Below are positions 1-64,000 of a DNA stretch of 64,000 nt, piece after piece. The translations under genes were made by a program, and so were the position numbers. The number at the start of each line of letters is the position of its first letter. Positions within the stretch are counted from its first letter, which is position 1. Below the pieces are notes generated by a model. The model saw only the letters and a program-made list of their open reading frames with translations. It did not search any database and was not told where the DNA came from. Origin of the DNA: a virus; IMG/VR virus record IMGVR_UViG_3300025849_000022, positions 1 through 64,000 of that record, one strand, 5' to 3'.

Positions 1-443
1 TAGAAAGTTCCATCTAAATCTTGTCCTGCTGAATCTGTTTCCCAAAAACTTCTAGGTTGACTAGATATTTCAAAATCACCATAGTGATTAGAACCAACAA
101 AGTCATTTGCAGGTTCATAATACATACAATGTATATCAACATCTGGATTAGCCTGTTCGTAATGCATGATAGCATTTAAAGGTGGGGACCAGGCACTTTC
201 AAAGTAACCAACAATAGCAGAAGTGCTGTCATTGATTTTTTCTAATTCTAAATTACTATCAGTTATAGGTACGTCCCATTTAGTACCCCATTCATCAATT
301 GCTTTATGATAATCCCATTCTCCGATTGGGTGTAAGGCACTTAATAATCCTTCATCAGATTCATCACTTGCTTTACTCCATATTGCTTCGACCTTATCTG
401 TAGGTCCTTCTATTACAATATGATTACTACACCAATTAGGCAT
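1..443 (-). CDS. DUF1281/Api92-like protein (3' end runs off window)
   Basis: Manual translation MPNWCSNHIVIEG...EWGTKWDV...FESAWSPP matches the family signature; not in ORF track. Confidence 0.75.
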   Translation of the reverse strand, partial: MPNWCSNHIVIEGPTDKVEAIWSKASDESDEGLLSALHPIGEWDYHKAIDEWGTKWDVPITDSNLELEKINDSTSAIVGYFESAWSPPLNAIMHYEQANPDVDIHCMYYEPANDFVGSNHYGDFEISSQPRSFWETDSAGQDLDGTF

Positions 444-616
444 TAGTCGTCTAGTCCTGGGTAGTAGTTATCCGCTTTTTCGTTGTAGCCATAAAACGAA
501 CCTTCTTTCTCGTCTTTAGTTCGTTTAGCCTTATCGCTTTTGTTACTAGCACCAAGCGGGTCAAGTAAAATCCTTTCCCTTCTAGACAGTTGTCTGTTTT
601 CTGGTTTGTCGTACAT
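443..616 (-). CDS. small hypothetical protein (57 aa)
   Basis: Manual translation MYDKPENRQLS...YYPGLDD; TAATG stop/start overlaps at both ends. Confidence 0.6.
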   Translation of the reverse strand: MYDKPENRQLSRRERILLDPLGASNKSDKAKRTKDEKEGSFYGYNEKADNYYPGLDD

Positions 617-1887
617 TACAATTTCTCTCCTAGTTCAAAACCTCTAAAGGTCTTAAACCTTGGGAACCTTAGGCTCCATGTTTCATCTGCGTCTTGGCTT
701 TGAGTTGCCGCATCTGCTCTTATCTCAACTAACTGACCAATCACATTGTCCTGGTCTGCCCAAATTTGTTCTCTGTTCTCATCTGTAAGTCCACTACCTA
801 CATTAAGGTGGAAGAACTTACCGTCATCTTCACCTTCGACAACTAGTGCGCCTAGCAAACCCTCATTCTTTCCTGTACCTTCTTCAAGTGCTACCACTTT
901 GAGAGTTACTTCAATGAATGGCTTAATCTTTAACCATGCATGACTACGTTTACATTGATACGGAGCATTAGAAGGCTTTACCATTAGACCCTCATAGCCT
1001 TCTTCTAACGCAACTTTGTTCATCTCTTTGAACTCTGCTTGTCCTTGTTCAGTATCTAAGTCCATTAGTGTCGCCGCAACTAATTGGATTCTATAATTAA
1101 ATAGTGGTCTAATTGTTGTTAGCCTAATTCTTCGCTCTTTGGCACTTATTCCACTCCATCCAGCATTGAACTCATCTAGTGTGAGCATGTCAAATACTGC
1201 TAGGTAACTGTCCTCAGTTTGAGCACCTTCTTTCCTATGCACTTGCTTCATAAGTGTTTGGAAGTCTTCGCTCATTACCTCGCCATCAAATACAAGACCT
1301 TCGAACTCTGACTTGCTGAGTGCTTCGTTAATGTGTGGGAAGTTTTCCAATAGTTTTCCGTTCCTACTATATAAAGTAGCATCGCCATTTTGCACAATAG
1401 CAATAACACGCACACCGTCGTACTTATATTCAATGAAACATTCTCCTGTGATCTTCTTAGGATGTTTAGCACCGTCATGTGCTAACATACACCCGAACAA
1501 AGGAATAGTATCCTTTGCTACTTTGTTAAACAGTTTAGCACCAGTACCACAACGCAAGTCTTTGATTAGTATTCGTCTGTACCAATCGTTCCATTGCTCT
1601 ATTGTACTATGGTCTGCTATTGTTTGAATGGCATCTCTTGCCGCATGTCCAGTTAAGTCTCTGGCAATTAGTTTGTCTGCTAATGACTTAAATAAATCCC
1701 AACTAACACCTGGACCGTCTGTGTCTGTTGTAGGTACTTGCTTGACACCAAAAGTTACAAGAGGATCAAGACACATAGTAGCACCAGTGATAAACTCTTG
1801 ATTATCAATGTTTGCTTTGATTACGTCTTGCTTGAATAGAGAACTATTGTTGCTCTCTAACTCTTGTATTACATTCCATGGTTTCAT
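616..1887 (-). CDS. lig: ATP-dependent DNA ligase
   Basis: Motif I EYKYDGVR, FDGE, EGLMVK, WLKIK, C-terminal SLRFPRF OB-fold motif. Confidence 0.95.
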   Translation of the reverse strand: MKPWNVIQELESNNSSLFKQDVIKANIDNQEFITGATMCLDPLVTFGVKQVPTTDTDGPGVSWDLFKSLADKLIARDLTGHAARDAIQTIADHSTIEQWNDWYRRILIKDLRCGTGAKLFNKVAKDTIPLFGCMLAHDGAKHPKKITGECFIEYKYDGVRVIAIVQNGDATLYSRNGKLLENFPHINEALSKSEFEGLVFDGEVMSEDFQTLMKQVHRKEGAQTEDSYLAVFDMLTLDEFNAGWSGISAKERRIRLTTIRPLFNYRIQLVAATLMDLDTEQGQAEFKEMNKVALEEGYEGLMVKPSNAPYQCKRSHAWLKIKPFIEVTLKVVALEEGTGKNEGLLGALVVEGEDDGKFFHLNVGSGLTDENREQIWADQDNVIGQLVEIRADAATQSQDADETWSLRFPRFKTFRGFELGEKL

Positions 1888-1917
1888 AAAAACTCCTACC
1901 TTTTTAATTATATAACT

Positions 1918-1946
1918 ATTATACTAAAAACGGTACTAATGGTCAA
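1918..1946 (-). promoter_or_regulatory. sigma70-type early promoter (ligase)
   Basis: TTGACC-N17-TATAAT followed by GGTAGGAG RBS. Confidence 0.85.
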
Positions 1947-1947
1947 C

Positions 1948-2310
1948 CTATTTTGCCACATTTTCTGGTGTTGTTTTGGCCTTGTAGTTAGCCATTGCTT
2001 CACTGATCATTTTACGAAAATCACCCATCAATGCCCATGCTCTGTAATCGCCTGTTGCTTGAATGTCAAATCCATAACCTGACTTGGTTGGCTTACCTGC
2101 TCTAAACTCTTCAGTGACATTTCCAAACACTACCTTAAAGTATTTCTTCTCGTAGTATTCTCCTCTGCTGTCACCAGTAATCCAAAATGCATCAGTGTTA
2201 TTAGCAACTGGAGTTAATTTAGCACCTGTACAATGTACAAGGAATTTTTTCAGTTGCTCTGTGCTTTGGTAGTCACTAGCAAGAACAGTTGTATTTCTAT
2301 CTTTAATCAT
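1948..2310 (-). CDS. hypothetical early protein
   Basis: 120 aa ORF coupled to upstream ORF, GGAGG RBS. Confidence 0.7.
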   Translation of the reverse strand: MIKDRNTTVLASDYQSTEQLKKFLVHCTGAKLTPVANNTDAFWITGDSRGEYYEKKYFKVVFGNVTEEFRAGKPTKSGYGFDIQATGDYRAWALMGDFRKMISEAMANYKAKTTPENVAK

Positions 2311-2825
2311 TATGCCACCTCCTGAACTTGTTTTAACAGTTGCGGATCTTTCTGATCAAACCAGCCATTAGCAGTTTTAAACTGACATGCATAGTCAGTC
2401 CTAGTGTTACCAAAACCAGGTGTCCATTGCTCAGCCTTACCAATAATGCTTGGAGCAAAATGAGTATATTCAGGACTGGGAGTGTGATGGGTACGACATT
2501 TCCACCCGTCCTTATAAAAGAACTCTACGGGTGTTTCCCAAGGCTCACAAATTGGACCCTTGCCGTCGCCATTTTTACCAAGTTCACGGATCTCCCAATC
2601 CAGGATATATTCTTCAAAAGCCTCGTTTTTGCTTTCAATAAGTTTGGTTAAAGTTGGAATACCTTTATGAGCAATCTTGTTGATTTGCCCAGGAGTAAGA
2701 TCAGTTACGAAATAAGTGCAACCACCTTTGTACTTCCAGTGTGCTTCGCTTACGCCATGCTCATAACCACTGTCATGTGCGGCATAGTTTTCTCTGTACT
2801 GGGTTTGTATTACTAATGTTTGCAT
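2310..2825 (-). CDS. conserved-looking phage early protein
   Basis: 171 aa, N-terminal TQYRENYAAH...WKYKGG pattern; own early promoter. Confidence 0.7.
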   Translation of the reverse strand: MQTLVIQTQYRENYAAHDSGYEHGVSEAHWKYKGGCTYFVTDLTPGQINKIAHKGIPTLTKLIESKNEAFEEYILDWEIRELGKNGDGKGPICEPWETPVEFFYKDGWKCRTHHTPSPEYTHFAPSIIGKAEQWTPGFGNTRTDYACQFKTANGWFDQKDPQLLKQVQEVA

Positions 2826-2860
2826 AATTAAACTCTCCTACCTTTTTAATTTATACAACT

Positions 2861-2889
2861 ATTATACTAAAATACTGGGTCAAGGTCAA
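2861..2889 (-). promoter_or_regulatory. sigma70-type early promoter
   Basis: TTGACC-N17-TATAAT, GGTAGGAG RBS. Confidence 0.85.
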
Positions 2890-2895
2890 CCTTTT

Positions 2896-3129
2896 TTACC
2901 GGTTTTTCTGGATTAATTTGTCTTTTATTACACCATCTATGTCAGTGTATTGCGTTTTGAAGTACTTTTTAGCAGGATATGTAGGTGGCATCCAGTCTAT
3001 AGTAATGCTTCTTTTATATAAAAACTTTAACCATATTGTTTTACCATTAGATAATTTGCGTGGTTTCCATGCAAATACTTTATGCCATTGTGAATATCTA
3101 GGTTCGGTTGGATCGTAGGCTTGTGGCAC
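2896..3129 (-). CDS. hypothetical protein
   Basis: 77 aa, WHKVFAWKP...GKTIWL pattern, coupled to upstream gene. Confidence 0.6.
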   Translation of the reverse strand: MPQAYDPTEPRYSQWHKVFAWKPRKLSNGKTIWLKFLYKRSITIDWMPPTYPAKKYFKTQYTDIDGVIKDKLIQKNR

Positions 3130-4031
3130 TAGTCGCCTCTTAGAGTAACATCGCCTATTTTAAGACCAATAGTATTTTGTAAAAATACACCTCTATTTTT
3201 GCCTTCTGGCATAAATCTATAACTTAATGCATCAGCAAGTAGTATTTTTCTATTGCCATAAAACTGTTTGAGTGGCCAGTTCTGCATTATATCTATATAG
3301 GCATCAGAACTAGGTTTTGGTAAATGACCAACATTACGACTTGGGGAATCATCTTCAACCATCCAATCTCTATTATAACCAAATGTTTCAAAATCCCAAT
3401 CATAAAAGTTATACACCATATCTAATACTTCTTGTGTATTATCTTGTTGCTCATAAATTAGTCGCCAATCCATTTCGCTTTGATTAAGTTTTCTAGTCCA
3501 AGGTGTAGTATTTTGCATAGCAACATGTTTTACATAACCATAATCTTCATGAAACTTCTTTCTAGTAAAATTATAAATGTCTTCGTAACGTTCATAACAT
3601 CCTATGTAGTCTACTCTTAAATTTGCATTTTCGTCTACTAGGTAAAGTATCTGAGGTGTTTTGTGCATACCCCATAAACTTGTTACAGTTACAGGATCGA
3701 GGTATGTTAATAAGTTAGATGCATCTTTTGGTGTACCTTCAAATCTCCATTTGCACCAGTATTCAAAACTCATATCAGAGGCCGCTAATGCTCCTGCTCT
3801 GCCCCATCTCCATAAACTAACTTCTCTACTATAAGGATTTCTTACAATAGAAAATTTTGTATTTGCATCTACATTATCTAAAAAGTAACATGCAGTTTGT
3901 ACAGGACTATGATTATCAAATAATTCTATGTCTGTGTTAGTTCCATAGTTTTCTAAAAACCTTTTATAAGAGGTTCCGCCTGTCCTAGGTATGTGTACAA
4001 AAAGTAAATCTTGTTCTGGTAGGTAAAACAT
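3129..4031 (-). CDS. sulfotransferase family 2 protein
   Basis: FVHIPRTGGTS PAPS loop, VRNPYSREVS, DFETFGY. Confidence 0.8.
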   Translation of the reverse strand: MFYLPEQDLLFVHIPRTGGTSYKRFLENYGTNTDIELFDNHSPVQTACYFLDNVDANTKFSIVRNPYSREVSLWRWGRAGALAASDMSFEYWCKWRFEGTPKDASNLLTYLDPVTVTSLWGMHKTPQILYLVDENANLRVDYIGCYERYEDIYNFTRKKFHEDYGYVKHVAMQNTTPWTRKLNQSEMDWRLIYEQQDNTQEVLDMVYNFYDWDFETFGYNRDWMVEDDSPSRNVGHLPKPSSDAYIDIMQNWPLKQFYGNRKILLADALSYRFMPEGKNRGVFLQNTIGLKIGDVTLRGD

Positions 4032-4348
4032 TAATCTTCAAATCTATCTAATAATTTTTTTGTTTCACCTGTAACAAATTTTTCTACTTTTTTAATGTTA
4101 AGAAAAACTTCTACAGATGTTGTTTCTTGGTTCCATATTTTTGAGAGAGGTGATACTACACTCGGATTTAATGGTATTGGTCCATTTATCTGTTGTCCTG
4201 TTTGCTCACTTATGTTACCATTCTTATCAGTCAAAACAATCTTGTCGACAAAAACATTAGGTATCTCTGTCGTAAAGATATCTTTCAACAATTTGTCGAA
4301 GTTGCTAAGTTGGGAATTGTGAGTAAGGATTAATTTCCTTTTGCTCAT
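4031..4348 (-). CDS. hypothetical protein
   Basis: 105 aa, GGGAG RBS. Confidence 0.65.
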   Translation of the reverse strand: MSKRKLILTHNSQLSNFDKLLKDIFTTEIPNVFVDKIVLTDKNGNISEQTGQQINGPIPLNPSVVSPLSKIWNQETTSVEVFLNIKKVEKFVTGETKKLLDRFED

Positions 4349-4357
4349 TGCTCCCTT

Positions 4358-4990
4358 CTATATTGCTGACTTTTTTGGTCTGCCTGGTTTTGGCTTTGGC
4401 CTTAATTCAGGTGCTCTTGCGTATGCTTCTTCTCTTTTACTATTAGCATCTGCAATCATTTGCTGTTGAACTCTTTCAACATCCTGCTCAATCATATTAG
4501 CCTGTTCCAATAAACCCTTTGCAATACCTAATTGTTCTTCTGCTTCTCTTTCTGATAATTGTCTAGGTCTTTCAACTTGATTAATAGCATCAATCTCAGA
4601 TGTATCAGCAAGATTAGGTTTATCTGCTTCTTTACCTGCTTCGATTGTTGCAATTGAATCATTAAGAGCAGTTAATGGTACTTCGTCTTTTGGAGTAGGT
4701 AACATTATAACTTCGCTTACAGGTGCTTTGGTAATCATACCATCTGCGTGTAAGGCCTGTAACATTACTCTACCATCGCTAAAGTTTCTGCCGTTTAGGA
4801 CCTGTGCTAAATCGCTATTTGTCTGTGCTTCATCGCTATCTACAACTGAAATTAATTCATCATGTTGAGTAGCACTAAGTTCGCCTGACATAATTAATAG
4901 AGCATTTTCTGGTTCACCCGGAACTTCTCTAAATAGCACTAGACACTTTCTTTCGTTCCATTTAGCAACGTGTTTTGTTATACTTGGCAT
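4358..4990 (-). CDS. hypothetical protein (start reassigned to MPSITKH)
   Basis: AAGGAG RBS before ATG at 4990; coiled coil plus basic PGRPKK tail. Confidence 0.7.
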   Translation of the reverse strand: MPSITKHVAKWNERKCLVLFREVPGEPENALLIMSGELSATQHDELISVVDSDEAQTNSDLAQVLNGRNFSDGRVMLQALHADGMITKAPVSEVIMLPTPKDEVPLTALNDSIATIEAGKEADKPNLADTSEIDAINQVERPRQLSEREAEEQLGIAKGLLEQANMIEQDVERVQQQMIADANSKREEAYARAPELRPKPKPGRPKKSAI

Positions 4991-4991
4991 A

Positions 4992-5294
4992 TTATTCTCC
5001 TTCGGCAGGAGCCTCTGCCTCTGCTTCTGTTGTTGCATTGTTGGCCACTTCAGCCTCTGCTTGTTGACTCTGTGCAACTATGTTTAAAAAGTTGTTTAAC
5101 CTATCAAAGACAGCACCTACTTGCGATGCTTCTGCACCTCTGAATGCTCCTCTGCTTACTGCTAAATCAACGATTTGTAATAATGCATTGAGTTCCTCTA
5201 GGCTTAGTGAAGCCTGTTGTTGCTCAGGTGCATCCCCTTCTACTGATTGCTCAACTTCATCGTTTACAATCTCTGTGTTTTCTGTATCTGCCAT
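4992..5294 (-). CDS. acidic hypothetical protein
   Basis: GGAGG RBS; core IVDLAVSRGAFRGAE; TAAATA upstream. Confidence 0.7.
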   Translation of the reverse strand: MADTENTEIVNDEVEQSVEGDAPEQQQASLSLEELNALLQIVDLAVSRGAFRGAEASQVGAVFDRLNNFLNIVAQSQQAEAEVANNATTEAEAEAPAEGE

Positions 5295-5342
5295 TTTTTC
5301 CTCCAATGGTAATTTACAAGTATTATTTATTAACTGATGTTT

Positions 5343-6113
5343 TTATGTGAACGATAAAAAGGTCTCAATTCCTAGTTGATTGTAGTTATTAAAGGTCATT
5401 TTGGCACCACTTAGTGTGCCACCTTTACCACTGCCAGTATCTAAGAATATTACTCTTTCTTCTTTCTTGGTGTAATATACTAAAGGCATTTTTAAGTTGT
5501 CTTCGAAATCAGGTTCACTTTTTAACGGTGATCTGTCGTGTCCAACAAATACAATTTGCCCTTTGGGTATTGCTTCTGCCCAATCATATACTCTATGAGC
5601 ATACATTTGACCCTTCCACTCGACTTGTTTTGAGTTATCTACTTGCCCGTATAAGAATACACTTTCCATAGACTTCTTAGTTATTTTTTTGGTTTCCCAA
5701 AACTCAGGATGTACCCCACCATGTGTAAAGAAAAAGTTTTTGTAACTAGCATAAAATGGTTGTTGTGAACCAACGTACAATACAAGATCTCTAAATAAGT
5801 CTATACCAAAGTCAACTCTTGCTAGAGTATCTCTTTGAGGTTTACCTAACTTAACATCATTGCCTTTTGCCCAACGAAAAAGTTTGTTATCGTGGTTACC
5901 TTGTAAAATAGTACCGTGCCCAGCATCAATTATTTCTTTTGCTAACAGCATGGTTTCTAAAGGCTTTGGACCGTAATCTAATATATCACCTAATTGCAGG
6001 TAATATAAATTGTGTTTACGAGCATATGAATATGAAGTAGCAAAGTCAGAGAATACTGAGTGAACATCGCCCACTACAAGTATACCTTTATAACTTTCTA
6101 AATTAAGTTCCAT
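5343..6113 (-). CDS. calcineurin-like metallophosphoesterase (PrpA/ApaH/Pnkp-phosphatase type)
   Basis: GDVH, GDILDYGP, GNHD, THGG, VGH, LDTG motifs. Confidence 0.9.
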   Translation of the reverse strand: MELNLESYKGILVVGDVHSVFSDFATSYSYARKHNLYYLQLGDILDYGPKPLETMLLAKEIIDAGHGTILQGNHDNKLFRWAKGNDVKLGKPQRDTLARVDFGIDLFRDLVLYVGSQQPFYASYKNFFFTHGGVHPEFWETKKITKKSMESVFLYGQVDNSKQVEWKGQMYAHRVYDWAEAIPKGQIVFVGHDRSPLKSEPDFEDNLKMPLVYYTKKEERVIFLDTGSGKGGTLSGAKMTFNNYNQLGIETFLSFT

Positions 6114-6143
6114 AACTCCTACTCAACTACTTAATACACATAT

Positions 6144-6172
6144 ATTATACTAAAAATAAGGGTGCAAGTCAA
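6144..6172 (-). promoter_or_regulatory. sigma70-type early promoter
   Basis: TTGACT-N17-TATAAT, GTAGGAG RBS. Confidence 0.8.
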
Positions 6173-6175
6173 TGA

Positions 6176-7249
6176 CTATTTCCAGTAACTTTCTAACTTG
6201 CCTTCTCTAACTAGGTCTTGGCTCACACAATGTGGACCACCTGCTAGTGTTCTCATATGACGCATTTGGACAGGCACAGGTGTTACACCATGTTTTTCCA
6301 TGGCTTTCATTAAATGTATTTCGTCATCTGGTACAAGTACATGCTGTGGATCTATACTTAATACATTCATACCAATCCACGCACTTGCTGGAGCATAGTC
6401 TTCCAAGCATGGTTGTCCTACACACATTTCTTCTGTGTACCAAATCTTATCCCAATCTTTGTATATAGCAGGCACCTTATCTTTATCAACCCTACTAGCA
6501 TTTAAAACTACTAGTCCAGGTCTCAGTGGCATAATGGTACTGTCAACATGAGCCCAACTATATAAGTCATGCATCATGTGTACTTTAAATTCGGGTCCTA
6601 GTGCGTTCTGTAACCACTTAGCACCCATTTCATTGCCTGTATTGGATATAAGATACAGTATATCATAACCCATGCGTATGAGGTTAGCAGGGTCTAGTAT
6701 AGGTTCATTATTGTTTACACTAGGGTCTCTGCCTGGCTGTATTTTAAATAAGTCATCTTGTAAACGTGGCTTAGGCATCTGTAACCAATTAGCACCACTC
6801 ATCATCTTCTCTTGGAATAAGTCTCTAAACAAGAATGTTTCGTGGTACCTTGCCCTCAAACTCATAGCACCTTCTATGATTTTATCACCTATTACAGTAA
6901 CACTATCACGTGGACAGTATGCTTCGTATTGGTCAGTGTCCCATAAGCCGTTGCTAACGTTTGCTGTAAAGTCCACAGCATTTAGGTTAGGTCTATGTAC
7001 CTTAACACCGAAATCGTTGCTTAGAACGTTACACAATGCGTCTAAATCCTCTTCTGCTTCGGTATATACATGCTCTGGGTATCTACCCTTAGGCATTTGT
7101 GCATACTCTTCAGGACTTAAATTAGCATAATTGGTGGCGTGATGTGAGAGGTCACCATGAGGAATATTGGCGTCTACGGCCGTTCCTATTATTACTTCTT
7201 TAAGGGGATCCCACTCGTTACAGGACCATAGAATGTTATTCTGCGTCAT
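6176..7249 (-). CDS. amidinotransferase (glycine/inosamine-phosphate amidinotransferase family)
   Basis: NEWDPLKEVIIG, CPRD, HVDST, GMNVLS, GGPHC catalytic Cys. Confidence 0.9.
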   Translation of the reverse strand: MTQNNILWSCNEWDPLKEVIIGTAVDANIPHGDLSHHATNYANLSPEEYAQMPKGRYPEHVYTEAEEDLDALCNVLSNDFGVKVHRPNLNAVDFTANVSNGLWDTDQYEAYCPRDSVTVIGDKIIEGAMSLRARYHETFLFRDLFQEKMMSGANWLQMPKPRLQDDLFKIQPGRDPSVNNNEPILDPANLIRMGYDILYLISNTGNEMGAKWLQNALGPEFKVHMMHDLYSWAHVDSTIMPLRPGLVVLNASRVDKDKVPAIYKDWDKIWYTEEMCVGQPCLEDYAPASAWIGMNVLSIDPQHVLVPDDEIHLMKAMEKHGVTPVPVQMRHMRTLAGGPHCVSQDLVREGKLESYWK

Positions 7250-7571
7250 GTGTAGTATTTACTACTACTGACTCAATTGTGCCTATATTATCTGGTTTTT
7301 TGCTGGGTGCTCTGGCTAACTCTATAAATGTAAGCATGTCACCGGTGTTCTCAAAGTAAATTCTCCATATATTGTCGCTACCAAGTGTAGACATATAGAG
7401 TAAACCTTGTCCATACTCATCGAAGTGCGATACTAAATCAAATATAGTATCGTCTTCCATTGTATTAGAATAAATGCAGATTTTGTTTTTCATTAGGTTC
7501 TCATAGGTTAGAGTACCTTTTAAACCTTCTAGTTCACCTGCGCCTAATTTTTTACTTACGTGAATCTTCAT
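7236..7571 (-). CDS. hypothetical protein
   Basis: 111 aa ORF overlapping neighbours. Confidence 0.6.
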   Translation of the reverse strand: MKIHVSKKLGAGELEGLKGTLTYENLMKNKICIYSNTMEDDTIFDLVSHFDEYGQGLLYMSTLGSDNIWRIYFENTGDMLTFIELARAPSKKPDNIGTIESVVVNTTHDAE

Positions 7572-8794
7572 GCTTTATATTTTACCGATACACCGTATGG
7601 TGCTTCTGGAGTTCTGCCACCGTAGCCAGAACCATGAATTATAAACAATGTATCACAGTATGTTTCATCGCCCCAACTACCCCATGGGTAACCATCTGTG
7701 AATACAATTAACTTCTGTGGTACAATGTCTTCCTCTTTGAGTCTATCAAACATACAATCAAACTCAGTACCACCACCGCCTTCAATTTCAATATCATAAA
7801 TGTCATCTACGTTAGTAGAATCGAACTCATGAATAGTGTATGTAGATGTGTCAAAGAAACAAAGTCTAAGTTTGAAGTTAGTGTATTGCTCCATGCAACC
7901 TTTTACTTCGCTTAGAAGGTCTCTAAGCATTTCATCTGACATAGAACCGGAACTATCAATAAAGCAGAACACATCTAAGTCTGTGTCGTAGTCCATACCA
8001 GGAAGGTAAACGTGTTCAGCAATACCTTTTCTAGCAGGTCTCATAAATGTAAAGTCATTCTTTACAACACTTTGAATATTGGTAGCAAGTAACTCTCTCC
8101 AATCTAACTCAGGATTAGTAAGATCCTTAATCATCTTTCTAACGCCATTAGGAAGATCTTTGTTACCAGCACCTTTGGCCGCATTCATTACGGCTTCTTT
8201 TACTTCGTCATTGATCTGTTGTCTTTCTTCTTTAGAATACTTTGGTGGCCCGTCTTGTTGATCACCACCTTCACCTTTACCTTTAGCACCCTGACCGTCA
8301 CCATCTTCATTACTGAAGTCTAAATGCATGTCAAGTGTTTCTTCAGTAATCTTTTCTGCGTTCTCGTACAAGTCGTCGTATATCTCATCTGAAATCCAGT
8401 TTTGATATTTGTAGTCAAAACAGATATTAACTTTGGTAATTCTCTTACCAATATTATTTTCAACTAAGTCCATGTTCACAACATAGTCATTTGCTATGTT
8501 CCAAAGACGAGGATCTCTATTACCACGTCTATCCATGTGATCATAAACATTATGGAGAACCTCATGACCCATTAAAAAGATAAGTTCGTCATCATCTAAT
8601 GACTGGATGAATTCTGTATTATAAAAAAAGTATCTGCCATCTGTTGCGGCAGTCGGGCACCAACTAGATGCTTCTTGTAATTGTAACCTAGTTGCTAAGT
8701 TACCAAAGAAACCATTCTTAAGAAGTAATTGCACTCTAGCAGTTATTAATCTGTCCTTAACTACTTGATCTGTTTTTTGTGCTAAATTGTTCAT
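7568..8794 (-). CDS. DUF2201-type metallopeptidase + vWA domain protein (MoxR partner)
   Basis: TAATDG, HEVLH zincin motif, MIDAS DSSGS, GGGGT, FTDG. Confidence 0.9.
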   Translation of the reverse strand: MNNLAQKTDQVVKDRLITARVQLLLKNGFFGNLATRLQLQEASSWCPTAATDGRYFFYNTEFIQSLDDDELIFLMGHEVLHNVYDHMDRRGNRDPRLWNIANDYVVNMDLVENNIGKRITKVNICFDYKYQNWISDEIYDDLYENAEKITEETLDMHLDFSNEDGDGQGAKGKGEGGDQQDGPPKYSKEERQQINDEVKEAVMNAAKGAGNKDLPNGVRKMIKDLTNPELDWRELLATNIQSVVKNDFTFMRPARKGIAEHVYLPGMDYDTDLDVFCFIDSSGSMSDEMLRDLLSEVKGCMEQYTNFKLRLCFFDTSTYTIHEFDSTNVDDIYDIEIEGGGGTEFDCMFDRLKEEDIVPQKLIVFTDGYPWGSWGDETYCDTLFIIHGSGYGGRTPEAPYGVSVKYKA

Positions 8795-8822
8795 TGTGTG
8801 TTCTCCTACAAACTATACTTAT

Positions 8823-8851
8823 ATTATACTAAAAAAACTGGGTGTGGTCAA
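8823..8851 (-). promoter_or_regulatory. sigma70-type early promoter
   Basis: TTGACC-N17-TATAAT, TGTAGGAG RBS. Confidence 0.85.
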
Positions 8852-8865
8852 CCTATTATTTTGGG

Positions 8866-8897
8866 AAAAAGGTGGGGGGACCTGATTAGATCCCCCC
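8866..8897 (-). terminator. intrinsic terminator after moxR
   Basis: GGGGGGAUC-UAAUCA-GGUCCCCCC stem then ACCUUUUU. Confidence 0.75.
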
Positions 8898-8950
8898 TTA
8901 GTCTGTGCCGCTATGTAGGTTGTAGGAGTAACTGGCGACACAGGAACTAA
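8866..8950 (-). ncRNA. candidate 3'UTR-derived antisense sRNA with anti-RBS loop
   Basis: Stem UUAGU/CUGUGUCGC pairs with GCGGCACAG/ACUAA; 23-nt loop contains UUACUCCUACAACCUAC; terminator follows. Confidence 0.5.
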
Positions 8951-10030
8951 CTAGTCAATGTTCATGTATTTTCCGTATCTGTCAACCCATTCATCGATAC
9001 GTTTTACATCAGCAAAGTCGACATCGATATCGTATTCGCTCAATGCAATTTTACAACCTAATACACACATCTCAGGTTCAAAGTTATCCATTAAGAAGTT
9101 GATGAAGTTATTGAATGAACTTGTAAGTTCTTTCTCATCACCATTATCTTGGATACCTTTTAATTCGTAACTCATACCTACAGTAAGAGCATACTTGGAA
9201 GAAATTTCTAACTTCTTCAACTCTTTGACCTTACCTGAAAGGATTTCAGATGGCTTAGGAAGTTTAGAAGCATTCTTCTTGTGATTCATAAACTTGATTG
9301 CCATGCCTTCACCAACCAAACCAGTAACAATGTCCATTTCCTCTTCATGAGTCATGTCACTGTCTTCTAGCATTTGGCTAACGAATGCCCAAGACCTAGG
9401 AGTAGCAAAACTCCTACTTGAACTTTTTGGATCAAAGTCAAAAAGGTCTTGTTTAGCAAAAGCCAAGTAACCAACAACATCTGGATTGATGTCGTTATCA
9501 ACTGCCCAAGACTGCCAATCGTCATGATTAACTTCAACTTCTAAGTGAAGGAATCTGTTTGCTAAAGGACTTGGCATCCTGTAAGTAACACCTTTATCAG
9601 TGTCTCTGTTACCAGCCGCCGCAATTACCACGTTATCTGGTAATACATATTGTCCAACCCTACGGTTAAGGATCAACTGGTAAGCAGTTGCCTGCACACT
9701 TGGAGGTGCAGAGTTAAGTTCATCTAAGAACAAGAAGACAGTCTCATACTGGCTAGCAAGTTCTTCTGATGGTAGTTCGGCAGGTGCCGCCCACATCATT
9801 TTGTTAGTGTCCTCATCTCTGTAAGGATACCCTTTGATATCTGTTGGGTCTAGCAAAGCCATTCTCAAATCAATTAAAAGGTTGTTACCTTCTTCAGCGA
9901 TCTGAGCCAGTACGTCGGACTTACCAACTCCTGGAGGACCCCAAATAAATACAGGACGTTTTTTATTAAAAGCACGTTTGATGTGGCTCTTTGCCCTGCT
10001 TAGTTTTACTGTTCGAATGTTATCTGACAT
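8951..10030 (-). CDS. MoxR-type AAA+ ATPase
   Basis: WGPPGVGKS, LFLDE, AAGN, PLANRF, TPRSW. Confidence 0.9.
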   Translation of the reverse strand: MSDNIRTVKLSRAKSHIKRAFNKKRPVFIWGPPGVGKSDVLAQIAEEGNNLLIDLRMALLDPTDIKGYPYRDEDTNKMMWAAPAELPSEELASQYETVFLFLDELNSAPPSVQATAYQLILNRRVGQYVLPDNVVIAAAGNRDTDKGVTYRMPSPLANRFLHLEVEVNHDDWQSWAVDNDINPDVVGYLAFAKQDLFDFDPKSSSRSFATPRSWAFVSQMLEDSDMTHEEEMDIVTGLVGEGMAIKFMNHKKNASKLPKPSEILSGKVKELKKLEISSKYALTVGMSYELKGIQDNGDEKELTSSFNNFINFLMDNFEPEMCVLGCKIALSEYDIDVDFADVKRIDEWVDRYGKYMNID

Positions 10031-10065
10031 ATAATTACTCCTACGAAATTATTTAATATACAACT

Positions 10066-10094
10066 ATTATACTAAAAATCATGACCAAGGTCAA
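10066..10094 (-). promoter_or_regulatory. sigma70-type early promoter (moxR)
   Basis: TTGACC-N17-TATAAT, GTAGGAGTAA RBS. Confidence 0.85.
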
Positions 10095-10287
10095 CCTTTT
10101 CTTTAGTATTTTTCAAATTAAAAGTTAATTCAACCAAATAGCCTAGTTCTTGCAACTGTTCTAACCTAAGGAATACATCGCCATCAGAATAGATCTTAGG
10201 GTCAGATATCCAATTATGTTTACCTGCCCTAGCACTGAACTTATCTAAATAGCGAAGTTTATAATCCAAAGACTCAACGTATTCCAT
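10072..10287 (-). CDS. hypothetical protein (start reassigned to MEYVES)
   Basis: TAATG coupling with upstream gene. Confidence 0.5.
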   Translation of the reverse strand: MEYVESLDYKLRYLDKFSARAGKHNWISDPKIYSDGDVFLRLEQLQELGYLVELTFNLKNTKEKVDLGHDF

Positions 10288-10757
10288 TATGCTGTTTGTT
10301 GAACACCTGAAAGAACATCTGAAGTGATGTCCTTGAAACCCCATTTATCAACAATGTTATATGAATCTTCTACTGAATCATACACAATGTCGCCTACTGA
10401 AAGAGAGTGCATGTCACGATATGTACATACCTCACCATCTTTTCTAGTGAAAGTCTTCATCTTGAAGCCACTAACAAATGTATCAAACCACTGATCAAAA
10501 CCAGTATCATCATCAAAGTAGTAACCATTCAAAATTTTGAATACTTCTTCTAAGTTGCTGTCTTCAAATTGAGCAACTTCGCAAACTTGGGTATAATGAT
10601 TAAACATTTCTCCCTTGAAACCTTCGGCACCATGCATCACTTCCATGTGTGCATTGTACTCAGGATATTTTTCAGCGGCACCTGTGTGTCCTCTGTCATT
10701 AGAATTAACGAAGTCTGTTACCTCGTCACTTAACTTGATTTGAAATACTTTATACAT
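10287..10757 (-). CDS. YodL-like early protein
   Basis: YKVFQI N-terminus and HSLSVGDIV motif. Confidence 0.65.
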   Translation of the reverse strand: MYKVFQIKLSDEVTDFVNSNDRGHTGAAEKYPEYNAHMEVMHGAEGFKGEMFNHYTQVCEVAQFEDSNLEEVFKILNGYYFDDDTGFDQWFDTFVSGFKMKTFTRKDGEVCTYRDMHSLSVGDIVYDSVEDSYNIVDKWGFKDITSDVLSGVQQTA

Positions 10758-10790
10758 AAAAACTCCTACCTTTTTACAAATTATGCATAT

Positions 10791-10819
10791 ATTATACTAA
10801 ATTTTGTGGGTATGGTCAA
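10791..10819 (-). promoter_or_regulatory. sigma70-type early promoter
   Basis: TTGACC-N17-TATAAT, GGTAGGAG RBS. Confidence 0.85.
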
Positions 10820-10850
10820 CCTATTTCCGTAAAAATTGTATGATTTTCGC

Positions 10851-10908
10851 ACAAATGATAAATACATTTGTAACATAATTGTAACATAGAGTTTGATAGT
10901 CTGTAACA
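10851..10908 (+). promoter_or_regulatory. late promoter plus 11-bp-phased TGTAACA direct repeats (Pho-box-like)
   Basis: GATAAATA at 10857; TGTAACA at 10869, 10880 and 10902. Confidence 0.5.
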
Positions 10909-10974
10909 GAGCCCATTAGGGATGAAGTTATTGCAAACCTACTAGCAGTTAGGTTATTACAAAAGGAGAATACT

Positions 10975-11106
10975 ATGGCGAATCCATTAGGAATAGTAGC
11001 CAGGTTCACTAATCAAACGATTGGAACGGCATCTGACTACTTTAAAAAATTCGACTCATTAATGAAATCTGGTACTATGGAAAACATATTACATCAAGTT
11101 TATTAA
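10975..11106 (+). CDS. small protein (43 aa), not in ORF track
   Basis: AAGGAG RBS; MANPLGIVARFTNQTIGTASDYFKKFDSLMKSGTMENILHQVY; followed by terminator. Confidence 0.7.
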   Translation: MANPLGIVARFTNQTIGTASDYFKKFDSLMKSGTMENILHQVY

Positions 11107-11118
11107 ATTCGAGTCACT

Positions 11119-11145
11119 AAAAAAGGGTCCTTAAGGACCCTTTTT
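11119..11145. terminator. bidirectional intrinsic terminator
   Basis: AAAAAAGGGTCC-TTAA-GGACCCTTTTT between convergent genes. Confidence 0.85.
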
Positions 11146-11159
11146 CTTCTATACAGAAC

Positions 11160-11375
11160 TTACTTAACTTCAGTTACGAATTCATAAAGTTTTTCTGCTT
11201 GACCAATTACTTGCTCAGGGGTGATCTCAATGATAGGGCAAAGTGTGCCTGCTCTTTGTTCATCCGTTTGTGCGTAGAATTGATTGGTAGTCTGTGACCT
11301 GTTTTCTTCCAACATGCCCATTGCCATACCTAGAATTTCGGTTCGTAATTCGAACCCGCTTTTGCTATTACTCAT
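11160..11375 (-). CDS. small conserved-looking phage protein
   Basis: SGFELRTEIL...AEKLYEFV pattern; AGGAG RBS with CA-rich leader. Confidence 0.75.
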   Translation of the reverse strand: MSNSKSGFELRTEILGMAMGMLEENRSQTTNQFYAQTDEQRAGTLCPIIEITPEQVIGQAEKLYEFVTEVK

Positions 11376-11426
11376 TTTATTCTCCTGTGTGTGTATGTGT
11401 AATGTAACTTTCTGTTACATTAATAT

Positions 11427-11831
11427 TTACTCAGAAGAGTCGTCAATATTGAGATTTTTTGGTTTGCGGAGACCTTGTAACCATTTCTCCAAGTTCTGCC
11501 CTTTTAGTTTAAGTATAATAGAATCCTTTTCGCTAAACAACACTAACTTTTTATTGTCTACAAAGTAAGGCCATTGCATAGTTTGATCTAGTTTAACTAC
11601 TGCTTTGTTTGACAGTTTAAAGTTGTCTAGTTTAAAGTTATAGCAAGTAAAACTCTTTTCCATAAGTGTTAAACCATACTTAGTAAGCCTAACTCCAATA
11701 ACCTTATTACCTCTAATCCTATGATTTTTAAAAAACAAAGGCATTATGTCAAGTACAGAATACTGACTAATGTCTAATTCTTGTTTGATTTTATCTACTA
11801 TTTTATATTGTAAACTATTTTGAATTGCCAT
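11427..11831 (-). CDS. hypothetical protein
   Basis: GVRLTKYG...LDQTMQWPYF pattern; start uncertain. Confidence 0.65.
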   Translation of the reverse strand: MAIQNSLQYKIVDKIKQELDISQYSVLDIMPLFFKNHRIRGNKVIGVRLTKYGLTLMEKSFTCYNFKLDNFKLSNKAVVKLDQTMQWPYFVDNKKLVLFSEKDSIILKLKGQNLEKWLQGLRKPKNLNIDDSSE

Positions 11832-12129
11832 TTTTGACTTCATCTTCACTTACTATAGGTCCACTTTCTAATTTAACTACACAAAATTCTTCTGTGTTAA
11901 ATTGTCTATTAAGCCTTTCTGCTAAGTTAAATGCATGTCCAGGATTAGAAAAACTAGTTTTCTTATACTTTGGTCCAGGGTAATCTAAGTAAGAATGCAT
12001 TGTTCTTAGATTAATTGGTGAACCTTGAAAGAACACACTAAAAACATTTCCAGCCGCTAGTACCTGCTCAGTTTTATAATTTGTAGTGTCGTGATGCTCT
12101 AAAATTACTTTTGGTTTTGGTCTACTCAT
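11815..12129 (-). CDS. conserved jumbo-phage protein
   Basis: MSRPKPKVIL...GPKYKKTSFSNPGHAFNLAERLN. Confidence 0.75.
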   Translation of the reverse strand: MSRPKPKVILEHHDTTNYKTEQVLAAGNVFSVFFQGSPINLRTMHSYLDYPGPKYKKTSFSNPGHAFNLAERLNRQFNTEEFCVVKLESGPIVSEDEVKNGNSK

Positions 12130-12176
12130 GTATGTCTCCTGTACTTTTATTTATCAAAAATACAGTTAAAACATAC
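12130..12176 (-). promoter_or_regulatory. RBS-sequestering hairpin with late promoter in loop
   Basis: GUAUGUUUU-AA-CUGUAUUUUU[GAUAAAU]AAAAGUACAG-GAGACAUAC-AUG. Confidence 0.7.
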
Positions 12177-12177
12177 T

Positions 12178-12408
12178 TTAACTAATTAAATTTGATGTCA
12201 GAAGATGCTGGAAACCGCCTATTCTTTCTCCGTCTACAAATATTTGTGGTACAGTATTAACGTTTTCTCCACAACTTTCATAAAATTGTGTGCGTTTATC
12301 ATTGTCATCTAGTACTGTTTCTTTGAATTCATAGCCATTAAGTTCTAATACTTGTTTAGCCATTGTGCTATAAGGACATGTTGTTTTTGTGTAAATATCA
12401 ATTTTCAT
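12178..12408 (-). CDS. glutaredoxin (CPYS)
   Basis: IYTKTTCPYS, TVPQIFVDGERIGGF. Confidence 0.9.
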   Translation of the reverse strand: MKIDIYTKTTCPYSTMAKQVLELNGYEFKETVLDDNDKRTQFYESCGENVNTVPQIFVDGERIGGFQHLLTSNLIS

Positions 12409-12700
12409 CTTGTTTAAGCATATACCATACAAATTTAGCATGATCCTCTTTGGTTTTAAAACTAACATAGGCTCTGTCGTCTTTGTGTGGTTCAGTCACA
12501 TACGGTACAGTACGTTTAAACCACCAACCATAACCATTTAGTATGTTATTCTCGCACCATTGCAAGTGTCCATGCCCAATGCCGTAACTTGGCATTTGGT
12601 AATTGTATTTATACTTGGCATTGTACTGGCCTATTTCAAATCCAGACTTTCCGTGTTGCTCAGTCAATGTATAACCTTTAAAATTTGCCACCGTCAGCAT
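12398..12700 (-). CDS. hypothetical protein
   Basis: 100 aa ORF in operon. Confidence 0.6.
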   Translation of the reverse strand: MLTVANFKGYTLTEQHGKSGFEIGQYNAKYKYNYQMPSYGIGHGHLQWCENNILNGYGWWFKRTVPYVTEPHKDDRAYVSFKTKEDHAKFVWYMLKQDEN

Positions 12701-12848
12701 CTAATGTTAAACTTTTCTTCGGCTTTATTTCGTCTACTTTAGATACATCATTTAATGCTTCTAGTAAATCACTGATATCTAATGTTACTTGAGTACTTCC
12801 AATAGACTTATAGTATTTGAGATTTTCAATCAGAGTATTTAATTTCAT
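12678..12848 (-). CDS. small hypothetical protein (56 aa), not in ORF track
   Basis: Manual translation MKLNTLIENLK...LDADGGKF fills the gap. Confidence 0.6.
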   Translation of the reverse strand: MKLNTLIENLKYYKSIGSTQVTLDISDLLEALNDVSKVDEIKPKKSLTLDADGGKF

Positions 12849-13350
12849 TTCTCTTGATCTTATTAAGTTCTTTGAGTCTGAATCTTAACTCGTCTTTGGT
12901 ATTGAATGGTCCTTCATAACCATATTGAAATAATGTACTTGCTTTAGGACAGTAACCATGTTTCCAACCTTTCTCAAAGTTAATAGCATACCAACCTGCG
13001 GCATACAATACATCACTGTTTGCTGTTTTACTGAATAATGGAATATCTCTAGTATACTCAGGGTGATCAGGTGATATAAGTTCTGGTGATGGAAACGGTA
13101 TTTCAAATCCAGCAATAAACATCTTATCTGGTTGTATTGCACTTTCAACAGTTTTCTGTTGAAACACTCTAGCACCAAAGTATTTTTCTACTGCTTTATC
13201 ACTTTTAAATTTTTCTTTGATATCACTGGCGAGATATTCGTAATCACCTTGTATATTTTGATACAATACACCTACGTTTCCGCGGTGCTGATCTATTACT
13301 AACCAACTAGCATCATCTACCTTTTTAATTGTTGCTTTCTTATTCATCAC
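12826..13350 (-). CDS. conserved-looking jumbo-phage protein
   Basis: PLFSKT...AAGWY...YCPK...YEGPF pattern. Confidence 0.7.
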   Translation of the reverse strand: MMNKKATIKKVDDASWLVIDQHRGNVGVLYQNIQGDYEYLASDIKEKFKSDKAVEKYFGARVFQQKTVESAIQPDKMFIAGFEIPFPSPELISPDHPEYTRDIPLFSKTANSDVLYAAGWYAINFEKGWKHGYCPKASTLFQYGYEGPFNTKDELRFRLKELNKIKRNEIKYSD

Positions 13351-13522
13351 ATTCTCCTTCTTTAATCAACTCTCGTTGTCTTGTTATCCGTCCTGTTCTT
13401 TTATTTGTAGTTGAAGTACACTGGAATACTGTTTTACCTTTATCAGGTGATTCAAATGTAATCAACTTCTCTTCTGGTCCGTACTTAATGGCATCCCATA
13501 TCTTTCTTATTGTTTCTGACAT
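13340..13522 (-). CDS. small hypothetical protein
   Basis: FESPDKGKTV motif. Confidence 0.6.
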   Translation of the reverse strand: MSETIRKIWDAIKYGPEEKLITFESPDKGKTVFQCTSTTNKRTGRITRQRELIKEGECDE

Positions 13523-14499
13523 GCGTTAAGTATTTCTCCAAATTCTGTTGCGGCATCTGTAAGTTTAGGCATATTCCATTTGTTACAAAACTTCATAAAA
13601 TGAATACCTACGTTTGCTACTTTTTCTTTATCTGCTGATTCTACAAATACTTCTTTGATAGCAGTTTTAATCTCATCTGGTTGTTGTGTAAGATCAATAA
13701 GTATTCTATTGCGTTCAAAATCATCAATTACTCTGTGCTCTTCTTCATTGTGATCTACCCATCGTTGTAACATAAAGTTATTGTAATCAAACCCACCGCG
13801 ATCCATATCAGCAAATGCTTCTAACATACCTGTTTTGTTCTTACTGCCTTTCTTTCTAGCACCTGGAAATGCACTAAATATATTATCTGATGTATCGCCT
13901 CTCACACACTTTTCAAACAGTAACCATTTAGGATCTGGTACTGCTTTAGGCTCTTGTGTCTTTTTATCAATAGCACGTTTCATAGTCTTTGCTTCGTATA
14001 TGCCATCTATCTTTACTATTTGATCTGTTACACCATTATACTGACTAATGTTATTGCTTATAAGTTGATAAAAGTCACTGTCTGTGCTAACAATAATATG
14101 TTCGTCATTTGGGTGTTCTTGTGTCCACATTGCAATTAAGTCATCTGCTTCTGATTCTGGTTGTCTTAATACAGTACAATTAGTTTTAGTTTTTAAGTAT
14201 TCAATAAAGTGTTCGTATGCTTCAAAGAATATTTCGTCTTCTTCTTGTTGATTAGGAGACCTTTGATCCATAGTAACCTTTCTATTCTTCTTATAAGGCT
14301 CATAGAAGTCTTTACGCCAACTTCTGCCTTCTAAGCAAAATACAACATGATCACCGTCAAACTCTCTCCACACTTTCTTAACACTATTAAACATAATGTG
14401 CATTGCCATACCAACTTTCATATCAATGTCGCTTGTACGAGCAGTTACATGCTTTGCTCTAAAAAACATGTTAAGTGTGTCAACTAAGATATATTTCAT
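13507..14499 (-). CDS. T4 RNase H-like 5'-3' exonuclease/flap endonuclease
   Basis: LVDTLN, WRKDFY.PYK.NR, EADD, STDSDF, GDTSDNI. Confidence 0.9.
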   Translation of the reverse strand: MKYILVDTLNMFFRAKHVTARTSDIDMKVGMAMHIMFNSVKKVWREFDGDHVVFCLEGRSWRKDFYEPYKKNRKVTMDQRSPNQQEEDEIFFEAYEHFIEYLKTKTNCTVLRQPESEADDLIAMWTQEHPNDEHIIVSTDSDFYQLISNNISQYNGVTDQIVKIDGIYEAKTMKRAIDKKTQEPKAVPDPKWLLFEKCVRGDTSDNIFSAFPGARKKGSKNKTGMLEAFADMDRGGFDYNNFMLQRWVDHNEEEHRVIDDFERNRILIDLTQQPDEIKTAIKEVFVESADKEKVANVGIHFMKFCNKWNMPKLTDAATEFGEILNACQKQ

Positions 14500-14906
14500 T
14501 ATTTCTTCGCTTCTTTGTCGTTGTCTCTTACTGTTATAACATCAGCACCAGGTACGGCTTGTTCCATACCAAAGTCCATATCAGCCATTTCCTGTTGTAG
14601 TATAGTTCTGCATAAATCGTTAAACCAACTGTTTACAATGTCGTCATCGCTTTTACCAGTGTATCCGTTTGTTTGTAACATTGTAACAAATTGCTCGTTA
14701 AAGTCAAGTTCAACAAAGCCTTTTTTAGGATTAATTGGATCGACATCCATTTGTAATACGTTTACATATGGTTTATCGTCAATTGTTGCTAGTTCTTTTT
14801 CTAACTCGCCACCTGTAAGGTCACGATTTGCAATAGCAATACGCCTATCCTTTTCACTCTTGAACCATAACTTAGGGTCCATCATATCTTTAAATTTATT
14901 CGCCAT
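14499..14906 (-). CDS. conserved-looking phage protein
   Basis: PYVNVL...GFVELDFN...GY.G...IV..WF pattern. Confidence 0.7.
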   Translation of the reverse strand: MANKFKDMMDPKLWFKSEKDRRIAIANRDLTGGELEKELATIDDKPYVNVLQMDVDPINPKKGFVELDFNEQFVTMLQTNGYTGKSDDDIVNSWFNDLCRTILQQEMADMDFGMEQAVPGADVITVRDNDKEAKK

Positions 14907-15039
14907 CTTCTTTCTCCTTTAATTGTTGGTGGTATGTTAGGCTACAACTAGCACCACAGAATATTTTAGTTTTATCAGCAGTATGATATTTTATATCTAA
15001 AAAGTTTACTATCTCACTGCAAATAAAACACTGATACAT
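14896..15039 (-). CDS. small zinc-finger protein (47 aa), not in ORF track
   Basis: MYQCFIC...IFCGASC, TRASH/MYM-like; TAATG coupling. Confidence 0.65.
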   Translation of the reverse strand: MYQCFICSEIVNFLDIKYHTADKTKIFCGASCSLTYHQQLKEKEDGE

Positions 15040-15446
15040 TATGCTGGTACCATTTCATATAATTTTTTTATTCGACATGGCATCATTGATTTTCTACCAA
15101 ATGTTACCGGAGTAACTGTGTCACCTATCGAAATAAAAGACATCGAACCAAATGAATTAAATAATAGTTGATTAGCAAAATTAATGTCCCAACATCTACT
15201 ATAAAATTCAATAATAACTCGTCTACCTCCATTCATTCTTAGTACAAGATGATCTTGTTTACTATTCCATGACCAACCTTTAATATGTCTTACATTAATA
15301 GTTTTGACTTGTACATCTTCTTTAGTAATAGCAACACCGTGTTCACTGTATCCTACTATATCATCAGCCATTGCCCATGCTACCCATAAAGGTAATGTGA
15401 CTAGAATTGTAAATTTAATAATATGTTTGTGAAAAAACTCTTCCAT
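15039..15446 (-). CDS. exported protein, DUF6491-like
   Basis: Signal peptide; C..INFA...IGD.V...CRI pattern. Confidence 0.55.
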   Translation of the reverse strand: MEEFFHKHIIKFTILVTLPLWVAWAMADDIVGYSEHGVAITKEDVQVKTINVRHIKGWSWNSKQDHLVLRMNGGRRVIIEFYSRCWDINFANQLLFNSFGSMSFISIGDTVTPVTFGRKSMMPCRIKKLYEMVPA

Positions 15447-15447
15447 T

Positions 15448-16338
15448 CTATTTTCCTATTGCGTTACCGTATATGTGTACGTGAACTCTGCTTGTATAAT
15501 TGTAGCCACGTTGTATGGCTTCGTCGGCTATACTTGCCTCTGTTTGTACTAGGCCTTCAAAGGTGCCGCCAACTCCCATAATCCATACAGGGAAGTTACA
15601 GCCGGCATCTCTAAATGCTTTAGTGTGTTCTTCAACTTCTCTCCAACTTTCATCTGTGCCATTTACCACATACTTCAATTGACCTACTGGACTTACTTCA
15701 GCATATCTGCCTATTACCTCAGGTTTAATTGCTTTCTTGTTCTTCTCACCAGCAGTACTCCACAGTTTAGGACTTAAACTCCAATACCATTCAGAACCAT
15801 TAGCCCATGCTGGATATTCACGTTGTATGTATTCAGCAAACTCATCTGTGATAGGCTTTGTGCCATTTGTTTCCACAGTAACATTCATAGGCTGATTGTT
15901 TCTGCGTTTGAACTCTTCTATGACATGCATCATGCCAGGTTGTGTGTTTTTAAGCATTGGCTCGCCGCCTGTAAACACCATGTGTGCGTTTTGTTGTGTA
16001 ACTGGGTGTACAAACTTACCATGCGGTAGTAGTGCTGTAAGTTCGTCTACAGCCTCGTCTACAGTCTTATCAGTAATCAAATGCTTATATTTCTTGCTCC
16101 AAGTATAACTGCTGTCACAACCTTTTTCAAACACAGGCAAATCAAATACATTAGTAATGTCTGTGATATCTAACTTCTCATATGGTAAATCATATGTGCT
16201 AGGATCAGTAGGATCGCTTTGACCAAAACCATTACATTGTAAATTGCATAGGAAGAATCTCATCCACAGACTAGGGATACCTACATACTGGCCTTCCCCT
16301 TGTGCTGAATAAAATGTTTCGCTATACTTTAATGTCAT
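15448..16338 (-). CDS. queE: 7-carboxy-7-deazaguanine synthase (radical SAM)
   Basis: ETFYSAQGEG, CNLQC...CDS, FTGGEP, VETNGT, LSPK; adjacent to folE. Confidence 0.85.
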   Translation of the reverse strand: MTLKYSETFYSAQGEGQYVGIPSLWMRFFLCNLQCNGFGQSDPTDPSTYDLPYEKLDITDITNVFDLPVFEKGCDSSYTWSKKYKHLITDKTVDEAVDELTALLPHGKFVHPVTQQNAHMVFTGGEPMLKNTQPGMMHVIEEFKRRNNQPMNVTVETNGTKPITDEFAEYIQREYPAWANGSEWYWSLSPKLWSTAGEKNKKAIKPEVIGRYAEVSPVGQLKYVVNGTDESWREVEEHTKAFRDAGCNFPVWIMGVGGTFEGLVQTEASIADEAIQRGYNYTSRVHVHIYGNAIGK

Positions 16339-17027
16339 TACTTATCGCAAGAATATTGTTGTTGTAATTTGATGTTGTCCATAAACTCTTTCTTTGTACC
16401 TGCGTCATCTTTGAACGCACCTTTAAGAACAGTTGTTTGTGTAAGACTGCTATGTGCCTTAACACCTCTGTTCTCTACACAACCGTGTGTGGCTTGTACA
16501 TAAACACCTAAGTGCTCGGCACCAGTTGCCTTTTGTATTTCTCTAACAATGTCGTTAGCAAGTTCTTCTTGAAGTGTTCCACGCATAGCACACCATTGTG
16601 CAATTCTTGTGTACTTGCTTAATCCAATTAGTTTGTCTGCGGCAATAATACCAATGTATGCTACACCTCTAACAATCTGGTGATGATGTGAACACATACT
16701 TGTAAGTTCACTACGCACTACTAACATGCCTTCGTATCTATCGTCACTATCATTAGGGAAAGCCGTTGCGGCTGGTATAGGTTCATACCTGCCACTCATC
16801 AGTTCATTGATATACATCTTAGCAAGACGTCTGCCTGTGTTATTACTGTTAGGGTCGTTCTCAATGTCAATAACTAGACCATCTAACACGGCTTCAAACT
16901 TAGGTGTAAGTTCATCAATCAGTTGTTGCTTCTCACCTTCTTTAATATGTGCTGAGATATTATCTCCTGCCCAAAACCTATCGCCGGCTTCCTGTAGCCT
17001 TTGTTTAATTGTATCACTAACTGCCAT
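16338..17027 (-). CDS. folE: GTP cyclohydrolase I
   Basis: SMCSHH, IGLSK, LQE, HGCVENRG. Confidence 0.95.
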   Translation of the reverse strand: MAVSDTIKQRLQEAGDRFWAGDNISAHIKEGEKQQLIDELTPKFEAVLDGLVIDIENDPNSNNTGRRLAKMYINELMSGRYEPIPAATAFPNDSDDRYEGMLVVRSELTSMCSHHHQIVRGVAYIGIIAADKLIGLSKYTRIAQWCAMRGTLQEELANDIVREIQKATGAEHLGVYVQATHGCVENRGVKAHSSLTQTTVLKGAFKDDAGTKKEFMDNIKLQQQYSCDK

Positions 17028-17217
17028 CTTCTAACTCCTTAATTTGTTCCTTCAGTTCTTCAATTTCTCTTTTAAGATTAAGTTTCTCAATCTTTTCGTT
17101 TGCTAATACTGTATCATCCATATGATGATCGTAATCATCAGCAATTTTTTTATCTAACTCTCTGTGTCTTGTTTCTAAGACTTTAAGATGATTGCTCAGG
17201 CTTTTTAATGTACTCAT
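17017..17217 (-). CDS. DUF465/YdcH-like coiled-coil protein
   Basis: L...HRELDKKI...K.EKL.LK.EI. Confidence 0.7.
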   Translation of the reverse strand: MSTLKSLSNHLKVLETRHRELDKKIADDYDHHMDDTVLANEKIEKLNLKREIEELKEQIKELEDGS

Positions 17218-17377
17218 TGTCGTCCCTCAAAATTCCATTTTCCCAATTCTCTGCTACGTCTTGTGCATAGTGAATTGATTTATCTCTAACATCAATCTTA
17301 CCAAATGCATTACCGTTCTTTAACAGATGTACTATATAACCAGTACCATCAATGTTTACTATTTCTGCTGTTCTCAT
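17183..17377 (-). CDS. hypothetical protein
   Basis: KSIHYAQDVAENW pattern. Confidence 0.6.
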   Translation of the reverse strand: MRTAEIVNIDGTGYIVHLLKNGNAFGKIDVRDKSIHYAQDVAENWENGILRDDNEYIKKPEQSS

Positions 17378-17862
17378 CTCCACCACTCCTCATACGGAAA
17401 CACTATCCAACGTTCTTGATCTGGTAATACATTATTAGCAGTAAATTCAACGTTATTAAAACTACTAGATTCTTTATCAAACAATGTAGAAAACATAATA
17501 TCTTGATGTGCATGTTGCATCATGTTGCTATTATCTGCTACATAGTTTCTGATAACATTGTCAATACCTTGTAGTGTTGTTCCTGTATCATTAATATCAT
17601 CTACGACTAAAACACGTTTATCATTGTATTTAGATAAAATGTGTCTTAATGTCTCTGAATCTTCGATTGCTCCGTCTCTTGTTTGCCATCTGAATGCTTC
17701 GAATGGCACTTCAAAGTAATGACTCATCATTACTCCAAACGGATATGCTCCTCTACCGGGACCAATAATAACTTCAGGCTTGTAACTTTCGTGTGCCATT
17801 TCTCGCACAATAATTCTACAATCTCTGTTTAAATCGTCCCAACTATAATATAGTTTTTCCAT
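17374..17862 (-). CDS. purine (xanthine-guanine-type) phosphoribosyltransferase
   Basis: PRPP motif VLVVDDINDTGTT, WIVFPYE; predicted leaderless from promoter 17869-17897. Confidence 0.85.
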   Translation of the reverse strand: MEKLYYSWDDLNRDCRIIVREMAHESYKPEVIIGPGRGAYPFGVMMSHYFEVPFEAFRWQTRDGAIEDSETLRHILSKYNDKRVLVVDDINDTGTTLQGIDNVIRNYVADNSNMMQHAHQDIMFSTLFDKESSSFNNVEFTANNVLPDQERWIVFPYEEWWR

Positions 17863-17868
17863 GCTTTT

Positions 17869-17897
17869 ATTATACCACTTTTTCTGGTTGAAGTCAA
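17869..17897 (-). promoter_or_regulatory. sigma70-type promoter, leaderless start
   Basis: TTGACT-N17-TATAAT-N6-ATG. Confidence 0.75.
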
Positions 17898-17898
17898 C

Positions 17899-18471
17899 CT
17901 ATCTTTCAAAATCATTTTCTAATAGGATAAATTCTACTTTATCAAAATCATTTAAGTTAATTTTAGCGGCTTCTTCAACTATGTTTCTCTTAGTAAACTC
18001 TAAAAACAATTTAAGTTCTTTATAGAAACCAGCATCTAATACAGGATTTAACACATCGCTATCTCCTGATATATTATATGTTTCGTCAAGTAACTTATTG
18101 CTTAGTTTTAAAACAACACCAAATGTCATTTTAAGACCGTCTGCCAGCATATCATCAAAGTCAGTTAGTTTCTTATATTTAAAAATATATCTGTTTAACA
18201 TTCTTAAGTAAAATTCTGCAGATATCTCGTCAAGTTGCACTGATATTTTATCAGTATCAAATTCAACTGCTTTGAACACAGATAAATGACTTTGGTCAAA
18301 ATCTACGTTATTGCAAAAGAAATGTATAACATCTATTATTTCCTTGTCGGTTATAGGAAATTTCTTTTTAATTAAATTTAACTCATCGCCTTTACCGATC
18401 GCACCCACAACTGCCATAACTGGGGTGCCTGTTCTATTAATAACATTTACAGATTTACGTTTTCCTATCAT
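17899..18471 (-). CDS. hypothetical protein with DUF433-like N-terminus
   Basis: GTPV..VV..I.KG...I.KKFP.TDKEI pattern. Confidence 0.5.
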   Translation of the reverse strand: MIGKRKSVNVINRTGTPVMAVVGAIGKGDELNLIKKKFPITDKEIIDVIHFFCNNVDFDQSHLSVFKAVEFDTDKISVQLDEISAEFYLRMLNRYIFKYKKLTDFDDMLADGLKMTFGVVLKLSNKLLDETYNISGDSDVLNPVLDAGFYKELKLFLEFTKRNIVEEAAKINLNDFDKVEFILLENDFER

Positions 18472-19463
18472 TTATTCTTAATAACCTTATTTTTATTGTC
18501 TACCCAAAACTTAGAATGTGCAAACATATCATCTAATGAATATGTTGGTTCCCAATCTAATAATGTTTTGGCTTTAGAAATATCTCCACATAAGTACGAT
18601 GGGTCTCCTGCTCTTCTAGGACCTACTTCATATTTTAAACTTTTTCCAACAACGTTTTGTGCTGAAATTATTAAATCATGAATACTAAATCCTGTACCAG
18701 AGCCTAAGTTTACAATACCACTTTCACCGTCATTGCTTAAATGCTCTACTGCTTTTAGTTTAGCATTTGCTATGTCTTGTATATGACAGTAATCTCTAAT
18801 GCAAGTACCGTCTTTAGTATCGTAATCATCGCCACAAATATTAAATACCTCGTCATTTGTAATTTTATCAATAATGATAGGCATTACATGAGTTGCTGGT
18901 TCTTGTGTATAACCATTTTTACCTTCTGGGTCTGCACCAGCGGCATTAAAATATCTTGTACTGATATAATTTAACCCGTATGCTTTGCTGTAATCTTCTA
19001 ACATAAGTTCTGTCATGTACTTACTCATTGCATACGGACTCATTGGCATTGGTGTAAGAGTCTCAGCAAATGGTTCTCTGCTTTCTCTTTCACCATACAC
19101 ACTACTAGAACCGCTAAAGATAAAGTTCTTAACTCCTGCTTTAACACACATATCTAGTAATGTTTGAGTGCCTGACACATTATTTTTATAATACTTGCCA
19201 GGATCAATTATACTATCAGGAACAACATGGCTTGCCGCTAAATGAATAACCGCTTGTGGTTTCATCATTTCTAATATGCCTGCCGTAGTTGTAGCCTGAA
19301 ATTCATGTGGAAATAAAGTAGCACCTTCTGGTAATGCCCACTTCCTACTCGTATTGGAATCTATAACAATTACGTCATATCCATTGTTAGCAAAAGTTTT
19401 ACTTACCTGTGCACCAATAAAACCAAGACCACCTGTAATAACAACTGTTGGTTTTTCACTCAT
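18468..19463 (-). CDS. galE: UDP-glucose 4-epimerase
   Basis: TGGLGFIG, YAMSK, RYFNAAGA, DGTCIRDY, RRAGDP. Confidence 0.9.
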   Translation of the reverse strand: MSEKPTVVITGGLGFIGAQVSKTFANNGYDVIVIDSNTSRKWALPEGATLFPHEFQATTTAGILEMMKPQAVIHLAASHVVPDSIIDPGKYYKNNVSGTQTLLDMCVKAGVKNFIFSGSSSVYGERESREPFAETLTPMPMSPYAMSKYMTELMLEDYSKAYGLNYISTRYFNAAGADPEGKNGYTQEPATHVMPIIIDKITNDEVFNICGDDYDTKDGTCIRDYCHIQDIANAKLKAVEHLSNDGESGIVNLGSGTGFSIHDLIISAQNVVGKSLKYEVGPRRAGDPSYLCGDISKAKTLLDWEPTYSLDDMFAHSKFWVDNKNKVIKNK

Positions 19464-19620
19464 CTTTATTTTCCTCCTTTGGATCTAGTAATCCTCCCCA
19501 ATCTTCTACCTCATCAACAACATCTGTTAAAGATCCTGCTGGTTTGGAGTTAGTAGGTTGAATTACTGTTTCCTTGTTTCCTCTCTTTTCAGTGAAAGGA
19601 ATACGTTTAATGTTAGGCAT
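19456..19620 (-). CDS. small hypothetical protein
   Basis: Start reassigned to MPNIKRIP. Confidence 0.45.
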   Translation of the reverse strand: MPNIKRIPFTEKRGNKETVIQPTNSKPAGSLTDVVDEVEDWGGLLDPKEENKDE

Positions 19621-19795
19621 TATTTTTTGCGTCTTGAATCTCACCTCTTCTAACTTTCGCTAGTTTAGTAATTTCCATTAATGCCTTCCTTGCTCTTGTT
19701 GCCGATGCTTTTACGCCTTGGCCTTCTTTAAATTTTTCGTTTTCACTTACATACTCTTCAAAGAGTGCTTTGATTTTTAAATGTGTCTCTGTCAT
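19613..19795 (-). CDS. histone H1/Hc1-like small basic protein
   Basis: G.KASATRARKALMEI.KLAK.RR.EIQ. Confidence 0.75.
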   Translation of the reverse strand: MTETHLKIKALFEEYVSENEKFKEGQGVKASATRARKALMEITKLAKVRRGEIQDAKNNA

Positions 19796-19804
19796 AATTA
19801 TCTC

Positions 19805-20395
19805 CTATATGTTTTTAAATTGTACAGATTTAATTAAATCGTAATCGGCTCTATATGCCTGCCTAACTACTGATTCATTAACGTTATTAACAATATCTAT
19901 TGATTGCATCAAACGTTTTGTTGCGTCAATGTTGAAACCATATTCATCATTGATTTGATTATAAATATTTTTGTTATAATAAAAATAATCTATGATAGGA
20001 TTGGCATTATATTTTTTTATAATGTCAAACATATCGATTAAAAAACTTTTTTGTGGCTTAAAATGAGCATCATTAGATTCTAAATAAAATCCTTCATCAC
20101 TAAAATTAAAAGTAACATAGTTTGTTTGAGGCTCTACCTCTCTCCAACCTAAGTACATATTAACAGTACTGATAAATCTTTCTATTGGATCTCTTAAAAT
20201 CACTATAAACCTACTTGGGCATTTTTTTTCTTCCCATAATGTAATTCTAGACCAATCATTGTTTGTTTTCTCATGATCTCTAATTATACTTGTAGCACAC
20301 TTAGGTACTAACAAGAATGCAATGTCCTCTTTTGCGTTGTATACACAGTCGCCTGGCATACAGTTTGTATATTTGTTATCAACTGATGTTTCCAT
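19805..20395 (-). CDS. sulfotransferase family 2 protein
   Basis: VPKCATS, LRDPIERFIS, HFKPQ, Y..D. Confidence 0.75.
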   Translation of the reverse strand: METSVDNKYTNCMPGDCVYNAKEDIAFLLVPKCATSIIRDHEKTNNDWSRITLWEEKKCPSRFIVILRDPIERFISTVNMYLGWREVEPQTNYVTFNFSDEGFYLESNDAHFKPQKSFLIDMFDIIKKYNANPIIDYFYYNKNIYNQINDEYGFNIDATKRLMQSIDIVNNVNESVVRQAYRADYDLIKSVQFKNI

Positions 20396-20960
20396 TATCT
20401 ACCTTATTGATGAACTTTACAGAATCAATTAAATCATAATCTTCTTTATAAACATCTTTAACAATGTTAATATCAACACCGGTTACTATTTTACCGAATT
20501 GATTCACGTGACTAGGTTCCATATTTAAATTATAATGACTATTTAAATCACCAATTATATCTTTGTTTAGCCAAAAGAAATCAATTTTATTATAATCTAA
20601 TCCTTCTAAAAAAGTATTCTGCGAAAAAAAATGTGCATTGTTGCTTTTAAATATACTATGCTTGTTATCTTCTTTTCTAATATCTACATAATTAGAATAA
20701 CTTGAAAAATTTCTATTATGCAAATACATATTTACAGCACTTATAAATCGTTCTACTGGATCTCTTAGTATCACACAAAATTTATCTATGTTAAAATCCT
20801 TTAGGATTACTTCAGTTTTATTAGTTATTGGTTTTAATGCACGTCTTATTGACGATGAAGCATTCTTTGGTAAATGTAAAATACCAAGACTTCTATTTTC
20901 TATATAAGCACCGCTGTATAGCGGATGTACAGAACCATTAATACCAATTACACTATTCAT
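20379..20960 (-). CDS. sulfotransferase family 2 protein (paralog of neighbour)
   Basis: LPKNASS, LRDPVERFIS, HFFSQ. Confidence 0.75.
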   Translation of the reverse strand: MNSVIGINGSVHPLYSGAYIENRSLGILHLPKNASSSIRRALKPITNKTEVILKDFNIDKFCVILRDPVERFISAVNMYLHNRNFSSYSNYVDIRKEDNKHSIFKSNNAHFFSQNTFLEGLDYNKIDFFWLNKDIIGDLNSHYNLNMEPSHVNQFGKIVTGVDINIVKDVYKEDYDLIDSVKFINKVDNGNIS

Positions 20961-21394
20961 TTCAACAAATTATCAAATACATCGTCTATTGCGTCTGTAT
21001 CTCCAAAGTATGGACCATCCATATCTTCAACTGGATACTCCATTTCGCAACCGTTTTCGTTATCTTCGGCTACTGAAATCTTTATGTAACGACCTGGATA
21101 TTCATCATTGATCGCTTCAAACAAATCATCTGCTATCATCTCGCAGGACTTGTTATTAAGTTGGATTATATCTTCTTTGTATAAGTTCTCCAACCATCTT
21201 TTAAACTGTATAAACTCTATATCTCTATCGTCATGAAACACTTCAATCCACACTTTAAAGTGGAAGATGTGTCTGTGAGGATAGCCTAAAAAACTAACAT
21301 CATACTCATCGCCTGTTGCTAGATTAGGATCTTCTAATGCCGCAGGATACTTATGTATACCTTCTTTACTAAATGTTACCCAAATACTTCTCAT
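20957..21394 (-). CDS. QueD-like T-fold protein with LxxxHRHxF (DpdL-like)
   Basis: H...LGYPHRHIF...SCEMIA...VAEDNENG; lacks the QueD CxxxHGH cysteine. Confidence 0.65.
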   Translation of the reverse strand: MRSIWVTFSKEGIHKYPAALEDPNLATGDEYDVSFLGYPHRHIFHFKVWIEVFHDDRDIEFIQFKRWLENLYKEDIIQLNNKSCEMIADDLFEAINDEYPGRYIKISVAEDNENGCEMEYPVEDMDGPYFGDTDAIDDVFDNLLK

Positions 21395-21411
21395 ATTATC
21401 CTCACTCTCAC

Positions 21412-21609
21412 TTATCTGATGTTACTTGCTTGTGGTCCTTTCGCACCTTGCTCAACATCAAATGTTACTTCTTGGTTCTCTGATAGAGATTTATATCCCT
21501 CACCTTGTATTGCTGTATGATGTGCAAACACATCTTTACTGCCGTCGTCTGGTGTGATAAATCCAAAACCTTTGCTGGTATCAAACCATTTTACTTTTCC
21601 TGTCGCCAT
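21412..21609 (-). CDS. cspA: cold-shock protein
   Basis: GKVKWF...KGFGFI...DVFAH...KGPQA. Confidence 0.95.
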
Positions 21610-21711
21610 TCTTTCTTCCTCGTTATGAAGTATTACCTTCGTTGTTTAATTCTAAAGGTACTTCCTTCAAAACTACATGTCCAATTGGACTATGTTCTTT
21701 AATTACTATTA

Positions 21712-22374
21712 TTACCACTTAACACCTATTGTAACACTTAATACATTATTGTTAACCGGGTCTTCAGTGTATGTATTACTAAATCCCAGCGACACTTTAT
21801 CATTTAAACTGTAATTGATTGCTGTTTCATTACGCAAATATGTATCTGTTCCAGTTTCATTAAGTAGTTTGTTGGTAATATTTAAACTGTCATTTAGTTT
21901 ATAAAATATCCATAAACTATTTCTAAGTATTGCTTCGTCCACTTCATCAGTAGTTAAGTATGCAACTGACGTTTCGTGACTTATTTTCCAATTGTCATTT
22001 CTAAAAACTTTTATACCAAGGCCACCACCAGTTACTATTCTATCTCCAGATGCTCTTAATTTATCACTGTCATAACTTGTTACACTGAATGCATAATACT
22101 TAGATGTGATGTCTTTATTTGCTTTACCAATTATGCTAAACTTATCCATTTTAACTACATCTTCTTGTTCTTTGTAAACATAGTCAGTTTCAACTACATA
22201 GTCAATAATAGGATTATCCCACTCGTGATCTACACTGAATTTTAATGTAGTTGTATCACTATTAATCTGTGTCCAACCAAACTTGGCATTGCCTGTTGCA
22301 TTTGCTGGTAACGTTATCAGCAATAATCCTATTGCTAAAATAAAAAATAATACAGCCTTTTTAATGTTACTCAT
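21712..22374 (-). CDS. outer-membrane beta-barrel, DUF481/YdiY-like
   Basis: Signal peptide, alternating amphipathic strands, terminal aromatic (VKW). Confidence 0.7.
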   Translation of the reverse strand: MSNIKKAVLFFILAIGLLLITLPANATGNAKFGWTQINSDTTTLKFSVDHEWDNPIIDYVVETDYVYKEQEDVVKMDKFSIIGKANKDITSKYYAFSVTSYDSDKLRASGDRIVTGGGLGIKVFRNDNWKISHETSVAYLTTDEVDEAILRNSLWIFYKLNDSLNITNKLLNETGTDTYLRNETAINYSLNDKVSLGFSNTYTEDPVNNNVLSVTIGVKW

Positions 22375-22571
22375 TGTGAATCCTTTCTTAATACTTCTTG
22401 TCTAGTAGTACCCATTTCTTTTAATTTTTCATCTATATCAAAGTCATAATATTCACCAGTATACTTTCTTAGAATACTTCTTTCACTTAACATAACACTA
22501 CTAATCCAACAGCCATATGCCATGAAGCAAAGAAATACTATACCAAATGCTATCTGGATAATCTCAATCAT
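22371..22571 (-). CDS. small membrane protein
   Basis: N-terminal TM helix. Confidence 0.6.
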   Translation of the reverse strand: MIEIIQIAFGIVFLCFMAYGCWISSVMLSERSILRKYTGEYYDFDIDEKLKEMGTTRQEVLRKDSQ

Positions 22572-23787
22572 ATTTTGCCTTTGCTACTTGTCTTCTGTAA
22601 TGCTGTCTGTCTCTTTGTTGCTCTAGACCTAAACCAGATATTACTTTAAGTGTTCTTTCTATTGTACCATTTTGATAATCGCTTATCTTACCTAAACTAT
22701 ATTCGCTTAGGTTATCTGTATTAATATCATCAAACATATTAGACAGTTTACTAATACAGTCTTCCATGCTCCAAGGAACGTACAAGTGTCTGCCATTGTT
22801 AGCAAACACTTCTGGGAAACTTCTATATGCTGGATATAATGTAAGTGTACCTAATGTATCTGCTTCGCTTACTGTATTGCTTACCCAGTCTTGCAAGGCA
22901 CAATTAAATAATACTTGACTGTCTGCTAGTAAGTTATAGTAATCGTTTTTCTTTAAGCCTGTGTAGATCTTAAAGTTAGCAGTATTGCCTGCTTGTAATT
23001 CTAATGCTCTATCAACATACTCTTGATCTGAACTTTTTAGTTCTGGGTGTCCACAAAATATAGCAAACTCTGTAGCAGGATCTATTTTGTAATAGGCTTC
23101 TGCTAAGTCCATATAAAAGTGTGGTTGCTTCTCATCATCCCAACGTGCCGCAAAACCAACTCTCTTTGTTCTTTCTTTTAACGGCTTAGGATTAGGAACC
23201 CGCTCTTGTACTTCGCTTTTACCAAACGGCAAACCTGTTACATATATAGGCTTTTTAAATCCTGCTGTTCTTAAGTGTGCAACAAATTCTTCACTTGCTA
23301 CACATATACCTGTAACAAATTCATCTACCATTTGTTCATATCTACGCATCCAATCAAACATGCCTTCTCTAATAAGGAAGTCATCTGGGTCTGTTGTTTG
23401 TGCTAAGAATCTTAAGAATACTTTAGGTCTGTATTCAGGTGGGGATTGATCCATTATGTAAGGCAAACATTCTAAGCCTGGTGTAAACATATCTTCATAA
23501 AAGATAACATCATCGCTAGTAATTTCACCGTTCTTCATTTTCTGTACTAAGTTCATTGTTTGACTTAGACTGTAATAACTTCTACCATGTGCGTCTAACA
23601 CACTACCTGTAACGATTGCTTTACTGTTATCTAGTTCTTCGCCTTTGATAATTTCATAGTCAATGCCATGCTCTTTAAAAACACGCTCGTTCCATTCTTG
23701 TAATTGTAATGTATACCTTGCTTCATAAGACTCTAGTCCCATGTAGAACAGTTTACGCATGTTTATATCATAAACTCCATCACTCAT
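22564..23787 (-). CDS. GT-B glycosyltransferase
   Basis: FAARWDDEKQP, VLFNCALQDWVSNTVSEA, RSFPEV; own promoter 23808-23836. Confidence 0.75.
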   Translation of the reverse strand: MSDGVYDINMRKLFYMGLESYEARYTLQLQEWNERVFKEHGIDYEIIKGEELDNSKAIVTGSVLDAHGRSYYSLSQTMNLVQKMKNGEITSDDVIFYEDMFTPGLECLPYIMDQSPPEYRPKVFLRFLAQTTDPDDFLIREGMFDWMRRYEQMVDEFVTGICVASEEFVAHLRTAGFKKPIYVTGLPFGKSEVQERVPNPKPLKERTKRVGFAARWDDEKQPHFYMDLAEAYYKIDPATEFAIFCGHPELKSSDQEYVDRALELQAGNTANFKIYTGLKKNDYYNLLADSQVLFNCALQDWVSNTVSEADTLGTLTLYPAYRSFPEVFANNGRHLYVPWSMEDCISKLSNMFDDINTDNLSEYSLGKISDYQNGTIERTLKVISGLGLEQQRDRQHYRRQVAKAKYD

Positions 23788-23807
23788 ATAGATTCTCCAT
23801 AATGTTA

Positions 23808-23836
23808 ATTATATCATATTTTATGGCCAATGTCAA
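23808..23836 (-). promoter_or_regulatory. sigma70-type promoter
   Basis: TTGACA-N17-TATAAT. Confidence 0.8.
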
Positions 23837-23838
23837 CC

Positions 23839-24345
23839 TCAATCTATCACCTCGTCTTTGGTATATTTGGTCCAGTCTGTGAAAGTCTTCCTGTCTTGTA
23901 GTTCATGTAAACTATGACACCACACACCTGGATTAGTTGCTTTAAAGTCTTTGTCATCTAGTTTGAGTGTCGCATTGTAATTGAATTGATTAATGTAAGG
24001 CAACTTAACACTTATCATTGGTATAAATGTACTATACTCAGTCCAACCACATTCTAATACTTGTTCTGCTAAAGTTACGTCAAAGTCTAGTGTAATCCAA
24101 ATATCATCTTTTAAAAGACTTGTAACTAGTTCGTCCCAACCCTGCCAATCTTTTTCAGTTGGTGGATTAAAACTTTGGTTAGCACCTATATAAATGTGCG
24201 GACAACCGCTATTAAGTGCCCTAGCAAGTATTTCCTCTTTTGGTTGATACCCAACTACAAACAAAGTCTTTTGACCATAAGCAGGCGTATGCTCTACTTC
24301 AGTGCCTATAAAAAACTTTGTATCCTCGTGACCTTCTCTATTCAT
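23839..24345 (-). CDS. conserved-looking protein linked to the transglycosylase
   Basis: FFIGTEVEHTPAYGQKTLFVVG...HIYIGANQSF...DDKDFKATNPGVW; start reassigned to MNREG. Confidence 0.7.
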   Translation of the reverse strand: MNREGHEDTKFFIGTEVEHTPAYGQKTLFVVGYQPKEEILARALNSGCPHIYIGANQSFNPPTEKDWQGWDELVTSLLKDDIWITLDFDVTLAEQVLECGWTEYSTFIPMISVKLPYINQFNYNATLKLDDKDFKATNPGVWCHSLHELQDRKTFTDWTKYTKDEVID

Positions 24346-24539
24346 TAGTAACTCGTATAACCCCACTTAATTAATTGATCTTGATAATCTACACCTTCAT
24401 CAATGTTTACAACTTTAGTAGGTGTAGTTTTACCATCTTTAGTCTCTAGTATTTCCATTTCAGCACCATTCTCTAGTATATGAAATTGTACATCATGTCC
24501 TTCGTATGTGTATGTGCCACTGTATGCTTTATTCGCCAT
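24345..24539 (-). CDS. hypothetical protein
   Basis: 64 aa, coupled at both ends. Confidence 0.6.
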   Translation of the reverse strand: MANKAYSGTYTYEGHDVQFHILENGAEMEILETKDGKTTPTKVVNIDEGVDYQDQLIKWGYTSY

Positions 24540-26070
24540 CGAAATCTGCCCTCATTATGTCTTCTTGCATATCTGCTTCACTGTCACCTGACTCGTATTC
24601 GTCAGTTTCAAATAAAGCACCAAATGTAGATTGTTCCGCACTACCATCTGAGAAACTAATCTCTTTTAAAAACTCTTTGTTATCTTCTAACATTTGCCTT
24701 GCATTTGTGTTATTAGGATCTAACACTTCTTCTGCAAAACTATCAAACATTAAAATAGTACCAGGTACATAAGGTGAAGTTTCATTGCTTACACTACTAC
24801 CTTTTACCTTCTTCCAGTTCTTCCAATGTGTAGGTGTTCTATATTTTTCCATATCAGCAAGTCTATTTGCTTCTTGCGTTGCTGTAATATGATTATAAAC
24901 ACTATGACCCATGTAAAGAGCATAACTTAGTGTGTCCCAACTAGTTGTGCATTCTTTACCATTCCTGTTTGTATCTCCATGTCCTAAAACACAGATATCA
25001 CCAACAGTTAGTCTACTCATTATAGGGGAATGTGCAAAAGGCATAGGCATCTTTGATCCTTTCATGTCTTTGTTATCGAATGCTCTATCCATAAAGTATC
25101 CAAATCGCTTGGCTCTGTACTCATTATGTGTGTAAGTCTGGCCATATGCTGTATTAACAAAAGGCGATGCCGCATCAAATGAAAGTGTTATATTAGGATT
25201 GTCGTGCTTTCTCAACTGTCTTTGGATACTAGTGAGGTGACATGCCCAATTAAGGCGTCCAGTACCTAAGAAGTGTATCCAATCCTTGCCTTCAAGTAAA
25301 CCGTCTTCTCTAAGATCCAACAATCTACTTAGCACACTATACATGTGCTTCATATTGATACCAGCGAATGCGTAACCCTCTAAGGTTCTATTCTCATCAC
25401 CGTATGCTTCTTGCACAAAACTTTTATTGGAAAAATGCTTTACTGCATCATACCATGTTTTGCTATTCTCTTCGTTACTACCACTTAACACATTTAAAAA
25501 CTTAGTAGCACCTGGTGTTCTGTTCCTCATAAAATAGTCTAAATTAAGTAGACTGATATCTAGTGTGTCTTGAAATTCTGTAAGTCCTGTCCTTTCGCTT
25601 AGTTTACCAACTGCCGCAAAAGCAGGAACATCTAATGTCATACTCCAGTCTGCTGTATGCTCTAACCATGTAAGTATCTTATTACAAAATGCTGTTCTTA
25701 CAGGATCATTAGGATCTTTAGCATTGCTCCAATCCATTTTAATAACACCTGTGGCAAGTTGGAAACCACCTGAGTCTCCTAGTATCATAGTTTTACTACG
25801 ATCTCTACCTTGTATCATTGGCTCACGTTCATCGCTTTTAACAGGATCTAAGTGAGCATGTCCACCTGAGTAAAGACCCCATGGGTAATGATAATAACTG
25901 TTCTCAGGATCAAGGAAGTTCATACCTTGTGTGCCTTTTTCAAAGCCTTCAGGGCATCTCCATTCACTTGGATTAGCATCCATTTTCTGTAATTGCGTTA
26001 CATAGAACCCACTAATGGCGGGCAGGTAAACTGCCCAATCCTGGTGCTTCTTTCCTAAATCTTCTGTCAT
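24529..26070 (-). CDS. TGT-fold guanine transglycosylase (DpdA-like)
   Basis: GDSGGFQ, MTLDVP, FLNVLSG, GYAFAG, IHFLGTG, SFDAASP in TGT order. Confidence 0.8.
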   Translation of the reverse strand: MTEDLGKKHQDWAVYLPAISGFYVTQLQKMDANPSEWRCPEGFEKGTQGMNFLDPENSYYHYPWGLYSGGHAHLDPVKSDEREPMIQGRDRSKTMILGDSGGFQLATGVIKMDWSNAKDPNDPVRTAFCNKILTWLEHTADWSMTLDVPAFAAVGKLSERTGLTEFQDTLDISLLNLDYFMRNRTPGATKFLNVLSGSNEENSKTWYDAVKHFSNKSFVQEAYGDENRTLEGYAFAGINMKHMYSVLSRLLDLREDGLLEGKDWIHFLGTGRLNWACHLTSIQRQLRKHDNPNITLSFDAASPFVNTAYGQTYTHNEYRAKRFGYFMDRAFDNKDMKGSKMPMPFAHSPIMSRLTVGDICVLGHGDTNRNGKECTTSWDTLSYALYMGHSVYNHITATQEANRLADMEKYRTPTHWKNWKKVKGSSVSNETSPYVPGTILMFDSFAEEVLDPNNTNARQMLEDNKEFLKEISFSDGSAEQSTFGALFETDEYESGDSEADMQEDIMRADFDGE

Positions 26071-26072
26071 GT

Positions 26073-26816
26073 TTAACTCTTAGCAGGTAATATATATTTG
26101 TATTCGCCTAAGCCACTGTCAATCACAATTTGCATTGCTCCTGCGTTAGCAAAACTAACAGTACAATTTGCACTATCGCTTAGTCTTAGAATACTTAATG
26201 TTTTGTCTATTTCCCATTTCCAGTTGCCAGACAGTTCGCCTTCAACATTATTATTAATAGGAAGTTTACCTTTATCACCGGCACCTTCACCAATGCTAAA
26301 ATATAAAGCACCATCTTCTGTACTTGGAGAAAACACTGGTTCAAAGCCACCTAACACACCATTGAAGTAACCTAAGTCTTTTAAGTTCTTCTGTGACGGT
26401 GTAATAGTAACGTCCCATGGTATCTCTTTCATTGTAACAGATTTTAGTTGCTGATTAATAACATCTGCTAACATAAATCTATAACTACCTGTGTGTCCTT
26501 CTGCACTTGTGAAACTAATCTGTACAGGAATATCGTCTCCATTCCTGCTTTGTGTTTCTACATTTACAGTAGAACCTTCATCTACAAATCCTGGAAACTT
26601 TAAGTATCCATCTAGTACACTCATTCTACTAAGACCTACTGTTTGGTCTACAAAGTCTGCTACAGGATTGTGTAGTTTACCTTGCAGGATAACAGTTTTG
26701 TCTGCATCCATGGCCTCTATAGTTGTACTTTCAGCAGTACCACTAATTTTAACCTGTTCAATAAAGCCTAAGGCGTGGGTGTGCCTTAGAATGTCTTTAA
26801 ATATATCTTTTATCAT
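26073..26816 (-). CDS. probable DNA sliding clamp
   Basis: 247 aa, clamp-like strand/helix pattern ending YKYILPA; directly downstream of polymerase. Confidence 0.6.
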   Translation of the reverse strand: MIKDIFKDILRHTHALGFIEQVKISGTAESTTIEAMDADKTVILQGKLHNPVADFVDQTVGLSRMSVLDGYLKFPGFVDEGSTVNVETQSRNGDDIPVQISFTSAEGHTGSYRFMLADVINQQLKSVTMKEIPWDVTITPSQKNLKDLGYFNGVLGGFEPVFSPSTEDGALYFSIGEGAGDKGKLPINNNVEGELSGNWKWEIDKTLSILRLSDSANCTVSFANAGAMQIVIDSGLGEYKYILPAKS

Positions 26817-26906
26817 ATGTTGTCACCTCTTACATTAAAGTTATTATTTAGGCCTTTACACCTAAAAAGTTTATAAATCCTGGCCGTTTGATACCTAACG
26901 ACCAAG

Positions 26907-29612
26907 TTAATCATTAAAATTAAATAAACTATGGAATGTATTGCTGGTATCTGTTGCTGACAAATCCCATTTAAGTACATTCAATAAGTTTTCTACTTTC
27001 TTATCAACAACTGCTTCTTCCATTGAATCTTCATCAAAGGGTAGTTGTTTAAACCATTCTGGTATATGCATTTCATCTGTTGGATATGCAATACTAGTAT
27101 ATCCCATGGCATTACTTTTAAGCCTGCATACAATAACTTTCATACCATCTGTTATTTGCATACTGTATTGATCGCTATTTGCTTTTAGCATATTATTCCA
27201 ATTAATACTTGCTCTAACATGCCCGGGGATCATTATTTTCTTTTCGTCTTTGAGTTTTTCTAACTTGTATAAACTAGCACTTTTGTTCATACTAAATGCT
27301 TTATTATATGCTTCTGTGTAGTATGTTAAGTTGTTTACACGTTTTGGCATACCTTTACGCCAAGGGTCCATTGCTTTAAACTCTTTCTTAAACTCTCTAA
27401 CATTTGCTAAAACCTTTGTTTCACCATCGCCATTTAGTGTTTGCCCTAATATGTCTGATAAAAAGTCTTGCACAAACTCTGGAGTATCTGACCTCTTAAG
27501 GTCTAACCCCATTACTTTGAGTTTACCACCTTCGGGTTGATACCCTTCTAAATCTAATACATTAATAGCATATCTTTTCTTTGTAATAAAGATGCCGGCT
27601 CTACCAACTACTTCTCTGCCGGCTTTAAGTATATTACCTTGGCTAGTTGAAATGTTAAATGAATTTTTTGCAAATAAAGGGAAAGAATCACTAACGGTAT
27701 CTGATATAGTATCATATAATTTAATTGCACTATCCATGTCTAATTCAATGTCTTGCTTTTTACTAATCTCATGAGCACTAAAATACACTGAGTCAGTATC
27801 ACCATATACTATTGTATCTCCAGTATGATCATACTCGCCTGTGAGCATTTTGTTTGTCTCTGCTCCCATGTGTCTAGTGATTGCACGACCAGTAAGTGTA
27901 GTACTTTGACCTATCCTGTGGTCAAAGAACCTACTACCTGGATTACAAATAGCACCATATGTACTGTTAAGTAGAATCTTTCTGACTAACTGTCGCTTAT
28001 CCCAAAATGCTATGTCTTCTGGCGTTGTTGCTTTTTTCTTTTTAGCCTGTAACTCTTGTCTTTCTGCATACCATCTCTCCAATAGTCCTGGTATAATACC
28101 TTGTACATCTGTTCTGTATATAGTACCATTTGCACTAATGCACCAAGGCTCATCACTGTTAAACAGCATGTTATATACATCAGCACCTTTGACACTAACT
28201 TCTCTTTTATCTTCTAAATCTAATATAAGTGGCTTATCAATATCTTTAGCCATTACCATTTCATATTCATTTGTACCGAACTTACCTGCCCAGGCATCTG
28301 CAAATGACTTCTTCTCAATTTGCATTTTTTCTGTAATTTCTTTGTCTGTGTACTCTTGTCTTAGTTGCCCAACAATAGTTTCAGGAGCCATATTCAATGC
28401 TCTAATAACACTTGGATACAGACTGTTTATATCCATTGATCCTACCCATTCATGCATACCTTTCTTAGGAAATGCCACATAGGCACCTGCAACTGTATTC
28501 CCCCATGGATTCTCAGAATCTTTGTTTCGCTTTCTATCTGGTATAACCATACCGCGTCTGTGTGCTTCATTGATAATAGCAGAGTCAATTGTTTGTACCG
28601 CTCCCATTGTTACTGGAAGTAATACTGTATTCTGATGAGCAATCTCACTAGCAAGACTAATAAATTGTAACTTGTCGTCTAACTTTTTAAGTAGCATTGT
28701 GTCTTGAATATTGTATTCTAAAAACAATTCAAAGTCATGATTGTAAAGTCTATCAAGCGAACCATCATATACAACCTTCTTTTCACCTACTTCCATTTCG
28801 CCAATGTAGTCTAGTCTATAACTATGGCGTTCTTCGTAGTTGTATTTTCTATACAGTTGCATATAGTCTAAATGCACACGACCTACTAGATCATATGTTT
28901 GTGTTTCTCTACCGTGATTGATGTATTCTCTTTTAACAATATTCTTATCAAGTAAACACAGACGCCTTGTTTCGCTTTTACCTAGTACTTTGATAATTCT
29001 GTTTACGGTATAAGGAATATCATAACCTTCACTGTTCCAACCACTTAGTATATCAGCATCATCAATGAGGCTAAGGAAAGCATCTAACATTGCTTTCTCG
29101 CCACCAAATAGTATTGTATCGCCTACATTATCTGCAATCTTTTGTGCTTGTTCCCAATTAAGTGTTTTAGGTGGAACTGCTAAACATACTATTTTATCCA
29201 TCCAGTCTAAGTAAACACTGATACTAGTGATAGGCATAAATGCATCTTCAGGAGAACTATAACCTCTTTCAGGGTCAAAGTCTACCTCAATATCAAAAAA
29301 GCATTTGTGTAAGTCTGGTGCATCAACACCCAAGTAATGATCTGCTAATACTCTATTAACAGGCTTTAGGTCGCTTTCGTATGTTTGTTTGTTTTGATAT
29401 AGTGCTACATTGCGTTTAAAGTCTTTCCAGTTGTTTGCTGTAATCTTGCTAACTGGGTCACCGAATACACTATGCTGTTTGCCTTTTGGATCATCTACAT
29501 AAAAGTAGTACCGCATAGGGTGATCAATGATCTTACGTTCGCCTTCTTTTGTTCGCTCGACTACTCTTACTATGCCTTTGTTCTGTTCAAAAACTGCGTC
29601 AACGTAACTCAT
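26907..29612 (-). CDS. family B DNA polymerase
   Basis: ExoI FDIE, ExoII NSEGYD, ExoIII YNIQD, DINSLYPS, KILLNSTYG, YGDTDS. Confidence 0.97.
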   Translation of the reverse strand: MSYVDAVFEQNKGIVRVVERTKEGERKIIDHPMRYYFYVDDPKGKQHSVFGDPVSKITANNWKDFKRNVALYQNKQTYESDLKPVNRVLADHYLGVDAPDLHKCFFDIEVDFDPERGYSSPEDAFMPITSISVYLDWMDKIVCLAVPPKTLNWEQAQKIADNVGDTILFGGEKAMLDAFLSLIDDADILSGWNSEGYDIPYTVNRIIKVLGKSETRRLCLLDKNIVKREYINHGRETQTYDLVGRVHLDYMQLYRKYNYEERHSYRLDYIGEMEVGEKKVVYDGSLDRLYNHDFELFLEYNIQDTMLLKKLDDKLQFISLASEIAHQNTVLLPVTMGAVQTIDSAIINEAHRRGMVIPDRKRNKDSENPWGNTVAGAYVAFPKKGMHEWVGSMDINSLYPSVIRALNMAPETIVGQLRQEYTDKEITEKMQIEKKSFADAWAGKFGTNEYEMVMAKDIDKPLILDLEDKREVSVKGADVYNMLFNSDEPWCISANGTIYRTDVQGIIPGLLERWYAERQELQAKKKKATTPEDIAFWDKRQLVRKILLNSTYGAICNPGSRFFDHRIGQSTTLTGRAITRHMGAETNKMLTGEYDHTGDTIVYGDTDSVYFSAHEISKKQDIELDMDSAIKLYDTISDTVSDSFPLFAKNSFNISTSQGNILKAGREVVGRAGIFITKKRYAINVLDLEGYQPEGGKLKVMGLDLKRSDTPEFVQDFLSDILGQTLNGDGETKVLANVREFKKEFKAMDPWRKGMPKRVNNLTYYTEAYNKAFSMNKSASLYKLEKLKDEKKIMIPGHVRASINWNNMLKANSDQYSMQITDGMKVIVCRLKSNAMGYTSIAYPTDEMHIPEWFKQLPFDEDSMEEAVVDKKVENLLNVLKWDLSATDTSNTFHSLFNFND

Positions 29613-29859
29613 TTAATTTGTCCGAATATTTTAACATAAATTTATATTTGCTTGCCTCTGTTATAAACTTTGCATATACTTTTGCAACTGGTTTATAACT
29701 GCTTTCAAAGTCTACTTCTTTAGAAAAGGTTGCTTCTTCACCAAATGCAAAGAAAGGAATCATTGTGTCATGCAACCTATCTTCAAAGATGTGCTCATAG
29801 TCAGCATCATCTGTCCATTGCATGTCAAATAAATATACCTTTTCTATAGTCAGACTCAT
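29599..29859 (-). CDS. hypothetical protein (predicted leaderless)
   Basis: TTGACA-N16-TATACT-N6-ATG. Confidence 0.6.
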   Translation of the reverse strand: MSLTIEKVYLFDMQWTDDADYEHIFEDRLHDTMIPFFAFGEEATFSKEVDFESSYKPVAKVYAKFITEASKYKFMLKYSDKLNELR

Positions 29860-29919
29860 ATTAGTAGTATAACAGATAGAACTATATTGTCAACCTGTTT
29901 TTAGTTTATTGGTCCTGTT

Positions 29920-30186
29920 TTATAAGTGGTCTTTACCAACTGCGGCTAGAATAGTTTCTAGTGCATCAAACTTATCTGTTTCATCGGTAAATGATGCCTT
30001 ATGAGCAACTTTAACTGCTTTCATAAGGACTGCTGGTTTAATATCCATTTCTTCTGCTATTGCCTTAACGGTTTCTCTTAAACCAACTTGGAGTGATTCT
30101 ACTTCATAAAGGACTTGGTCTCCTTCCTGAACTAGTTTTTTAAGTCTTGCGACTTCTTCTTGATTGAATGTTTTGTTGAACGCCAT
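29920..30186 (-). CDS. DsbA/GapR-like dsDNA-binding protein
   Basis: 88 aa helical; L.ETVKAIAEEMDIKPAVL.KA.K.AHK pattern; promoter 30223-30251. Confidence 0.6.
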   Translation of the reverse strand: MAFNKTFNQEEVARLKKLVQEGDQVLYEVESLQVGLRETVKAIAEEMDIKPAVLMKAVKVAHKASFTDETDKFDALETILAAVGKDHL

Positions 30187-30222
30187 ATAAATCCTGTGTG
30201 TATGTTAATAATTATCTAAAGT

Positions 30223-30251
30223 ATTATACTAGAAATAAGTAATGTGGTCAA
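30223..30251 (-). promoter_or_regulatory. sigma70-type early promoter
   Basis: TTGACC-N17-TATAAT. Confidence 0.8.
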
Positions 30252-30254
30252 GTA

Positions 30255-30560
30255 CTAATATTCAGTACTGGCCTCAAAGTCCCAATCAGGTACATCTAAT
30301 TCCTCTGCAAGAATTTTCGCAATCTGCGTACCTTCTTCTGCACTAATGTCATCTTGTGTTAATACCTCATATACTTGAACATCATCTGATTCGTAATGTA
30401 CAACTTCTGCTTTTACTTTGTTGCCACTGCCATCAAATGATGAAAATACTTTGGTTGGAACAACACTTTGTACTATGTCAAAGAAGTCTACAATATCATC
30501 ACGTGATATTTCATCCTCTACGACTATTCTTACAAAGTGTTTTCTTACCTTATCTACCAT
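30255..30560 (-). CDS. acidic hypothetical protein
   Basis: 101 aa ORF. Confidence 0.65.
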   Translation of the reverse strand: MVDKVRKHFVRIVVEDEISRDDIVDFFDIVQSVVPTKVFSSFDGSGNKVKAEVVHYESDDVQVYEVLTQDDISAEEGTQIAKILAEELDVPDWDFEASTEY

Positions 30561-30565
30561 AGTAA

Positions 30566-30892
30566 TTACTTACCTTTACTAAATGCTTGAGCACCAAAGA
30601 AGGCGGCAACAATACCTGCTACTGCTACAAAGTATGTAGCGGCCATATCGCCTAGTATCTCACTTGCTTGATTTAGTCCAGCCAATACTGCAATTACTAC
30701 AGCAAATGGATATAAAAGCATACCACTTAGTGCGAACCAAGCCATGCTACGTTGAGCATCTCTCATTGCATCTAAATCTTCCAGTTCTTTTCTTTTGAAC
30801 TCTAGGAACATTTGCTCTTCTTGTTTTGAAACCTTTCCATCTCCATTTGTATCAGCCGGATGATGTATTGCTGTATTACTTTCGTCTGCCAT
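30566..30892 (-). CDS. EF-hand + two-TM membrane protein (holin-like?)
   Basis: DTNGDGKVSKQE canonical EF loop, two hydrophobic helices, basic C-terminus. Confidence 0.6.
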   Translation of the reverse strand: MADESNTAIHHPADTNGDGKVSKQEEQMFLEFKRKELEDLDAMRDAQRSMAWFALSGMLLYPFAVVIAVLAGLNQASEILGDMAATYFVAVAGIVAAFFGAQAFSKGK

Positions 30893-30905
30893 TTATGTTC
30901 TCCTA

Positions 30906-32018
30906 CTAACTTATGACTGCTCTGTCTGTTACTCTTCTCCAGTTAGTGCCATCACTAAATGCCATTACTGGACCCCCTGTGTCATTGGTTACATAAATCA
31001 TATGCCCAATGTATGCAGATGCATCAGGTACTGATAAAACTGCATATCGTGGAAACTCAACTGGTCCTCCACTTGTTTCAACTACGCCATAGTCACTGTT
31101 GACCAGTGCAACTACTGAATCTGTTAAATTACCATAGTCTAAACTGTCTGTTGCTGAGGCTGTAATTGCACCGTAATCACTTACGGTTTCAAATAAAATT
31201 GATGAAACAGTACCACCTACTGATAGTTTTGCTTCTGCTTCATTATATGTAAATGCAGTTGAACCACCTAATGAACCACTGTCATTATATTGTACATTTG
31301 TATTACTACCTGCTGGGGTGGCATCTACATTTGCAAAACTTACTGTACCACTACCATCTGTTGTTAATACTTGGTTAGCACTACCATCTGCTGTTGGCAT
31401 TGTGTAAACACCATTAACAATTAATGTATTTGCTTTAACAACATTAGGTGCACCGTTTGGTGCTATACTTCCTGTTACATTACCACTTAGGTTACCAACA
31501 AAAGCACCAGCACTAAATGTTTGACCATTAACTGTCCATTCGCCTTCTTCTTCGTCCCAACGAATGTAAACGTTACTTTCGTTACCACGATTAATTAATA
31601 TTCCTGCGTTAGCAGTTGCGGGTTGGTTTGAAGGAAGGTCGCTGTTTAAAACTATTTCATTGTCAGCAATATTGAGAGTCTCGGTATTGATTATAGATTG
31701 TGTACCGTTTACAATTAAATTACCTGTTATGGTAACATCATTTGCAAAGGTATTATCTGTATCAACTCTGGCAAAACTTGTACTATTAATAGTATCTAAT
31801 GTGTCTGCATCACCTACAGTGAGTTTGCTCCATGCTACACTACCGTCTGAAACGGTTGCTATTTTAAGTAATGTATTACTAGAATCGAACCAAAGATCAC
31901 CTGTCGAGATATGATTGACGTCACTGGGTGCGTCAGATGTCCCGTATATTCTAGAACCGCGTTTTCCGATTCTAAAACTGCTTTGCGAGGTACCTTTGGC
32001 ATTCATTATGATTGCCAT
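30906..32018 (-). CDS. virion structural/fibre protein
   Basis: Gly/Ser/Thr-rich beta repeats, ADGSANQVLTTDGSG, C-terminal AFSDGTNWRR. Confidence 0.7.
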   Translation of the reverse strand: MAIIMNAKGTSQSSFRIGKRGSRIYGTSDAPSDVNHISTGDLWFDSSNTLLKIATVSDGSVAWSKLTVGDADTLDTINSTSFARVDTDNTFANDVTITGNLIVNGTQSIINTETLNIADNEIVLNSDLPSNQPATANAGILINRGNESNVYIRWDEEEGEWTVNGQTFSAGAFVGNLSGNVTGSIAPNGAPNVVKANTLIVNGVYTMPTADGSANQVLTTDGSGTVSFANVDATPAGSNTNVQYNDSGSLGGSTAFTYNEAEAKLSVGGTVSSILFETVSDYGAITASATDSLDYGNLTDSVVALVNSDYGVVETSGGPVEFPRYAVLSVPDASAYIGHMIYVTNDTGGPVMAFSDGTNWRRVTDRAVIS

Positions 32019-32046
32019 TCGTTACTGCTCTCCAATATGTACTTGT

Positions 32047-32096
32047 CTAGCATTCTGCTAGTCTACATGTAAACATGTAGTCAAATCCTATTAGGA
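32047..32096 (-). promoter_or_regulatory. structured 5' leader with three tandem hairpins
   Basis: UCCU-AAU-AGGA; CUACAUG-UUUA-CAUGUAG; CUAGCA-GAA-UGCUAG. Confidence 0.55.
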
Positions 32097-32103
32097 CTTA
32101 ACT

Positions 32104-32126
32104 ATATTTATCTTTTTTATAAATAT
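32104..32126. promoter_or_regulatory. back-to-back divergent late promoters
   Basis: GATAAATA on minus strand and TATAAATA on plus strand. Confidence 0.65.
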
Positions 32127-32130
32127 ATGT

Positions 32131-32799
32131 ATGAGTACAGAATATACTAAATGGACTGTAGATAGGATACTTGATACAGCACCAATAGAAACAGACAAAC
32201 TACATGTAATGGATGTTGATAACTTTATGCATCCAGATTTGTACGCACAGGTACAAAATTGCATACCATGGAATAATTGGCAAAACGAAGAATTACCAGG
32301 CAGACACGGCTATCATATTAGTCCAGATGAATCGCAAGAAGCATTACAAATAGCCACAGAATATGTATATAATAACCAAGAGGTTTTAGATGCAATAGGT
32401 AATGTTATGAATATGTCAAGTAATGTAAACATTAATCAACCTTTTATGTGGATGGACACAAACAAAAATTCTGTTCATGATGTGCATGTAGACCACCCTT
32501 CCTATTATTATACAGTTCAGCATTCATTAGCAGACAACGATGAATTTGCACATACTGGTACAATGTTTTGGGAGGTTGATTGTGCGTATGATCGGGCAAT
32601 CGATGAAGGATTAGATCCTACCTTTGGAGAGGATAGTAAATTAGTACGAATGGGGCACCAAATGCCTTACATACCTAATAGGGCATACATATTACCAAGA
32701 AGCAGTAAAGGTTGGCATAGTTGTCCGGACCTAACAGTAGAGCCAGATACTATGCAAAGGGTTATGGTTTATTTAATTGCTACTCTTAGGAAAACTTAA
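32131..32799 (+). CDS. 2OG-Fe(II) oxygenase-like protein
   Basis: HVD, GT.F, PNRAY...WHS...R pattern; predicted leaderless. Confidence 0.65.
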   Translation: MSTEYTKWTVDRILDTAPIETDKLHVMDVDNFMHPDLYAQVQNCIPWNNWQNEELPGRHGYHISPDESQEALQIATEYVYNNQEVLDAIGNVMNMSSNVNINQPFMWMDTNKNSVHDVHVDHPSYYYTVQHSLADNDEFAHTGTMFWEVDCAYDRAIDEGLDPTFGEDSKLVRMGHQMPYIPNRAYILPRSSKGWHSCPDLTVEPDTMQRVMVYLIATLRKT

Positions 32800-33529
32800 C
32801 TCTATTCAAGTAAGTTTCTTTACCACGTGACATCTTGCCTTGTGTATGATCTTTAACATACCCTGTAAGTGATACAATATCGCCTACCTCAGGACCGTTA
32901 GTAGATGAAAAGAATTTTACAATATTGTGATCACCTTCTTTGGCAACATACAAGTAACTGTTACTTCTCCATATAAATTTCTTGTGAAGTATTTCAAGAT
33001 TAAATGTTTCACGATCATGTAACGTTCCAACATACCGACTGTGTTGTGCAAGTTCTTTTTCCATTTTATTAAATGCACGTTGTTTCTGCCCATTTTCATA
33101 AACACTAGGCAAACTAGCAATAATACCAATATCTTTATATTGCACAAACTCTTTGTTAATAAGACCAAGTATGGTTCTTTCAAAGTCACTGATATCTCTT
33201 TTAATTGCTTTAAGACTTAGACCTTTGAAGTATTTAATCATGTGAGCAACATTGTCACTATCAGAATCAATAACTTCGACATCTTTATAATATTTAGATA
33301 AAGTGCTTTTAATACTATTTGTTTTAAATTTCTCAATACCTAGATGGTTATTGATTATAAAAAGGTTAGGCAATTTCTTTTGATAACCATTTTCATCTTC
33401 TTCGATGTTGGCATCCTTTTTGATGTAACCACCATTTACTCTGTTTACTGCTACTGACAATGAAAGAAGATCAGTAAGACTATACTGATCCTCAAACCAT
33501 TTACCTGTTTTTGCTTTTTGTATATTCAT
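32786..33529 (-). CDS. early protein with C-terminal OB-fold
   Basis: SRYVG...VGDIVSLTGYVKDH...ETYLNRVK. Confidence 0.6.
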   Translation of the reverse strand: MNIQKAKTGKWFEDQYSLTDLLSLSVAVNRVNGGYIKKDANIEEDENGYQKKLPNLFIINNHLGIEKFKTNSIKSTLSKYYKDVEVIDSDSDNVAHMIKYFKGLSLKAIKRDISDFERTILGLINKEFVQYKDIGIIASLPSVYENGQKQRAFNKMEKELAQHSRYVGTLHDRETFNLEILHKKFIWRSNSYLYVAKEGDHNIVKFFSSTNGPEVGDIVSLTGYVKDHTQGKMSRGKETYLNRVKFS

Positions 33530-33786
33530 TAAGCGGCCTCTATCATTGAAAGTGGAACACTATATGAACGACCTCGCATATCTACAATGGCCTTCTTAAC
33601 ATTCACTTTGGTAATAATACCAGGTGTGCGTTTTGTTTTTTGAACAACAAATACATTGTCACCAACACTTAGACTTGCTTTAGCATTAAGTGTTTTAACA
33701 GAATTAGTAAATGCAGATAACTCGTTAAGTTCTGATAAACTAAAGTTACTGTTTTTAATTGCTTGTTTAATTTCTAAAAGTTCCAT
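33529..33786 (-). CDS. small SH3/KOW-like protein
   Basis: LSVGDNV...GIITKVNVKKAIV. Confidence 0.6.
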   Translation of the reverse strand: MELLEIKQAIKNSNFSLSELNELSAFTNSVKTLNAKASLSVGDNVFVVQKTKRTPGIITKVNVKKAIVDMRGRSYSVPLSMIEAA

Positions 33787-34163
33787 TATACGTTCCTCAC
33801 TATGTTTGCATTACTATAATCTAAGATGTTACCTTTCTCATCTCTACCAGGAGATGTTGTAGCATGTAAAATGCTATCAAACTCTCTAATATCAATACCA
33901 GTTCTATTAAGAACACTATCAATAACTCTATCTCTCATCACCTTAAGATGAGGAACATTAACACTTACAGGATACTCAGAACCTTCTGGGTGGTCAATGT
34001 TTTCTTCATGTCCATACCACATTTCTTCTAACGAAGTAAGTTGTATATTTACAGATTTGCCATCATCTTCGTTGGCATTGTAGCAAGTAAAAGAACCAAT
34101 ATGATATCCAGGTATGGAAACAATTTTGTCCTTGCTTTGATTTTTTGTATTTAAGTTTTGCAT
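33786..34163 (-). CDS. hypothetical early protein
   Basis: GGTAGGAGG RBS, promoter 34204-34232. Confidence 0.65.
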   Translation of the reverse strand: MQNLNTKNQSKDKIVSIPGYHIGSFTCYNANEDDGKSVNIQLTSLEEMWYGHEENIDHPEGSEYPVSVNVPHLKVMRDRVIDSVLNRTGIDIREFDSILHATTSPGRDEKGNILDYSNANIVRNV

Positions 34164-34203
34164 TAAGACCTCCTACCGTCTGTGTTTGCTAAATTATGTA
34201 TAT

Positions 34204-34232
34204 ATTATAGCAAATTATAGGGTCGAGGTCAA
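34204..34232 (-). promoter_or_regulatory. sigma70-type early promoter
   Basis: TTGACC-N17-TATAAT. Confidence 0.8.
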
Positions 34233-34825
34233 CCTTTTTGCACAATTAAATTGTATATTTCTTCCCAATTTTTGCACACATTTGCAGGACCATCGTAGTG
34301 CATATTGTGTCCATGCTCAACTAAGATACCTTTTAGACCGGCATCAATACCCCAATCTACGTTCTGTGGTTTGTCTTCTATCCAGTATGCTCCTGGATAT
34401 TTTTTACCAAACTCTAACAATATTTCGTCTTTGTCTGCGCCTGTGTCTAAACAAATAACTTCTTTAAAACAGTCATCACCAAACAGTTTATTTAAGTTCT
34501 TAGTTCTAAGTTCTTGTGCGTAAGGGTCTAAACTCAAACTTGTAATTGCTACAAATTGATATTGATGTTGCTCGTGTAACTTCTTAACAAAGTATTGAGC
34601 ATCACGAAGTGGAGGAAGGAATCCTATTGCCGCACTTTCATTAAAGTTTTTAATTACTTGATCACCAGTAGAGTCGTTTCTTAGATCAAACTTTTCTCTA
34701 ATGCTGTAATGTAACCTGTGATTTTCTACTGGAAAGTGTCCTCTGTGTTCCATCCAATTATGGAATGCAAACTCCCAGTCCAATACTACGCCATCGCAAT
34801 CTGTTAATATAATTTTATTTTTCAT
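34229..34825 (-). CDS. HAD-family 5'(3')-deoxyribonucleotidase-like
   Basis: ILTDCDGVV, ITS, K, WIEDK; predicted leaderless from TTGACA-N17-TATAAT at 34832-34860. Confidence 0.8.
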   Translation of the reverse strand: MKNKIILTDCDGVVLDWEFAFHNWMEHRGHFPVENHRLHYSIREKFDLRNDSTGDQVIKNFNESAAIGFLPPLRDAQYFVKKLHEQHQYQFVAITSLSLDPYAQELRTKNLNKLFGDDCFKEVICLDTGADKDEILLEFGKKYPGAYWIEDKPQNVDWGIDAGLKGILVEHGHNMHYDGPANVCKNWEEIYNLIVQKG

Positions 34826-34863
34826 ACATGTATTATACATTCTTTTATCCTCTGTGTCAAGTC

Positions 34864-34892
34864 AAAAGAAAAGCGACCGAAGTCGCTTTTCT
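34864..34892 (-). terminator. intrinsic terminator of the virion operon
   Basis: AGAAAAGCGAC-UUCG-GUCGCUUUUCU-UUU. Confidence 0.9.
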
Positions 34893-34929
34893 AAGTTGTT
34901 TTTGATTAGCCTAAACTATTCAAATGATA

Positions 34930-36702
34930 TTATACATATTTGTATTCAACAACACCTGTTACAACACCACCAGTTGGTGTAGCCGCTGTAGTTCCGTCTG
35001 CTTGTACAAACGCAACTTCAACTGCCGCATTCTTGGTTAGTGAACTTGCAAAAGGTAAGTCAACAACATAAGTTCCAACAGCGATATCGTTAGTAGTTGC
35101 CGCCGCTAGTGTATTACCAGCACCTGCATTATCTTTAACTAACATACCGTCTACTGAGCCACCTGATAATAATGTAGTAACGTTTAGAATAACTCTACTT
35201 GCGTAATAAGTTCTTCCTGAAACGTTAGGTACTGTACCTATATCAAAAGTTGAGTCACTGCTGTTTGCTGTGAAACTTGCTCTTAATGTAAGGCCATCAC
35301 CACCGTTATTTTCTACATAGTCAACAACTGCCGCTGAAGTTGGAATAGTAGTATCGTTATCGTTACTGCCAATTCCATCTGCTTCGTCAACAAACTTAGT
35401 GATTGCAATGCTTTCACCACTGTCAGTTAATGTACCAAATGATACAATTCCTGATGCTGTGACATTTACTAATCCAGTAGCACTACCTGAACTGATAGAA
35501 GCAGTTCCGTCTGTTAATGTACCTGCTTGTACTTGACCACTAAATGTACCGGCTGTCATACCAGTAAGTGTAGTATCCATCGCAAAAGTAACGTCATCTG
35601 CTGAGTTACTTGAAGTAATGTTTAATCCACCTAATAGTTTTAACTTATCAGATGCTAATGCTACGACGTTATCTGCCGCGTCATCAGACTGAATTGTTAA
35701 TGATGTTGAAATACTTGCTGTACTTGCCGCTGTAATTCTACCTTGTTGATCAACTGTAAAAGTTGGAACTGCTGTAGAACTACCATATGCACCTGGAGTT
35801 ACTGCTGTATCATCAAGATCAACACTAATTGTTTGTCCTGATGCTGTAGTAGTAATACCTGTGTCACCTGAAATAGTAATAGACTGAGTGTCTAAATCTA
35901 CTGTTCCAGTTCCACTGTCACCTGCTATACCTAAGTCATCGTCTCTGTCTAAGCCATCGACGTATGCTTTCATTTCAGTGTTTGCAGTATTAACGTAGGT
36001 TAACATGTTGCTATTTGCTGTTGTAATTGCTGAATTTAGTGTTGATACTTCACCATCAACAAAAGCCTTAATACTTTGTTGTGTTGCTAGTTTAGTAGCA
36101 CTATCTGAAGCCATATTGTCTTCATCAGCAATATCTGTTATTGTTACTGTACCATCTGATAAAGATCCAAACTGTACTGTGCCTGTGCCAGTAATGTCTG
36201 TACCATCAATCGCCGCCGCTTTAAAGTCTGCCGCTGTGATAGTTAATGCACCAGTACTAGAACCTGTGAAGGTTCCTGTTCCTGCTACAACTTTATCTTC
36301 TGATTCGTCCCATCCAATGAATACGTTATTGCTGTCACCACGTTCGATAATTAAACCGACATCGTTTGATGGTGTACCAGTTGTACCCGTTGCTAGTTCT
36401 AGCAATGAGTCAGCAATAGTTGTGTTCGTTGAACTAACAGTAGTTGTACTACCGTTGACTGTTAAGTCACCAGTAATAACGGCGTCACCGTTAACATTAA
36501 CGGTTGTCGCTGTAATATCATTGGAAAGTAATGATCCTTGTACGTCTACGTTGGCGGCTCTAATAGCCTTCAGTGTTGACCCGTCTGATCCAGTAAATTC
36601 GTAACGATCACTCGCACTCACCCACTTAAATCTTCCGCCACCTTTACCAAGTTGAACGTCATTGGAAATACCTTTTAGACCAAAATTCTTTACATCTGCC
36701 AT
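34930..36702 (-). CDS. virion structural/fibre protein (start MADVKNFG)
   Basis: Thr/Ser/Gly-rich beta repeats, VTPGAYGS...VDQQGRIT; late promoter near 36801-36808. Confidence 0.75.
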   Translation of the reverse strand: MADVKNFGLKGISNDVQLGKGGGRFKWVSASDRYEFTGSDGSTLKAIRAANVDVQGSLLSNDITATTVNVNGDAVITGDLTVNGSTTTVSSTNTTIADSLLELATGTTGTPSNDVGLIIERGDSNNVFIGWDESEDKVVAGTGTFTGSSTGALTITAADFKAAAIDGTDITGTGTVQFGSLSDGTVTITDIADEDNMASDSATKLATQQSIKAFVDGEVSTLNSAITTANSNMLTYVNTANTEMKAYVDGLDRDDDLGIAGDSGTGTVDLDTQSITISGDTGITTTASGQTISVDLDDTAVTPGAYGSSTAVPTFTVDQQGRITAASTASISTSLTIQSDDAADNVVALASDKLKLLGGLNITSSNSADDVTFAMDTTLTGMTAGTFSGQVQAGTLTDGTASISSGSATGLVNVTASGIVSFGTLTDSGESIAITKFVDEADGIGSNDNDTTIPTSAAVVDYVENNGGDGLTLRASFTANSSDSTFDIGTVPNVSGRTYYASRVILNVTTLLSGGSVDGMLVKDNAGAGNTLAAATTNDIAVGTYVVDLPFASSLTKNAAVEVAFVQADGTTAATPTGGVVTGVVEYKYV

Positions 36703-36848
36703 TTTGTATTCTCCCTGAGAGTTTTTTTGAGGGTATTCAACTCCCTCTTTCAATTTTTACATTGTTCCGGAATAATGTGTACTGATGTGTTTTGTAATAG
36801 TATTTATCTTTCTGCCAGAATAAGTGGCAAAAATCGTATTAGAATAGA

Positions 36849-38861
36849 TTAAATATATGTGACTTTTACGGTGGCATTACCGGCTGTTGCACCGTAATGA
36901 TTGATTCTGAAGTTTACTTCTAATTCATCTGTATTAGAAGAAGGCCATACATACTCTGGATTTGTTATGTATCCACCTGCTGAGCCAGGATCATTGTCGT
37001 CCTGTCCATGTAGGAAATCTGTATCTACTGTGGTACCAACTTCCATTGTGGTTTCTTGTGAACCACCTGTAAATGCTGTGTGTACTTCTACACTAACACT
37101 TTGTATTTTACCACCGGGTGATACATTACCTAAGTCATAATTTGTACTGTTACCAAATCCTCCTACAGGTGCTGTTACATTGTATGTGAGCGTCTGTGCG
37201 TCGGTATTAGCACTATCCTGATCACTTACCTTAGTCCAGGCACTACCATCCCATAAATACAATGCCCATTCACCTACACCGTTATCAATAACGTATGCTT
37301 GGTCACCTGTTGTAGGTGATAATGAATTTCTTGAACTTATGTCAGAAACAACTGTAACACTAGCACTTCTAATACCTTGTTCAACATTCATTGCTAATGG
37401 AAACATACCATTGTGTACACTGAATATACCTGCGTTGTTTTCAAAATTACCTGTGCTATCAAATATATCAATTGGGCCACCATCTGTCCTAGTAAGTTTT
37501 AATTTGCTACCTGTACTTGCTGATGTAAATGAAGGCAGTCCTGACACATTACTTGAACCCACATAAGGATTACCGTTAACATCATTTGAATTATTATATA
37601 TGTTAATAGCATTACCGTTTGCTTCACTCAGTGTTAATGTTGTACTAGTAAATGATGCACTTAAATTAGGAATACTTGCGGCATTTATATCTGTTGCCAT
37701 GTCTTCTGGAATAGCAACTGCTATACCGTAAGCGGCCTGCCCTGCGGCATTGGTTGTAAAGTTTACAGTAGTATTACCACTGCCACCATTAAAGATTGCA
37801 CTAAAAGTAGTATATCCACCAACTAATCCGTATGCTGTACCTGACGCACTTGAACTTACTGTTGTTGGTGCTGGTGAGTCACTTGCTACTATACTTGTTC
37901 CACTTAGTCCATTAATTTGGCTAACAGTTTCTGCTAATGTACTACTAAATCCTGCACCATTAAATGTATGACTGACACCATTAAATTTAACTACTGTACC
38001 GTCTGGTACTGTTGGATTGATTGCTGTACCAATTGTACTTGTTTCAACAGCATTAGCAATCTTTAAGAACATTATTTTACCTGTATCGGATGTAGTTAAA
38101 TCTCCATCCGTATCTGCGTAAATAAAGTCTCCTGCGTTACCAGGTATTGCTGGTACAAAGTCTATAATTCTATTGTTAGGTGATACCATAAACGCATCTG
38201 GACCCGGTCCGCTTTCAACTACAACACCAAAACTCTTACTAACAAGAGCGGCATTAGCCTTAACAAATGAACCGGTATTACTAACAGCAATAACATCACC
38301 TATAGAAAAACCATGTGCGGTTTTTTCTAGTAAGTAATTTAATTGTGGGTTTAAGTATTGAAATCTGCTATTAACGTTAGCATAGAAGTCTGAACTAACT
38401 ATGCCACTTGGTAGTGGATCTAACATTGGATGTCCACTTTCGTTTAATGTGAATATAACACAACTACCAGTATTAAATATACCGTTACCTGTATTACTTT
38501 TAAATGTGTTATAACGTGCAACATCTTCTACTTCGCATGTAACACTTGTAGAACTTTTAGAAGTTACTGAAATAATTTTAAGACATTGTCCAGATGTTGC
38601 TCCTGCTATCCAGTCGCCGACAGTAACATCAAGTCCGTTAAACTCTCTGTCTTTTCTTGTTAAGTGAGAACCATGTGCTTGTGATGTAACAGTAAATGTA
38701 ATAGTCCATTGATAATTTTTTGGTGATGAACCACCTGAGTACCATCTGTCTGCTGAGCCATTTGCGTGTGCCCATAGTGTCTTACCAGTAATACTTGTTA
38801 CATTAACACCTAAAACTTTGTTGGGTACATTGAGTTCTATTTGACTAGTCTTATAAGACAT
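36849..38861 (-). CDS. virion structural protein
   Basis: 670 aa beta-rich protein in late operon. Confidence 0.7.
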   Translation of the reverse strand: MSYKTSQIELNVPNKVLGVNVTSITGKTLWAHANGSADRWYSGGSSPKNYQWTITFTVTSQAHGSHLTRKDREFNGLDVTVGDWIAGATSGQCLKIISVTSKSSTSVTCEVEDVARYNTFKSNTGNGIFNTGSCVIFTLNESGHPMLDPLPSGIVSSDFYANVNSRFQYLNPQLNYLLEKTAHGFSIGDVIAVSNTGSFVKANAALVSKSFGVVVESGPGPDAFMVSPNNRIIDFVPAIPGNAGDFIYADTDGDLTTSDTGKIMFLKIANAVETSTIGTAINPTVPDGTVVKFNGVSHTFNGAGFSSTLAETVSQINGLSGTSIVASDSPAPTTVSSSASGTAYGLVGGYTTFSAIFNGGSGNTTVNFTTNAAGQAAYGIAVAIPEDMATDINAASIPNLSASFTSTTLTLSEANGNAINIYNNSNDVNGNPYVGSSNVSGLPSFTSASTGSKLKLTRTDGGPIDIFDSTGNFENNAGIFSVHNGMFPLAMNVEQGIRSASVTVVSDISSRNSLSPTTGDQAYVIDNGVGEWALYLWDGSAWTKVSDQDSANTDAQTLTYNVTAPVGGFGNSTNYDLGNVSPGGKIQSVSVEVHTAFTGGSQETTMEVGTTVDTDFLHGQDDNDPGSAGGYITNPEYVWPSSNTDELEVNFRINHYGATAGNATVKVTYI

Positions 38862-38865
38862 AGTA

Positions 38866-41800
38866 TTACTCCGCCATCACAAACGTTATCCAAGCATGGG
38901 TGCTTGTTCCAAACGATCTACTTGCTCCTGTAATGGCTTCTGATACTTTTAAGTCAACATTAGCATCTGTAGAGAAACTACCAAATGCTGTTGGTGATCC
39001 GCTACTTCCACCACCGTCTACAGTTCTAGTAGTCCAGTCTCCGCTTACTGCGTTCATGCTATACTTGTTTGAAGCATACTGATAACCATGAGCCATAATT
39101 GCTACTGGCGGATAATCAAATCCTGTGAATTGAACTTCTAATTCAGCACCTGCGGCACTTGTAATTGTTGTAGCATTAATGCCTGCTGTGACATTTGATA
39201 TACTTGTTAATTCGCCTGATGTGTTATAATTTAATTTTAATCTTTCGTATGTGTTACCACGTGTTACAGAGCCGCCACCGCCTCCGCCACTAATTGTAAT
39301 TGTTTTAGTTGTACCTGATCCAGATGCAACAACACCCGAACCTACAAAATTAAGAGTTGAAGCCGCTGTTGCTAATGATGAACCTTCGTCTTGTACAGTA
39401 ATAGCACTACCACTACCTGCTGGTCCTGTTGGTCCAGTTGCACCTGCTGGTCCTGTTGGACCTGCTACTGTACTTGCTTCACCTTTTTGTCCTTTATCAC
39501 CTGCTGGTCCTTGTGCACCATCTGATCCTGTAGAACCATCTGCACCTGCGGCACCTTGTGCTCCAGTTTGACCTTTTTCGCCTTTATCACCTGTGGGTCC
39601 TGTTGGGCCACCTAATTCACCTTTGTCGCCCTTACTTCCTGTTGGACCAGTACCACCTACATTTCCTTGAGGTCCTGTTGGTCCAGTTGCTCCAACTGTT
39701 CCTTGTGGTCCTACTTCACCCTTAGTACCCTGTCCACCTTGTGGTCCAGTAGCACCTTGTGGTCCTAATTCACCTTTTTGTCCTTTTGCTCCGTCACTAC
39801 CGTCACTACCGTTATTACCAGTAGCACCTGTATCTCCTTTGGTACCTTGTGGACCTGTTGGTCCTGTATTTCCTTGTGGTCCTGCTACTGTGCTATCTGC
39901 ACCAGTGGCTCCTTTTTGTCCTTGAGCACCTTGTGGACCTGTGGCACCTTGAGCACCAGTTGGACCTTGTGGACCTGTATCGCCTTTAGAACCCTGAGGT
40001 CCTGTTGGTCCTGCTACACCTTGTGCACCAGTTGTACCTTGAGCACCTGTAACACCTTGTTCGCCTTTTAGTCCATCGTCACCTTTCTGACCTTTGTCTC
40101 CTGCTGGGGAGGCCGCTACCCATGAACTATCATAATAAACATATAGTTCACCTGAGTCACTTGCCCACCATAAGTCGCCTTCTACTATACTACCGCTTGG
40201 TGATGTATTTGCAACTGTTACAGAAGCATCAACACTATCCAGTGCCGAACTTATATCAACACTACTAACACCGCCACTAATAGAAATAACATTACCTGAT
40301 ATGCTTAGTGTTTGGTTAGTACCAGCACCAATTTCACCTTTTTGTCCTTGTGGTCCTGTTGCTCCAACTTCACCTTTGGTTCCGGTTGGACCTTGTGGAC
40401 CTGTTGGTCCTACATTACCTTGTGGTCCAGTTGCTCCAACTTCGCCTTTTGATCCATCGTTACCTGCTGGTCCTTGTGGTCCAATTTCGCCTTTTGCTCC
40501 ATCGTTACCTGCTGGTCCAGTTGCACCTTGAGGTCCTGTGGCACCTGTATTGCCTTGAGCACCTTTATCTCCAGTATTACCAGCAACACCTTGTGCTCCT
40601 TGGTCACCTTTTGAACCTTTGTCTCCGTTTGCTCCTGCTGGACCAGTGTTACCTATAGCACCTTGTGGTCCAGTGGCTCCTGTTGCGCCAGTATCTCCTA
40701 ATTCACCTTTTTGTCCTTTTGCTCCGTCACTACCTGCAGGTCCAGTTGCTCCAGTATCACCTTTAACTCCTGCACCACCGCCCCCGGTAGCATCGATTGT
40801 AATTGTTTGTGCATTACTATCTGCTGATATTGTTGCATTTGCACCTGCGATAAATGTTAATTGGTCTGCGGCTACATTTGCTACTACACTATTACCACCT
40901 TGTACACTTACTGTTTTAAATGCTTCGCCGGCTCCACCGCCTCCGCCACCGCCTGTGTTATTAATTGTAATAGTATCAGTACTTGCATCAGCAGTAATTG
41001 AAATGCCACTACCTGCTACAAAATTTAATGTATCTTGATTGTTGTCTGCAATAATTAAATCTTGACCAGCAACACTGATATTTTTAAATATACCGTCATT
41101 TAATTGTGTATTATTAATTGTTACTGTATCGCCAGTGACTACTGTTGTTATTCCTGTGCCACCAACAATATTAAATGTATCGTCTTTTGCACTAGCATCA
41201 GTAGAACCTGAATCGCCTGTAAAACTCTTATAATATCTTAATGCAGATACATTGGAACTAATTGCTGTATTAACTTCTGCTTTAGTATACTTGTCAATGC
41301 TACTGTCGTCTAGTGTAGCATCTATTGTAATTGTATCTGTTCCTGGGTTAGCAGTAAAACTTACATTGCTACCGCTAACTAAATTAAGTGTATCATTATT
41401 ATTGTCTGCAATAATAAGTATACCATCTGCACTAACGTTTTTAAATACGCCTGTGATAGCATCTGTTTTTGAAATCTGTATAGTATTGTTAGCAGTATAT
41501 TGATTTATACCAATGCCTGTTCCACCCTCAAATCTAATTGCGTGGGTGGCACTTGTGGCACTGATTGTGTTTGCTGAACCAACACTAGTAACTGTGCTTA
41601 TAGCATTTTGTAATTGTGCTGATGAAATATTGGCATCAACTTCTGCTTTGCTGTAAACACCTAAATTTGTTCTTGCTGTTGCGGCATTTGGTAAGTCACT
41701 TAAATTATTTGTTTTAATAACTGCATTTGCTAATGTTGCCGCTGTAATAATAGTTGCGCCATCTTCTAATCTAATGGCCGCATCTGCTGTTCCTCTAAAT

Positions 41801-42666
41801 CTGTTTGCAAATATATTTAAATATTTGTAATTGCTGTTTCCAATGTCATATGACATTGTGGTATCTGGCATACTAGTAGCATTTTTAGGTATATAATTTG
41901 CTAAGTTGGCAGTTAGTTGACTAGCAGTTAAACCACCAGTTTGTAATGTTGTCCAACTAACACCACCTGAACCATTTGTTACAAGTACTTGTCCATTTGT
42001 ACCATCTGATGTTGGTAATGTAAATGCATTAGCAAATGTTGTACTTCTGTTTGAATTTATTTTTAATGCTGGTGTTGTGCTACTTGCACTACCTACATAA
42101 AATACAGTACTGTTTGCACTTCTAACTTCTATATGTCCATCTGTGCTTTTTGTTGCTAATATTAAACTATGTTGTGAACTAAGTTCTACATCTGCGGCAT
42201 CGTTTGAACTAATAACAAATCTTGTTTTAGAATCAAATCCTGCACTTTGACTGTGTGTAGGATAGTTTGCGTTATTTAATATACCTGCGTATGCTGTGAT
42301 ATTAGCATTATCACCAAAGTTTCTACCTGAGAAGATATTTGTATTGCCATTCACATTGTGAATGCTTAATGGTGTTGGTATTGTATATGCTGTTGAGGAA
42401 ACAGTAATAACGTTTGCAGATTCAGTTACAGTAGTTGCACCTGAGCCTTGTATCTTTTTAAAGTTTAATTGTGAACCGTCTTTTGCTGAGAATAAGCCTA
42501 TTCCAGAAGCACCTACATTGCTACCACCTGTAACGGCGGCGTTTGCATCTGCAGAAACACTATCTTGTGCTACAAAAATTCCTTGCGTAGAATCGTAAAC
42601 TAGGATCTGATTATCGGTGATCCCGTCTATATTAAAAGTTAAATTATCTCCTGTTACATTTGGCAT
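38866..42666 (-). CDS. collagen-like tail fibre/whisker
   Basis: Two long Gly-X-Y blocks, tandem ~45-aa repeats (FKNISV...ADNN.DTLN.V.G), late promoter near 42698-42705. Confidence 0.85.
39416..40770 (-). repeat. collagen Gly-X-Y coding repeats (two blocks, approximate limits)
   Basis: 9-bp periodicity; GPQGATG/GQKGE repeats. Confidence 0.85.
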
Positions 42667-42717
42667 AGTATTCCTATTCTAATTTGCAATTATAATGTAT
42701 TTATCAACAAAGTTGAT

Positions 42718-43077
42718 TTAATTGCTTAATAAAATTTGTGAGATACTACCGTATGATAAGTCATATGTACTGCCATCGCCAACTCCTGCTCTATCAAGAA
42801 CGGCTCTTAGGTATACATAATTACCTTTAAATGTGTGAATTTCTGTGCCTGTAGTTGCAGATGATTTTTCAATTAGTTTTATATCACCCCAATCGGCTGA
42901 TTCAGGTGTTAATGATAGTGTGCCTTGTAGTTTAATCTTGCCTACAAAAGCATTTAACTTCACACTAACGGAGTGAATTCCGTCCGTATAACCGAAATAA
43001 CTATCTGCTTTGATTTTGTTGCCGGTTAACCCCATATTATTATCGGAGTTTCCTAGCATTTCTAATGTTCTTCTCAT
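42718..43077 (-). CDS. probable virion protein (start reassigned to MRRTLE)
   Basis: G.H.V...FVGKIKLQGTL...W...FKGNYVYLRA; GAGG RBS. Confidence 0.7.
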   Translation of the reverse strand: MRRTLEMLGNSDNNMGLTGNKIKADSYFGYTDGIHSVSVKLNAFVGKIKLQGTLSLTPESADWGDIKLIEKSSATTGTEIHTFKGNYVYLRAVLDRAGVGDGSTYDLSYGSISQILLSN

Positions 43078-43121
43078 AAGTAGCCTCAATTGTATTTATC
43101 TCAATAAGGCTGTTATGAGAA
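43071..43121 (-). promoter_or_regulatory. RBS/AUG-sequestering hairpin with late promoter in loop
   Basis: UUCUCAUAA..AGCCU.AUUG[AGAUAAAUA]CAAU..AGGCU..UUAUGAGAA. Confidence 0.75.
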
Positions 43122-43126
43122 TGTTG

Positions 43127-43600
43127 CTAAACTTGTTCTAATCTTTCCATTAAACGTTCAGCACGGTTAGTAACTTGTTTATGCCATCTTGAATCTCTAC
43201 CTTCTACTGCGGCAGTTTTCCAATCTTCTTTAATGATTGCGGCATGCATCTTTTTAAACTTGCTTAACCTAGTTCTACCCATATTAAACATCATATTAAC
43301 CAAGATTTGCTGGACTTCGTCTGGTAAGTCTCCAAATACCCCTGCTTCGTATAGCAACTCACACTCAGATATTGCTGTGTCGAGGTCTCTTTCAAAACAT
43401 TCTTTAACACGTTCTTCTGATACTGGTGTGCCAACCTCCGCTCCATGCTCTGGATCGGTGTCGAGGACCAAATGGCCCACTCCGAAAGTCGGGTATCCCA
43501 GGTGGTCGAGGTAAACTTCATTGACTACTCCTTCATCTATTTTGAGTTGCTCAAATACAGCATCTCTATCTAACTTTGTGTCTCTTCCAAATAATCCCAT
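43127..43600 (-). CDS. T4-lysozyme-like endolysin (GH24)
   Basis: DEG...YLDHLGYPTFGVGH triad, NMMFNMG, SRWHKQV.NRA. Confidence 0.9.
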   Translation of the reverse strand: MGLFGRDTKLDRDAVFEQLKIDEGVVNEVYLDHLGYPTFGVGHLVLDTDPEHGAEVGTPVSEERVKECFERDLDTAISECELLYEAGVFGDLPDEVQQILVNMMFNMGRTRLSKFKKMHAAIIKEDWKTAAVEGRDSRWHKQVTNRAERLMERLEQV

Positions 43601-44148
43601 TATAATTCCTCTAGTGTAACTACTTTATAAATTTCGTTTTTACCAAGTGATAATTGTAACTTGGCAACATCTTTTTTATTATCTAAGTATATTGTGCTCT
43701 TCCACCTATCGGGTGTAGTATTTATTTTTGCATTCATACTTAAACTATTTACTTTGTCAATCCAACTACTACCTGGATTATACTTATATGTAACGTACCT
43801 ATATTTATTAAAAAACAGTCTATGTCGTAGTATTTTGTCAGTTGATTGTATAACTGCTAATTCTTTATGTGAGCGTATACCTTCTATCTTAATAATACTA
43901 TCTTTAAATTGTTTTATAAATTTTTTAGCAACTTTGCTGTCTGAGAAATATATAGTAAAGTCCTTATGCCATGCAAACTTCATTGTGTCCCAGCAGTACA
44001 TATTTTGAAAATTATAGATATCGTTTAATACCATAGCATCGTGTATTAACCAATTGCCTTTAACTGATATTTTGATATGGTATTTGTTCCACCATACCTT
44101 TAAAGATGGTTGTATAACCAATCCTGCTACTGTATTTCCTAAATTCAT
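43600..44148 (-). CDS. hypothetical protein
   Basis: 182 aa ORF coupled to clpA and lysozyme. Confidence 0.65.
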   Translation of the reverse strand: MNLGNTVAGLVIQPSLKVWWNKYHIKISVKGNWLIHDAMVLNDIYNFQNMYCWDTMKFAWHKDFTIYFSDSKVAKKFIKQFKDSIIKIEGIRSHKELAVIQSTDKILRHRLFFNKYRYVTYKYNPGSSWIDKVNSLSMNAKINTTPDRWKSTIYLDNKKDVAKLQLSLGKNEIYKVVTLEEL

Positions 44149-46322
44149 TTAACTGTAAATTCAAACTGCTCAATATAATCTACAAGTACAACGCCTTCTT
44201 CTATTTTATCAAACAGTATTTTTTTACTGATAGGTTTTTTAACTACATCTTCAAACAGTCTTTTCAACGGCCTTGCTCCCATGCTAGGTTCAAATCCATT
44301 GTCTGCAATATACTTCTTAGCCGCTTTGGTTAGTTCTATACTAATTTTGCTGTCATTACTTAGTAGTAATTCATTTGTTTCTTTAACAATTTTGTCAATG
44401 ATAAGATTAACTTCTTTCATGCCAAGTTTATTAAACTTAACATAAGAGTCTATTCTATTTCTAAACTCTGGTGTGAAGAAACTTTTAACTGCTTTGATAT
44501 CTGTATCAGTGTGTGTTGTTTCGCCAAAACCAATTTTACTTGTTTCTGACTTTGCGGCACCTAAGTTACTTGTCATTATAAGTGTAACATTACTAAAGTC
44601 TACAGTTTTACCTGTAGCACCTGTAAGCCTGCCATCATCCATTACTTGTAACAATACTTGTAATACTTCTGGTGCGGCTTTCTCTACTTCGTCTAGTAGC
44701 AATACACAATTAGGATTCTTATCTATTTCAGATAGCAACATGCCTTGTCCTAGTTCTCCTTCTGCGTGTCCAACGTAACCTGGAGGAGCACCAATAAGTT
44801 TGCTGACACTATGTCTTTCCATATACTCTGACATGTCAAACTTAACTAGTTTAATATCTAATTCGTCTGCTAATGCTCTTGCTGTTTCTGTTTTACCTAC
44901 ACCTGTTGGTCCTACAAATAGGAATGTACCAATTGGTTTATTAGGCTCTCTAAGTCCTGCTTTACTAACAAGAATACTTTCTACAAGTTTATCTACTGCT
45001 TCGTCTTGACCAAACACTTTCTTTTTAATCTTTCTATCTAATTTACTAAAGCCTTTTGTGTCTTTAACGTCAACTACATCTTTTTTAATCTTAGCAATCT
45101 TTGATACCTGTGTTACTACTGAATCAAGATTTACAACTTTTTTTCCTAGTACTTTAGAAACTGCACCTGCGGCATCCACAATGTCTAATGCCTTGTCAGG
45201 AAAGTATTTGTTTTTAATATATCTATCTGCCAGTTCACATGCTTTTTCTATAGCACCTTTTTCATACTTGACTTTGTGAAATTCTTCGTAGTATGGTTGT
45301 AGGCCTTCGCATATCTTAATTGTATCTTTAAGTGTGGTTTCTTCTATATCAAGTCTAGCAAATCTACGCATCAATGCTCTGTCTTTTTCAAATGTACTTG
45401 CAAATTCATCTGGTGTAGTTGCACCAATACACAATAGTTTACCTTTACCTAACAATGGCTTTAACATGTTTGCCGCATCTACTTGACTGCTACCAGCACT
45501 ACCGGCTCCCATGATCATATGTATTTCATCAATAAACAAAATAGCCTTGTCATCTTTTTCAATTTGATCTAATACCGTTTTAAGACGCTCTTCAAAGTCT
45601 CCTCTAAATTTTGTACCTGCTAACATTGTACCAACGTCTATTTGATACACAATTTTATCTTCTAATGTTTTAGGAACTTGCTTGTTAATAATCTTCCATG
45701 CCATGCCTTCTGCAATAGCAGTTTTACCTACACCAGGCTCGCCAACTAAACATACGTTATTCTTTTTACGCCTTGCAAGTATTTCGACAACATCATTTAC
45801 TTCTTCGCTTCTACCAATAAGTGGATCTATGCTACCATTCATTGCTTCTTCGTTTAAGTTTTTAATGTAATCTGCTGACTCTTCTACTAATTCGCCTTCG
45901 TGTACGTCGCCTAATACATCTAATAAGTTTTCTCTATGGCATCCGTTTACTGCTAGAAAGTATGCACTATGCGAGTTATCTTCATTGGTGATACTTACTA
46001 GTAAATCTATAGCAGATATTTTGTCTCTGCCATTAAAAATACTTTGTGCAAATGCTCTTTGAAATACTCTTTCAACTGCTACTGTTTTTTTAGGTTTGCC
46101 TGTGTTGCCTCCTTCTGACTTTAAATTATTAAATTCGTCGTCATTTAAATATGTAACAATATCTGCTTCTAGTTGCTTAATATCAACATTGCATTCACCT
46201 AGCACTTTTTTGATTTCTCTATCGTTAATAAGTGCTAATGCAACATGTTCAAGAGTCATATACTCATGACTAAATTGATTAGATATTTCGTAAGCCTTTT
46301 CTATAATTCCTTCAACATTCAT
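44145..46322 (-). CDS. clpA: ATP-dependent Clp protease ATP-binding subunit
   Basis: Clp N-domain, GEPGVGKT, GPTGVGKT, FDMSEY, IGF loop, MGARPL. Confidence 0.9.
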   Translation of the reverse strand: MNVEGIIEKAYEISNQFSHEYMTLEHVALALINDREIKKVLGECNVDIKQLEADIVTYLNDDEFNNLKSEGGNTGKPKKTVAVERVFQRAFAQSIFNGRDKISAIDLLVSITNEDNSHSAYFLAVNGCHRENLLDVLGDVHEGELVEESADYIKNLNEEAMNGSIDPLIGRSEEVNDVVEILARRKKNNVCLVGEPGVGKTAIAEGMAWKIINKQVPKTLEDKIVYQIDVGTMLAGTKFRGDFEERLKTVLDQIEKDDKAILFIDEIHMIMGAGSAGSSQVDAANMLKPLLGKGKLLCIGATTPDEFASTFEKDRALMRRFARLDIEETTLKDTIKICEGLQPYYEEFHKVKYEKGAIEKACELADRYIKNKYFPDKALDIVDAAGAVSKVLGKKVVNLDSVVTQVSKIAKIKKDVVDVKDTKGFSKLDRKIKKKVFGQDEAVDKLVESILVSKAGLREPNKPIGTFLFVGPTGVGKTETARALADELDIKLVKFDMSEYMERHSVSKLIGAPPGYVGHAEGELGQGMLLSEIDKNPNCVLLLDEVEKAAPEVLQVLLQVMDDGRLTGATGKTVDFSNVTLIMTSNLGAAKSETSKIGFGETTHTDTDIKAVKSFFTPEFRNRIDSYVKFNKLGMKEVNLIIDKIVKETNELLLSNDSKISIELTKAAKKYIADNGFEPSMGARPLKRLFEDVVKKPISKKILFDKIEEGVVLVDYIEQFEFTVK

Positions 46323-46330
46323 AATAGTAT

Positions 46331-47134
46331 TTAATTGTTTCTCCTGCGTTCTTGTTTAATTCTTTGTATAAGATGAACATGCTCATGACTCAATGAATCA
46401 GGTGGCATAACTTCTACTTGTAATAAAAAGTTACCAACTATGCTACTGCGAGGATCTGTAAATCCTTCCCCTCTAAGTTTCAGTCTGCTATTTGGTTCAG
46501 TAAGTGGCGGTATATGAACTGCCAACATTCTTCCGCTAATGTGCCTAACATCTATAGTTGCACCAGTTAATGCATCAAGGTAATCTATTTGTATAATACC
46601 AATAAGATCATTTCCGTTTTTTGCAAATTCTGGATGTGGTCGATATCTTACTCTTATAAATAAATCACCTGGCGGCAGGTTCGGGTCTTGCTGTGGACCT
46701 TTGCCGTGTACAGTAAACCGTGTACCTTCTTGTACACCTTTTGGTATTTTTAAATCTAACATACCAGTGCCTACATTGATTCGTTGTGTGGAACCGTTAT
46801 ATACATCTTCTAATGATAATAGTATATCAGTTTGTGCATCAAAATTTTGCTCTCTGCGTTGTTGTCCTCTTTGTCCAAATATATCTCTAAATATGTCTCC
46901 AAAAGGACTGGCTCCGCCAAAGCCTTGTCCAAAACCTTCAAAAGGATTAGGATTATCATACTGATTACGTTTGTTTGGATCACTAAGTGTATCGTATGCT
47001 TCTTGTACTCTTTTGAATTCCTCTGGATTACCACCTTTGTCAGGATGATGCTTACTTGCTAATTTGCGATATGCTTTTTTGATAGTGGAGGCGTCAGCAT
47101 CGCGGCCTACCCCCAATGTTTGGTAGTGATCCAT
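46331..47134 (-). CDS. dnaJ: DnaJ/CbpA-type co-chaperone (no zinc finger)
   Basis: J-domain HHPDKGG, G/F region, DnaJ C-domain; predicted leaderless. Confidence 0.9.
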
Positions 47135-47140
47135 TGTTTT

Positions 47141-47168
47141 ATTATACAGTATTTGACAGGAATGTCAA
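47141..47168 (-). promoter_or_regulatory. sigma70-type promoter, leaderless start
   Basis: TTGACA-N16-TATAAT-N6-ATG. Confidence 0.7.
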
Positions 47169-47171
47169 GTG

Positions 47172-47597
47172 CTATTCGTCTTTATTAAACGTTTTTGGTG
47201 CAAACTCTTTGTCAGTGCCAAAGTCTTTAAACATATTACTCTTGCCTTCTTGCTCTTCAGGTTCGTAATATTCTTTGTATGCTTCTATAATTGCTCTAAG
47301 TTTTACAATTTGGTTACGCATTCTTACATTGTTTTTAGTTACAAGTTCCCAATCTTCATCACTGTAACCAAATACCACAGGATCAATATTTGCTTCTTTC
47401 ATTTTAGCAAACACTTCTTCTTGGTTCTTGCTTGTTACAATAATAACATTTACTTGCTCTAATGTTTCTACTGGTGGTAGTTCTAAGTTAAGAGGCATTC
47501 TCTCTACTTCTTTAGTAAAAATTTCTAATGATTTAGTTGTACTACATCCACTAATAAGGAGTATAGTTAGGATTGGCAATATTAGTACATTCAGCAT
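47172..47597 (-). CDS. o-spanin (Rz1-like lipoprotein)
   Basis: Lipobox LISGC; overlaps the end of the i-spanin gene. Confidence 0.7.
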   Translation of the reverse strand: MLNVLILPILTILLISGCSTTKSLEIFTKEVERMPLNLELPPVETLEQVNVIIVTSKNQEEVFAKMKEANIDPVVFGYSDEDWELVTKNNVRMRNQIVKLRAIIEAYKEYYEPEEQEGKSNMFKDFGTDKEFAPKTFNKDE

Positions 47598-48036
47598 TGA
47601 TCTGTGACTTCTTGGTTGCATTTAATTCCTCCTCCGTTAGTGGCGAGCCTTGTGCTATTTCAAAACACCTTGCTCTTTGTTGCTCTCTTTTACGTTCTAT
47701 TCTTTCTATGCTTTTAGGTTTACTTAGAGCCAAGTTACCTACGTCTCTTCTTTCACCTGATGCATTTACTTTGTTAAACTTTTCATTTGCTAAGTTTAAG
47801 TCTGCTGTTAGTTTAGCATTATTTTCACTTAATACTTTATTGATTGCGGTCTTAGACTCTATATCTCTTAACTGTTGCTGTATGAGTGCCTGCTGTTGTT
47901 CTACAGCACCATTTAGTTTCTCATTGTTAAGTGTAAGGATTTCGTTTTCTGCTTTTAGATGTTGCACATACCACAAGCCTCCAGCGGCTCCTGATAACAA
48001 CATAAAAAAGAAAACTAGTTTAATTTGACCCAACAT
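47551..48036 (-). CDS. i-spanin (Rz-like)
   Basis: N-terminal TM followed by a long coiled coil. Confidence 0.7.
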   Translation of the reverse strand: MLGQIKLVFFFMLLSGAAGGLWYVQHLKAENEILTLNNEKLNGAVEQQQALIQQQLRDIESKTAINKVLSENNAKLTADLNLANEKFNKVNASGERRDVGNLALSKPKSIERIERKREQQRARCFEIAQGSPLTEEELNATKKSQINAECTNIANPNYTPY

Positions 48037-48250
48037 GTCTCTCTACTACTTCACATAGTGCAGACACAGTCATAATATCAAATGTTTCTTCTTCTGGTAT
48101 GGAAATACCTAGTTTGGATTCTATTTGAACAAACACGTCGACTATATCAAATTCGTCACCACCTAAGTCGTCCATCATATGACTATCTTGTGTAATGCTT
48201 TTGTCTTTACCAAAATGTGATTCTAATACTTCTAAGATTTCTACTCTCAT
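48020..48250 (-). CDS. acyl carrier protein-like, lacking the phosphopantetheine Ser
   Basis: DDLGGDEFDIVD...IE.KLGISIPEEE...I.TV; Glu at the DSL Ser position. Confidence 0.75.
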   Translation of the reverse strand: MRVEILEVLESHFGKDKSITQDSHMMDDLGGDEFDIVDVFVQIESKLGISIPEEETFDIMTVSALCEVVERHVGSN

Positions 48251-49002
48251 ATTTTCCTCAATAATAAAACATCATCGCTACCTTCTTTAGAAAGTGTAAA
48301 TCTACCTTCGCTAAAATTGTTGACTACATATGATTTGCCAATTGCATCAGCAAATGCCAAGTCATCACTTAACATACTTCTAATAGGTTCTGACGAAATG
48401 TCTTCTAATATATCTTTTTGACCAAAGTTGACTAATTCAAATTCAAATACTCTCTTGCCTCTTTGAAATTGTATTCTATCTTTATCTGTGTCTTTATCTA
48501 AATTAACGTTTGACATCAAACTGTCAATTAAAAAGTTTCCTAAGTTTTCTTTATACTCGCTTTCTTGTGCTTCAACTTTATTTTGTTGAAATGTTTTTTT
48601 ATCTACATACATATCTGGGTCCACTATTACAAAACTTTTCCATGTATCTTCGTGTAGTTTAAAGTCTTCATCTGCATAGTATGGCTTTACAGTCCATGCT
48701 AGTTTACCAGACAAGTTCTCTACATCATGTAAAATTTTATCTATTTTTTCAAAGACTTGGTTGTCTCTTTTCATTTCTACAAACACCATGTAGTGTCCGT
48801 CATCGTTTGCGGCTGGGGAAGCCTCGCAATCTAATGTTTCATATGCACCTGACTCTACAAAGTTTGATAAGTCTTTAGCAGGAGCCAAATCGTCTACATA
48901 AAACCCCACTACAATTACATCTTTATTATCACCTGTCTTTGGTGAAAATTCATCTAAACTGATTTTAGGAATAACTAGATCAACAAGGTCGTGATGTTTC
49001 AT
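48247..49002 (-). CDS. conserved-looking jumbo-phage protein
   Basis: ISLDEFSPKTGD...VGFYV...AKDL.NFVE pattern. Confidence 0.7.
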   Translation of the reverse strand: MKHHDLVDLVIPKISLDEFSPKTGDNKDVIVVGFYVDDLAPAKDLSNFVESGAYETLDCEASPAANDDGHYMVFVEMKRDNQVFEKIDKILHDVENLSGKLAWTVKPYYADEDFKLHEDTWKSFVIVDPDMYVDKKTFQQNKVEAQESEYKENLGNFLIDSLMSNVNLDKDTDKDRIQFQRGKRVFEFELVNFGQKDILEDISSEPIRSMLSDDLAFADAIGKSYVVNNFSEGRFTLSKEGSDDVLLLRKI

Positions 49003-49553
49003 TATACGACGCCTCCTAGTGGATCTGCTGGCATTGGTGCAGTTGGATCAACTCCTTGTTGCAACATTGCACCTGCTTCGGCATCCTGTGTAGATATTAC
49101 TTCGTCGTTCATTTTAGTTTCTGCTTCATCATAATGCTCTAAATACTTTCTTGGCACTCGTAATTCAACTAACCATACAGGATCGCTTTCTGTTTTAGTT
49201 TTTCTGTAGACCCTATTGCGTGTGATTTCAACTTCTATATCGTCTGGACTCATAATCTTTTTAGGATATTCAAATACATCTTCATTGAACTTAACTTGAC
49301 ATTTTTTGTTAGTTAATCGCAATGCACCTTCTGGATCTGGCATTTCTGCTTTGTCGTACATTAGTGTTAGGTCAATCCAGTATTTACTAGGACGGCCTAC
49401 TTCAACTATCTTACCCTTTTTCCAGTTCTTAAATGCATAAATACCTAGGTGCTCAAAGAGTCCGTCTAGTTCTAGTAGCATATCAAGAAGTGTTCTATCT
49501 TGGTTAATAGCCTTTATGGTATTATTGATATCTTCTGAAGTATATTTTGACAT
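49002..49553 (-). CDS. conserved-looking jumbo-phage protein (predicted leaderless, MSKYTS)
   Basis: IYAFKNW..G...KYWI...MPDPEGALRL; TAAATA-N5-ATG. Confidence 0.7.
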   Translation of the reverse strand: MSKYTSEDINNTIKAINQDRTLLDMLLELDGLFEHLGIYAFKNWKKGKIVEVGRPSKYWIDLTLMYDKAEMPDPEGALRLTNKKCQVKFNEDVFEYPKKIMSPDDIEVEITRNRVYRKTKTESDPVWLVELRVPRKYLEHYDEAETKMNDEVISTQDAEAGAMLQQGVDPTAPMPADPLGGVV

Positions 49554-49725
49554 ACAAGTATTTATCAAAGTTATTAAATGAGTTGTTTTAACATTGACGT
49601 TAAATACTAAATAATATTACATGATGATTAACAACCATTCAAAAAGTTGTAGACAACATATACAGGACCCAACCGTTCATGAATCCATGCACGGTTTTTT
49701 TATGGCTTCACAAAAAGGAGATACC

Positions 49726-50475
49726 ATGTCAAGAAAGAAACGCAAAGAACGAGAATTCAAGGCGAGCATACGCCAATTACAAACGGAGGATTTAATATTG
49801 AAACTTGATAACAGATATAACACTAAGACGGCTAATTGTACAGTAGTACCTAGAAACATAACCCAAGACAATTTACTTGCATCGCTAGAGCATACTAATA
49901 CGTCTATTACATTTGCTGTAGGACCAGCAGGTACGGGTAAAACGTATATTGCTACAAAGAAAGCCATTCAGTCGTTATCATCTGGTATGGTGTCAAAAAT
50001 AGTTATTACAAGGCCAGCGATCAGTGTCGATGAGCAACACGGCTTCTTACCTGGTACATTACAGGATAAGATGGCGCCATGGACTAGGCCAATTATAGAT
50101 ATTTTTGAGGAACACTTTACAACCAGTCACATTGAAAACATGATAGATGCAAATATTATTGAGATTGCGCCATTGGCGTATATGAGAGGTAGAACATTTA
50201 AAAACTCTTTTATTATTGCTGATGAAATGCAAAATGCAACTATTGAACAAATGAAAATGCTTTTAACTAGAATAGGCGTAGGCAGTAAAATGGTTATTAC
50301 TGGTGACTTACGTCAGCATGATAGAGGCTTTGGTGACAATGGATTAAAGGATTTCTTAGAGAGATTACAAGACAAAGATTACGAATTTATTAGAACAGTC
50401 GAGTTTACTAGCAAGGATATTGAAAGACATCCTGCTGTAGCAGAAGTACTCGGTGTATATGATGATTTAAACTAA
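49726..50475 (+). CDS. phoH: PhoH-family ATPase
   Basis: GPAGTGKT, GFLPG, AYMRGRT, DEMQN, TGD, RHP; AAGGAG RBS. Confidence 0.95.
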   Translation: MSRKKRKEREFKASIRQLQTEDLILKLDNRYNTKTANCTVVPRNITQDNLLASLEHTNTSITFAVGPAGTGKTYIATKKAIQSLSSGMVSKIVITRPAISVDEQHGFLPGTLQDKMAPWTRPIIDIFEEHFTTSHIENMIDANIIEIAPLAYMRGRTFKNSFIIADEMQNATIEQMKMLLTRIGVGSKMVITGDLRQHDRGFGDNGLKDFLERLQDKDYEFIRTVEFTSKDIERHPAVAEVLGVYDDLN

Positions 50476-50676
50476 TTTTTTTAAGATAATTTCACTTACT
50501 TGGCCGACTTGGCTATGTTCTAAATCATACAAGTCGGTCATTCTATCTACTGCACTTTTAATAGCAACCAAAGGATCACTTTTGTTTTGCTTGATATGTG
50601 TGTGGACAAACCCACCTTCTTTAAATTCGGGTTCGAAACGCATCATTTCTTCTGCTACTGTAACCAGGTCGACCAT
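50467..50676 (-). CDS. small hypothetical protein
   Basis: 69 aa ORF. Confidence 0.5.
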   Translation of the reverse strand: MVDLVTVAEEMMRFEPEFKEGGFVHTHIKQNKSDPLVAIKSAVDRMTDLYDLEHSQVGQVSEIILKKLV

Positions 50677-51194
50677 ATTGATAACTCATTGATTTCTATT
50701 TCTTGTGGCTTATCTAAACACCACTTAATTGTTTCTGCTACAGTTTCAGGCGATAGTTTATTATAGTCCTTGGCACGTGGAGGCACCATATCTGTATCTA
50801 CATAGCCTGGATTTATATTAATTACTCTGACCCTTTTATTCATATCACTAAACACATTTGATTGTGCTATGTGATCTAAATGCTTTTTGTCTGCTCCGTA
50901 AAGTGATGTTCTAACACCGTCGTACTTGCTTCTGCTGTTTATATTTACAATAGTTTTAGTATCATCTGTTCTCCACAAGTTAAACAATTGATCAAATAAT
51001 TCTGATTGCTTAGTACCTGAGTATGCATTATTAATAAACACATCGCATGAGTTGGCTGTCATTATAATAGGTTTAATTTCATTTATATCAAATCCATTAC
51101 TTCTACTCATACCAACGACATCATGCTCTTTACTAAGTAAATCAAAACATGCTTTACCTATGCCTTTGCTATGACCTGTAATTGCTATTTTCAT
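50655..51194 (-). CDS. short-chain dehydrogenase/reductase
   Basis: ITGHSKGIG, INNA, YGADK, NPGYVDT. Confidence 0.85.
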   Translation of the reverse strand: MKIAITGHSKGIGKACFDLLSKEHDVVGMSRSNGFDINEIKPIIMTANSCDVFINNAYSGTKQSELFDQLFNLWRTDDTKTIVNINSRSKYDGVRTSLYGADKKHLDHIAQSNVFSDMNKRVRVININPGYVDTDMVPPRAKDYNKLSPETVAETIKWCLDKPQEIEINELSIWSTWLQ

Positions 51195-51421
51195 GCTAAA
51201 TTCTCCACAGGCAATTTCACACATTTCAGTGTAAGTTTGTGTTGTTTAGTGATGGTCTCTCTGTTTTTTCTGTAGTATTGCATGTAGATATCCATACTCT
51301 GAAATGAATCTAGTTCTTTCATAAAACTTTCACATTGTTTTGTGTTATCAAATCCTTTCAATAGTTGAGTATCTTGCACCTCATCACCAAGCATTAAAAA
51401 AATCATCAATGCTATTTTCAA
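51191..51421 (-). CDS. small protein, possibly exported
   Basis: Hydrophobic N-terminus, F.....CE...C pair. Confidence 0.55.
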   Translation of the reverse strand: MKIALMIFLMLGDEVQDTQLLKGFDNTKQCESFMKELDSFQSMDIYMQYYRKNRETITKQHKLTLKCVKLPVENLA

Positions 51422-51666
51422 CTGTTCTTCCTTTTGAAATACATATAAATTCCAAAGGCACTAATAATAAACCAAAAGAATTCTATTACTAAACTTGCTA
51501 GGTTAGGTGTGTAAACCAAACTAACTGTAACGAGTATTGCTACAATTAAGTTATTGAAACTGTACCAAAAACCTTTAGGGTCTATGCGTTCTAATTGTAG
51601 TAATGCGTATGTGACTATTAGTAATGCCACACCTGTGAATCCTATTATATCGGGTATTGTAATCAT
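51418..51666 (-). CDS. CBU_0592-like small membrane protein
   Basis: DIIG..GV.L....Y.LLQ...Y...N...L..VSL...N...IE.FW. Confidence 0.7.
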   Translation of the reverse strand: MITIPDIIGFTGVALLIVTYALLQLERIDPKGFWYSFNNLIVAILVTVSLVYTPNLASLVIEFFWFIISAFGIYMYFKRKNS

Positions 51667-52082
51667 GCTGATGCTGTATATTGTTTTGATATGTATTTCA
51701 TTTTATTAAAAACGCTCATCATACCAATTTGTCTTTGCATACTAAGTTGAGCACCTAACGGTATCTTTTGTACAGAAGACGAGTTAAAATTTAGCATATC
51801 ATTTGGCTGGTAACCACTGAATGCCTCTACTAAAATATGTAATAAACCTTTAACAAGTTTACTGTCTGAGTGTGCATAGAACTGCAATGTATTGTTTTCG
51901 TCTAGTATATGTGTTAACCACACATCACTTTGGCAACCTGCAACATAGTTTTCTTCATTGAACATTTCTTCTACGCCTATACCTGCTAAGTCGTCTCCTA
52001 ATTCAATTAAGTATTCATAACGATCTAAATCAGTTTCTAGTGCTTCTAGTGTTTCTACGATTGGTTCTATTGTTGCTATCAT
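51663..52082 (-). CDS. sufE: Fe-S assembly sulfur acceptor SufE
   Basis: RYEYLIELG, VAGCQSDVW, SDSKLVKGL, LS.QR..G. Confidence 0.9.
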   Translation of the reverse strand: MIATIEPIVETLEALETDLDRYEYLIELGDDLAGIGVEEMFNEENYVAGCQSDVWLTHILDENNTLQFYAHSDSKLVKGLLHILVEAFSGYQPNDMLNFNSSSVQKIPLGAQLSMQRQIGMMSVFNKMKYISKQYTASA

Positions 52083-52876
52083 CTTAACTTCTTATTTTTG
52101 CTAACTGCTTTTTCTAACAGAGATAGTTTGATATTTTTACCTTGTGCATAATTAATCAATGCTTCTGTATCCTTAGGAAAACAATGGCCACCAAAACCAT
52201 GCTCGCCATCAGTACCGGGCACTTTCATATGACTGTTGCCCATGCGTGGATCTCTAGTTAGCATATCTGTAAACTGGTCCCAACTTACCATACTACTACT
52301 TGCTTGTTGTAGGTTGTACAGTTCATTAAAGAAAACAACCTTAGTTGCTAACCAACTATTAATAGTGTACTTGATCAAACTTGCAGTACTCAGGTCTACT
52401 TTGAATGTCGGAACCACTCTCACGTTGCTATACCTATTGTAGGCTTTTTCAACTGTGTCACAGTCTTTCCATTTCCCTCCGAGTACTTGCATGTTTGGAT
52501 TCACAAAGTCTTGTGATGCATTTGCTTCAGTAAGAAACTCTGGGTTATAAACTATTTTTAATTTATAACTCTTTTTGAATACATGTAAGTAGTCAGGTAT
52601 AATTGTGCTTTTAACAACAACTATACCTTTGTACTCACGATCGTTTAATTCCTGCAGAACGTTAGTAACAATGTCTACATTAACACTCCCATCTTCGTTG
52701 GGTGGCGTTGGAACACAAACGAAAGTAAGTGGTGGATCAAAGTCATTGACAAGTTTATCAATTGTGTTGTCCTCTGAAATTTTAGGATCCACCACGTACT
52801 GTTCTATTTTGGAAAAGCCATCGCTGACAGCACTTCCTACAAAACCTTTGCCTATTATTCCTATACTATACTTCAT
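52079..52876 (-). CDS. ugd: UDP-glucose/GDP-mannose dehydrogenase (short form)
   Basis: GKGFVG, CVPTP, KSTI, NPEFL, GFGGHCFPKD. Confidence 0.85.
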   Translation of the reverse strand: MKYSIGIIGKGFVGSAVSDGFSKIEQYVVDPKISEDNTIDKLVNDFDPPLTFVCVPTPPNEDGSVNVDIVTNVLQELNDREYKGIVVVKSTIIPDYLHVFKKSYKLKIVYNPEFLTEANASQDFVNPNMQVLGGKWKDCDTVEKAYNRYSNVRVVPTFKVDLSTASLIKYTINSWLATKVVFFNELYNLQQASSSMVSWDQFTDMLTRDPRMGNSHMKVPGTDGEHGFGGHCFPKDTEALINYAQGKNIKLSLLEKAVSKNKKLR

Positions 52877-54407
52877 TAAGTAACCAATTTAATTTTTTAT
52901 TTACATATCTATTTACTGTTTGATCTGTAATAAAAGTTGCTTTTTGAACTAGACCTAATCCTGACAGAGTTTCTTTTTGCTCATACCAGTCGTTTCTTGA
53001 TGAGGCTATGCCTTGTGACATAACACTTTGCCAAGTAAATGCTTCAATGTGATTTGTTATAACATTTCTTTTTTGTATTGCTTTTGAGAATATGTCAGTG
53101 CGTTCTTTTGCTTCTGATTTGTTAGTGTATTCGTTTGACCATTCTAATGTATTTTCGTCTATGGTGTAACCAAATCTTTCTGGGTATATATCTATATCAG
53201 CAAAGGCACCTTCGTCCCATGCTAACCATTCTCCACCAAAGTCCTTGTAGCCAGGATGATTCTTTTTAGGCTCAATTATTAATGTTATTGTACCAGCATT
53301 ATCAACAAGTAAATTGTCTTCACAGTATCTTAAATTTTTTTCAAACTCTGCGTAACTGTCGTTTGCTAATCCAAATATAAAACCTGAACTAATCCAAAAG
53401 TCATCTATTTCTTTTCTTAACCTTTGAGAAACATACACAAGATCTTCTATTGTGCTTTTCTTTCTTGTGGCTTTTATTGCGGTATTACCAAAACTTTCTA
53501 TACCAAAGTTAGCACCATTCATTCCAATTTCTTTATACAAATCTATCTGGTGAGGTCTTTTTGCCATAACATCAAGTCTAGCAAAAGATGTTATTCTAGG
53601 TTTAAAACTTAATCTATTAACAACTTTAGCAAGTAACTCTAGTTTTTCATCTGATTCATTAAGTGTATCATCTGCGGCATAGAAATGTGTAATTCCGTAT
53701 GTATCGTATGCATGTTGCATTGTGTAATAAAGTTGCTCTTCGCAATTCATATAAAGAGTCTTAGATGCTCGTAAAGGATAATTGCAAAAACTACAATTAA
53801 ATTTACAGCCTAGTGCAACTTCAAATCCTATCACATCAGTGGATTCTAAGAAGTCGTCTTCTTTGAATAAACCATATGTTATGGGTTTCTCTATATCATA
53901 ATTATAATTATGGTTAGCAAAAATGTTTGTAAACTCTGGATTTTGTACAAACCTTGACATGTCTTTTCCAGCAACAAAATCTGTTAGCATTTCAGTACAT
54001 CTACCTAAGAAAACACCATCACAGTATTTCATATAGTCCATGTCATTGCGTTGTACTCTTCTATTGCCTCCATATAATATTTTTGCATTAGGTAGTTTGC
54101 TTTTAATTTGTCGAGCAAGTTGAATATACTCTTTTTCTAAACCCATAGATAGTGTAGCACTTATACATATAAACTGTACTTCTGAGTTACGAAAATAATT
54201 TATTATACCTTTGATTAAATCTTCTTTATCAAAATGAAAACAATAATCTATAACAGTTGCCTCTACACCTAACTTTTCAAACTCATGTTTAATAACATGG
54301 GCACCCAACGATCTGTAATTTGCTGGGAATGTAGAACGAATTATTTCTTTAGATATTCTTGGTTTTTGTTTGTTAGATTCAGATATAACAACGGCTTTGT
54401 TTTTCAT
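52866..54407 (-). CDS. B12-binding-domain radical SAM protein
   Basis: GCKFNCSFC, N-terminal B12-binding-like domain, ADDT, FGIES. Confidence 0.8.
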   Translation of the reverse strand: MKNKAVVISESNKQKPRISKEIIRSTFPANYRSLGAHVIKHEFEKLGVEATVIDYCFHFDKEDLIKGIINYFRNSEVQFICISATLSMGLEKEYIQLARQIKSKLPNAKILYGGNRRVQRNDMDYMKYCDGVFLGRCTEMLTDFVAGKDMSRFVQNPEFTNIFANHNYNYDIEKPITYGLFKEDDFLESTDVIGFEVALGCKFNCSFCNYPLRASKTLYMNCEEQLYYTMQHAYDTYGITHFYAADDTLNESDEKLELLAKVVNRLSFKPRITSFARLDVMAKRPHQIDLYKEIGMNGANFGIESFGNTAIKATRKKSTIEDLVYVSQRLRKEIDDFWISSGFIFGLANDSYAEFEKNLRYCEDNLLVDNAGTITLIIEPKKNHPGYKDFGGEWLAWDEGAFADIDIYPERFGYTIDENTLEWSNEYTNKSEAKERTDIFSKAIQKRNVITNHIEAFTWQSVMSQGIASSRNDWYEQKETLSGLGLVQKATFITDQTVNRYVNKKLNWLLNEV

Positions 54408-54418
54408 GCTAATATTTA

Positions 54419-55345
54419 TTAACTCATCGCATTCATTTCTAATTCGACTAATGTTGCACTAAGGTTAATCTCTGGGTCAGCACATGATACACTTTTAACC
54501 ATACCATCTCTAATGATAACAATACTTTGATCTTGCTTCAATGGATCAGTACCCCAAAGTTCTAAGTTCCTATACAAAAACTTAAACACATCTTCATACT
54601 CTTCTGGTCTTGCCTGATCGCAAATAAGTGTTCTTGCTTCTTTGTACTTGCCTGCTTTAAACAAGTCTACCATGGACAGCATCCAGTCGCTTTGTGCGGC
54701 ATCGCCGTCCTGAGGACTTTGTAAAACTCCGTCTACCACATTTTGCTGTACCAAGTTGATGCTCTTACGAAGATCTGGATAACTTGCTTGTACATAAGTG
54801 TCGAGAGTTTCTAAATCTATCTGTACGTCCTCCTCTACACAGATAGTTGCTATCCTGGCCGTAAATTCATTTACGTCTAGTTTCTCAATATGGAAACCTT
54901 GGGACCTACTATGAAGGGCCGGGATAATTCTTTGTGGGTAGTTACATGTTAGTATGAACCTAGCAGTTGTGTGATACATTTCCATCATACCACGTAACGC
55001 CGCCTGCCCATTGGGAGTAATGTAATCTGCTTCATCTAGCAATACATACTTAAACTCACCAAACGGCATAGTACTCACAAAGTTTGTGATTCTATCTCTA
55101 ATAACATCAATGCCGTTTTCGTTACTAGCATTAATTTCAAGTACATCAAATTGATCTACTTTTAAACTGTGTAGCAATAGTTTTGCTAATGTTGTTTTAC
55201 CTGTACCAGGTGCTCCGCTAAACAGTAAGTGAGGCAATGCTCCGTCACTAATCCAGCCTTCTATTTGCTTACGTTGATTAACATCTCTAAACACATAGCC
55301 GTCTACGGTGTTAGGTCTATATTTCTCTACCCATAATTCTTTCAT
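54419..55345 (-). CDS. RFC-like clamp loader ATPase (gp44-like)
   Basis: WVEKYRP, GAPGTGKT, LDEAD, ALHSR. Confidence 0.93.
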   Translation of the reverse strand: MKELWVEKYRPNTVDGYVFRDVNQRKQIEGWISDGALPHLLFSGAPGTGKTTLAKLLLHSLKVDQFDVLEINASNENGIDVIRDRITNFVSTMPFGEFKYVLLDEADYITPNGQAALRGMMEMYHTTARFILTCNYPQRIIPALHSRSQGFHIEKLDVNEFTARIATICVEEDVQIDLETLDTYVQASYPDLRKSINLVQQNVVDGVLQSPQDGDAAQSDWMLSMVDLFKAGKYKEARTLICDQARPEEYEDVFKFLYRNLELWGTDPLKQDQSIVIIRDGMVKSVSCADPEINLSATLVELEMNAMS

Positions 55346-55578
55346 TTAAAAACCTCAATAGTTGTTGTGTCGTTATGATCATTTAAAAGAAAGTTGCGTG
55401 ACTTTGTTACTTTCTTAACAGCACCTTCAACTCTATAATATGTAACTAACTCTTGCTTAATCACATCTTTACTTGCTATAGGATATAATCCGTTTGCATT
55501 TGCATGATTAGAGTCATCTGTATAGTCATCAGTTTCCTGTGCATCGTACAGTTCGTCAAATAAGTTACCTTGTTTCAT
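55342..55578 (-). CDS. hypothetical protein
   Basis: AAGGA RBS; promoter TTGACT-N17-TATAAT at 55596-55624. Confidence 0.6.
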   Translation of the reverse strand: MKQGNLFDELYDAQETDDYTDDSNHANANGLYPIASKDVIKQELVTYYRVEGAVKKVTKSRNFLLNDHNDTTTIEVFK

Positions 55579-55624
55579 ATGCATTCCTTTTGTGTATTAT
55601 AAACTATTTGTGGAGAGAAGTCAA

Positions 55625-56383
55625 CTATTTTTCGTATCCAAAGCACTCAAAGTCTTGTTTCCAATATTCTGCAATTTTTTCTCTATTGTTATTATGATCT
55701 AGTAATTGCATAAAATCTGCTGTTGTTCTATTATCACTTGGATGTCTAGCATGAAAATTATTTGCTCTATATATTTGTGTTTCCTTGCCTATAATTAACT
55801 TTGATACTTCCGGCCAACGTTCTACAAGTTCTTCTTGTTTTAAAACAAAATCAAAGAATTCTATGTTAGACGGGTCATTGTCTAAGACTGTGTGGATCAA
55901 AGGTTCGTTGACCAATGTAACTTGCCACCAATGTTTTGCCTGGTTACCTCCTAAGTAATCACACATTTCATCTAAGAAAAATGTAAATGCGTCTATGTGC
56001 TTGTCCATATCGTCAGTCATTTTATACATAGACATATCTATTTGAGTAGAATGATCTGCATTAGGTGGTGGCTGATTAGGGTGATCCGGATCACTTACAT
56101 TTACAGGAAATGCAGGAGCATAATGCCAAATGTCTGCTAGATATCCTGCTACTACTCTTGTGTATGGGTTACGACAAAATGTTACTTTAGGTGCATCTAG
56201 TATATCATTTTCTACTACGTCAAACAAATCATAGTTTATAGACCAATTGTCGCCTGACAAGTCCAGATAGTTTTCTCTACCTATGTATGTTTGAAGCCAT
56301 AAGTTTAAGGAGTTTGATCCGCAACGTCTACCTTTAACAAACACAAACGGATGTGCTTGTTTTTTACCAATTAAAATTTCCAT
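55625..56383 (-). CDS. sulfotransferase family 2-like protein
   Basis: FVKGRRCGSNS, CRNPYTRVVA, DFECFGY. Confidence 0.7.
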   Translation of the reverse strand: MEILIGKKQAHPFVFVKGRRCGSNSLNLWLQTYIGRENYLDLSGDNWSINYDLFDVVENDILDAPKVTFCRNPYTRVVAGYLADIWHYAPAFPVNVSDPDHPNQPPPNADHSTQIDMSMYKMTDDMDKHIDAFTFFLDEMCDYLGGNQAKHWWQVTLVNEPLIHTVLDNDPSNIEFFDFVLKQEELVERWPEVSKLIIGKETQIYRANNFHARHPSDNRTTADFMQLLDHNNNREKIAEYWKQDFECFGYEK

Positions 56384-57171
56384 TATTTTTCATATCCAAA
56401 ACATTCAAAGTCATTGCTCCAACAGTCTGCAATCTTCTCTTTGTTATTATTATAGTCTAACACATAACTAAAATCTATTTTTGTCTTTGTATTTTGATGC
56501 CTGTCATTGAATGTGTTTACATTATTTAATGGTACTTCCTTGCCTAATATCTTATTGCTTATTGCTGGAAAGGTTGTTGCTATTTCTTCTTGCTTGATTA
56601 TATGATCAAAGAATTGCACATTGTCTTTGTCATTATCTAGTACTGTATGGAACAAAGGCAATGTAACACTTGTATTCTGCCACCAGTAGTTGTTAGGTGT
56701 GTACACATAGGAATCAGACTTTGTAGAGTCTACCCTTTGATTATATTCCATAAGTGTATCTAAAAAGAATGTAAAGTTTTCTATGTGAATTTCTTTATCT
56801 TCAGTAATCTTATATGCTGAATGGTCAATTGATTTCTCAGGATTCATTGGTTCTGGTTGATTAGGGTGTGTAAGATCACTTGGGTTGGCTGGTAAGTCTC
56901 TAGCCAGATGCCATATATCTACATGGTAACTTGCTATTAGTCTGGAGTAAGGGTTACGACAAAAAGTTACTTTAGTTCCTGCAAGTATATCGTCTTCGAC
57001 AATATTGAATAGACTGTAGTTGTTACACCAGTTATCACCTGCTATAAGAACATAGTTATCTTTGCCTACATTATCATCTAGCCATGCATCAAGACTATTA
57101 CTACCGCATCTTCTTGCTTTGATAAAAATGAAAGGATTAGGATAATCCTTATTGCTAACAATAATTTCCAT
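56383..57171 (-). CDS. sulfotransferase family 2-like protein (tandem paralog)
   Basis: FIKARRCGSNS, CRNPYSRLIA, DFECFGY. Confidence 0.7.
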   Translation of the reverse strand: MEIIVSNKDYPNPFIFIKARRCGSNSLDAWLDDNVGKDNYVLIAGDNWCNNYSLFNIVEDDILAGTKVTFCRNPYSRLIASYHVDIWHLARDLPANPSDLTHPNQPEPMNPEKSIDHSAYKITEDKEIHIENFTFFLDTLMEYNQRVDSTKSDSYVYTPNNYWWQNTSVTLPLFHTVLDNDKDNVQFFDHIIKQEEIATTFPAISNKILGKEVPLNNVNTFNDRHQNTKTKIDFSYVLDYNNNKEKIADCWSNDFECFGYEK

Positions 57172-57416
57172 TATTTGTTTTTTCTTTTAAGTTTTTGTTC
57201 TATTTCTTTTTTGTTGTGTTCGTGTAAGAATTTATCTTCATCTACATAAGTAGGCGCATTCTCTAATGCTTTTTTGGCTTGCCAGTATACTTGATAGATC
57301 TTTTTCTTACAACCCCAACCGTTGTATCCATCAATGTTTGGATCATGCATAACACCTTCCCATTGCCATAGTTGTTCTGCTATTGCTTTGTTACCTGTTT
57401 TTTCAATGTACGGCAT
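57171..57416 (-). CDS. hypothetical protein
   Basis: DP..DGY..WGCKK...P.Y..E pattern. Confidence 0.65.
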   Translation of the reverse strand: MPYIEKTGNKAIAEQLWQWEGVMHDPNIDGYNGWGCKKKIYQVYWQAKKALENAPTYVDEDKFLHEHNKKEIEQKLKRKNK

Positions 57417-57663
57417 GTGCTTTTCTTAATTCTTTATTTTTAAACCAAACTCTTACAAAATATTTTCTTGTAATAGCAACCAGTGTGAACCAAAATGTTA
57501 AGAACACAGAAGTCCAAAAGATAATGTCTCCTTCACTTTCTAAATTAGGTATGAATGTTCTATTGGCAATATATAATAACAACATGTTTAGCGGAAAGTT
57601 AATAACTAATGCTATTGCTGTATCGCCTACTGACTCTTTTAATGATTGTGTATCTATGCTCAC
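57403..57663 (-). CDS. small membrane protein
   Basis: LKES..DT...INFPLN...R.Y.VR.WF; two TM helices. Confidence 0.65.
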   Translation of the reverse strand: MSIDTQSLKESVGDTAIALVINFPLNMLLLYIANRTFIPNLESEGDIIFWTSVFLTFWFTLVAITRKYFVRVWFKNKELRKAHAVH

Positions 57664-58178
57664 ACTTCACCAGATTCAGTGTAAATTTCTTGTTTGGCAG
57701 TCTGTTTAGCAGTAAACACTCTTTGATCATCTCTTAATGAAGATGTGACTTGCTGGCTTTCATAGTATTCTGTTGGCAGTACACTTCCTGGGAAATACCC
57801 AAGTACACCGTCATGATAGTCTACTTTCCAAAACATAAATTTATCATTGTATCTGGCTCCTGAAGAAACATGTTTGTCTACATCTTCAGGCATCACACCA
57901 ATTGTTTCTGAGAGTTGCTCTCGATATTCATCAATTGGTAATTGTATATTAGGTGTCCATCTACCGTGTTTAACTACTACCCAGTAACCCGGCTTGAGTT
58001 CGTCTCCAAACTTTTCTCTGATAGTTGTTCCTACACTAAACACCTGGAACCATCTGCTTCTCACACCTGATTCCTTGCTGTCATCGTTTGGTATAATAAT
58101 ACCACTGGCTAGTTTCTTCTCTCCGAAGTCGCCATTTATACATAAAAGGTTGTCACCTATTGCTTTTAATCTAGTCAT
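57660..58178 (-). CDS. groES: GroES-like co-chaperonin with insertion
   Basis: LKAIGDNLL...EKKLASGIII...VFSVG...LKPG.WV. Confidence 0.7.
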   Translation of the reverse strand: MTRLKAIGDNLLCINGDFGEKKLASGIIIPNDDSKESGVRSRWFQVFSVGTTIREKFGDELKPGYWVVVKHGRWTPNIQLPIDEYREQLSETIGVMPEDVDKHVSSGARYNDKFMFWKVDYHDGVLGYFPGSVLPTEYYESQQVTSSLRDDQRVFTAKQTAKQEIYTESGEV

Positions 58179-58689
58179 CTTCTTCCCAGTCGTCTTCAAA
58201 TAACGGCACCATTTCTATATCTCCATTGGGCAATTCCACCTCCTTATACCCTATTGGTTCTTTACTTTGTGCTTGTGCTTTTGATTTTGCAACCTGTGTT
58301 TTAGTAAGTTCTTCTACATCTTTTTCTTCTTGCATCTTAATTGGTTCTACAGGTTCTTTTTTAACTACTGGGTCTGGCTGTACTTTAGCCTCTGACTTGC
58401 CTGTGGCGGCAGTCTTTACTTCTGGTGATAAATCAGATGGTTCTGCATTTACGCCACTAAATGATGGTTGTGCGTTTTTAATGCTGACTTGCCCTGATTC
58501 GGAACCATTAGCATTTTTATAATGATCTCTTGCTCTTTGATCGGCAGTCTTTATTATTTGACCACCAGGGCCAATGAGGTCTCCTTTACCGTTCACAGAC
58601 ATATTGCCAATAGCAGGAGCATCGCCTTGTTGAGCGATAATAGATTCCATGTCTATGACTTTGCCTTTACTTGTTAAATGTTTACTCAT
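58171..58689 (-). CDS. conserved-looking jumbo-phage protein
   Basis: T.KGK.IDM...AIGNMSVNGKGDLIGPGG.I. Confidence 0.7.
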   Translation of the reverse strand: MSKHLTSKGKVIDMESIIAQQGDAPAIGNMSVNGKGDLIGPGGQIIKTADQRARDHYKNANGSESGQVSIKNAQPSFSGVNAEPSDLSPEVKTAATGKSEAKVQPDPVVKKEPVEPIKMQEEKDVEELTKTQVAKSKAQAQSKEPIGYKEVELPNGDIEMVPLFEDDWEEDD

Positions 58690-59218
58690 CTTTTAAAAAT
58701 TCCTTAATATCTAAATTGTATTTAAGGCTATCAACCTTGTGTACACCAAGTAAGTATAATACATAACTTGCTACACTACTGCCTCTACCAACACCCCAGA
58801 CTATTTTATGCTTTCGCATGGTATCAATAATATATATCAACGCCCTTAGAATGGGATATAGGTTCCTGGACCTATATTGTTCTAATTCTTCTACTACTCT
58901 ATTTATTTGTTCTTGGGTAGGCTCAGGTGGTAGTTCGTGGACCACATACTCATCAATGTCTATGTCTTTGTAGTGATCTGGTATCATCCATTGAGATTGC
59001 ATACTGCTATGGTATGTATCTACATCAATGCCCATGTTGGCTAATAGTTGCAATGCATCTATTCCTAGTTCATTGCAATTACTATTAAAAGTGTTTATGT
59101 CATTGGTAGATATAAAGTCTATACCATCCAACACTTTGTTATTATATAGCAACTCAATGCCAGTGTTTTCGCAGTTTTGACTTCTACTAAATTTATCTAA
59201 ACTATCTTTGGTTTCCAT
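58682..59218 (-). CDS. DNA polymerase III alpha (DnaE) fragment
   Basis: R...EL...IID......WGVGRGSSVASYVLYLLGVHKVD.LKYNL...FL. Confidence 0.85.
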   Translation of the reverse strand: METKDSLDKFSRSQNCENTGIELLYNNKVLDGIDFISTNDINTFNSNCNELGIDALQLLANMGIDVDTYHSSMQSQWMIPDHYKDIDIDEYVVHELPPEPTQEQINRVVEELEQYRSRNLYPILRALIYIIDTMRKHKIVWGVGRGSSVASYVLYLLGVHKVDSLKYNLDIKEFLKDE

Positions 59219-59937
59219 GCTTTCTTTTTGTATTCGTCTAAATTAATAATTTCGCCTGTGTCTCTGGATTCTGGATCAAGTATTGTTCTAACTTTGTTTG
59301 CTATAGTTTCAAATGGCTCTGTTACATGATGCTGTGTATTTTCAAAATGGTTTGCCATAAAGTCGTCATACTCTTCCTGGTCTTTTGCACTACCATCATA
59401 TGTGGATATATCATTTCTAAACCACCATGCTATTTCATTAAACTTTATACCATCTATCATTGTATCAATACCAGGCAAATACTCATAATTTAATTCATCA
59501 TCTGTATAAGTATAACTGGTTTTTGTTCTTAAGTCAATGATTTCTACATTACCTATGTAACAATGTTCTGTAATTGCATTAAACTTAGAGTGCAAAATTA
59601 CATTTAGACATGCATCACCTGTGCTAGGCACATATACTAATGGATTATCAACATCCATGCAATTCTTTAATACAAAATTAGCACCATTAGGATCAAACAC
59701 TATTGCATTATCAAATACTGCTTCTAGCATAAAGTTCATTTTGTGAAAGTTTAGTGAATGATAGAATGAAACTTCTTTTTCTTTGAACCCTTCTTCTGGT
59801 ATTGATGTAAATTCTATATTGATCGTATATGGTATTATATCTAAAGAGTACATAGTATCTTCTGCGTTAGATATTACTTTTATCATATAGATATCTTTTG
59901 TTATTGTGGTGTAATTATTTCTTGTTGTTATATACAT
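59197..59937 (-). CDS. hypothetical protein
   Basis: 246 aa ORF; start may be 59886. Confidence 0.65.
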   Translation of the reverse strand: MYITTRNNYTTITKDIYMIKVISNAEDTMYSLDIIPYTINIEFTSIPEEGFKEKEVSFYHSLNFHKMNFMLEAVFDNAIVFDPNGANFVLKNCMDVDNPLVYVPSTGDACLNVILHSKFNAITEHCYIGNVEIIDLRTKTSYTYTDDELNYEYLPGIDTMIDGIKFNEIAWWFRNDISTYDGSAKDQEEYDDFMANHFENTQHHVTEPFETIANKVRTILDPESRDTGEIINLDEYKKKAWKPKIV

Positions 59938-60244
59938 AATGTTGTGCTAATAATTTTGTAATTGCTGTTTGTCTTAATTCTTCTTTAACTTCTTCTGGTA
60001 CAGGATCAGGTTGCACTTGCATTTCACCTTCGCCTATTTCGTACACACCAACACCTTCTTCAATATCTTTTTTAGCCATTGCTAATTGCATACGTTCTCT
60101 ATATTCAAAATTTGCTTCGTTAATATATTCTTCTAATTGCCTAAATGCAGGATAGTTTGGATTTGCAGTTAGCAACTTCTTAGACAACGTATCAATATGG
60201 TTAAGAAGTGCTTCGTCATCGTAGTTACTAAAATCGTTAAACAT
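59915..60244 (-). CDS. hypothetical protein
   Basis: 109 aa ORF. Confidence 0.65.
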   Translation of the reverse strand: MFNDFSNYDDEALLNHIDTLSKKLLTANPNYPAFRQLEEYINEANFEYRERMQLAMAKKDIEEGVGVYEIGEGEMQVQPDPVPEEVKEELRQTAITKLLAQHYVYNNKK

Positions 60245-60527
60245 TCTTTACCTTTAGTAGATACTTGTAGTAATCTTTTTTGTTCTTAAAACCTATTTGT
60301 CTTCCTCTAATCATTACATTATATATCTTTAACTTTTCTTTTTTACAAAACTCTCTTGATAAATGTTTGTGTTCATTACTATTTATGGGGGCCTTGTACT
60401 CAAAGGACTCCCATAGTGATATCATTCCAGCGGTACGCTCTTCAAGTGTAGCATCTAATTTACCAAAGATAATATTGCTTTCTTCGTCAGAGTAAACTTG
60501 ACTCAGTTGTTTCGTAAAATTTGTCAT
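60237..60527 (-). CDS. hypothetical protein
   Basis: 96 aa ORF. Confidence 0.55.
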   Translation of the reverse strand: MTNFTKQLSQVYSDEESNIIFGKLDATLEERTAGMISLWESFEYKAPINSNEHKHLSREFCKKEKLKIYNVMIRGRQIGFKNKKDYYKYLLKVKNV

Positions 60528-61320
60528 AGTTAGTTTGACTCAATGTATTAAATGCAAAACGTTGGCTAAAGATCATGTCTAAGTTTGGTAAGGCATTCTT
60601 AACACAAAACTCAATAGCAAAATTTTGATTCCGGCCTCCTATAGATAGTTGGTAATTATTAATAATACTTTCTGTAAATCCTGCAGGTAATTTGTAATTA
60701 TTTAACTTTGATCTACCTGGATTGACTATGTTATAGTCTTCAAAAGACAGTTGTGACCTAAGGTGTTTAATGTCCCTTACGCCTACATACGCCGTCTGTA
60801 ACGCATTATAATCTGCCTCTACGAACTTAATAATGCTTCTGTTGTTAGGACTTGTTAAAAGGGTGTATTTTTCCTCTTGTTCCTGGATTTGCCATTCCCA
60901 ATTAGACATATAAAAGTTTATAGTTTCTTCCATATTATTTGTATGATACACTAGACCATAAAAATTAATTAGTTCACTTGGAGTAACTTGACGAACATTT
61001 TTTCTATCGAAGGAGTCATTAAGATATGATTCCATTGCATGTTCGCCGGCAACTGTTAATGAAAAACCATTTGGATCTTCTAATTCTTGGAACCCATCGG
61101 GTTCATCACTGTAAAATCCTAATCCATATATACCACTGCTTTCATTTATAACTGTTTTTACATGCAGTATTACGCCACCAGCGGTATGCCAAGATGATAT
61201 ATCTTCCAAACTTTCGTTTGCTTGTCTAAAGCCTAGTGATAAAAAGTTGTCAAATATGTCAGGATCTTGTATTGAATTTTTATATTTTAAGAATGTTAGA
61301 TCAATCGATGGTTTTGTCAT
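60487..61320 (-). CDS. degenerate VOC/glyoxalase-fold protein (start MTKPSID)
   Basis: LGF...DPNG..L repeat and N....INFY pattern; GAGGAG RBS. Confidence 0.5.
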   Translation of the reverse strand: MTKPSIDLTFLKYKNSIQDPDIFDNFLSLGFRQANESLEDISSWHTAGGVILHVKTVINESSGIYGLGFYSDEPDGFQELEDPNGFSLTVAGEHAMESYLNDSFDRKNVRQVTPSELINFYGLVYHTNNMEETINFYMSNWEWQIQEQEEKYTLLTSPNNRSIIKFVEADYNALQTAYVGVRDIKHLRSQLSFEDYNIVNPGRSKLNNYKLPAGFTESIINNYQLSIGGRNQNFAIEFCVKNALPNLDMIFSQRFAFNTLSQTNYDKFYETTESSLL

Positions 61321-61465
61321 TGTCCTGCTCCTCAGCAGTATCGCAAGACTGGCAACATTCTGGTGTTCCGCATAAGGCATGGAGCACACCGTCTTCGTCG
61401 TAGCCTTCTTTGTTTACTTTCTTAGGTGTATAGATTTTTGGTTGAAATTCTTTTAATTGGTCCAT
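61301..61465 (-). CDS. small Cys-rich protein (54 aa), not in ORF track
   Basis: MDQLKEF...LHALCGTPECCQSCD; TAAATA-N5-ATG. Confidence 0.65.
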   Translation of the reverse strand: MDQLKEFQPKIYTPKKVNKEGYDEDGVLHALCGTPECCQSCDTAEEQDNDKTID

Positions 61466-61485
61466 ACAGATATTTATCTGTTTTA

Positions 61486-62076
61486 CTATGGACGTTTGTC
61501 AACAATCTCGTCTATCAACCCATACTCTAATGCCTCAGTGGCAGTCATAAAGTTATCACGTTCAATATCCTTATTAACTTCATCAAACGTTTTACCTTTA
61601 CTATTATGCTTTACATAAATCTCTGTTAATTCTGTTCGCATTCTGCGTATTTCTTGTGCCGCAATTTCGATGTCTGTTTGCTGTCCTCTTGCACCACCAC
61701 TTGGTTGATGTATCATATGTCTTGCTTTTGGTAGCATATATCTTTTACCAGGTGCTCCTGCTGTTGCAAGTAAACTGCCCATACTACATGCCTGGCCCAT
61801 CACAATAGTTGATACATCTGATTTAATGTATTGCATTGTGTCGTACATTGCCATACCACTTGTAACTACTCCGCCTGGAGAGTTGATATAAAAATTAATA
61901 TCTTCACTGCTGTCTTCTGCTTCTAAGAATAGTAACTGAGCACAAATGCTATTTGATACTTGGTCGTTTACTTCGCCGTTTAAAAATACAATTCTTTCTT
62001 TTAAAAGTCTGCTGTAGATATCGTAACTACGCTCTCCGCCTGCTACTTTCTCTACTACATAAGGTATAAAATTCAT
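61486..62076 (-). CDS. clpP: ATP-dependent Clp protease proteolytic subunit
   Basis: [22 protein letters not shown] (Ser), MIHQP (His), ERD. Confidence 0.95.
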
Positions 62077-62084
62077 TGTTGCTC

Positions 62085-63215
62085 CTAGTTAATATCTCCC
62101 CACCTTCTTTTGTTTGGCGGGAATGCTTTGTAGTTATTTATAGATTCATATTTTTGATCTGGTACCATTTTGATGATATCAGGAAAAGTGTTTTCTATAA
62201 TAACTTTGTGTATTGTACTATGAAATGTTTGTTGCGTCAAGTCATTAACAGATAGACCTAACATTAATTGTGGTATTTCTGGCACTCGCCATGGTGATAT
62301 TATATTGTGATAGTCTATAGAAAGTATTTCTTTGTTGTGTAATATTTGATTAAGTACAAATTTCTTTGCTTCAATTAAATCTGTACCTTCGTATATAGGA
62401 AAGTCGTCAGGTATAGTTTCGCTGATATGAAAATTATACAGGTAGGAGCCAGAATGTTTATTTAATTCTTCATGATAGTCTAAACCAAAGCAATTCATTA
62501 TAGAACTAGCATGGTGCGGAAACCTCAATGTTTCAATGCCTCCTGCAAATCCTGTTAGCATTGCTGTAAAAGGTTCACCAACTAAACATTCTTTATAGGC
62601 AATATATTTGTTTAAGTACTCATTATACAATGGTGTTCTATAATTTTTTGTGTGTATTTTAACAAGGTCAGGTATTTCTAATCCACTTGTAGAATAATTT
62701 ATAGGTATAGGAAATTTATATTTTTTGATAATTGCTAGGACTACTGCTGTATCTAACCCTCCGCTAAAAAACAATAAAGATTTATTATATTTAGAACAAG
62801 CAGATGATATTCTTTCTGCTATTTTTTCCTCTATTATATTTGCGGCTGATTCAAATGTTACATCTTTAAATTTAAAATCAGGAATAATTGATTCAGTGAA
62901 ATGAGATTCACCGTCGTATTTAAAATGATCTATACTGCAAGGTGAGTTATTATTGTAGAAGCAATGATTATTAGTTAATAATAATCCTGTGTTATTATTA
63001 AAATATGTTTTACTTTGATGATAAAAAGGCATAGATATATCTATAGTGTTATCAGCAATATCAATTTTTACATATTCATACTCATGCCCTTTATAAAAAC
63101 CTGTGTTAGTTGTTTTCCAATGACTATCTAGATAAAGGCAAACATTGTCATTCTTGTACATGCATGTTAAGAATTTTGGTTTAGGATAATCTTTCTTAGC
63201 AAGTAAGAATATCAT
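62085..63215 (-). CDS. asparagine synthase-like PP-loop protein
   Basis: [11 protein letters not shown]-loop, LTGFAGG. Confidence 0.6.
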
Positions 63216-63751
63216 CTTCCCTCAATAGACCAGTGTTGATAAACACCTTGTACACATACTGCTTGGTAGTATGCGTCTTCGTCTGCACTATGTAAATTCT
63301 GTTGTATGGCTTTGCGTGGATCAACAGGCATCATATTAAATATTGTTCTGCAATCCATTACTTGCCAGAAGGCCCAATTCATGTGATGATCAAACTGCTT
63401 GTATAAATTCTCTAATATTACCATATCGAACTGAGGACCTTGACACCATATTTTATCAACACCCACTAAATATTTATTGAGATCTTTAAAAAACACTTCA
63501 AGTGGTACCCTGCCTTCCTCTGTGAATGCTTCGTCTTGAATATGTTGTGGTTGTCCTGCCCACCATTGCAATGTACTTTCAAGCACACTTCTATCAGCAG
63601 TCATTTGCTCATCAGCACTAGGTCGCCAAAGTGTTTTAGCATGTGGGTCTGTTAGTTTATACGGATCAAACTTTACTGCACCTACAGACAATACAACACA
63701 ATCAGGCTCAGTGCCTAGTGTTTCTATATCTATCATTGCATGTGTGGCCAT
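63212..63751 (-). CDS. DEDDh 3'-5' exonuclease (DexA/Rv2179c-like)
   Basis: MIDIETLG, WCQGPQFD, DCRT, HSADEDA; promoter 63774-63802. Confidence 0.85.
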   Translation of the reverse strand: MATHAMIDIETLGTEPDCVVLSVGAVKFDPYKLTDPHAKTLWRPSADEQMTADRSVLESTLQWWAGQPQHIQDEAFTEEGRVPLEVFFKDLNKYLVGVDKIWCQGPQFDMVILENLYKQFDHHMNWAFWQVMDCRTIFNMMPVDPRKAIQQNLHSADEDAYYQAVCVQGVYQHWSIEGR

Positions 63752-63787
63752 ACGAATACTCCAGTAAAGTACTATTATATGGAATTT

Positions 63788-64000
63788 TTATAGAAAAGTC
63801 AAGTCTTTTTTGCTTAACCAAGTAATAAATGATCTGCGTTCGCCGGAAGTTACTTCGGTGATCTCATGTGGAACATGACCGCCATTAAATAAACACACAA
63901 AGCCTTTTAGTTTAGGCAAAATCCAGTCACCTATAACAACATCTCCGCCAGTATATTCGTTTTCATCTGATAATTGAATAATCAATGTCCATTCACGTTT
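63788..64000 (-). CDS. 2OG-Fe(II) oxygenase, C-terminal part (5' end outside window)
   Basis: IQLS...YTGG...PHEITEVTSGERRS..W. Confidence 0.8.
   Translation of the reverse strand, partial: KREWTLIIQLSDENEYTGGDVVIGDWILPKLKGFVCLFNGGHVPHEITEVTSGERRSFITWLSKKDLTFL

Follow-up and report, generated by a model that had tools for sequence, protein, structure and literature searches.

A conserved 3'UTR hairpin loop of a phage moxR gene is complementary to the gene's own ribosome-binding site

The moxR-like gene of a phage found in aquatic samples carries, in its 3' untranslated region (3'UTR), a conserved hairpin whose large open loop is complementary to the ribosome-binding site (RBS) of the same mRNA. 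On balance, we think that this hairpin probably serves as a 3'UTR anti-RBS element of the icaR kind and limits the translation of MoxR, either in cis or as a 3' fragment. An earlier note on this DNA had read the same hairpin as a trans-acting small RNA (sRNA) that shuts off the translation of early genes, and the evidence bearing on both readings is laid out below.

The window analyzed here covers the first 64 kb of a viral contig from IMG/VR (88,308 bp), which has an estimated completeness of about 24%, a GC content of 33-41% and almost all of its genes on the minus strand. Sequencing runs of marine, estuarine and other aquatic origin, drawn from 13 studies, contain DNA of the window. The closest cultured relatives by protein are Pseudomonas jumbo phages of the PA5oct group; a DNA search of cultured phages recovered no close relative, and every relative recovered from them by protein search was at most 50% identical. 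The moxR product matches Pfam AAA_5 and the PHROG family phrog_1297 ('ATPase', E = 6.5e-101), and it is 49.6% identical to the ATPase of Pseudomonas phage PA5oct. Synteny of moxR with the downstream gene, here called vWA, was seen in 74 of 86 lineages. The vWA product (7568-8794) also matches phrog_1314, labeled 'HNH endonuclease', and PA5oct-like phages have relatives of it that carry the annotation homing endonuclease or hydrolase; its Pfam domains, those of a DUF2201_N metallopeptidase and a VWA-like protein, suggest that the endonuclease label is wrong. The region 8300-9600 is present in RNA-seq libraries X15-X20, which come from six studies of freshwater, estuary and marine sites, with 77-86% of the sampled words recovered. 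This occurrence across six studies suggests that the phage group is abundant, actively infecting, and salinity-tolerant or widely distributed. The features of the moxR-vWA region are as follows.

8951..10030, minus strand: moxR-like AAA+ ATPase gene (359 aa, from the ORF list), whose mRNA is the parent of the hairpin
8953-8951, minus strand: moxR stop codon, TAG
7568..8794, minus strand: gene for a DUF2201 metallopeptidase/VWA-like protein (408 aa; Pfam DUF2201_N, E = 2e-42, and DUF2201), the usual partner of moxR
8898..8950, minus strand: hairpin P1, 14 bp (5 + 9), from the predicted fold
8950-8946 / 8902-8898, minus strand: lower stem of P1, UUAGU/ACUAA, with a UC bulge after the 5' arm
8943-8935 / 8911-8903, minus strand: upper stem of P1, CUGUGUCGC / GCGGCACAG, with one U-G pair
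8934-8912, minus strand: open 23-nt loop CAGUUACUCCUACAACCUACAUA, unpaired in the minimum free energy (MFE) and centroid structures
8933-8922, minus strand: anti-RBS core of the loop, AGUUACUCCUAC; opening energy of the loop 0.8 kcal/mol
8866..8897, minus strand: intrinsic terminator with a 10-bp GC-rich stem (8897-8874), an AAUC loop, ACC, and U5 at 8870-8866
10066..10094, minus strand: sigma-70-type moxR promoter, TTGACC-17-TATAAT, 11/12 consensus matches, kept in relatives
10033..10044, minus strand: moxR ribosome-binding region GUAGGAGUAAUU (-14 to -3), the proposed target of the loop; opening energy 2.4 kcal/mol, kept in relatives
8823..8851, minus strand: promoter of the downstream gene, TTGACC-17-TATAAT, with invariant -35 and -10 boxes and a variable spacer
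8795..8822, minus strand: 28-nt leader of the downstream gene (vWA), in which UUGUAGGAG at 8811-8803 is a 9-nt complement of the loop

On the minus strand, the moxR stop codon is followed directly by P1 with its 23-nt open loop and then by the terminator, and both the coordinates and the fold agree with the earlier note on this point. Its observations that CCUACA occurs twice in the loop, and that each stem holds a G-U pair that marks the RNA as minus-strand, were likewise confirmed: the terminator stem and the upper stem of P1 each contain one U-G pair, and the minus strand folds with an MFE of -35.5 kcal/mol and a z-score of -5.2 (0 of 200 shuffles were equally stable), versus a z-score of -1.5 for the plus strand. 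Only the second hairpin has the GC-rich stem-loop, U-run and gene-end position of a Rho-independent terminator; P1 has no U-run. A search of Rfam 15 over 8000-10000 returned nothing overlapping the element up to E = 10, and at the Rfam gathering threshold seven related loci yielded tRNA only. Two micro-ORFs (8819..8941 on the minus strand and 8798..8950 on the plus strand) were rejected as coding candidates; they cross the terminator and promoter, and 1-, 2- and 3-nt indels in relatives, located at the 3' end of the loop and in the terminator (in its loop), break the frame.

The loop is under strong constraint. Among nine distinct close relatives whose MoxR proteins are 90-98% identical, 17 of its first 19 positions are invariant, as are 8 of the 9 positions in the 5' arm, compared to only 26/99 and 16/90 of the third codon positions in the flanking genes. 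The vWA leader through SD+3 is invariant in the same relatives (23/23). In the terminator of relatives, the stem is kept and the loop varies.

To look further afield, we used a 15-mer from the loop as a search query, and the results were mostly chance or coding matches. The search led to five further lineages in which the stems differ, the loop core is the same and the terminator is present. In these lineages the element lies directly after a 364-aa MoxR homologue that is 51-55% identical, with a VWA homologue next in most, and an inner hairpin is inserted in the loop in most of them. This extra hairpin (in L051, L055, L070, L100 and L074) sits between the first UAUCCUACA motif and the GUUACUCCUACAACCUA motif; because the insert sequences are unrelated, the inner hairpins were apparently added independently or represent a variable domain. 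Two more lineages, L126 and L127, were added by a protein-profile scan. Since the 15-mer search is biased towards unchanged loops, the clade was re-sampled by protein only, and the element was found, with a variant loop, in all eight new loci (64-81% identical to the MoxR of L074). In one relative, L220, a tRNA gene (2921-2994) lies about 300 nt downstream of the 3'UTR element, and the VWA gene is not directly next there.

The lineages that bear the element form one deep MoxR clade (SH-aLRT 97 in a quick IQ-TREE run) whose proteins are 51-63% identical. Every sampled member of this clade has the element, which is strictly syntenic with moxR and always lies in its 3'UTR. The loop is nearly invariant across the clade: the core GUUACUCCUACA is kept, and CCUAC(A) repeats occur two to three times per loop in all members. 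Loop conservation in relatives, a check that the earlier note had suggested, was thus borne out at both distances. Covariation was seen in the stem as well. The stem arms are non-homologous and could not be aligned with MAFFT, so pairs were counted on a reduced alignment and by script. The script count over 14 distinct stem-arm pairs found that all 115 of 115 positions pair, 12 of them as G-U, which would be A-C mismatches on the opposite strand. Double substitutions are found in the stems, for example CCUUGUGC/GCACAAGG versus CCUUAUAC/GUAUAAGG. In the reduced alignment, 100% of cells were paired, compensatory pairs were present, and the covariation score exceeded that of 499 of 500 shuffles. 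Two covariance models, R1 and R2, proved too sequence-specific, with one copy in the window, weak scores for distant loci and L220-L229 missed; they were not used for covariation. Because all arms pair, G-U pairs and double substitutions are present, and the stem covaries, we conclude that the element is a real RNA structure of the transcribed strand, and that it serves to display the loop.

The RBS of moxR itself is the partner that the loop matches most consistently. Loop positions 8933-8922 and the moxR RBS GUAGGAGUAAUU are predicted to form a 12-bp duplex of -15.3 to -17.5 kcal/mol, and this duplex is favorable in net terms because both sites are cheap to open (0.8 and 2.4 kcal/mol). It contains 10 Watson-Crick pairs, or 12 pairs when the next U-G and U-A are counted. 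The pairing lengths given in the earlier note, 10 nt with the moxR RBS and 9 contiguous base pairs with the vWA leader, both proved correct. In relatives within the clade, the uninterrupted complement to the moxR RBS spans 7-11 nt, with only 7 nt in L223-226. Several lineages have changed leader and loop together: L220-222 have the leader GGAGUAACAUA with the loop UAUGUUACUCC, and L126 has UAGGAGUAA with UUACUCCUA plus UAUGUAGGU with ACCUACAUA. A second paired segment, UAGGUUG with CAACCUA, is found in L100, L074 and L121, and for 7 of 13 lineages we predict a bipartite duplex, with one half of the loop bound to the leader's 5' end and the adjacent half to the RBS. When leader and loop come from the same lineage, their pairing averages -18.1 kcal/mol within the clade, compared to -16.5 kcal/mol for swapped pairs (permutation p = 0.005). 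Co-variation of loop and RBS, for which the earlier note had proposed a test, was seen in part: the leader does change with the loop in L220-222 and L126, but the loop is nearly invariant, the changes are few, and in L011 the match is weakened to 8 nt with no compensation.

On the 88-kb contig, moxR ranks first of 68 genes for complementarity when each start region is compared with its own 3'UTR. We also asked how this feature is distributed across phage moxR genes. The moxR start region (-25 to +3) was compared with the 90 nt that directly follow its own stop codon in 86 lineage clusters, with moxR loci sampled as the best 80 per scan, and an uninterrupted Watson-Crick complement of at least 9 nt was scored. 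By this measure, in which the GGAG/CUCC core common to both sides inflates any SD versus anti-SD comparison, 16 of the 86 own pairs scored, versus 1.5% of swapped pairs and 0.9% of pairs with shuffled start regions. None of 20000 permutations reached 16, the maximum being 8, and an energy-based version of the own-versus-swapped test gave p of about 4e-4. Controls using the promoter segment of the same leader (3/86) or a window further downstream (3/81) stayed near background, and a same-sense (direct-repeat) control was higher (5/86) because its window often takes in the similar RBS of the next gene. With the statistic held fixed, 66 new lineages taken from metagenome contigs for replication gave 7 hits, versus 1.3% of swapped pairs and with 0 of 20000 permutations reaching this number. 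The hit in L232 is a promoter-like artefact of AT-rich sequence, and new solutions such as GCCCGUGACA/UGUCACGGGC appear in the set.

The complements found in other moxR clades are unrelated in sequence to that of the window: AGGAGCGCAA/UUGCGCUCCU, GGACACAGCC/GGCUGUGUCC, AGACUCUCAC/GUGAGAGUCU, GGAGUAAACA/UGUUUACUCC, GAAAGGAGUA/UACUCCUUUC and UCCACAACA/UGUUGUGGA. They extend into the moxR-specific spacer between SD and AUG, sequences that no other gene shares, and most sit in hairpin loops or single-stranded RNA just 5' of the terminator. The start region of L177, L248 and L298, GGACACAGCC, resembles the 3' arm of their own terminator, and its complement lies in the apical part of that terminator, so that the start region could compete with terminator formation; this geometry differs from that of the window, which has a separate presenter hairpin. 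The feature is confined to roughly a fifth to a tenth of the moxR lineages. It is missing in the largest MoxR clade (48 lineages), and in the cultured phages PA5oct, 121Q, SP154 and Atu_ph07 the terminator is a plain one and the 3'UTR holds no complement of the start region.

These data also bear on the possibility that P1 is an ordinary extra hairpin ahead of a terminator, whose loop happens to hold an anti-SD-like word. When many comparisons are made, it is not unusual for a 23-nt loop to hold a 7-mer match, and intragenic sites reach similar duplex energies. Such a hairpin would nevertheless have to come under purifying selection in its loop (17/19 positions invariant, versus about 22% at third codon positions), be retained across a deep clade with covarying stems, and show an own-versus-swapped excess that was replicated. 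We regard a chance origin as extremely improbable.

Another reading is that the CCUAC repeats bind a phage or host protein, or that the hairpin protects the 3' end of the mRNA, and that the RBS match is incidental. The presence of two to three CCUAC(A) repeats in the loops of all clade members, the strong conservation of the loop beyond the 12 pairing nucleotides, and the position of a stable hairpin immediately ahead of the terminator are all compatible with it. Under this reading, however, the conserved matching GUAGG/GGAGUAA segments of the moxR leader would go unexplained, as would the different self-complementary pairs of unrelated lineages and the mirroring of loop changes in the leader. 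Protein binding or 3'-end protection as the main function is therefore quite improbable in our judgment.

The earlier note had been drawn to GUAGGAG, the RBS word shared by genes behind strong promoters, and this observation holds. The coding strand of the 88-kb contig holds 13 copies of GTAGGAG, of which 11 stand at RBS position. All eight GUAGGAG starts that had been listed (1887, 2825, 6113, 8794, 10030, 10757, 34163 and 30892) were found, and the first seven all lie behind GGTTGACC-N17-TATAAT. On the contig, 7 of 15 promoter-proximal genes have the word at their RBS, whereas among the remaining genes 3 of 110 do (Fisher p = 8e-6). The loop favors promoter-proximal starts beyond what a generic CUCCU would give, as only 3 of 300 flank-shuffled loops did as well. 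In flanking sequence from lineages with CUCCUAC loops, GTAGGAG is found at 10 of 30 RGGAG RBSs, including two in L051 that belong to genes besides moxR and vWA, versus 0 of 31 in other lineages. The GU ahead of AGGAG adds no pairing with a standard 16S 3' end.

Near-identical promoter-leader cassettes lie at 1887-1946, 2825-2889, 6113-6172, 8794-8851, 10030-10094, 10757-10819 and 34163-34232 of the window and at 86509-86571 of the contig. Their layout is (A)GGTTGACC-N17-TAGTATAAT, a start A(T/G)(A/T)T(G/A)TATA, and then (G)GTAGGAG, with several ending in AAAAAGGTAGGAGTTTTTATG; they look like duplicated early-expression cassettes. Beyond the window, at contig 66650-66740 (L206), the RBSs of a divergent gene pair are inverted repeats of each other over 10 nt, TTACTCCTAC ... 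GTAGGAGTAA. One gene of the pair, on the minus strand at 65835-66650, encodes a class-3 lipase/esterase, and its RBS can pair with the moxR 3'UTR loop over 12 nt.

On the reading put forward in the earlier note, an RNA of about 85 nt derived from the moxR 3'UTR would act in trans on all GUAGGAG-led early mRNAs as a timer of early translation. The enrichment of GUAGGAG at promoter-proximal genes, the loop preference and the 10/30 versus 0/31 contrast between lineages all speak for this reading, as does the element's architecture, in which a conserved seed lies upstream of an intrinsic terminator shared with the parent, as is typical of sRNAs. Two further genes, the lipase gene at contig 65835-66650 and the gene at 79767-80927, can pair with the loop over 11-12 nt. 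The common early leader GGUAGGAGUUUUU, in contrast, pairs with the loop over only 8 nt (about -13 to -14.5 kcal/mol), and when the loop was compared with the whole transcriptome by RNAduplex, start regions were not singled out: intragenic sites reached -19 to -22 kcal/mol. For this reason thermodynamic target prediction alone was dropped as evidence. Moreover, complementarity in other clades is specific to moxR, the vWA start region matches the moxR 3'UTR over at least 9 nt in only 4 of 71 lineages, and GUAGGAG may be common merely through copies of the homologous cassette.

In metatranscriptome contigs from three studies the hairpin is contiguous with moxR; such contigs cannot show ends, strand, pairing or a small RNA, so they provide no evidence of a separate one. 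In X20 no contig covers 8800-8971, and in X16 coverage is missing at 8871-8907; these gaps carry no weight. A conserved promoter was not found in the last 300 nt of moxR. The sole promoter-like site that might drive a stand-alone sRNA (9075-9048) matches the consensus at 9 of 12 positions, is not conserved, and was rejected. Weighing these points, we find it rather unlikely that the element acts mainly as an sRNA timer of early translation. The fuller scheme, in which a 3' fragment survives decay and represses its parent, the VWA partner and all GUAGGAG-led early mRNAs as an early-to-middle timer, appears unlikely.

The vWA gene lies immediately downstream, and the loop could instead control read-through transcripts. 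In phage T4, an RNA helix masks the SD or AUG of genes e, soc, 49 and I-TevI, and the outcome is set by the promoter from which the transcript starts (PMC3014915). By analogy, the loop would sequester the vWA RBS on transcripts that pass the moxR terminator, so that vWA translation would be restricted to transcripts from its own promoter, or the loop would in this way set the MoxR:VWA ratio. The loop and the vWA leader share 9 contiguous complementary nucleotides plus imperfect complementarity that extends upstream of UUGUAGGAG (-17.8 kcal/mol in total), the leader is fully invariant among close relatives, and in L074 the second loop motif UAUCCUACA is the exact complement of the vWA RBS UGUAGGAUA. 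Contigs bridge the terminator in X15 and X19, although these may reflect DNA carry-over, and the moxR contig is about 3-fold deeper than the vWA contig in X15 and X16, with the break in the intergenic region or at the 5' end of the vWA gene. There is no general excess of matches between vWA start regions and moxR 3'UTRs, however, as all but one of the 4/71 cases of at least 9 nt lie in the GUAGGAG clade, and the element is kept in L095 and L121 although the next gene is on the other strand. The T4 helices resemble this arrangement as a form of phage translational control, which fits a possible effect on the vWA leader, but they are local, with the pairing arm a few nucleotides upstream of the RBS, whereas the distance here is about 1.1 kb for moxR or about 100 nt across terminator and promoter for vWA. 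Read-through control as the main function is very doubtful.

Together, these results favor gene-specific self-regulation of moxR over a global timer, because the longest match of the loop is to its own RBS and spacer, the element is strictly syntenic with moxR, and the leader changes with the loop. Much of what the sRNA proposal rested on stands, namely a conserved minus-strand RNA, an accessible anti-RBS loop, a terminator and the link between GUAGGAG and early genes; trans-acting shut-off of early genes as the main function finds no support in the moxR-only synteny, the longest match at moxR's own RBS, the 8-nt pairing of most early leaders or the lack of a conserved internal promoter. In the model we prefer, stem P1 would hold the 23-nt loop open, and the loop core AGUUACUCCUAC would pair with the SD and spacer (-14 to -3) of moxR's own mRNA, GUAGGAGUAAUU. 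As soon as transcription has passed the 3' end, the tail could close onto the start within one molecule; alternatively, pairing could occur between molecules by means of a nuclease-resistant 3' fragment made up of hairpin and terminator. Such pairing would block 30S binding and probably speed decay, thereby capping or time-limiting MoxR synthesis. A 12-bp duplex that spans 1.1 kb must compete with ribosomes and local structure. In the clade of the window, the same loop may also reach the leader of the partner vWA, on read-through RNA or in trans. If a 3' fragment is used, it would be the sRNA of the earlier proposal, but with the parent mRNA as its prime target, and a wider effect on GUAGGAG-led early mRNAs is possible as a weaker inference. 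Pairing in vivo, repression and the choice between cis and trans modes are what we infer from sequence comparison.

The closest parallels come from bacteria. In Staphylococcus aureus, the icaR 3'UTR pairs with the SD of its own mRNA, which keeps the initiation complex from forming and generates a site for RNase III (PMC3868564). Pairing between 5'- and 3'-UTR is also known for hbs of Bacillus subtilis (PMC5737220), and in the same species the RBS is bound by anti-SD-like words that lie hundreds of nucleotides further along, which destabilize the mRNA and block initiation (PMC12697547). As with icaR, the anti-SD word of the window lies in the 3'UTR of the transcript that carries its SD (loop 8933-8922 between the stop at 8951 and the terminator; target 10044-10033 behind the moxR promoter), the complementarity to the SD region is accessible, the two sites are coupled in evolution (16/86, 7/66, p = 0.005), and the proposed logic is the same. 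The likeness is one of mechanism class and not of a homologous family, as there is no sequence homology and the carrier here is a phage gene. Whereas icaR has a long 3'UTR with UCCCCUG, the moxR 3'UTR is about 85 nt and places the anti-RBS in a large open loop directly before the terminator; the predicted pairing also reaches into the SD-AUG spacer, and the design, known here from sequence, recurs with different sequences in many lineages.

Other known regulators share parts of this arrangement. Enterobacterial 3'UTR-derived sRNAs of the Hfq type, such as CpxQ, DapZ and SroC, act in trans on other mRNAs in an Hfq-dependent manner and are released from an internal promoter or by RNase E. Like them, the moxR element has a conserved seed just upstream of the parent's Rho-independent terminator and as an RNA would have its 3' end in common with the parent, but its best target is the parent mRNA itself. 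The C-rich loop sRNAs of Firmicutes, RNAIII and RsaE, are stand-alone genes with UCCC motifs and many trans targets. They resemble the element in that several pyrimidine-rich anti-SD words in hairpin loops pair with SD regions; they differ in that the element of the window is a 3'UTR with CCUAC motifs. In phage T4, the endoribonuclease RegB cuts GGAG in early SDs (PMC1702504), and RegB and the repressor RegA shut off early mRNAs via their RBSs (PMC1702504, PMC3014915). RegA and RegB would be the functional analogue of an sRNA timer, but they are protein effectors, and the element of the window appears gene-specific.

The earlier note knew of no description of such an element. The mechanism class is in fact known from bacteria, as icaR shows, but three things are new to the extent that the literature searched shows: the RNA motif, its occurrence in a phage, and the repeated independent evolution of the design within a single gene family. 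In bacteria, regulation of an RBS by its own 3'UTR rests on very few examples (icaR and hbs), and we found no phage case. The phage moxR family offers the same design with a presenter hairpin in one deep clade and about a dozen unrelated solutions elsewhere, and because the design recurs with unrelated sequences, it appears to have been selected repeatedly and to be no mere curiosity. The natural covariation of moxR leader and loop constitutes a ready-made series of compensatory mutations. If the sRNA timer were true, it would be an RNA-only early-to-middle switch that does the job of the T4 RegA and RegB proteins, and if the 3' fragment acts in trans as well, it would represent a new kind of phage early-gene shut-off. 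For the moxR family itself, the element points to tight control of the dosage or timing of the MoxR-ATPase/DUF2201-VWA pair, which is widespread among phages and functionally obscure.
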